A DNA stretch of 30,174 bases from Alphaproteobacteria bacterium. Lineage in GTDB: Bacteria; Pseudomonadota; Alphaproteobacteria; CACIAM-22H2. The stretch is from positions 1 to 30,174 of the forward strand of contig DATAAP010000334.1 of assembly GCA_036260035.1 (NCBI GenBank), given 5' to 3'. Every line of letters starts with the position of its first letter. Within the stretch, counting starts at the first letter, position 1. This document shows positions 1 to 30,174 of the stretch, in pieces. A program made the position numbers and the translations under genes. A model generated the notes under the pieces. It saw only the letters and a program-made list of their open reading frames with translations, was not told the DNA's origin and ran no database searches.

Positions 1-33
1 GCAGTGAACTCCGGTGATCGTCGGCGGCGCTGG

Positions 34-49
34 TTAATCGGAAGTTAAC
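34..49. promoter_or_regulatory. CtrA-type binding site (TTAA-N7-TTAAC)
   Basis: TTAA-tcggaag-TTAAC at 34-49. The reverse strand also reads TTAA-cttccga-TTAAC, so the consensus is perfect in both orientations. It lies beyond the HU terminator, so it probably belongs to a promoter for a gene left of the window. Confidence 0.7.
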
Positions 50-86
50 GCCGCGGGCCCGGTAAGCCTGTGAAACTATGCCGCCC

Positions 87-127
87 AAAAAACGAAAGCT
101 CCCGGCCGCAGGGACCGAGAGCTTCGT
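87..127 (-). terminator. Rho-independent terminator of the HU gene
   Basis: The minus-strand RNA forms a long stem: CUCUCGGUC pairs with GGCCGGGAG using G-U wobbles, extended by AACGAAG/CUUUCGUU. A U6 tract follows (AAAAAA at 87-92 on +). It lies about 50 nt after the HU stop codon. Confidence 0.8.
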
Positions 128-173
128 TCGGCAACCGTCGCCGGCGCGTACAGCGCGGGCGGACTCGGACCTC

Positions 174-467
174 TCAGATCGACTCCTTGAGCTCCTTCGC
201 CGGGCGGAAACGCACCTTCTTGCTGGCCTTGATCTTGATAGGCTCGCCCGTCGCGGGATTGCGGCCCATGCGCGCGGCGCGCTTGGCGACCACGAAAATC
301 CCGAAGCCCGGGACGCGGATCTTGGCCCCCTTCCTCAGGTTCTTGGCGAGGTTATCGAACAGCGCGTCGACGACCTCGGTCATCTGCTTCTTCGGCAGCT
401 CGTGCTTCTCAGCGAGATCGGCAGAGATCTGCTTCAGCGAAATGACGGCCTGCTTGGCTTCTGCCAT
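174..467 (-). CDS. hup: HU-family histone-like DNA-binding protein (97 aa)
   Basis: Motifs GFGIF and RMGRNPATGEPIKIKASKKVRFRPAKELK are the HU/IHF arm signature. RBS GAGGAAAA precedes the ATG. Confidence 0.97.
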   Translation of the reverse strand: MAEAKQAVISLKQISADLAEKHELPKKQMTEVVDALFDNLAKNLRKGAKIRVPGFGIFVVAKRAARMGRNPATGEPIKIKASKKVRFRPAKELKESI

Positions 468-689
468 GTGGTTTTTCCTCTGTCAGTGCAACGCGGCGTT
501 GCGCCGCGTCAAACGGTATGCGCCAGAGAACCGCATTTGGCAACGGTTTTTCGCGGGTGCGCAACGACTCGCGCAGATTTTGTCGCCGCTTGACAGAAGC
601 CTTTTGTGGTGCTCCGCGAGCTTGGCTGCCACAGCGCCGATTGCCGGATAGTCGCCGCTGACCTGCTCGGCGCGGCAGACTCGACGCGC

Positions 690-1004
690 CTAACGCACCG
701 TGTTCGACTGCACGGCGCCGGTGCGCGCGTCAATGCTGAGGCTGACCTGGCGCCCGTCTTTCATCGCGTTGGCGGAGTAGCGGTTGCCTTCGCGTTTCAG
801 GCTGCCGATGTTGGTGTAACCGTCGGCGGTCAGCTTCTCACGCACATCTACCTCGCTAAGGATTGTGCCCGACTGGCCGGGCGCCGCGCCCTGCGGCGTC
901 GAGGTGGGGCGGCTCATCGGCCCGCTCTGCGGACTCGTCTGCGCCGCGGCGGCGCCGATGCCGATCAATGCCGCTGCGCAGAAAACGGAAAGCGTCCTGT
1001 GCAT
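690..1004 (-). CDS. Exported PepSY-domain protein (104 aa)
   Basis: Start moved to MHRTLSVFCAAALIGIGAAAA (signal peptide; RBS GGGAGA). A low-complexity S/P/Q/T linker is followed by a PepSY_2-like domain (VREKLTADGYTNIGSLKREGNRYSANAMKDGRQVSLSIDARTG). Confidence 0.82.
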   Translation of the reverse strand: MHRTLSVFCAAALIGIGAAAAQTSPQSGPMSRPTSTPQGAAPGQSGTILSEVDVREKLTADGYTNIGSLKREGNRYSANAMKDGRQVSLSIDARTGAVQSNTVR

Positions 1005-1048
1005 TCTGTATCTCCCTGGCTTGTGGAGCTGGAGCGTGCGGCCAAAGC

Positions 1049-1073
1049 AACGGTGGTCGACGGCCGCTGTTCC
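1049..1073 (-). promoter_or_regulatory. EcfG/RpoE2/SigT (general stress response ECF sigma) promoter of the PepSY gene
   Basis: Minus strand reads GGAAC-agcggccgtcgaccac(16 nt)-CGTT, matching the alphaproteobacterial GSR consensus GGAAC-N16/17-CGTT. The -10 element ends about 45 nt upstream of the ATG at 1004. Confidence 0.7.
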
Positions 1074-1476
1074 CAGCGCCAAGTTCACCCGGCTTCGCGG
1101 AGCGTCTGCCGGAACCCGGCCGTCCTCCCGCGGCTAACCGAGTGCATCGCCGGAATTCGCGGCGTTCGCCTGGCTCATGATCCGGAACGCCGGCGCGTCC
1201 GTTCGCATCGATGCGTCGTATGCCATCAAGTGGACGACAAGGACGGAGGAGGTCAGGCAGCATCCGGTGCGAATTGAGATGCAACATCCTGCGATCATCC
1301 CATCCGTCGCGGACGCGACCAGATGCGGCAAACTGGACAGCCCGCAAGCGCAGGGAAATCGGGCATTTGCGTAGTGCGGATCTCCTGCCAGCAAAACGTG
1401 AGGACTGGTTGCTCCGAGGCGGATTGATCGGCGGCGGCAGCCGGGCTATAAGCCCGCGATTCGCGGCCGACCCGGG

Positions 1477-1505
1477 GTGCATATCGAGGGTCGCCACCCT
1501 ATAAT
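1477..1505 (+). promoter_or_regulatory. Putative sigma70 promoter upstream of the EEP gene
   Basis: GTGCAT-N17-TATAAT: a perfect -10 hexamer with a degenerate -35. Confidence 0.4.
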
Positions 1506-1639
1506 GATGAGTGGCCGGCGACCTCGCCCCCGTGTCGACGCCGCGCGGATGAAATCAACTTGGTCAGGTCGCGGTGACGGTACGATTCCTTAATGCTTTT
1601 GGCGTAACTGTGTCGCTCCCATTCGCGCGCGACACTGCT

Positions 1640-2266
1640 ATGCCTAAGCCTTCTTCCGCCTTGCGGATTCTCAGTTGGAACGTCCTTCGCAAAGTGGGCG
1701 CCGGGCCGGATGACGTCGCCGCTCTGATTGTGCGCTACCGCCCTGATCTGGTGCTGCTGCAGGAAGCGGACCTCACGATGGCGCGGCTGCCGGAGCTCGT
1801 CGGCGGCAACTTCGCTCGCGATGAATTTCCCGGCCGGATCCACGGCCCGGCGATCTGGTCCCCGGCGCCGATGGGGCGGCCGCGGCTCGTCCGTCTGCGC
1901 GGCGGCGCCACGCGGCGCCACGCCCAAGTCGTCGACCGTGGCCCCTTTACCATCGTCAACGTGCATCTCGCGCACGGCCAGCTCACCTGCCGCCGCCAGC
2001 TGCGCGAAGCCGCGTCGGCGATCTCTGGCGCCGGCGCCGTGATCGGCGATTTCAACATGATCGGACCGGCGGTCCTGCCGGGCTTCAGCGATGTCGGCCC
2101 GCGCGAGCCAACGCACATCGCCCAGGACATGCTTCCGGTGCGCATCGATCGCTGCCTGGTGCGCGGCATGGCCTGCCTTTCGGCGCGTGCCCTCAGCGCC
2201 GGGCGGTCCGATCACCGCCCGATGCTGCTGGAGCTCGCGGCCGCCGATATCGCGCTCGCCGCCTAG
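1640..2266 (+). CDS. Endonuclease/exonuclease/phosphatase (EEP) family protein (about 208 aa)
   Basis: EEP motifs ILSWNV, LVLLQEA, NVHL, IGDFN, RIDR and SDHRP. Start placed at MPKPSS (1640); the ORF is open from 1574. Confidence 0.92.
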   Translation: MPKPSSALRILSWNVLRKVGAGPDDVAALIVRYRPDLVLLQEADLTMARLPELVGGNFARDEFPGRIHGPAIWSPAPMGRPRLVRLRGGATRRHAQVVDRGPFTIVNVHLAHGQLTCRRQLREAASAISGAGAVIGDFNMIGPAVLPGFSDVGPREPTHIAQDMLPVRIDRCLVRGMACLSARALSAGRSDHRPMLLELAAADIALAA

Positions 2267-2275
2267 GCCTCCTTC

Positions 2276-3262
2276 CTAGAGCTTGAAGATGCGCTGCGCG
2301 TTCTTGCCGCGCACCGCGTCGCGCTGTGCGCCCGGCAGCTCGTCGACGCGCTTCAGGCAGCCCACCATGTCGCCAATATTGTGCGGATAGTCGGAGCCGT
2401 ACATCACCCGCTCGGCGCCGCCCACGTCGATGCACAGCTTCAGCGACTCCGGCCGATACGTCACCGCGTCGTAGTAGATGCGGCGCAGGTATTCGCTGGG
2501 CGGCGTCGACGTCTTCACCCGGCACGCATTCATGTTTTCGAAGCAGGTTTCCAGCCGCCCGGCCAGGAAGGGCAGTGCGCCGCCCGCATGCGAGGCGATC
2601 AGCTTCAGGTTCGGATAGCGGTCGAGGAAGCCGTCGAAGAAGATGCGCGCGAAGGCGAGGCTGGTGTCGAACATGAAGCCGATCGAGGCGATTAGGTTGT
2701 AGGCCCGCATGTCCATCTGCGGCGTGCCCGGCGGCGCCGTGGGATGCACCAGCACTGGTAGGGCGCGGTCGTCGATCGCCTTCCAGACTGGCGCGAAGAG
2801 CGGATCGGTCAGCGAGCGGTTGCCGATATTGGCGAGCACCATGACGCCGACGGCGCCCTTGTCGCAGGCCCGCGCCAGCTCCTCGATGGCCTTGTCGGGA
2901 TATTCGAACGGCAGCGAGGCGAGCCAGCGGATGCGCGAGGGGTAGGTGTTCTGCGCCTCGGCCATCGAATCGTTGACGATCTGTGCTGCCTTAAGGCTGA
3001 TCTCGGCGCCGCCGAAATAGACGTTCGGGCAGGTGAGCGAAACGATCGCGAGATCGACTTTGGCTTCGTCCATGCGCTTGATGCGGTACGCGTAATCGAA
3101 GTGGCCGGGCTGCGGCGTCATGAAGGGCGCGCCATCCATCATGATTCCCTCCGGCGCGTCCAGGGAGGCGCGGATCTCGAAGCGCGGCTTGCCGTGATGG
3201 CGCAGCAGCTCGATCCAGTCGCGATTGAGCATGTGCGTATGGACGTCGATCGACGGTGTCAT
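2276..3262 (-). CDS. Amidohydrolase_2 family protein (ACMSD / aromatic-acid decarboxylase-like, 328 aa)
   Basis: C-terminal part of the 849-aa ORF, starting at MTPSIDVHTH. Metal ligand motifs HxH, LVHPT, ASHAGG and YGSDYPH. ATGA overlap with the stop of the TRAP fusion gene. Confidence 0.92.
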   Translation of the reverse strand: MTPSIDVHTHMLNRDWIELLRHHGKPRFEIRASLDAPEGIMMDGAPFMTPQPGHFDYAYRIKRMDEAKVDLAIVSLTCPNVYFGGAEISLKAAQIVNDSMAEAQNTYPSRIRWLASLPFEYPDKAIEELARACDKGAVGVMVLANIGNRSLTDPLFAPVWKAIDDRALPVLVHPTAPPGTPQMDMRAYNLIASIGFMFDTSLAFARIFFDGFLDRYPNLKLIASHAGGALPFLAGRLETCFENMNACRVKTSTPPSEYLRRIYYDAVTYRPESLKLCIDVGGAERVMYGSDYPHNIGDMVGCLKRVDELPGAQRDAVRGKNAQRIFKL

Positions 3263-5172
3263 TTCACTCTTCCTGTGTTTGCAACGAGAGACGAAGGGAT
3301 GGCGGATCGCGAGGCGAGCGCGTAAACGAGCCACGTCAACGCTGCGCCTGCCAAGAGCACGACGCAATTCAGCAGCGAATCGCTGCCCAGCCAGAGCGTG
3401 GCGCTGCCGAGCGGCAGGGAAGCGAGCAGCAGTGCCGACCGCAGCATGCCGTTCAGCGGGCGGGCGCCGATGGAGCCTTCGGTGCTCCAAGCGATCCAGG
3501 CGCCGGACAGCAGGGCCGTCGCAGTCGCCAGCGCGATGGCGAGCGGCGTGCCGTGCAGCAGCAGAGCCGGATTGAGCACGAAGATGAACGGCAGAAGATA
3601 ACCCGAAATGCCGAGGCGCAGCGCATCGAGCGACGTCTTCCAGAGATCGGCATTGGCGAGGCTCGCCGCCGCATAGGAAGCCATCGCTACTGGCGGCGTC
3701 AGCATCGACATCAGCCCGAAATAGAAGATGAACATATGCGCCGCGAGCGGCTCGATGCCCATCTTCACCAGCGCCGGCGCCAGCACGACCGAGAGCAGCA
3801 CGTAGACCGCCGCCGTCGGCATTCCCATGCCGAGCACGATCGCAATGAGGGCGGTGAGGCTGATCATCGCCACCGGACCGGCATTCTGGCCGACCTGCGT
3901 CAGCGCGAGCGTGATCGTGAAGCTGAGGCCTGAGATGTTCAGCACGCCGATGACGATGCCGGCCGCGGCGCTGACAAGCAGGATCTGCAGCATGTCCTCG
4001 CCGACGCCGACGGCAAGCGCGCGCAGAAAATCGGCGCGCGGCAGGCGCCAACGTTGTGCGATGCCGAGCACGAGCATCGCGCCGGCCGCATAGAGCGCAG
4101 CCTTGGAGACATTGATGCCTTGCCAGAACATCAGCCAGACCAGCAGCGCAATCGGCACGAGGAAGATCCAGCCCGCGGCGAGGACTCGCCCAAGGCGCGG
4201 GAGCTGCGCGCGCGGCACGCCGGCGAGTCCGTTGCGTGCCGCGTGGCTGTCGACCTGGAGGAACAGCACGACGTAGAAGATGAAGGCCGGCACCGCCGCG
4301 GCGAGGACGACCTCGGAGTAGGGGATCTGCAGGAACTCGGCGATCAGGAACGCCGTGGCGCCCATCACCGGCGGCGTGAACTGGCCGGCGTTGGAGGAAA
4401 CGGCCTCGACCGCGCCGGCGAAGGACGGCTTCACGCCATAGCGCTTCATCAGCGGGATGGTGACGATGCCGCTCGAGACGACGTTGGCAACCGACGAGCC
4501 GCTGATGATGCCGAACAGGCTCGAGGACACGACCGCCACCTTGGCAGGGCCGCCGCGACGGTTGCCGAGCAGCGCCATCGACAGATTGTCGAAGAATTGT
4601 CCCGCGCCGCTGAGTTCGAGGCATTTCGAGAAGACGATGAAGGCGAGCACGACCGTCGTCGCGACGCCGAGCACGAGCCCGGGCACGCCGTTCGAATCCG
4701 CATAGAGATACAGGATCAGGCGCGGCGCTGCCGTGTACTCCGCTTCGAACACGCCCGGCAGCAGATGGCCGACAAATCCGTACAGGCCGACAGTGGCCAT
4801 CAGTGCTGCGATCGCCGCACCGCAATTTCGGCGCGTCGCTTCAAGGAGAAGCAGGAGGGCCGCCGCACCTGGCAGCCATTTCCATGGGGCGCGGCCACCG
4901 GTGCCGATCAGCCATTCGCCGTACCACCAAGCCGCCCAGCCCCAGGCGGCGAGGGCGGCCAAGGCAAGAGCGGCTTCAAGCCACCCTGCCGACTTGCCAT
5001 AAGGCTTGCTGAGGAATCCCGCGGCGACAGCCAGCCCTGCGATCACGAGATAGAACTGCTCGGCGATGAGCGGCATGCCAAGATGCACGGGCGCGTCGAC
5101 CAACCAGAGTATGCTCAGGATCGAGATCGCCGCCAGGACGATGCGGCGTAGCACCTCGCTCATGCGATCCAT
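3259..5172 (-). CDS. TRAP transporter fused permease (DctQM, 4TM/12TM, TAXI-associated; 637 aa)
   Basis: Highly hydrophobic. Motifs GGPAKVAVVSS, GSSVANVV, AVEAVSSNAGQFTPPVMGATAF, LGMGMPT and TPPVA. Immediately downstream of the TAXI binding-protein gene. Confidence 0.95.
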   Translation of the reverse strand: MDRMSEVLRRIVLAAISILSILWLVDAPVHLGMPLIAEQFYLVIAGLAVAAGFLSKPYGKSAGWLEAALALAALAAWGWAAWWYGEWLIGTGGRAPWKWLPGAAALLLLLEATRRNCGAAIAALMATVGLYGFVGHLLPGVFEAEYTAAPRLILYLYADSNGVPGLVLGVATTVVLAFIVFSKCLELSGAGQFFDNLSMALLGNRRGGPAKVAVVSSSLFGIISGSSVANVVSSGIVTIPLMKRYGVKPSFAGAVEAVSSNAGQFTPPVMGATAFLIAEFLQIPYSEVVLAAAVPAFIFYVVLFLQVDSHAARNGLAGVPRAQLPRLGRVLAAGWIFLVPIALLVWLMFWQGINVSKAALYAAGAMLVLGIAQRWRLPRADFLRALAVGVGEDMLQILLVSAAAGIVIGVLNISGLSFTITLALTQVGQNAGPVAMISLTALIAIVLGMGMPTAAVYVLLSVVLAPALVKMGIEPLAAHMFIFYFGLMSMLTPPVAMASYAAASLANADLWKTSLDALRLGISGYLLPFIFVLNPALLLHGTPLAIALATATALLSGAWIAWSTEGSIGARPLNGMLRSALLLASLPLGSATLWLGSDSLLNCVVLLAGAALTWLVYALASRSAIPSSLVANTGRVK

Positions 5173-5189
5173 GTCAGCGTCCGAACGCG

Positions 5190-6203
5190 TCAGCGCTTCG
5201 CGATCCGCTGCTCATGCGCATCATTCGCAGCCGACCACTGGCCCTGTGCCTTGAAGAATGCGACAGCGGCCGGGTGGTAAGGCACTGTGTTGGTGGGCGC
5301 TCCGAGTTTCGCCGGATCGCCGCGGCGCAGGGACGGGTAATCCTTCTGCAGCTCGGCGAAATTGTCGCGCAACGCCGCAAGCAGGCGCTCGACATCGCGC
5401 TGCGACAGCTCCGCGCTCGTCATCATGAAGACGTCGAACGCGCTGACCGTCACCGGTTCCGGCACCTCCGGCAGATTAGCCGCAGGCTCGACGCGGTAGG
5501 CGAAGACGCCGGCCGCCTTCGCGCCGAGGAAAGCGTCGGTCGCGTTGGCGCCTGCCAGGTTCACATAGCGGATGCCGCCCGGGATCGAGGCGTTCGCCTC
5601 GCGCGTCGCGGGAATGCCGACCGCGACCGGCGCCGCATCGGCGGTGCCCTCGGCAACGGCCTGCACGCCCTGCGGCACGCCGCCCATCGTCACCGGTCTA
5701 ACATCTGCATCGCCAAGTCCGCCGACCGCCAGCATGGCGCGGTTGACGTCGGCCAACGCTGCGTTGGCGCGGATGTCGATCACCACGCGCTTGCCGCGCA
5801 GATCGGCGATGTTGCGTATGCCGGAATCGGCGCGGACGATATAGCCGTAAGGCAGCGACCAGAGGCGCGCGAGGGCGCGCAGCTTCGTCATCGGCGCGCG
5901 TCCCTGCTCGCCGCGATACGCGCCGCCGCTATCCAGGCTCGACGACAGTCCCATCGTGATCTCGCCGTCCTGAATCAGCGGCAGGTAGACGGACGAGCCG
6001 GCATAGGGCTGGACGATCGACTGCACGCCGAGCTTCTCGCTGAACATCTTCGCGATGCCGCCGCCGACCACGTAGTACTCGGTCCCTTGCGGGTTGGTGC
6101 CGATGGTGATGCGGCGGACCTGCGCCAGCGCGGGACCGGTACGCGCAACAGCGAATAGGGCAGCGGACAAACCGACGAATCCTCGGCGGCTGAGGGGCAG
6201 CAT
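5190..6203 (-). CDS. TAXI-family TRAP solute-binding protein with Tat signal (about 337 aa)
   Basis: Twin-arginine signal SRRGFV...ALA. TAXI motifs ITIGTNPQGTEYYVVGGGIA and PYHPAAVAFFK. GGAGG lies 9 nt before the ATG at 6203. Confidence 0.93.
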   Translation of the reverse strand: MLPLSRRGFVGLSAALFAVARTGPALAQVRRITIGTNPQGTEYYVVGGGIAKMFSEKLGVQSIVQPYAGSSVYLPLIQDGEITMGLSSSLDSGGAYRGEQGRAPMTKLRALARLWSLPYGYIVRADSGIRNIADLRGKRVVIDIRANAALADVNRAMLAVGGLGDADVRPVTMGGVPQGVQAVAEGTADAAPVAVGIPATREANASIPGGIRYVNLAGANATDAFLGAKAAGVFAYRVEPAANLPEVPEPVTVSAFDVFMMTSAELSQRDVERLLAALRDNFAELQKDYPSLRRGDPAKLGAPTNTVPYHPAAVAFFKAQGQWSAANDAHEQRIAKR

Positions 6204-6320
6204 GAGCAATTTCCTCCGGCGGTCGCGCTCTCGCGGCGCAAGCCGTCCTCACGGGTACCTGCAGCAACTATACGCGGGGTGCTCCGCCCAGGAAAGATCA
6301 GACGGCTGATGATCGGCTGC

Positions 6321-6803
6321 TCAGCGCCCGTCCGCCTCCGCGTCGGCGCCGGCCTCCCAACTCCGCCTCTCGATGACATCCTCGAGGAAGCGGATGTGGC
6401 GCCGCTCGTCGAGGCGATTGCGCTCAATCAGCTGCCGCACCGGGTCCGGGAGGTCGGCGGCGAGCGCTTGGTCGTAACGATGGTTGGTCAGCGTCTCGTT
6501 GGCGCGCAGGGCTCGGAGAGCCGCCTCTGTCCCCATTGACGGGAAGATGGGCATGTAGCCGGTCAGGAGGAATCCTCGCCTGTCCGCGTAGCGCGGCGGC
6601 GGCTCCATGCCGAGGGCGCGAATCTCCGCCGCGATCGCGTCAATATGCCGTTCGTGCTCGTCCCGGAACGCTTCGAGCCGCCGGCGGATGGCCGTTGCGC
6701 CGACCGCCTCGATCGCCTGCGCGTACGCACGTGCAGCGTCGCTGTCGACGTGGATCAGGTTGGTCAGGGCACTGTAGCTGCGGAATCTCTCGCGCTGCTC
6801 CAT
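6321..6803 (-). CDS. Ferritin-like four-helix-bundle protein (DUF2383/PA2169-like, 160 aa)
   Basis: Two ExxH di-iron-type motifs (DEHERH, DERRH) plus an E in ANETLT; all-helical pattern. Confidence 0.82.
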   Translation of the reverse strand: MEQRERFRSYSALTNLIHVDSDAARAYAQAIEAVGATAIRRRLEAFRDEHERHIDAIAAEIRALGMEPPPRYADRRGFLLTGYMPIFPSMGTEAALRALRANETLTNHRYDQALAADLPDPVRQLIERNRLDERRHIRFLEDVIERRSWEAGADAEADGR

Positions 6804-6811
6804 CCCGTAGT

Positions 6812-6835
6812 AACGCGGCGTGGCTGTTTTGTTCC
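6812..6835 (-). promoter_or_regulatory. Probable EcfG-type promoter of the ferritin-like gene
   Basis: Minus strand reads GGAAC-aaaacagccacgccg(15 nt)-CGTT, a spacer one nt shorter than consensus. The -10 element ends 8 nt before the ATG. Confidence 0.45.
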
Positions 6836-6866
6836 GGAGCCGGCAAAGCCCGTTTGCGGCCGCCGC

Positions 6867-9800
6867 TCAATAATCCCACTTCCAATTGACGCCGACACCG
6901 GCCGACGCGCTGCCCAGGCTGCTCTCGACCGTCACATTCGGCGTGATCTCGACCTCAACCTTCGAGCGGGTCGAGTCGCTTTTCATGCCCTGCTCGACCC
7001 CTAGGAACACGCGATCGCTGACGTATTTCCCGGCCGTCGCCGTTGTTCCCGAGGGGTCGCCAGCGCCGCCCGGCGCGCCCGACGAGATGTCGAGCCGGTC
7101 GAGCCCGGTCGCTGTGCGGAGGCGGTCGAGGATGCCGGGGCCGCCGCCCGCCAGGGTGGCCGCAGCTTGCGCTAGCTCAAGCCCCTGAGCCGGAGTCATC
7201 TCGCCGACGCTGCGCCCGAACAGGACGCGCGACAGAACCTCGTCGTCCGGCATCTGGGGCTGGGAGGTCAGCTTGAGCGTCGGGTTGGACGCGGTGCCGC
7301 TTATCACCGCCTGCGCGATGATCGCCGCGGCGCGGTGCTCGGCCGTGATCGCAAGCTGCGGATCGATTCGCTCGCCGCCGACGAAGGTGATCGTGCTGTC
7401 GCTCAGCCGGAAGCGCTTGCCAAGCAGCGAGAAATCGCCGCGTACGGTCTCGAGCTTGCCCGTGAGGATCGGCTTGGCGGTCGTTCCAGCGACGCGCATG
7501 GCGCCGCGCCATTCGCTGTCCAGCCCGCGGCCGCGCACGAAGGCGCGAGCAGGGATTTCCACGTCGAGCGCCAGCGCGATCGCGGAGCCGCCGGATGCCT
7601 GATCCGGCTTCGACAGCACCTCGCCGCTGCGGCTATCGATCTCGACGACCGGCAGGCGCGGGATGGTCGGCGGCAGGCGCTCGGGGATGCGGATCTCCGC
7701 GCGATCGACGCGCAAGCGCCCAGACAGGGTCGCCGCGTCCGTGGTGCCGGTGAAGCGAAATTCGCCATCGCCGGTCGCGGTCACGTCGTCGCGCCGCATG
7801 AAGCCGAAATTTCCGAAGCGGGCCACCACTTCGAACTTCGTTTCGCCTCCGGCTAGGTCGAGCGAGCCGCTGCCGTTCAGGCTGCCTTTCGCGCCGTCGG
7901 ATGCCGTGAGGCCGCGCAGCGCGAAATGGCCGCCTTCGCCCGCGACCTCCCCGGCTAGATTCCTGATCTCGGTGCCTGCGGCAAAGTTGACGTAATGGCC
8001 GTCGCGGATCGTGAGCCGCCCACTCGGCTCGGGGGCAGCGGGCGTGCCGCCGATCGCGAGGTTGATCGAATAGCGACCGCCGAGCCGGTCCTCGCCGAGC
8101 GGCAGCAACGCGGCCCAGGGCTCGAGCCGTCCGTCGCCCTTTGCCGCGACACGTAGGGCACCGTCACGGACGAGCAAGGGCATTAGGCCGACCGGATCGA
8201 GTTTCAGCGGCAGCGTTCCGCTCAGATCAAGTTTCGTCCCGTCCGGAGCTGCGATCTGGCCGGTTGCTTCGAGGCGCTCGCCCTTCCAAGTGCCGATGCT
8301 GGTCAATGCGAGCGGCGGCAGTTCGCTGGCGGCAGCCATGCGCATGTCGCGCACGCTGAGTTCCATCTGGCCGTCGGGCTGCGCGGCCGTGGCGGCCATT
8401 CGGATCGTCGCGTCGAGCGCGCCGCTGACTCTCTGCGCCGGTGCCGCGAGCTCCACCAGCGCTAGTGGCATGTCGCGCAACTGTGCCTGCAGCGCGAGGC
8501 GGTTGCCCTCGCGCGACGCCGAGGCGGTTGCGCGGCCCTTGCCAACACTGATATCTAGCCCGTTCATCTTGAACCTGTTCGCGCCGAGCGCGAGCGTCAG
8601 CGGCGCATGACTTGCGATCGCGTGCTCGCCGATTAGCCCAGCAAGGCGCGTGACACGAATGCGTTGCTCGGCCCCGCCGATCGAGATCTCGCTTGCGCCG
8701 CTCAACCGCAGCGGCCGCGCATCGGCCGCCGGCCGCAACACGCCGCGCGCATCGAGGGAGACAGCGAACAGGTCGGGCTTCGTCGACTGACCGTTGGCAC
8801 GCAAGCTGTCGACGCGCAGATCGGGCAGGGTCACGGCGGATGCATCGACGCTCGCGCGTCCCGCCGGTCTGCCCAGCAGATCGCTGAGGTGTGCGTCGAT
8901 TCTAATTCGCTCGGCCGCGGCCTGAGCCGAATCGATATGCAGATTGCGTATCGAAGCGTCGATATCCGCGCGCTGCCCATCCTTCTCAACCAACGAAATC
9001 CGCGCATCGACCGCACCGGCAAGTGCCGTGCCGGCGAGCGGCGACCACCGTGACAGATCGGCGATGCGGGCAGTCAGCGTGCCGGAGGCGCCCGGGTGAC
9101 TGGTCCTGACCTTGAGCGCACCGGTCAGCTCGCTGCCGGGAGCGCGCACCGAGAGCTTCGGGACATCGACCGTTTCCCCACTGGTGCGGGCGAACGCGGC
9201 ATCGATGGTGGCATTCAGGGTGCCGGCGTTGAGCACAGCGGCCAATGTGCCGGCTGGCGACAGCGCGTCGCTGAGCGCGATTTTGGCGCTGAGCCGATCC
9301 AGCCGCTGCTTGCCGAAGCGCAGGTCGTGCGCAACAGCGTCGATGTCGGCCGTTGGGTTCTCGACCGACCCCGTGAGGTGTGCCTGGACGCTCGCGGCGC
9401 CTGTCATCGGTGCGCCGAGCGGATCCGAGAGCACGTCGAGCCGCGGTGCTTCGATTCTAGCGCGGGCTTCGAGCGTGGAAAGATCGGCAGTGGTTGTGGC
9501 GCTCGCCGATGCGGTGACATGCGCGCCGGCGATGGCGAGAGCCTCGACCGCAAGCGCGCCGTCGGCCGCGCGCCGCACCGTTGCATTCAGATCGGGCCGT
9601 GCGCCGATCAACGAGTCGAGGACGGCAACTCCGGTTGCGAGGTCTTGGCTCCGCCCCGTGATCCGCGCGACCACGGCACCGGCATCGAGTTCGACCTCCG
9701 AGGCAAGCGATAGGCTGCCGCTCAGCGGAATTCCGGCGGCGTCCCGCCAACGCGCCAGATCGGGCGCGTGCAGATTTATGGAGGCATGGCCGCGCGGCGT

Positions 9801-11198
9801 AGCGGACAGATCCTCGGCGATTCCGCTGGCCGCAATTGCCACGCCCCCGCCGCGCAGATCGAGACGCTCGAGCGTGAGGCGCCCTGCGCTTTCGTCAAAC
9901 TGCGTCGCCACGGCCCATTCGATCGCGTGCGGCAGTCCTGGCCGGGTAACAGGCCACACAAAGCCGGTCGCTTCGCCTGAGCCATGCAGCGACCATGTCG
10001 CTTGGCGGCGCTCGCCGCGGAGCTTTGCCGTTAGCTGATCCGCGTCGATCGGCCCACCAAACTGCGTCGCCGTCAGCGTGACCTCGACATGCGGCGAATC
10101 GGGCGTGCCGCGCGCATCGAGCCGCATGCCGGCGGCGCCGCGCAGGGGCAGATTGAACGCCACGCCGAGCGGCTTCAGGTCAGGGGCGACCGTATGGGCC
10201 GTCCCGGTGAATTGCGCTGTGCGACGGTCGAACGCGCCGGACGCGGTGACGGTTGCGATGCCGCTGTCGATCGTCAGGCGCTCGATCGCGAGCCGCGTGT
10301 CGACGACTTCGAACGCGCTTGTTATCCGCACCGGCGTCAGCAGCTCTTTGAGCGGCGGCGGCAGCAGCCCTTTCGCCGAAACCGTGCCATCGCTGGTCAC
10401 ATGCAGCGCATCGCGCTGCGCCAGCGACACTGCGGTCTCGATGCGCGCTTCCGCGCCGGCGTCGATCACGATTCTGCCGCGCCAATCCTCCAGGGCGCCG
10501 TCGCCATGAACAGCGATGCGCAGCGGTACCGGGTCCGCTCGGGCGAGCACACGTTGCAGCACCGTTCCCGACGGCTCAGCCGCATCGAGGTGCAGTGCGA
10601 GCGACCGGTCGCGGCTCAGATGGAAATCCAGGCGCGCATGCCCCGCGCCGTCGGTCCGTTCGACGGTAAGCTGCGCCATGGCCTCGTTGCCGGTGAGTGC
10701 GCCTCGTGCCGACAGCGCGAATGTCATCGCCTCGCCAGCAAGGGATTCGCCGAGCTGCAAGCGGTCGATGGTGATTGCGTCCGCGGCCACGCGCACCGGC
10801 AAGCGCGGCAGGGAAAAGGACTCCGGGTCCGACGGCCGCTGCTCTGGCTGCCCTTGTGGCGACCGCGACACCGTCACGCTTGCGGCCGACAGGCGGCGGA
10901 GAGTGAACTGACCCGTCAGCAGATCCCGTAGCCTCAGCTCGAGCGCTGCGTCCTCGATAGCGAGCCATACCCCCGCCTTGTCCGCCGCTTCAATGGTCTC
11001 GACATGCAGCCGAGAAGGCACGAAGCCGCTGATTCCAGTGATAATCAGGCTGCTATTGCTGGACGACAGGGCGCGCGACAGCGAGGCGGCGAGCCAGGTG
11101 CGGCCAGCGTCTGTCTGAAGGGCGGCAAGCCCCGCCAGAGCGGCCACTGCCAACAGCAGCGCAACAGCACCGAGAACACGAAACGACCGCCGCAGCAC
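6867..11198 (-). CDS. tamB: Translocation and assembly module subunit TamB (AsmA-like, DUF490 C-terminus; 1443 aa)
   Basis: N-terminal TM anchor, long beta-taco-like body, and a DUF490-type end (RGRGLDSEWRG, GKRFRL, GKYVSDRVFLGVEQ, GVGVNWKWDY). Downstream of tamA. Confidence 0.93.
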   Translation of the reverse strand: MLRRSFRVLGAVALLLAVAALAGLAALQTDAGRTWLAASLSRALSSSNSSLIITGISGFVPSRLHVETIEAADKAGVWLAIEDAALELRLRDLLTGQFTLRRLSAASVTVSRSPQGQPEQRPSDPESFSLPRLPVRVAADAITIDRLQLGESLAGEAMTFALSARGALTGNEAMAQLTVERTDGAGHARLDFHLSRDRSLALHLDAAEPSGTVLQRVLARADPVPLRIAVHGDGALEDWRGRIVIDAGAEARIETAVSLAQRDALHVTSDGTVSAKGLLPPPLKELLTPVRITSAFEVVDTRLAIERLTIDSGIATVTASGAFDRRTAQFTGTAHTVAPDLKPLGVAFNLPLRGAAGMRLDARGTPDSPHVEVTLTATQFGGPIDADQLTAKLRGERRQATWSLHGSGEATGFVWPVTRPGLPHAIEWAVATQFDESAGRLTLERLDLRGGGVAIAASGIAEDLSATPRGHASINLHAPDLARWRDAAGIPLSGSLSLASEVELDAGAVVARITGRSQDLATGVAVLDSLIGARPDLNATVRRAADGALAVEALAIAGAHVTASASATTTADLSTLEARARIEAPRLDVLSDPLGAPMTGAASVQAHLTGSVENPTADIDAVAHDLRFGKQRLDRLSAKIALSDALSPAGTLAAVLNAGTLNATIDAAFARTSGETVDVPKLSVRAPGSELTGALKVRTSHPGASGTLTARIADLSRWSPLAGTALAGAVDARISLVEKDGQRADIDASIRNLHIDSAQAAAERIRIDAHLSDLLGRPAGRASVDASAVTLPDLRVDSLRANGQSTKPDLFAVSLDARGVLRPAADARPLRLSGASEISIGGAEQRIRVTRLAGLIGEHAIASHAPLTLALGANRFKMNGLDISVGKGRATASASREGNRLALQAQLRDMPLALVELAAPAQRVSGALDATIRMAATAAQPDGQMELSVRDMRMAAASELPPLALTSIGTWKGERLEATGQIAAPDGTKLDLSGTLPLKLDPVGLMPLLVRDGALRVAAKGDGRLEPWAALLPLGEDRLGGRYSINLAIGGTPAAPEPSGRLTIRDGHYVNFAAGTEIRNLAGEVAGEGGHFALRGLTASDGAKGSLNGSGSLDLAGGETKFEVVARFGNFGFMRRDDVTATGDGEFRFTGTTDAATLSGRLRVDRAEIRIPERLPPTIPRLPVVEIDSRSGEVLSKPDQASGGSAIALALDVEIPARAFVRGRGLDSEWRGAMRVAGTTAKPILTGKLETVRGDFSLLGKRFRLSDSTITFVGGERIDPQLAITAEHRAAAIIAQAVISGTASNPTLKLTSQPQMPDDEVLSRVLFGRSVGEMTPAQGLELAQAAATLAGGGPGILDRLRTATGLDRLDISSGAPGGAGDPSGTTATAGKYVSDRVFLGVEQGMKSDSTRSKVEVEITPNVTVESSLGSASAGVGVNWKWDY

Positions 11199-11236
11199 GA
11201 TATCTAGTCCTGCCCTTATGGCATCGGATACAACGC

Positions 11237-12997
11237 CTAAAACGCCTGACCGATGCTCACGTAGATCTGGAATGAATCGTCTTCCGGCCGCTTATTCAAG
11301 GGGACGCCGACATCGAACCGCACCGGTCCGATCGGGGTGTAGTAGCGGAGACCGACCCCCGTGCCATAGCGTAACCCGTCGCCCGGGCGCGGAAGGGTGG
11401 TTTCATAGACATTGCCAGCCTCGAGGAAGGGGACGACGCCGATCGTCTCCGTGACTTTGATCCGCAGCTCGACGCCCAGCTCCAGCGACGAGCGGCCGCC
11501 GATCGGATTTCCGGCGGCGTCGAGCGGCCCGGCCTTCTGGAAGCCATAGCCCCGCACCGAGCCGCCGCCGCCGACATACAACCGCTTGTCCTCAGGCAGG
11601 GCGTCGCGCGACTCGCCGATGATCGAGCCCACGGCGGCATAGCCGGCAAGGACGTAGTCGCGCCGGTCATCGAGGGCGCGGTAGGCGCTGCCGAGCAGGC
11701 GCGAAGACAAGAAACGGAGGCCGGTACCGGCATACGGCGTGGTCGTCAGGCTCTGGCGCGAGCCCTCGGTAGGATCGAGCAGATTGTCTGTCACATCGCG
11801 ACGGAGGAAGAGCGGCAGACCGAACAGGGTGTAGTCGAAAGTGCCGTCCGACTCCTCGATGTGCGTGCGCTCGACCTGTGCGCCGGCGCCGCCCGTCCAG
11901 ATGTCGCTGAACCGCTGTTCAAGCCCGCTGAAAAGGAGGGCCCGGCGCCGATTGTACGCCTCGAGCTCCTCGTCCTCGGCGAGCGCCGTTGCGACGAAAT
12001 CCCGATCTATGGCGAAGAGATCGGGGCGCCGGAAGTCGCCTTGCAGGGCGTGCCGCTTCTCGCCGGTCTCGGCCGTCGTGCGCAGGCGCTCCGCACCGCC
12101 GAACAGATTGCGGTGCTCCCAATAGGCACGCGCGGACAGGCCGAGCGAGGTATCATAGTTGAGCCCGACGGCGATCGATCGTGGCGGCCGCTCCGCGACC
12201 TCGATGATCATCGGGATGCGCCCTTCGCCATCGACGGTCTCGGCCGCGCGGACGCGCACTGTCGCGAACAGGCCGCTCGCGACCAGATCCTTGCGTGTGC
12301 GCTCGACGAAACGCACGTCGTACGGGTTGCCCTCGACCCAAGCAACGCGACGTCGCACATAATCGGGATCGACGTCGCTCGTGCCGGTGACGGTCAGCGG
12401 GCCGAAGGTCGCGATCGGGCCGACATCGACAAAGTAGGTCACGTCCATGGTCTTGGTCGCCTTATCGACCTCAACCCGCCGCTTGCTGATCTTCGCCAAG
12501 GGGAAGCCATGCTCCGCAAGCACGCGGACGATCTTCGGTTCGGCATCGAGCACCGGCTTCGACAGGGCTGGCCCGCCGAGTTTGAGCCCGAAGGCGAGCG
12601 GGGCGTAGCGCTGCAACAGGGGCGGGGGCGTGCCCTCCTCGCTCGTCAAAGTGACCATCGATAGCGTGTAGCGGACGCCGGACTCGATGGTCACGCGCAC
12701 GCGCGCCGGGTCGGCGCTGTCGTCAATTGCGAAAGCGATGGTCGCGTCGTAGTAGCCGTTCGCACGGAGCGCCGCATCCAGCCGCTCGCGATCGGCTTCC
12801 GCGCGCCGCCGCAGCGCCAGCAGGGAGTCCGGCTTGCGGTCTTCCTGCTGCACGAGTTGCGAGGCCTCGCGGAGATCGCGCGCCAACGCCTTGTCTTCGA
12901 CGCCGACGATCTCAGTGCGATAGGCGATATCGGCGGCGACCGGGGGCGCCGCGGCCGCGCAGAACAGCAAAACCATTGCGAGAAACGCGCGCCTCAT
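11237..12997 (-). CDS. tamA: Omp85-family outer-membrane protein TamA (about 586 aa)
   Basis: Signal peptide MRRAFLAMVLLFCAAAA (RBS GGGAGA), POTRA region, Omp85 motif GGGSVRGYGF, LRYYTPIGPVRFD and terminal YVSIGQAF. Confidence 0.95.
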   Translation of the reverse strand: MRRAFLAMVLLFCAAAAPPVAADIAYRTEIVGVEDKALARDLREASQLVQQEDRKPDSLLALRRRAEADRERLDAALRANGYYDATIAFAIDDSADPARVRVTIESGVRYTLSMVTLTSEEGTPPPLLQRYAPLAFGLKLGGPALSKPVLDAEPKIVRVLAEHGFPLAKISKRRVEVDKATKTMDVTYFVDVGPIATFGPLTVTGTSDVDPDYVRRRVAWVEGNPYDVRFVERTRKDLVASGLFATVRVRAAETVDGEGRIPMIIEVAERPPRSIAVGLNYDTSLGLSARAYWEHRNLFGGAERLRTTAETGEKRHALQGDFRRPDLFAIDRDFVATALAEDEELEAYNRRRALLFSGLEQRFSDIWTGGAGAQVERTHIEESDGTFDYTLFGLPLFLRRDVTDNLLDPTEGSRQSLTTTPYAGTGLRFLSSRLLGSAYRALDDRRDYVLAGYAAVGSIIGESRDALPEDKRLYVGGGGSVRGYGFQKAGPLDAAGNPIGGRSSLELGVELRIKVTETIGVVPFLEAGNVYETTLPRPGDGLRYGTGVGLRYYTPIGPVRFDVGVPLNKRPEDDSFQIYVSIGQAF

Positions 12998-13121
12998 CCC
13001 CGCATCTCCCATCGCGGCGGCGGCACGCCGCGTTCTCCCGCGCTCACGCAATCGAGCATGCCAGCCCTGCCGCGCCATGCGTTGACCCCCCGGACCGCAG
13101 GCCATAGGGTCCTGCCGAAAC

Positions 13122-14405
13122 ATGGCGCCGCAAATCAGCTCTGCGCAACAGTCCGTTGCTACCGGTCACGTGGCGGGTGGTTCATGGCGGCCGCTGCTCG
13201 CCTGGGCGCTCGCCTCCCTGTTCTTCTGCTACGGCTTCGTGCAGCGCGTCTCGCCCAGCGTGATGGTCGAGGAGCTGATGCGCGATTTCGCGGTCAGTGC
13301 CACCATCCTCGGCAACCTGTCGGCATTCTATTTCTATGCCTACGCCGCCCTGCAGGTCCCGGTGGGGCTGCTGATGGACCGCATCGGGCCGCGGCGGCTG
13401 ATGACCGCGGCGGCGGCGGTCGCGGCGGCGGGAAGCCTGATCTTTGCCGCCAGCGAGGCGATCGCCGGCGCCTATGTTGGGCGGCTGCTGATCGGCGCGG
13501 GCGCGGCTTTCAGTTGGGTCGGGGTGCTGACCATCCTAACGCAGTGGTTCCCGGCGCGGCGATTCGCCCTGTTCACCGGCATGGCGCAGGCGATGGGGAT
13601 GGCCGGCGCCATTTTCGGCCAGACGCCGCTTGCCGTTTCCGTGGAGCAGGCCGGCTGGCGCATGACTGTCGTCGTTATCGCCGGAATCGGGCTCGCGATC
13701 GCGATCGGCATGTGGCTGGTGGTGCGCGACAAGCCGCACGCCTCGGCCTCCTCTGCGGGGATCCTCGCGAGCCTCAAGGTTCTGCTGAGCAATCGCGAAA
13801 CCTGGCTCAATGCCGTGTTTGGCTTGGCGATGACGGCGCCGATGCTGGCCTTCGCTGCGCTCTGGGCGGTGCCGTATCTCACAACCGTGTATGGCATCGA
13901 GCGGTCTGCCGCGACCGGCGTCCTGTCCTTCATGTTCGCGGGCTGGGCGATCGGCGCGCCATTCATGGGCTGGCTGTCCGACCGCATCGGCGCGCGCCGG
14001 CCGGTCATGATCGTCGGCGCTTTGATCAACGTGATCACTTACCTCGTTGTGATCCAGCTGCCGTCGCTGCCGCTCGCTGCGGTGAGCGCCATCATCCTCG
14101 TCCACGGCGTCGGCGCCTCGGCGATGGTGCTCGGCTTCGCCGCCGTGCGCGAGCACAATCCGCCGGAGATGAGCAGCACCGCGATGGGCATCGTCAATGT
14201 GGCGGTGATCGGCAGCGGTGCGATCTTTCAGCCACTGGTCGGCTGGCTACTGGACCTACAATGGAGCGGAGAGCTCGGCGCCGGCGTGCGGGTCTACAGC
14301 GCCGAGGCGTTCCGCATTGCGCTCAGCGTCCTTTCCGTCGCGGGCATCGGCGGGCTGTGCGCCACCCTCCTGATGAAGGAAAGCCTCGCCCGCCGACCCG
14401 CTTGA
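13122..14405 (+). CDS. MFS transporter (427 aa)
   Basis: About 12 hydrophobic segments; MFS motif A in both halves (GLLMDRIGPRR; GWLSDRIGARR). Exact start uncertain because the RBS is weak. Confidence 0.92.
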   Translation: MAPQISSAQQSVATGHVAGGSWRPLLAWALASLFFCYGFVQRVSPSVMVEELMRDFAVSATILGNLSAFYFYAYAALQVPVGLLMDRIGPRRLMTAAAAVAAAGSLIFAASEAIAGAYVGRLLIGAGAAFSWVGVLTILTQWFPARRFALFTGMAQAMGMAGAIFGQTPLAVSVEQAGWRMTVVVIAGIGLAIAIGMWLVVRDKPHASASSAGILASLKVLLSNRETWLNAVFGLAMTAPMLAFAALWAVPYLTTVYGIERSAATGVLSFMFAGWAIGAPFMGWLSDRIGARRPVMIVGALINVITYLVVIQLPSLPLAAVSAIILVHGVGASAMVLGFAAVREHNPPEMSSTAMGIVNVAVIGSGAIFQPLVGWLLDLQWSGELGAGVRVYSAEAFRIALSVLSVAGIGGLCATLLMKESLARRPA

Positions 14406-14408
14406 GGA

Positions 14409-15101
14409 TCACGCGAGATCGAACAGCACGATCTCCGCGTCTTCCTGCGCGACAATCTTCAGCGACGGCTCTTTGCTCACGGCGGCGCCGTCGCCCTGAC
14501 GCAGGGCCTGCCCGTTCAGCGTGACCGCGCCGCGCGCGACCTGCACCCACATATGCCGGTCCGGCGCCGGCGCGAAGTCGACCGCATCGCCCGTGCGCAG
14601 CACGGCGGCGTGGATGTCGACGTCCTGGTGCACGGTGATCGAACCGTCACGGCCGTCGCGCGAGCCAACTAGGCGGAGCGCGCCGGGCTGCTTCGCAAAG
14701 GATTTCTGCTCGTAGCCCGGCGGCAGGCCGTCCTTCTCCGGCAAGATCCAGATCTGCAGGAAGTGCAACGGCTCGTCCTCCGAGTGGTTGAACTCGCTAT
14801 GCCGGATGCCCGTGCCCGCGGTCATACGCTGGACTTCGCCCGGCCGGATCACGGACCCGGTGCCGAGACTGTCCTTGTGTGCGATCGCACCGTCGAGGAC
14901 ATAGGTCACGATCTCCATGTTCCGGTGGCCGTGGGTCGGAAAGCCGGCGCCGGGCACGACGCGGTCCTCGTTGATCACGCGCAGGGCGCGGAAGCCCATG
15001 TGGCGCGGATCGAAATACTCCCCGAACGAGAACGTGTGCCGGCTGTCCAGCCAGTCGATCTCGGTGCGGCCGCGCTCGGCGGCAGGGCGGATGGCGATCA
15101 T
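14409..15101 (-). CDS. Pirin family protein (bicupin, YhhW-like; 230 aa)
   Basis: DSRHTFSFG, GFRALRVINED, HGHRNMEIVTY, MTAGTGIRHSE and FLQIW. RBS AAGGAG before the ATG at 15101. Confidence 0.95.
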   Translation of the reverse strand: MIAIRPAAERGRTEIDWLDSRHTFSFGEYFDPRHMGFRALRVINEDRVVPGAGFPTHGHRNMEIVTYVLDGAIAHKDSLGTGSVIRPGEVQRMTAGTGIRHSEFNHSEDEPLHFLQIWILPEKDGLPPGYEQKSFAKQPGALRLVGSRDGRDGSITVHQDVDIHAAVLRTGDAVDFAPAPDRHMWVQVARGAVTLNGQALRQGDGAAVSKEPSLKIVAQEDAEIVLFDLA

Positions 15102-15121
15102 GTTTCGCTCCTTTCGTCTCG

Positions 15122-15775
15122 TCAGGCCGCCACGCGCGAGGCGGGCTGGCCGTGGACCATGGTGTATGCGTACTCGACGCCCATGCCGTAGGCGCCGGAA
15201 TGCTGCTTCACGATATCGATAACGGCATCGTAGGTATCCTTGCGGGCCCAGTCGCGCTGGTATTCGAGCAGCACCTGCTGCCACGTGACCGGGATGACGC
15301 CGGCCTGGATCATGCGCTGCATCGCCCAGTTATGCGCCTCCAGGGTCGTGCCGCCGGAGGCGTCCGCGACCGCATAAACGTCGTACCCGGCGGCGACCGC
15401 CTCGAGGGCCGGGAAGGCAAGGCAGACCTCGGTCCACAATGCCGCGATCACCAGCTTCTTGCGGCCGAGGCGCTCGATCTCGGCGCGGAAACCCGCGTCC
15501 TCCCACGAATTCATGCTCGTGCGCTCGATCGGCGTCTTGCCGGGAAACACGTTGAGCAGCTGCGGCCACATCGCGCCGCTGAAGCTCTTGGTTTCGACCG
15601 TGGTGAGGAGCACCGGGACGTCGAACGCTTTGGCGGTCTTCGCCAGGGCCACCGTGTTGTTGAGCAGCGTCTGACGGTCGATCGACGTCACGCCAAACGC
15701 CATCTGCGGCTGGTGGTCGATGAAGATGACCGTGGAATTCGCGGGGGCGAGAAGCTCGTGCTTGCCTGTGGCCAT
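15122..15775 (-). CDS. ycaC: Isochorismatase-like cysteine hydrolase, YcaC-type (217 aa)
   Basis: IDHQPQM (catalytic Asp), ERTSMNSW (Arg), LWTEVCLAFP (catalytic Cys) and ELQRDW-like EYQRDW. RBS AGGAGG. Confidence 0.92.
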   Translation of the reverse strand: MATGKHELLAPANSTVIFIDHQPQMAFGVTSIDRQTLLNNTVALAKTAKAFDVPVLLTTVETKSFSGAMWPQLLNVFPGKTPIERTSMNSWEDAGFRAEIERLGRKKLVIAALWTEVCLAFPALEAVAAGYDVYAVADASGGTTLEAHNWAMQRMIQAGVIPVTWQQVLLEYQRDWARKDTYDAVIDIVKQHSGAYGMGVEYAYTMVHGQPASRVAA

Positions 15776-15823
15776 GGGTGCCTCCTGTTTCGGTGCTGCA
15801 GAAGATAGGCGCCCGCTTTGTGT

Positions 15824-15871
15824 ATGATAATGAAGGTAATCGTGTTATCATTGTCTCCAATTCGAGAACAA
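15824..15871. promoter_or_regulatory. Putative LysR operator region between ycaC and lysR
   Basis: AT-rich intergenic region with a perfect inverted repeat ATGATAA-N14-TTATCAT (15824-15851) abutting TTGT-N13-ACAA (15851-15871). Confidence 0.5.
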
Positions 15872-15875
15872 AGTC

Positions 15876-16778
15876 GTGGACCGATTCGAGAATCTGAAAG
15901 CTTTCATCCGCGTCGCCGAGACTCGCAGCTTCTCAGAAGCGGCGCGGCAACTCCGGCTGTCCAAATCCGTTGTGGCTAAGCGCGTCGGGCAGCTTGAGCG
16001 CCAGCTCGAAGTGCGGCTTTTTCATCGCACCACGCGGCAGGTCCGCCTCACCGAGTCAGGCTCTGCCTACTATGCGCGCGCTGTGCCGCTGATCGCCGAG
16101 CTCGAGGATATGGACAGCGCCGTTGGCAGGGAGAAGGCCGAGCCGCGCGGCGAGCTGCGCGTCTCTTCGCCGACCTCCTTCGGCACGCTGCATCTCGGCC
16201 CCGCGCTGTGCGATCTGCAGAAGCAATATCCGCGGCTGAACATCGAGCTGGTGTTGAACGACCGCGTGGTGAACCCGGTCAATGAGGGCTTCGATGTGGC
16301 GCTGCAGGACGCCCCGGCCTCGTCGCCGCTGCTGATCGAGCGCCGGATCGCGCCAATGCGGCGGGTCGTCTGCGCGTCGCCGGGCTATCTGCGCGGGCGT
16401 GGGACGCCGCGGCATCCGCTCGATCTCACGGAGCATGATTGCATCCAGTACAGTTTCCTGCAGACCGGCAATGTCTGGGTTTTCGAAGGCCGCAAGGGCA
16501 GGACGACGGTCGCGGTGAAGCCGCGCTTCACCACGAATAGCGGGCAGGTGATGCGCGATGCCGCCCTGCGCGGCAACGGCGTGGCGCTGCTGCCGACTCT
16601 GCTGGTCGGTCCGGACCTGCGCCGCAAGCGCCTGGTGGCGGTCCTCGGCGAGTGGTCGCCGCCCGAATTGTGGATCTCCGCCGTCTATCCGCAAACCCAC
16701 CGCGCGGCGCTCAAAGTGCGGCTGCTGATCGATTTCCTGCTGAAGCGGTTCGGGGAGATTCCCCCGTGGGACCGCTAG
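15876..16778 (+). CDS. LysR-family transcriptional regulator (CrgA/DmlR-like, 300 aa)
   Basis: HTH motif SFSEAARQLRLSKSVVAKRVGQLERQLEVRLFHRTTR, plus GELRVSSP, EGFDVAL and KVRLLIDFL. Divergent from ycaC-pirin. Confidence 0.96.
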   Translation: MDRFENLKAFIRVAETRSFSEAARQLRLSKSVVAKRVGQLERQLEVRLFHRTTRQVRLTESGSAYYARAVPLIAELEDMDSAVGREKAEPRGELRVSSPTSFGTLHLGPALCDLQKQYPRLNIELVLNDRVVNPVNEGFDVALQDAPASSPLLIERRIAPMRRVVCASPGYLRGRGTPRHPLDLTEHDCIQYSFLQTGNVWVFEGRKGRTTVAVKPRFTTNSGQVMRDAALRGNGVALLPTLLVGPDLRRKRLVAVLGEWSPPELWISAVYPQTHRAALKVRLLIDFLLKRFGEIPPWDR

Positions 16779-18265
16779 GCCCTGCGCAGCGCATGCCAGG
16801 CGCGGATGATCAGCGGCCAGAACAGGAACAGCACCGCCAGCGCGATGATCGTCCCTGAGATCGGCCGGGTGACGAGGATCGTCGGATCGCCCAGCGACAG
16901 CGTGAGGCTGCGCCGCAGCTGCTCCTCCAGCATCGGCCCAAGGACGAGGCCGAGAATGAGCGGCCCCTCCGGGAATTTGAGCTTGCGCAAGAGATAACCG
17001 ACCACGCCCGACACGATCATGACATAGACGTCGAATTCCTTGGTCTCGGCCGCATAGACGCCGATGAAGGCGAAGAACAGGGTGATCGGGCCGAGGATCT
17101 CGTAGCGGATGCGGATCAGCCGCACCCAGATCCCGATCAGCGGCAGGTTGAGGATCAGCAGCATCACGTTGCCGATATACATGCTGGCGATCACGCCCCA
17201 GACCAGGTCGGGATTTGTCTCGAACAGGCGCGGGCCCGGCCGCACGTCATTGAGGATCAGCGCTGCCAGCATGACGGCCGCCGTGCCTGACGCGGGAATG
17301 CCGAGCGTCAGGAGCGGCACCATCGCGCCGGTGGCCGATGCGTTGTTTGCGGCTTCCGGCGCCGCCACACCCTCAATGGCGCCCTTCCCGAACCGCTCCG
17401 GCGTGCGCGACTGCTTGCGTTCGGTCACGTAGGCGATCATCGACGCCGCCGTGGCGCCGATGCCTGGCAGGGTCCCCAGCCAGAAGCCGATCAGCGTGCC
17501 GCGTAGGATGGCCATGCGGGCGGCGACCCACTCCGCGGCGCCCGGCAGCAGGCGGTGGATCTTGTCGGGCACGGCGTCCTGCCGCAGGCGGCGCTCGATG
17601 TTCTCGAGCACCTCCGCCACGCCGAACATGCCGACGATCACCGGCAGGAAGCCGATGCCTTCCAGGAGTTCCGGCATGCCGAAGGTGAAGCGCGATACGC
17701 CGCTCTGGGTGTCGATGCCGACCGTGCCGATCATCAGCCCGAGCACGGCGGCGATCAGCCCCTTGACGAGCGACTGGCCGAGCAGGCCGCCGATGGTGGT
17801 CAGCGACAGGATCATCAGCGCGGCGTATTCGGGCGGGCCGAACGAAAGGGCGACTCTCGCCAGAGTCGGTGCTACCAGCATAAGCCCGAAGACGCCGGCC
17901 GTTCCGGCGATGAAAGACGCGATCGCCGCCATGCCGAGCGCCTGGCCGGCGCGGCCCTGGCGCGCCATCTGGTGCCCGTCGAGGCACGTCATGACCGACG
18001 TCGACTCACCCGGCAAGTTGAGCAGAATCGCCGTGGTCGAACCGCCATACTGGGCGCCGTAATAGATGCCGGCCAGCATGATTAGCGCCGAGGTCGGGTC
18101 CATGCCGAGGGTCGCGGGAATCAGAATCGCGACGCCGGTAATGGTGCCAAGGCCAGGCAGCACGCCGACTGCCGTCCCCAGCACCGTGCCGAGCAGGCAA
18201 TAGAGCAAGTTGTGCGGCGCAAGTGCGACCGCGAATCCGCTGGCGAGGCTCTGAATGATATCCAT
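16775..18265 (-). CDS. tctA: Tripartite tricarboxylate transporter large permease TctA (496 aa)
   Basis: [35 protein letters not shown] and [14 protein letters not shown] overlap with tctB. Confidence 0.96.
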
Positions 18266-18729
18266 CAGATGGGCAGCACGCCGGAGGGCAGGCGCAGCTT
18301 CAGGATGACGACGAAGACGACGTGCGCGGCGACGACCACCGCCGCCGGCACGCCCAGCCAGAGCCACCAGCGCAGCCGCCCGAACAAGGGCGTGACCGCG
18401 ACCAGGAACAGGAAGGACGCCAAAATGAATCCGAGCGTCTCGAGAAGCAGCCCGTAGGCGACGAGCGCCACGAGCGCGAGGGCGATCTTGCCCAACCCTT
18501 GCGCGGTGAACTCTACCTTCTCTCCGCCCGCATCGCGCAGCAGCAGCGACTTGCCTAGCAACGTCAGGCAGAGAACGAGCATGATCGTGCCGAGGACGAG
18601 CGGCACGAACCCTGGCGTCGACGAGGTCGCATAGCGCGGAACGGGAAGTTGCCAGGCGAGGTATAAATAGAAAGCGGCCGCCGCGCTGAGGGCGGCGGCC
18701 GCGATCCCCTCAAGGTGCCTGAGGGTCAT
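18265..18729 (-). CDS. tctB: Tripartite tricarboxylate transporter small subunit TctB (154 aa)
   Basis: Four hydrophobic segments, PGFVP, LETLGF and C-terminal LRLPSG. Lies between tctC and tctA; C-terminal part of the listed 282-aa ORF. Confidence 0.9.
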   Translation of the reverse strand: MTLRHLEGIAAAALSAAAAFYLYLAWQLPVPRYATSSTPGFVPLVLGTIMLVLCLTLLGKSLLLRDAGGEKVEFTAQGLGKIALALVALVAYGLLLETLGFILASFLFLVAVTPLFGRLRWWLWLGVPAAVVVAAHVVFVVILKLRLPSGVLPI

Positions 18730-18733
18730 CCGG

Positions 18734-19702
18734 TCACTTCTTGAGCATGCCCAGCTTTTCGAACACGCCCTTGAACTGGTCGTGCTCCTTATTGACATAA
18801 GCCATGAGCTGATCGCCCACGAGCCAGCCGTCTTCCTGATACACCTTGGCGAGGTAGCCCTTCGTCCAATCATCGGTCGCGCGCATCTTGCCGAGCACGT
18901 CGACCCAGTAGTCGACGACCGCCTTCGGCAACCGCGGCGGCCCGCCGATCCCGCGCCAGTTGTAGCTGACCATGTCGACCCCGGCTTCCTTGAAGGTCGG
19001 CACGTTGGGGAAATCGGCGAGGCGCTTGTTGTCCGCGACGCCGAGGGCGCGCACCTGGCCCGCCTTGATCTGCTCGACGCATTCGCTCGGATTGGCCCAC
19101 GCCGCGTCGACATGCCCTCCGAGCAGGGTGGTGAGCACCTCGGAGCCGGCCTTGGTTACCAAATAGTTCGTCTCCTGCCCGATCGCCTTATCGAAGTCGA
19201 GCGAGGCCATGTGGTCCTGCGAGCCGGTCGCCGTGCCCGCGATGCTGAAGCGCTTGCCCTTCTTCTTCGCCTCGGCGACCGCGTCCTGCAGGGTCTTCAG
19301 CGGCGAGTCGGTCTTGACGATCAGGAAGTTGACGTCGTCGACCAGCTTCGCGATGTACGTGAAATCCTTCTTATAGTCCTGCGGCGCCTCGCCAAGCAGC
19401 TGCTGCAGCACCGGGTTGGGATCCATTATGCCGAGCGTGTAGCCGTCCGGCCGGGCCTGGCTGAACTGGGTGCGTGCGATGGCACCGCCGCCGCCGGGCT
19501 TGTTCACAATCGCGATCGGCACCGGCACGAGCTTGTGCTGCTCGATGACCTTGACGACGTTGCGGATCATAATGTCGCTGCCGCCGCCGGCAGCGTACGG
19601 CACGATGATCTCAATGGGACGCGATGGGTACTTGTCCTGCGCGGCTGCCGCAGTGATGCCGCCGAGAACGACCAGTACCGCAGCAAATATTCTATTGAGC
19701 AT
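18734..19702 (-). CDS. tctC: TctC/Bug-family periplasmic binding protein (322 aa)
   Basis: Signal peptide, YPSRPIEIIVPYAAGGGSD, VNKPGGGGA, PDGYTL, LLGGHVD and VPTFKEAG. GGAGG 7 nt before the ATG. Confidence 0.95.
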   Translation of the reverse strand: MLNRIFAAVLVVLGGITAAAAQDKYPSRPIEIIVPYAAGGGSDIMIRNVVKVIEQHKLVPVPIAIVNKPGGGGAIARTQFSQARPDGYTLGIMDPNPVLQQLLGEAPQDYKKDFTYIAKLVDDVNFLIVKTDSPLKTLQDAVAEAKKKGKRFSIAGTATGSQDHMASLDFDKAIGQETNYLVTKAGSEVLTTLLGGHVDAAWANPSECVEQIKAGQVRALGVADNKRLADFPNVPTFKEAGVDMVSYNWRGIGGPPRLPKAVVDYWVDVLGKMRATDDWTKGYLAKVYQEDGWLVGDQLMAYVNKEHDQFKGVFEKLGMLKK

Positions 19703-19743
19703 CAATTTTCCTCCCGAGTGCGGCTCTTTTGGCCGTCCGTTCG

Positions 19744-19771
19744 ATTATCAATCTATTGACGCAAAACGCAA
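19744..19771 (-). promoter_or_regulatory. Putative sigma70 promoter of tctCBA with internal palindrome
   Basis: Minus strand TTGCGT-N16-GATAAT. The near-palindrome TCAAT-ct-ATTGA (19748-19759) overlaps the spacer and the edge of the -10 element. Confidence 0.4.
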
Positions 19772-19840
19772 CGTGTTCGCTTCCAAGCCGGAAAGCGTGC
19801 CCTCATCAGCCGCCTGTAGGCCCCTTAGGACATTTCGCCC

Positions 19841-19894
19841 TTAACGGAAAATTTGCCATGCCTTAAGCCCGCCTTAAGCATAACGCGCTTTAAC
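19841..19894. promoter_or_regulatory. Phased TTAA half-site array (CtrA/OmpR-family-like) upstream of the motA-like gene
   Basis: TTAA at 19841, 19863, 19874 and 19890. The direct repeat GCCTTAAGC occurs at 19860 and 19871 (11-bp period), giving TTAA-N7-TTAA. Confidence 0.55.
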
Positions 19895-19929
19895 TCTACG
19901 GCGCGGGATCAGTGCAGTGGAGCTCTGGC

Positions 19930-20682
19930 ATGCCGTTCGATAACACGCGCTGGCGCCTTTTCGCCCACACCAACAACGCGGCGCAAGCGGTCGCCGACCT
20001 CGACGTTCACGCCCAGCAGGAGCGCATCCGCGAGGCGTTCAAGCCGACGCAGCCCTACGCCTACGACTACCTGCTGCTCTTTCGCTACGCACTCATCAAT
20101 CTGGCCGGCATCGCCCTGATGGCCGCCGCCTACATGCAGGGCTGGATCGACCTGGTCCGCCAAGCCGACCCGACACATCAATGCACGGCTATTTTCGCGG
20201 TGTTCCTCGCCGGACTGTTCATCTGCACGATGCAGGTCATCCGCATCAGCGCCGAGCTCAACCAGGCCCACGCCGCACACCCGTCGCCGAAGTCCCGCGC
20301 CGGCCGCTATTTCGCGCAGATCGCTACGCGCGGCGGCGAAAGCCGCGCGATGCTGGCAAGCGCCCTTAAGGCCAAGCTCATGGCCCGCACCGCCATCGTG
20401 CGCCACATCGCCGGCACGCTCGTCATCCTCGGCCTGATCGGCACCGTGGTCGGCTTCATCATCTCGCTGTCTGGCGTGAGCCCCGACGGTGTGGCCGACG
20501 CGAAGTCGATCTCGCCGATGATCTCCAAGCTGATCCTCGGCATGTCGGTGGCGCTGTACACGACCCTGGTCGGCGCGATCCTGAACGTCTGGCTCATGGT
20601 CTGCTACCACGTCCTCGTCTCCGGCACGATGCGGCTGGTGACCGCCATCGTCGAGCGCGGGGAGCTCGAAGGCCATGCATGA
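19930..20682 (+). CDS. MotA/TolQ/ExbB proton-channel family protein, 4 predicted TM (about 250 aa)
   Basis: Family motifs LGLIGTVVG and GMSVALYTTLVG (conserved Thr residues). Two additional N-terminal hydrophobic segments. GGAG 7 nt before the ATG at 19930 (ORF open from 19912). Confidence 0.88.
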   Translation: MPFDNTRWRLFAHTNNAAQAVADLDVHAQQERIREAFKPTQPYAYDYLLLFRYALINLAGIALMAAAYMQGWIDLVRQADPTHQCTAIFAVFLAGLFICTMQVIRISAELNQAHAAHPSPKSRAGRYFAQIATRGGESRAMLASALKAKLMARTAIVRHIAGTLVILGLIGTVVGFIISLSGVSPDGVADAKSISPMISKLILGMSVALYTTLVGAILNVWLMVCYHVLVSGTMRLVTAIVERGELEGHA

Positions 20683-21283
20683 CATTTTTGGCGACGACGA
20701 TGACAACGGCACGGTCTTCCGCGACGTCATCACGCTGGCGCTGTGCGGCTTCGTCGCCATCGTAGTTCTGCTGCTGCCGCATCTGAACCCGCCTGCCCAG
20801 GCGAACGTGGTCGAGGCGGTCGCTGCACCCGGCAATGTGATCGTCGAGATCCGCTGGCCCGACGGCAGCGACGCGGATGTCGATCTCTGGGTCCAGGCGC
20901 CCGGGGACGTGCCCGTGGGCTATTCGAACAAGGGCGGCGCCATCTTCAACCTGCTGCGCGACGATCTCGGCCGCGTCGGCGATCCGACCAACCAGAATTA
21001 CGAGATCTCCTTCAGCCGCGGCCTGCCGCCCGGCGAATACACGGTGAATGCCCATCTCTACCGCAACCCGAGCGGACGGCCGGTCGAGGTGACCATGGCG
21101 ATCAGCAGCAAGCCGAACGCGCAGTCGAGCGCCCGGCCGCTGCTGACGACCAAGCTCGTGCTGCGGCGCGAAGGCGAGGAGCTGACCGGCTTCCGCTTCA
21201 CCCTCGACGAGAACGGCCGCCTGCAGGCCGGCAGCGCGCACAATCTCTACAAGCCGCTGCGGTCCGCAGCCCAGAAGCGCTGA
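20675..21283 (+). CDS. MotB/ExbD-like single-TM protein with YfaP/DUF2135-like periplasmic domain (202 aa)
   Basis: TM FRDVITLALCGFVAIVVLLL aligns with MotB YADFMTAMMAFF (Asp17). The C-terminal domain has DADVDLWVQAPG...GG...RDDLG...NYE...PGEYTVNAHLY. 8-nt overlap with the motA-like gene. The ORF is secure; the domain call is by eye. Confidence 0.72.
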   Translation: MHDIFGDDDDNGTVFRDVITLALCGFVAIVVLLLPHLNPPAQANVVEAVAAPGNVIVEIRWPDGSDADVDLWVQAPGDVPVGYSNKGGAIFNLLRDDLGRVGDPTNQNYEISFSRGLPPGEYTVNAHLYRNPSGRPVEVTMAISSKPNAQSSARPLLTTKLVLRREGEELTGFRFTLDENGRLQAGSAHNLYKPLRSAAQKR

Positions 21284-21293
21284 CAGAGCGGCC

Positions 21294-21806
21294 ATGAACG
21301 ACCTCGTCTATCTCTTCGGCGGCGCCATCTTCGTCGCCTTCGTCCTGGCCAGCATCAGCATCTGGGCGCCGCGCCGCGTGGTCGTGCGCATGACGGCCTT
21401 CGTAGTCTCGGCGCTGTTCGTGCCGCTGAGCTATGCCGCTTTCGCGTCCCTGCTGTCGAAGCCGAAACCGGTGGCGCTCGAATGGCTGCGCGGAGCGACG
21501 CAGGAGGCGAACGTCCTCGGCGCGACGATCAACGAGGGCCAGGCGATCTATGTCTGGCTGCAGATGCCCGGTGTCGATGAGCCGCGCGCCTATACGCTGC
21601 CGTGGAGCATGGAGCTTGCCAAGCAGCTCCAGGAGGCGCGGCGCAAGGCCGAGGAGCAGGGGACGGGCCTCGGCATGCGGCTTCCCTTCGAGCATAGCTG
21701 GGACAAGCAGGAGCCGAAATTCTATCCCCTGCCGCAGCCCGCATTGCCGCCCAAGGACGCGCCCGCAGCGCCCATGGAACTCGAGCATCCCAGCACGCAA
21801 GCCTGA
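21294..21806 (+). CDS. Hypothetical membrane protein, 2 N-terminal TM plus soluble domain plus Pro-rich tail (170 aa)
   Basis: 10-nt gap from the previous gene; host-like codon usage. Two hydrophobic segments are separated by PRRVVVR. The tail EPKFYPLPQPALPPKDAPAAP has 8 Pro in 21 residues. Confidence 0.8.
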   Translation: MNDLVYLFGGAIFVAFVLASISIWAPRRVVVRMTAFVVSALFVPLSYAAFASLLSKPKPVALEWLRGATQEANVLGATINEGQAIYVWLQMPGVDEPRAYTLPWSMELAKQLQEARRKAEEQGTGLGMRLPFEHSWDKQEPKFYPLPQPALPPKDAPAAPMELEHPSTQA

Positions 21807-21807
21807 T

Positions 21808-21834
21808 CCGCGGGCCCGCGAGTTGACCGCGGGC
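21808..21834. other. GC-rich inverted repeats immediately after the three-gene module
   Basis: GCCCGCG-agttgac-CGCGGGC hairpin overlapping the palindrome CGCGGGCCCGCG. No U-tract, so not called as an intrinsic terminator. Confidence 0.35.
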
Positions 21835-21896
21835 GCCATGATCGTCTAAGCCCAACTCCGGAGCCGCGCCACTTTCTGGCGCGACGAAGGAGTGCC

Positions 21897-22694
21897 ATGG
21901 ACGACAGCGCGGTTTCAGCGGAATCGGTGTTGGTACGGCGCGAAGGCGCCATCGTCACCGTCACTCTCAACCGGCCGGACAAGTTCAACGCGCTTAACCT
22001 GCCGGCCTGGCGCCGCCTCGCCGAGGTGATGGGCGAGCTCGGCGCTGATATGAGCGTGCGCTGCATCGTGCTGCGCGGCGCCGGCGACAAAGCCTTCGCC
22101 GCGGGCGCCGACATCTCGGAATTCTCGAACGAGCGCGCGAACTCGGCCCAGGCTCACGCCTACGACCAGATCGTCAACCGCGCCACCAGCGGCATCGTGA
22201 ACTGCCCGCACCCGATCGTCGCCATGATCAAGGGCGCCTGCGTTGGCGGCGGGCTGGAGGTCGCGGCGATGTGCGATTTCCGCATCTGCGGCACGTCCAG
22301 CCGCTTCGGGGTGCCGATCAACCGCCTCGGCCTCACCATCGCGTATCCGGAGCTGCGCGGCATGCTGGCGCTGGTCGGCCGCGCCGTGACGCTCGAAATC
22401 CTGCTCGAAGGCCGCATCATGGGCGCCGACGAGGCATACGCGAAGGGCCTCGTCACCCGTGTAGTGCCGGATGACAAGGTCGAGGAAGAGACCTATGCGA
22501 CCGCGCGGCGGATCGCCGACGGTGCGCCGCTCGTCAATCGCTGGCACAAGAAGTTCGTTGGCCGCCTCGAATCCGGCGAAAAGCTGACGGACGCCGATGT
22601 GAAGGAGAACTACGCCTGCTACGACACCGAGGATTTCCGGACGGGCGTGGCGGCATTCCTCGCCAAGAAGAAGCCGGAGTTCAAGGGGCGCTGA
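21897..22694 (+). CDS. Crotonase / enoyl-CoA hydratase-isomerase superfamily protein (265 aa)
   Basis: LNRPDKFNAL, FAAGADI and CVGGGLE. RBS AAGGAG. TGATG coupling to the next gene. Confidence 0.94.
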   Translation: MDDSAVSAESVLVRREGAIVTVTLNRPDKFNALNLPAWRRLAEVMGELGADMSVRCIVLRGAGDKAFAAGADISEFSNERANSAQAHAYDQIVNRATSGIVNCPHPIVAMIKGACVGGGLEVAAMCDFRICGTSSRFGVPINRLGLTIAYPELRGMLALVGRAVTLEILLEGRIMGADEAYAKGLVTRVVPDDKVEEETYATARRIADGAPLVNRWHKKFVGRLESGEKLTDADVKENYACYDTEDFRTGVAAFLAKKKPEFKGR

Positions 22695-23929
22695 TGGCAA
22701 CGCAGGGCCCGCTCGCCGGCGTCAAGGTCGTCGAACTCGCACACATCATGGCGGGACCGGTCTGCGGGCTAATGCTCGCCGATCTCGGCGCCGACGTGGT
22801 TAAAGTCGAGAAGATCCCGGGCGGCGACGACACGCGCCGCATGCTGCCGCCGCAGATCGGCGACGAGTCCGCCGCCTTCATGATGATGAACCGCAACAAG
22901 CGGGGGATCGCGGTGGATCTGAAGAAGCCCGAGGGCGTCGAGGTGATGCGCCGGCTGCTGCGCGGCGCCGACGTGCTGATCGAGAACCACCGGCGCGGCA
23001 CAATGGAGCGGCTCGGCCTTGGCTACGACGATCTCGCCCGCGACAATCCCGGTCTGGTCTACTGTTCGGTCTCCGGGTTCGGTCGCACGGGGCCTTATGC
23101 CGACCGTGGCGGCTTCGACCTGATCGCGCAGGGCATGAGCGGTCTCATGAGCATCACGGGCGAGGGCCCTGGCCGCCCGCCCGTGAAGGTGGGAGCACCG
23201 GTAACCGACATCACCGCCGGCATCCTCGCGGCCATGGGCGTGCTCGCCGCATATACGCACCGCCTCAAGACAGGGCGGGGGCAGATGGTCGACACCTCGC
23301 TGTTCGAGGCGGGCATCGTCCACACCTACTGGCAGTCGGCGATCTGCCTCGCTACCGGCGTCTCGCCGGGTGCCATGGGCTCGGCGCATCCGTTGAATGC
23401 GCCCTATCAGGCCTTTCCGACGGCCGACGGCTGGCTGAACCTGGGCGCCGCCAACCAGCGTAACTGGGAGAAGCTGTGCGATGCGATCGGCGCGCCGGAG
23501 CTGAAAACCGATCCGCGCTTCGCGCTGAATGCCGGCCGCATGGCCAACATGGCGGCGCTCAACGACGTGCTTGACGCCAAGTTCCGCACGCGCAGCACAG
23601 CTGAGTGGCTGGAAATCCTCGAACGCGCGGGCGTCCCGGCCGGGCCGGTGCTGTCGATCGCCGAGATGCATGCCGACCCGCAGGCGCAGGCGCGCGACAT
23701 GGTGCCGACCGTGCGGCACAGGAGCGTCGGCGACGTGAAGACGATCGGAGCGCCGGTCAAGTTCTCGGACACGCCGGCCGCGGTGCGCCGCGGTGCGCCG
23801 CGTTTCGGCGAGCATACGCGCGAGGTGCTGCAGTCGCTCGGCTACGCCGCAGCAGAGATCGAGCGCCTGCTGCGGATCGGCGCCGTAGCCGCTGACGTTT
23901 CAGCGCCAGTCGCCGCCGCCGGGCGCTGA
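22694..23929 (+). CDS. Class III (CaiB/BaiF/Frc) CoA-transferase (411 aa)
   Basis: LAGVKVVE, AGP...LADLGADVVKVE, NRNKRGI, DVLIENHR, GFDLIAQG and catalytic Asp in PVTDITAG. Confidence 0.96.
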   Translation: MATQGPLAGVKVVELAHIMAGPVCGLMLADLGADVVKVEKIPGGDDTRRMLPPQIGDESAAFMMMNRNKRGIAVDLKKPEGVEVMRRLLRGADVLIENHRRGTMERLGLGYDDLARDNPGLVYCSVSGFGRTGPYADRGGFDLIAQGMSGLMSITGEGPGRPPVKVGAPVTDITAGILAAMGVLAAYTHRLKTGRGQMVDTSLFEAGIVHTYWQSAICLATGVSPGAMGSAHPLNAPYQAFPTADGWLNLGAANQRNWEKLCDAIGAPELKTDPRFALNAGRMANMAALNDVLDAKFRTRSTAEWLEILERAGVPAGPVLSIAEMHADPQAQARDMVPTVRHRSVGDVKTIGAPVKFSDTPAAVRRGAPRFGEHTREVLQSLGYAAAEIERLLRIGAVAADVSAPVAAAGR

Positions 23930-23959
23930 TTTCCCCCTTCTCGTAACGACGGACGACGT

Positions 23960-24379
23960 ATGACTGATAAAGCTCGGAAGGACGCGATTTCTCTTATCCG
24001 GCAGTACTACGAACGCTTCAACAGCGGCGACATCGAGGGCTTCCTTTCGCTGCTCACAGAGGACGTGATCCACGATCTGAGCCAAGGTCCGCGCGAGACT
24101 GGCAAGCCCGCCTTCCGGAAATTCCTGGAGCATATGAACCGCTGCTATCAGGAGCGCGTCCGCGATCTGGTCGTGATGGTCGACGAGACGGGCAGGCGCG
24201 CCGCCGCGGAGTTTCAGCTCGACGGGAAGTACATCGCGACCGATGGCGACCTGCCGCCCGCGCGCGGCCAGACCTACGTGCTGACGGTCGGCGCGTTCTT
24301 CGAGATCCGCAACGGTAAGGTCGCGCGCATCTCCAACACCTATAACTTTAAGGACTGGCTGCGCCAGGTGCAGGGATGA
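23960..24379 (+). CDS. SnoaL/NTF2-like 'ketosteroid isomerase-related' protein (139 aa)
   Basis: YYERFNSGD, LLTEDVIHD, RAAAEF and FFEIRNGKVAR fit the NTF2-fold pattern. ATGA overlap with the GNAT gene. Confidence 0.88.
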   Translation: MTDKARKDAISLIRQYYERFNSGDIEGFLSLLTEDVIHDLSQGPRETGKPAFRKFLEHMNRCYQERVRDLVVMVDETGRRAAAEFQLDGKYIATDGDLPPARGQTYVLTVGAFFEIRNGKVARISNTYNFKDWLRQVQG

Positions 24380-24969
24380 CCGGCCGTGCCGTCGTCGAGA
24401 CATTGGCGGGTGCTGCAGTCGAGCGCGCCATCGCTGACCTCGCCCGGCTGCGCATCACCGTGTTCCGCGACTTTCCCTATCTCTACGACGGCGATCTCGA
24501 ATACGAGCGCAAATATCTGCGCAAGTTCGTCGACCTGCCGGAGAGCACACTCGTCATCGCTCGCGACGGCGATGCGATCGTCGGCGCGTCGACGGCGCTG
24601 CCGATGCTCAATGCTGGCGATGACGTCATCAAGCCGTTCCGCGAGGCCGGGCTAAATGCCGCGCAGTACTATTACTTCGGCGAGTCCGTGCTGCTGCCCG
24701 CCTATCGCGGGCAGGGAATCGGCGTTGCGTTCTTCGCGCGGCGCGAAGAGCGGGCAAGGGCCCTCGGCTTCCGGCACGCGACGTTCTGCGCAGTCGATAG
24801 GCCGGCCGATCATCCGCGCCGTCCGAAGGACTATGTGCCGCTGGATGCCTTCTGGACGCACCGCGGCTACGTCAAACGTCCCGACCTGATAGCTACTTTC
24901 GAATGGAAGGAGATCGACGAGCCCGAGGAGTCGCCGAAAACGCTGACGTTCTGGGTCAAGACGCTCTAG
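24376..24969 (+). CDS. GNAT-family N-acetyltransferase (197 aa)
   Basis: Acetyl-CoA-binding motif A ESVLLPAYRGQGIG; LRITVFRDFPYLY and FWTHRGY. Confidence 0.9.
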   Translation: MTGRAVVETLAGAAVERAIADLARLRITVFRDFPYLYDGDLEYERKYLRKFVDLPESTLVIARDGDAIVGASTALPMLNAGDDVIKPFREAGLNAAQYYYFGESVLLPAYRGQGIGVAFFARREERARALGFRHATFCAVDRPADHPRRPKDYVPLDAFWTHRGYVKRPDLIATFEWKEIDEPEESPKTLTFWVKTL

Positions 24970-25004
24970 CATCAAACCATGCGCTATCTGCAGGAAGCGA
25001 TCGC

Positions 25005-26207
25005 GTGAGCCTGCCGCTCGAAGGCGTCCGCATCCTCGACCTCACCAATGTGCTGGCGGGGCCGTTCTGCGGCTATCAGCTGGCCCTGATGGGTGCCGAG
25101 GTGATCAAGGTCGAGGTGCCCGGCTCGGGCGATCTCGCGCGCCAGCTCGGCGCCGACCCGGCGCTGAACAAGGCTCACATGGGCGCGTCATTCCTCGCCC
25201 AGAACGCCGGCAAGAAGTCGATCACGCTGAACCTCAAGGCGCCGCGCGGACAGGAGATCTTCCGGCGCCTCTTGGCCACCGCCGATGTGCTGCTGGAGAA
25301 TTTCCGGCCTGGCGTCATGGAGCGGCTGGGGCTCGGCTACGAGGCGCTACGGCAGGACAAGCCCGATCTCATCTATTGCGCGATCTCCGGCTTCGGCCAG
25401 GACGGCCCGCTGCGTGACAATCCGGCCTATGACCAGATCATCCAGGGCCTATCCGGCGTCATGAGCGTCACCGGAGACGAGAAGACTGCACCGCTCCGCG
25501 TCGGCTATCCCGTGTGCGATACGGTCGGCGGTCTGACCGCGGCATTCGCGGTCGCCAGCGCGCTCTACGGCCGCGCGGCCACAGGCGAGGGGCAGTACAT
25601 CGACGTGTCGATGCTCGAATCGAGCCTCGTAACTTTGGGCTGGCAGGTGTCGAACTGGCTCATTGCCGGCGTGAAACCGCGGCCGATGGGCAACGAGAAT
25701 ATGACGGCGAGTCCCTCGGGAACGTTCCGCACCAAGGACGGCCTGCTCAACATTGCCGCCAATAAGCAGGAGCAGTTTGAAGAACTATGCGTGCTCGTCG
25801 GCCGGCCGGAGCTGGCGAATGATCCGCGGTTCGCCGAACGCGAGACGCGCAAGAGGAACCGGTACCTGCTGCGCGACGAACTGGAGCAGGCGCTCGCTTC
25901 GCGCGATGCGAAGGAATGGGAGCAGCTGCTGAACGAAGCGGGTGTCCCCGCGGGCCGCGTGCTGTCGGTGCCGGAGGTGCTGGAGCACCCGCAGATCCGC
26001 TATCGCGGCGTGGTGCGCGCGTTCGACGCCGTGCCCGGGGTCAACCATGCCGTTGCGGTGGTGCGCGGCGGCTTCAAGCTGTCCGGCGGCGAGGTTGGTG
26101 CCGCGACGCCGCCGCCAACACTCGGCGCAGACACCGAGGCGATCCTGCGTGACCTCGGCTACGATGATCGCACGATTGCCGAATTGCGGGAGGCGAAGAC
26201 GATATGA
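25005..26207 (+). CDS. Second class III CoA-transferase (about 400 aa)
   Basis: GTG start at VSLPLEGVRILDL. Motifs AGPFC, NAGKKSITLNLK, ENFRPG, YDQIIQG and catalytic Asp in PVCDTVGG. Confidence 0.95.
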   Translation: MSLPLEGVRILDLTNVLAGPFCGYQLALMGAEVIKVEVPGSGDLARQLGADPALNKAHMGASFLAQNAGKKSITLNLKAPRGQEIFRRLLATADVLLENFRPGVMERLGLGYEALRQDKPDLIYCAISGFGQDGPLRDNPAYDQIIQGLSGVMSVTGDEKTAPLRVGYPVCDTVGGLTAAFAVASALYGRAATGEGQYIDVSMLESSLVTLGWQVSNWLIAGVKPRPMGNENMTASPSGTFRTKDGLLNIAANKQEQFEELCVLVGRPELANDPRFAERETRKRNRYLLRDELEQALASRDAKEWEQLLNEAGVPAGRVLSVPEVLEHPQIRYRGVVRAFDAVPGVNHAVAVVRGGFKLSGGEVGAATPPPTLGADTEAILRDLGYDDRTIAELREAKTI

Positions 26208-27025
26208 GCGATCCCTCGCGCGACGCGGCCCGCGACTGGTGGCGGACCGAGATCATCGACATCGAGCCCGGTGCCATCCGCGTGCGCGGCTATCCGATCG
26301 AGCAGCTCATCGGGACGATCGACTTCCCGCAGATGATCTGGCTGATGCTGCGTGGCGAGGTGCCGAGCACGGCGCAGGCGGCGCTGTTTGGCGCGGCACT
26401 GGTCGCGGCGGTCGACCATGGACCCCAGGCGCCGTCGATCGCGATCGCGCGCATGGCGATGACCTGTGGCGTCGGCATGAACAACGCGATGGCTTCGGCG
26501 GCCAATGTCCTCGGCGACGTTCATGGCGGCGCTGGCGAGCAGGCTATGGAGCTCTATGCCGCGATCGCCGCGCGCGGCGAGCCGCTCGACGCAGCCGTGC
26601 GTATGGAGGTCAACCGCTTCCAGGCGGAGCAGGGCAAATTCGTGCCCGGCTTCGGCCATCGCTTCCATCCGGTCGATCCGCGGGGACCCCGCCTCCTCGC
26701 GCTTGTGGACGCGGCGGCGCGCGCCGGCACCGTCTCGGGCCGGTTCGCGGCGATCGGCCGCGCCGTCGAGGCGGAGCTCGAACGACGCACCGGCAAGCAC
26801 CTCACGATGAATATCGACGGCAGCGCCGCGGTGATCTTCTGCGAGCTCGGCTTCGCGCCGATGCTGGGGCGCGGCATTTTCATCCTGTCGCGCTCGGTCG
26901 GCATCCTCGCGCATGCATGGGAGCAGGCGCAGCAGGGCGGGCGCAACAAGGGCCCGATCCCGCCGGACTTCCTCTACACCTATGCGGGCCCGCCGAAGCG
27001 CGACTTCAAAGGGGAAGGGCGGTGA
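26204..27025 (+). CDS. Citryl-CoA lyase-like protein (citrate synthase superfamily, small type; 273 aa)
   Basis: WWRTEI...IRVRGYPIEQL, plus the catalytic set DHG, PGFGHRFH and NIDG. ATGA overlap with the CoA-transferase gene. Confidence 0.9.
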   Translation: MSDPSRDAARDWWRTEIIDIEPGAIRVRGYPIEQLIGTIDFPQMIWLMLRGEVPSTAQAALFGAALVAAVDHGPQAPSIAIARMAMTCGVGMNNAMASAANVLGDVHGGAGEQAMELYAAIAARGEPLDAAVRMEVNRFQAEQGKFVPGFGHRFHPVDPRGPRLLALVDAAARAGTVSGRFAAIGRAVEAELERRTGKHLTMNIDGSAAVIFCELGFAPMLGRGIFILSRSVGILAHAWEQAQQGGRNKGPIPPDFLYTYAGPPKRDFKGEGR

Positions 27026-27939
27026 CGTTCTACGCGCCGCCACTGCGGCTCGAGGCGCGAGTCTGGACCCGCCTGCCGGAGCAATACCGACGCAAGGTGC
27101 GGACCGCCTGGGCTGACGCCAATCGCGGCGGCGACGCGATCGACAGTTTTCTCGAGGGCCCCAGCTTCGACCGCACCGGCAATCTCTACGTCACCGATAT
27201 CCCGCATGGCCGCGTCTTCCGCATCGCGCCGGACGGCGGCTGGACTCTCGCCGCCGAGTATGACGGTTGGCCGAACGGGCTGAAGATCCACAAAGACGGC
27301 AGCATCGTCATCACCGACTACAAGCGCGGTCTGATGCGCCTCGATTCCGCCAGCGGCAAGGTCGCGCCGCTCCTCGAAACGCGCCATTCAGAAAGCTTCA
27401 AGGGCGTCAACGACCTGATCTTCGCGGGCAACGGCGACATCTACTTCACCGACCAGGGCCAGACCGGATTGCATGATGCCACGGGGCGTGTCTTCCGCCT
27501 GCGCGCGAGCGGACAGCTCGACTGCCTGATCGCGACCGTGCCGAGCCCCAATGGCATCGTGCTTAACGCCATGGAAACGCAGGTCTACGTGGCGGTGACG
27601 CGCGCCAATGCCGTGTGGCGGCTGCCGTTGCTCGCCGACGGCAGCGTTAGCAAGGCGGGCCTGTGGATCCAGCTTTCCGGCGGCACCGCGGGACCGGACG
27701 GCATGGCGCTCGATGCCGAGGGCGGGCTTGTCGTCTGCCATCTCGGCATCGGCGTGTGGCGCTTCGATGCGAAGGGCAGGCCGACGCAACTCGTCGAACT
27801 TGCCGACGGCGCCGCCGGAACCAATGCCGCGTTTGGCGGGCCCGAGAACCGCACGCTCTTCATCACCGAGTCGGCGAGCGGCAGCATCCTCTGCTGCGAC
27901 CTGCCGGTCGCGGGCCGGCGTCTCTACTCGCATATGTGA
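27022..27939 (+). CDS. SMP-30/gluconolactonase/LRE-family protein (305 aa)
   Basis: FLEGPSFD, WPNGL, GVNDL, SPNGI and GPDGMALD beta-propeller metal-ligand motifs. GTGA overlap; C-terminal part of the listed 665-aa ORF. Confidence 0.93.
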   Translation: MTFYAPPLRLEARVWTRLPEQYRRKVRTAWADANRGGDAIDSFLEGPSFDRTGNLYVTDIPHGRVFRIAPDGGWTLAAEYDGWPNGLKIHKDGSIVITDYKRGLMRLDSASGKVAPLLETRHSESFKGVNDLIFAGNGDIYFTDQGQTGLHDATGRVFRLRASGQLDCLIATVPSPNGIVLNAMETQVYVAVTRANAVWRLPLLADGSVSKAGLWIQLSGGTAGPDGMALDAEGGLVVCHLGIGVWRFDAKGRPTQLVELADGAAGTNAAFGGPENRTLFITESASGSILCCDLPVAGRRLYSHM

Positions 27940-27942
27940 GCG

Positions 27943-29052
27943 ATGGCTGCTCGGGCCCTGAGCGCCTTCTTGCGCCTCTGTGCGTTGGCGCTGGCGCTCG
28001 GCGCCTGCACGCCGGTCGCTGATGCGGTTGATGCCGTCCGGCTGCTCGACCGCCTCACCGGCGCTCCCACGCTCGAAGGGGTCGCGGTGCGGGAGGTCGC
28101 TTGGGCGGCACGCGGTCTTGCGCGCGCCGCCGACCTCTACGAACCGGCGCGGCCTCAAGGGGCTATGGTACTTGCACCGGGACTGGGCCGCGAGGGCCGC
28201 CGCGATGCGCGCCTCACCAGCTTCGCCGCGGCGCTGGCGCAGGTCGGCTTCGTCGTGCTGGTGCCTGACGTGCCGAACTTTCAGGCGCAGCGAGTCGCTG
28301 CCAGTGACAGTGAGATCCTCTCCGACGCCCTGCGCTATCTCCTGGCGCAGCAGAAGGATGAGCGGGCGGTCGGCATTGCCGCCGTGTCCTACGCTGTCGG
28401 GCCGGCGATCATAGCGGCCCTGGAGCCCGACATCGCATCGCAGATCGATGTTGTCGCGGCGATCGGCGGCTATTACGACACGAGCGCGGTCGTCACCTTC
28501 TTCACCACCGGCTATTTCCGCGAAGCGACGGACGCGCCATGGCAGCACCGGGCTCCCAATGCCTACGGCAAGTGGGTGTTCGTGCTGGCGAATGCCGAGC
28601 GCATCGCCGACCCGCGCGACCGCACCTCGCTCTATGCGATGGCGCGGCGCAAGCTTGCTGACCTCAATGCTGACGTCGACGACCTCGGCGCCGATCTCGG
28701 TCCGGAGGGACGCGTCGTCGTCGATCTGCTGTCCAACCGCGATCCGGAGCGCGCGCCCGCGCTGATCGCAGCACTTCCGCCCGGCGTGCGCGGCGATCTC
28801 GAAGGCCTCGATCTCGCGCGCCGAGATCTCGGCGCCCTCAAGGCGCGGTTGATCCTGATCCACGGGCGCGACGATGCCATCATCCCCTACACGGAAAGCG
28901 TGGCGCTGGCACGCGCCGTGCCGCACAGCCATCTCGCACTTCTCGACAGCCTGGCGCATGCCGATCTCGGGCCCGGCGGCCTGATGGACGCGGTCAGGCT
29001 CTGGCGCGCGGCGTACACCCTAATGCGCCAGCGCCATGGCACGAAGCGATAG
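27943..29052 (+). CDS. Putative lipoprotein alpha/beta hydrolase (369 aa)
   Basis: Lipobox LALGAC (Cys22), oxyanion region APGLG, nucleophile-elbow-like GIAAVSYAVG, LIHGRDDAIIPYTES and LAHAD. Confidence 0.75.
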   Translation: MAARALSAFLRLCALALALGACTPVADAVDAVRLLDRLTGAPTLEGVAVREVAWAARGLARAADLYEPARPQGAMVLAPGLGREGRRDARLTSFAAALAQVGFVVLVPDVPNFQAQRVAASDSEILSDALRYLLAQQKDERAVGIAAVSYAVGPAIIAALEPDIASQIDVVAAIGGYYDTSAVVTFFTTGYFREATDAPWQHRAPNAYGKWVFVLANAERIADPRDRTSLYAMARRKLADLNADVDDLGADLGPEGRVVVDLLSNRDPERAPALIAALPPGVRGDLEGLDLARRDLGALKARLILIHGRDDAIIPYTESVALARAVPHSHLALLDSLAHADLGPGGLMDAVRLWRAAYTLMRQRHGTKR

Positions 29053-29086
29053 GGGCGGACGATCACAGCCGATAAATTGAAGTTTC

Positions 29087-29115
29087 TTGACGCTTTTCGC
29101 ACGCTTCGCCAGCAT
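29087..29115 (+). promoter_or_regulatory. Putative sigma70 promoter of dctP
   Basis: TTGACG-N17-CAGCAT in the 120-bp intergenic region. Confidence 0.4.
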
Positions 29116-29172
29116 ACGCGCGAAGCGGATTACCGCTCGGCAGACAATCCGACCAACCAGACGGGGAAGCTT

Positions 29173-30150
29173 ATGAACAAGGCTCTTTCGCTCGCGCTCG
29201 CGGGCGTGCTCGCCCTTGGCGCAACCAGCGCCGCGGCGCAGACGAAGTGGGATCTGCCGGCGGGGTATCCGGCCACCAACTTCCACTCGAAGAACTTGAT
29301 CGAGTTCGCCAACGACGTGCGCAAAGCGACCGGCGGTAAGCTCGACATCACGGTGCATGCGGGCGCCTCGCTGTTCAAGGTGCCGGAGATCAAGCGCGCC
29401 GTGCAGACCGGCCAAGCGCCGATCGGCGAGCTGCTGATGTCGGTGATGGAGAACGAAGACGCCGTCTACGGCGTCGACGTCGTGCCTTTCCTCGCCACCA
29501 GCTACGCGGATTCCGAGAAGCTGTGGAAGGCCGCCCGTCCGGTCATCGAGAAGAAGCTCGGGGCGCAGGGCCTGACGGTGCTCTACGCGGTGCCATGGCC
29601 GCCGCAGGGCATCTATGCCAAGAAGGAGATCAACACGATCGAGGACATGAAGGGCCTCAAGTTCCGCGCCTACAACGTCGGCACGGCGCGCATCGCCGAG
29701 CTGGTCGGCGCGCAACCGGTGACGATCCAGGCCGCCGAGCTCGCGCAGGCCTTGGCGACCGGCGTCGTGAACTCCTTCATCTCCTCCGGCTCGACGGGCC
29801 GCGACTCCAAGGTGTGGGAGTCGCTCACGCACTGGTACGACACGCAGGCCTGGCTGCCCAACAACATCATCTTCGTGAACACGGCGGCGCTCAACAAGCT
29901 CGACGCCGCGACGAAGAAGGCGCTGATGGATGCCGCGGAAGCGGCCGAGGCGCGCGGCCGCAAGATGAGCACGGAGGAGGCGGAGTCCTCGAAGGCGGCG
30001 CTCCAGCAGAACGGCATGAAGATCCAGCCGCCGAGCCCGGCGCTGGCTGCCGGCTTCAAGAAGATCGGCGAGACGCTGACCGAGGACTGGCTGAAGAAGG
30101 CCGGCGCCGACGGCAAGGCCATCGTCGACTCCTACAAGAAGATGATGTGA
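29173..30150 (+). CDS. dctP: TRAP transporter DctP-family solute-binding protein (325 aa)
   Basis: Signal peptide MNKALSLALAGVLALGATSAAA, SLFKVPEIKRAVQTG, DMKGLKFRAY (conserved Arg) and ALATGVV. The cognate dctQM is not in the window. Confidence 0.95.
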   Translation: MNKALSLALAGVLALGATSAAAQTKWDLPAGYPATNFHSKNLIEFANDVRKATGGKLDITVHAGASLFKVPEIKRAVQTGQAPIGELLMSVMENEDAVYGVDVVPFLATSYADSEKLWKAARPVIEKKLGAQGLTVLYAVPWPPQGIYAKKEINTIEDMKGLKFRAYNVGTARIAELVGAQPVTIQAAELAQALATGVVNSFISSGSTGRDSKVWESLTHWYDTQAWLPNNIIFVNTAALNKLDAATKKALMDAAEAAEARGRKMSTEEAESSKAALQQNGMKIQPPSPALAAGFKKIGETLTEDWLKKAGADGKAIVDSYKKMM

Positions 30151-30174
30151 GAAGCGCGGGGCCGGTTCGGAAGA

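Follow-up and report, generated by a model that had tools for sequence, protein, structure and literature searches.

What does a motor of the MotA/ExbB/TolQ kind drive when the head of its inner subunit belongs neither to the OmpA-like nor to the ExbD type? The question is raised by three adjacent genes, here called A, B and C, that lie in the window, a 30,174-nucleotide stretch of an alphaproteobacterial draft genome (713 contigs, 86% complete). 5:2 motors are known as the power source of flagella, of import across the outer membrane, of envelope integrity, of gliding and of one phage-defence system. The original prediction, made from the sequence, had described B as a MotB-type ion-conducting helix fused to a YfaP/DUF2135-like domain in place of a peptidoglycan-binding domain. 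The answer that we reach, with a probability of roughly 0.78, is that B is the Asp-bearing inner subunit of a motor of the MotA/ExbB/TolQ type, ion-driven and so far uncharacterised, and that it is equipped with a YfaP/DUF2135-type head of TerD-like fold and has C as its likely partner. Four observations support this reading directly, namely the trio and its conservation, the invariance of the Asp and Thr residues, the fold of the head, and its relationship to YfaP.

The Asp-bearing helix of B and its channel partner A

Gene B is an open reading frame at 20675-21283 on the forward strand, as first described, with the Asp17 codon GAC at 20723-20725. The encoded single-pass protein of 202 aa is composed of a short acidic N-terminus, an Asp-bearing helix, a linker and a beta-sandwich head. 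All of the motifs originally listed for the protein are found in its translation, namely F-R-D17-V-I-T-L-A-L-C-G-F in the helix, DADVDLWVQAPG at residues 66-77, GG (87-88), RDDLG (95-99), NYE (108-110) and PGEYTVNAHLY (119-129). These motifs are not a product of chance, because their key residues are invariant in 69 homologues of 37-72% identity (alignment A1), where D17, W61, D68, D70, W72, L93, R95, D96, D97, G99, E110 and T171 are kept throughout. In a larger alignment of 271 sequences, which takes in p040 of phage 16-3, 257 of the 261 homologues that cover the column of Asp17 retain it, and the objection that this residue might not be conserved therefore clearly fails. Two of the four exceptions look misaligned, since their Asp is displaced by just one or two residues.

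The membrane helix, of the transpore type, spans residues 10-37 (20702-20785, forward strand) and is predicted by AlphaFold2 with pLDDT 92-98. The MotB-type register that had been proposed for it holds, but it is statistically weak and its local pattern is more similar to that of ExbD and TolR. When the B family profile is used, D17 falls on the Asp of ZorB (8qyd_F) at a non-significant E of 0.67, and an hhalign comparison with the TolR of this genome places it on the TolR Asp, the position of D25 in ExbD and D23 in TolR, over 29 columns with P 0.025, again non-significant. The pattern F-x-D-V-(I/M)-(T/L) is nearer to ExbD/TolR (FVDVML) than to MotB (YADFMT), and the start of the helix, F-R-D-V-I-T, can be likened to F-V-D-V-M-L of TolR. 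A sequence search of the PDB with B returned non-significant matches only, and PADLOC, NCBIfam, PHROGs and Pfam contain no family that it matches.

Gene A (19930-20682, forward strand, with an alternative GTG start at 19912) encodes a channel subunit of the MotA/ExbB/TolQ family with 250 aa and four hydrophobic segments. It matches Pfam PF01618 with E 3.4e-10 and 40 bits (cut-off 22.9), gives weak and partial matches to ZorA, PomA and ExbB, and has no match in PHROGs. The matches to ZorA cover just 60-80 residues of shared channel helices and lie far below the family cut-offs. When compared with its relatives in the same genome, A is nearer to TolQ (hhalign E 7.7e-5) than to MotA (E 0.0082). 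Among 35 sequences, p038 of phage 16-3 included, the residues L167, G168, G171, T172, G175, A208, T212, G215 and W221 are invariant. They form the motif LGxxGT172xxG, invariant in the third hydrophobic segment, and A208xxxT212xxG in the fourth. In ExbB, TolQ and MotA such motifs line the pore and face the Asp of the B subunit, as restated for TolQ-like motors (PMC12204202). The idea of an Asp-bearing helix encoded beside a gene of the MotA/ExbB family thus fits both genes, with a near-invariant Asp17 in B and two invariant channel Thr residues in A.

The head domain of B

The head covers residues 52-177 (20828-21205, forward strand) and is predicted as eight strands with pLDDT above 90. In the AlphaFold2 model of the whole protein, which was built from the alignment of 69 sequences and reaches pLDDT 91.5, helix 10-37 is followed by a linker of approximately 14 residues and then by the all-beta sandwich. 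The head had been held to be neither of the OmpA_C nor of the ExbD type, and a structure search had been named as the place where a canonical fold of either kind might surface. Structure searches with the B model returned neither an OmpA nor an ExbD/TolR fold, and TerD proteins ranked first. None of the 69 members matches Pfam OmpA or PF02472 (ExbD/TolR) at E <= 10, and the same PF02472 model, used as a control, matches the TolR of this genome at 8.8e-32. The head is thus assigned positively, on a confident predicted model, to an all-beta fold that differs from both OmpA and ExbD.

The first solved structures retrieved by Foldseek from the PDB are the TerD proteins 2qng, 2qz7, 3ibz and 2kxt, with E from 1.5e-4 to 1e-3. 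A search with VIA, which is independent of Foldseek, gives TerD with Z 8.9 and 8.6 over 133-138 residues, the next match having Z 6.1. The top six VIA neighbours consist of two TerD proteins, DUF4425 proteins (one of them solved with bound Ca) and C-terminal beta-domains of subtilisin-like proteases. TerD-like proteins were also found among viral models. TerD proteins themselves are soluble and cytoplasmic. At the level of sequence there is no signal that connects TerD with either the B or the YfaP family (hhalign Prob 0.3%), and PF02342 is matched by only one of the 69 B members, at E 0.13. In the predicted model, the likeness of the head to TerD is one of fold only.

The resemblance to YfaP/DUF2135 has turned out to be real. 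The alignment of the 69 B sequences and a YfaP alignment of 30 members are related by hhalign with E 5.3e-5 and Prob 66.8% over 121 columns, which is the whole sandwich, and the invariant residues of the two families superpose. The shared positions are W61, D68, D70, P76, Y83, D96/D97, E110, G120, N125 and E169-L-T171. Even the single YfaP sequence of E. coli aligns with the B family profile over 112 columns (P 6e-4). The Pfam signal is weak, as 12 of the 69 members match PF09906 (DUF2135) with a best E of 1.3e-4, and the window protein itself lies below the Pfam gathering threshold of 22 bits and has no match at E <= 1. This weakness is explained by the Pfam model, which spans only the last 48 residues of the YfaP/B-type domain. 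Judged from these alignments, the head appears to be homologous to YfaP over approximately 120 residues. The homology to YfaP and the structural matches to TerD together make the head a domain of the YfaP type whose fold is TerD-like.

The acidic residues of the head may give it a ligand. D68, D70, D96, D97, D103, N108 and E110 are placed at strand ends and in loops, and the strand order of the model suggests that they gather at one pole of the sandwich. By analogy with related folds, these invariant residues would most likely form a site for Ca2+ or for another ligand. The leading structural neighbours of the head (TerD, a DUF4425 protein and the subtilisin C-terminal domains) are sandwiches that bind Ca2+; Ca2+ is named in the entry titles of the nearest solved folds 2kxt and 2lge, and GDNxTGxGDGDDE is the Ca2+ loop motif of TerD. 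In a non-significant alignment this TerD loop lies opposite DVDVTTGYGPE of YfaP. Since there is no TerD signal in the sequence, the transfer of Ca2+ binding from TerD is drawn from the fold and the position of the acidic loops only.

Gene C

Gene C (21294-21806, forward strand) encodes a protein of 170 aa. Two helices connected through an Arg-rich loop form its membrane hairpin, and the protein further has a small alpha/beta domain and a tail rich in Pro whose sequence, FYALPQPxxPPK, is conserved. Alignment A3 shows that L54, K58, P59, E81, I85, P97, W104, A109, F143, P147 and K154 are invariant. C matches no family in Pfam, NCBIfam, PADLOC or PHROGs. The predicted model has a pLDDT of 87, Foldseek finds nothing for it below E 0.059 and thus no clear solved relative, and the VIA list is filled by matches to the membrane hairpin, not to the periplasmic domain. 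The membrane helices contain no His in alignment A3; TonB and TolA dock on their motors by a His in the membrane helix (PMC12204202). A complex prediction of the B head (40-202) with the periplasmic part of C (52-170) gave a score of 0.28, which lies under the mark of 0.32, and it carries no weight either way. C is likely to be an accessory or output partner of the motor.

Gene order, distribution and genomic context

The three genes are tightly packed, the ATG of B lying 8 bp inside the end of A and the start of C 10 bp past the stop of B. A scan with an 18-sequence alignment (A2), taking one genome per species, found the B gene in at least 550 species, and 80 loci were then compared. In 79 of these 80 loci, which come from different species, the genes stand in the order A-B-C, and the remaining locus ends at a contig edge. 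Within the loci, most gene starts lie inside or directly at the end of the gene before. Beyond the trio, any one gene family is shared by about 6 of the 80 flanks at most.

Carriers include Azospirillum brasilense and other Azospirillum, Geminicoccaceae, Kiloniellales, Sneathiellales and some Gammaproteobacteria. The distribution is patchy, as 15 of 401 evenly sampled genomes of the phylum Pseudomonadota carry B (13 of them at full length, the window genome included), representing 12 of 212 genera. The family forms 4750 clusters at 90% identity and 1493 at 50%, nearly all of approximately 200 aa, and every relative that bears a name is labelled hypothetical. Genuine fusions of B were sought and rejected; the longer forms number only six, and all are frameshifted read-throughs of A-B-C gene calls with out-of-frame filler rich in Arg and Ala.

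The genome possesses two further MotA_ExbB loci, one in a ybgC-tolQ-tolR-tolA-like cluster and the other for the flagellar MotA with MotA_N, and the trio is thus a third and distinct system. It is flanked in the window by genes of the TctABC transporter and of CoA metabolism (enoyl-CoA hydratase and CoA-transferase). E. coli YfaP belongs to the yfaATSQP alpha-2-macroglobulin locus. A comparable context was considered for B and rejected: the large upstream ORFs of 1443 aa and 628 aa are TamB and TamA, and the 80 loci have no conserved neighbour. Origin of the window trio from a prophage or island is not supported either, as GC is 0.64-0.68 throughout and that of the trio equals its surroundings; the ORFs scanned, which were those of 14-27 kb and the large ones upstream, include no integrase.

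Upstream of A lies a TTAA-rich array (19841-19894, no strand assigned) with one CtrA-type TTAA-N7-TTAA site at 19863, which is a candidate regulatory site. Only one other such site, at 34, occurs in the 30-kb window. In 12 of 72 loci a TTAA-N7-TTAA site is located within 200 bp upstream of A, a density of 0.79 per kb, compared with 0.009 per kb in the rest of the loci; the ratio is inflated by the AT-richness of intergenic DNA. Promoter and terminator scans gave nothing useful.

The trio is also found in phages. By tblastn, B is present in 27 phage records at 26-41% identity, all of them Rhizobium or Sinorhizobium phages. In the temperate phage 16-3, p038 is a miniature A of 138 aa in which both channel motifs persist, p040 is a B that retains its Asp, and p042 is C; a gene for a trypsin-like, periplasmic peptidase lies just upstream of this trio. 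In phage RHph_X2_25, a gene for a trypsin-like peptidase and several small ORFs lie just upstream of the B homologue.

Comparison with known motors

The trio resembles ExbB-ExbD-TonB and TolQ-TolR-TolA in consisting of three co-transcribed inner-membrane genes, the first of which encodes a member of the MotA/ExbB/TolQ family with TolQ as its nearest relative. Like ExbD and TolR, B has an acidic N-terminus, a short linker and a single helix whose start carries a similar F-x-D-V, and like TonB and TolA, C is a membrane-anchored third component with a Pro-rich region. However, the head of B is an all-beta sandwich of the YfaP/TerD type and differs from that of ExbD/TolR, A appears to have four membrane segments where the Ton and Tol subunits have three, and the trio has no linked gene for Pal, TolB or a TonB-dependent receptor. 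C differs from TonB and TolA as well, being a helical hairpin with neither a His of the SHLS type nor a TonB/TolA C-terminal domain.

With MotAB, PomAB and ZorAB the trio shares an Asp-bearing single helix that is encoded beside a MotA-family gene. Unlike MotB, PomB and ZorB, B lacks a peptidoglycan-binding domain of the OmpA-like type, and a plug followed by a long linker also seems to be missing; in a search for plug helices, MotB_plug was matched by just one of the 69 members (E 0.0087), and approximately 14 residues of linker follow the helix. A differs from MotA in lacking MotA_N and the torque-generating cytoplasmic domain, the real MotA of the genome being encoded elsewhere. It also differs from the ZorA of Zorya systems, which has a long cytoplasmic tail where A ends at 250 aa, and neither ZorC/ZorD nor any conserved extra gene accompanies it.

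Other recently described motors provide a closer precedent for the domain exchange. In the TolQ-like motors of Williams-Jones et al. (2025; PMC12204202), a tolQ-like gene without tolR or exbD is paired with a transpore-helix-vWA (TPH-vWA) protein that has a conserved Asp. B is similar to these TPH-vWA partners in combining an N-terminal Asp helix with an unrelated periplasmic binding domain, but its head is of the YfaP/DUF2135 type and not vWA, there is one B gene where the TPH-vWA system has a heterologous pair, and the trio includes a dedicated C (PMC12204202). A survey of MotAB relatives from 2025 covers diverse non-flagellar B subunits, and a head of the present type is absent from it (PMC12505986). 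B also differs from YfaP, which has no Asp-bearing motor helix, and has no neighbourhood of the alpha-2-macroglobulin type; TerD, the best solved match for the fold of the head, has no relationship to it at the level of sequence. The trio is probably a variant of the MotA/ExbB/TolQ kind of motor, with a type of head that is absent from the published B subunits compared.

A proposed mechanism and its alternatives

If the trio works in the manner of the 5:2 motors whose structures are solved, two B helices would sit inside a ring of five A subunits, giving by analogy an A:B stoichiometry of 5:2. Protonation and deprotonation of Asp17, facing a ring of A-subunit Thr residues (T172 and T212), would then couple the passage of ions to movement of A relative to B. 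About 14 residues past the helix, the compact YfaP/DUF2135-type head takes the place of an OmpA-like anchor or an ExbD fold; its acidic pole may act as the Ca2+ or ligand site, and C would serve as accessory or output partner. A more specific proposal is that the trio forms a separate class of 5:2 motor, in which a Ca2+-dependent YfaP-type head is carried on a rotating or cycling B dimer, together with a dedicated Pro-tailed C. Its task in the envelope would be unrelated to flagella, Ton, Tol, gliding and Zorya, and useful enough that reduced versions are kept by rhizobiophages of both the temperate and the large lytic kind. We offer this extended version tentatively, at slightly less than even odds.

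The trio could instead be an energiser similar to Ton and Tol, with B as a stator axle of the ExbD/TolR type only, C as a TonB/TolA-like force transducer that reaches the outer envelope by its Pro-rich tail, and the head of B regulating or docking C. The closeness of A to TolQ and the FVDVML-like motif of the B helix are what such an energiser would have, as are a linker too short to extend far from the membrane and a C that joins a membrane anchor to the conserved tail. Yet the hairpin of C has no counterpart of the SHLS His by which TonB and TolA bind their motors, C matches neither TonB_C nor TolA_III in Pfam, its 170 aa leave a tail of only approximately 40 residues, and no conserved gene for an outer-membrane partner lies nearby in the 80 loci. 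We therefore consider a transducer of this kind unlikely.

A different origin is suggested by the 27 records from Rhizobium and Sinorhizobium phages, by the miniature A, B and C beside a trypsin-like peptidase in phage 16-3, and by the weak matches of A to ZorA. The trio might be a module, Zorya-like or otherwise related to phages, that serves defence, superinfection exclusion or the control of lysis and whose motor senses or alters the envelope during infection, and the cellular copies would then be domesticated or exchanged phage genes. However, the ZorA matches are confined to shared channel helices and fall far under the cut-offs, B and C have no counterpart in PADLOC or PHROGs, and no effector gene, such as a nuclease or a ZorC/ZorD-like gene, is conserved next to the trio. 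The copy in the window sits amid TctABC and CoA-metabolism genes at ambient GC with no integrase nearby, and a phage-related role seems to us quite improbable.

Very little speaks for B as a Ca2+-binding or adhesion protein of the periplasm that is anchored in the membrane, shares no more than its transcription with a MotA-like channel and uses its Asp for helix packing only: the helix similarity to MotB, ExbD and TolR is indeed not significant and YfaP-type domains are known in non-motor contexts, but an in-membrane Asp in 98% of homologues, invariant partner Thr residues and conserved translational coupling make up the signature of known motors, and the module encodes no other candidate for a B-type subunit.

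Significance

Our literature search found no paper that describes the trio or the B family and no phenotype; DUF2135 appeared in no paper of those searched, and titles and abstracts contained nothing functional on YfaP. To our knowledge, each new output domain described so far for this kind of motor has uncovered one more way in which the proton gradient is put to work beyond the inner membrane. The B family is large: it comprises about 1500 clusters at 50% identity, occurs in at least 550 species, and is carried by roughly 4% of the sampled Pseudomonadota genomes. The trio is open to direct testing, because it occurs in the culturable and genetically tractable Azospirillum and in the classic Sinorhizobium phage 16-3. 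If B is the motor subunit that we propose, the orphan YfaP/DUF2135 domain would gain its first mechanistic context.

Genomic surroundings of the trio

Directly upstream of the trio and on the opposite strand lies an operon for a tripartite tricarboxylate transporter, TctA/TctB/TctC (16775-19705, minus strand), in which TctC alone was confirmed by Pfam and TctA and TctB were assigned from ORF translations. The operon and the trio have the intergenic region 19706-19929 in common, and within it a TTAA-rich array upstream of gene A (19841-19894) includes a candidate CtrA-type site, TTAA-N7-TTAA, at 19863; the 30-kb window contains just one other site of this type. Among 72 related loci, the motif occurs no more than 200 bp upstream of A in 12, and its density upstream of A is 0.79 per kb vs. 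0.009 per kb elsewhere, a ratio inflated by AT-rich intergenic DNA. The window also carries a translocation and assembly module at 6867-13123 on the minus strand, consisting of TamB (1443 aa, PF04357) and TamA (628 aa, Omp85 and POTRA), an envelope system that has no relation to the trio.

Phage copies, duplicates and head-like sequences

In phage 16-3 (L087, DQ500118.1, 1208-4096), the trypsin-like periplasmic peptidase gene p036 is located immediately 5' of the miniature A, B and C genes p038, p040 and p042, which are interspersed with the small ORFs p039 and p041. In phage RHph_X2_25 (L088), too, the region upstream of the B homologue (2498-3046) encodes a trypsin-like peptidase (1089-1736). 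Some genomes possess two copies of the entire trio, namely loci L018 and L049 (CAVSVZ010000002.1), L026 and L042 (JBHJGP01), and L048 and L085 (CAVWDE01), and in one of these pairs both copies reside on a single contig, approximately 7.5 kb apart. The profile of the B head (positions 52-161) gave weak matches in two genomes (G198:C5:78226-78537 and G311:C5:158179-158493), both within open frames of approximately 1000 aa; these frames probably encode large proteins in which a DUF2135-type sandwich is placed in a different architecture.
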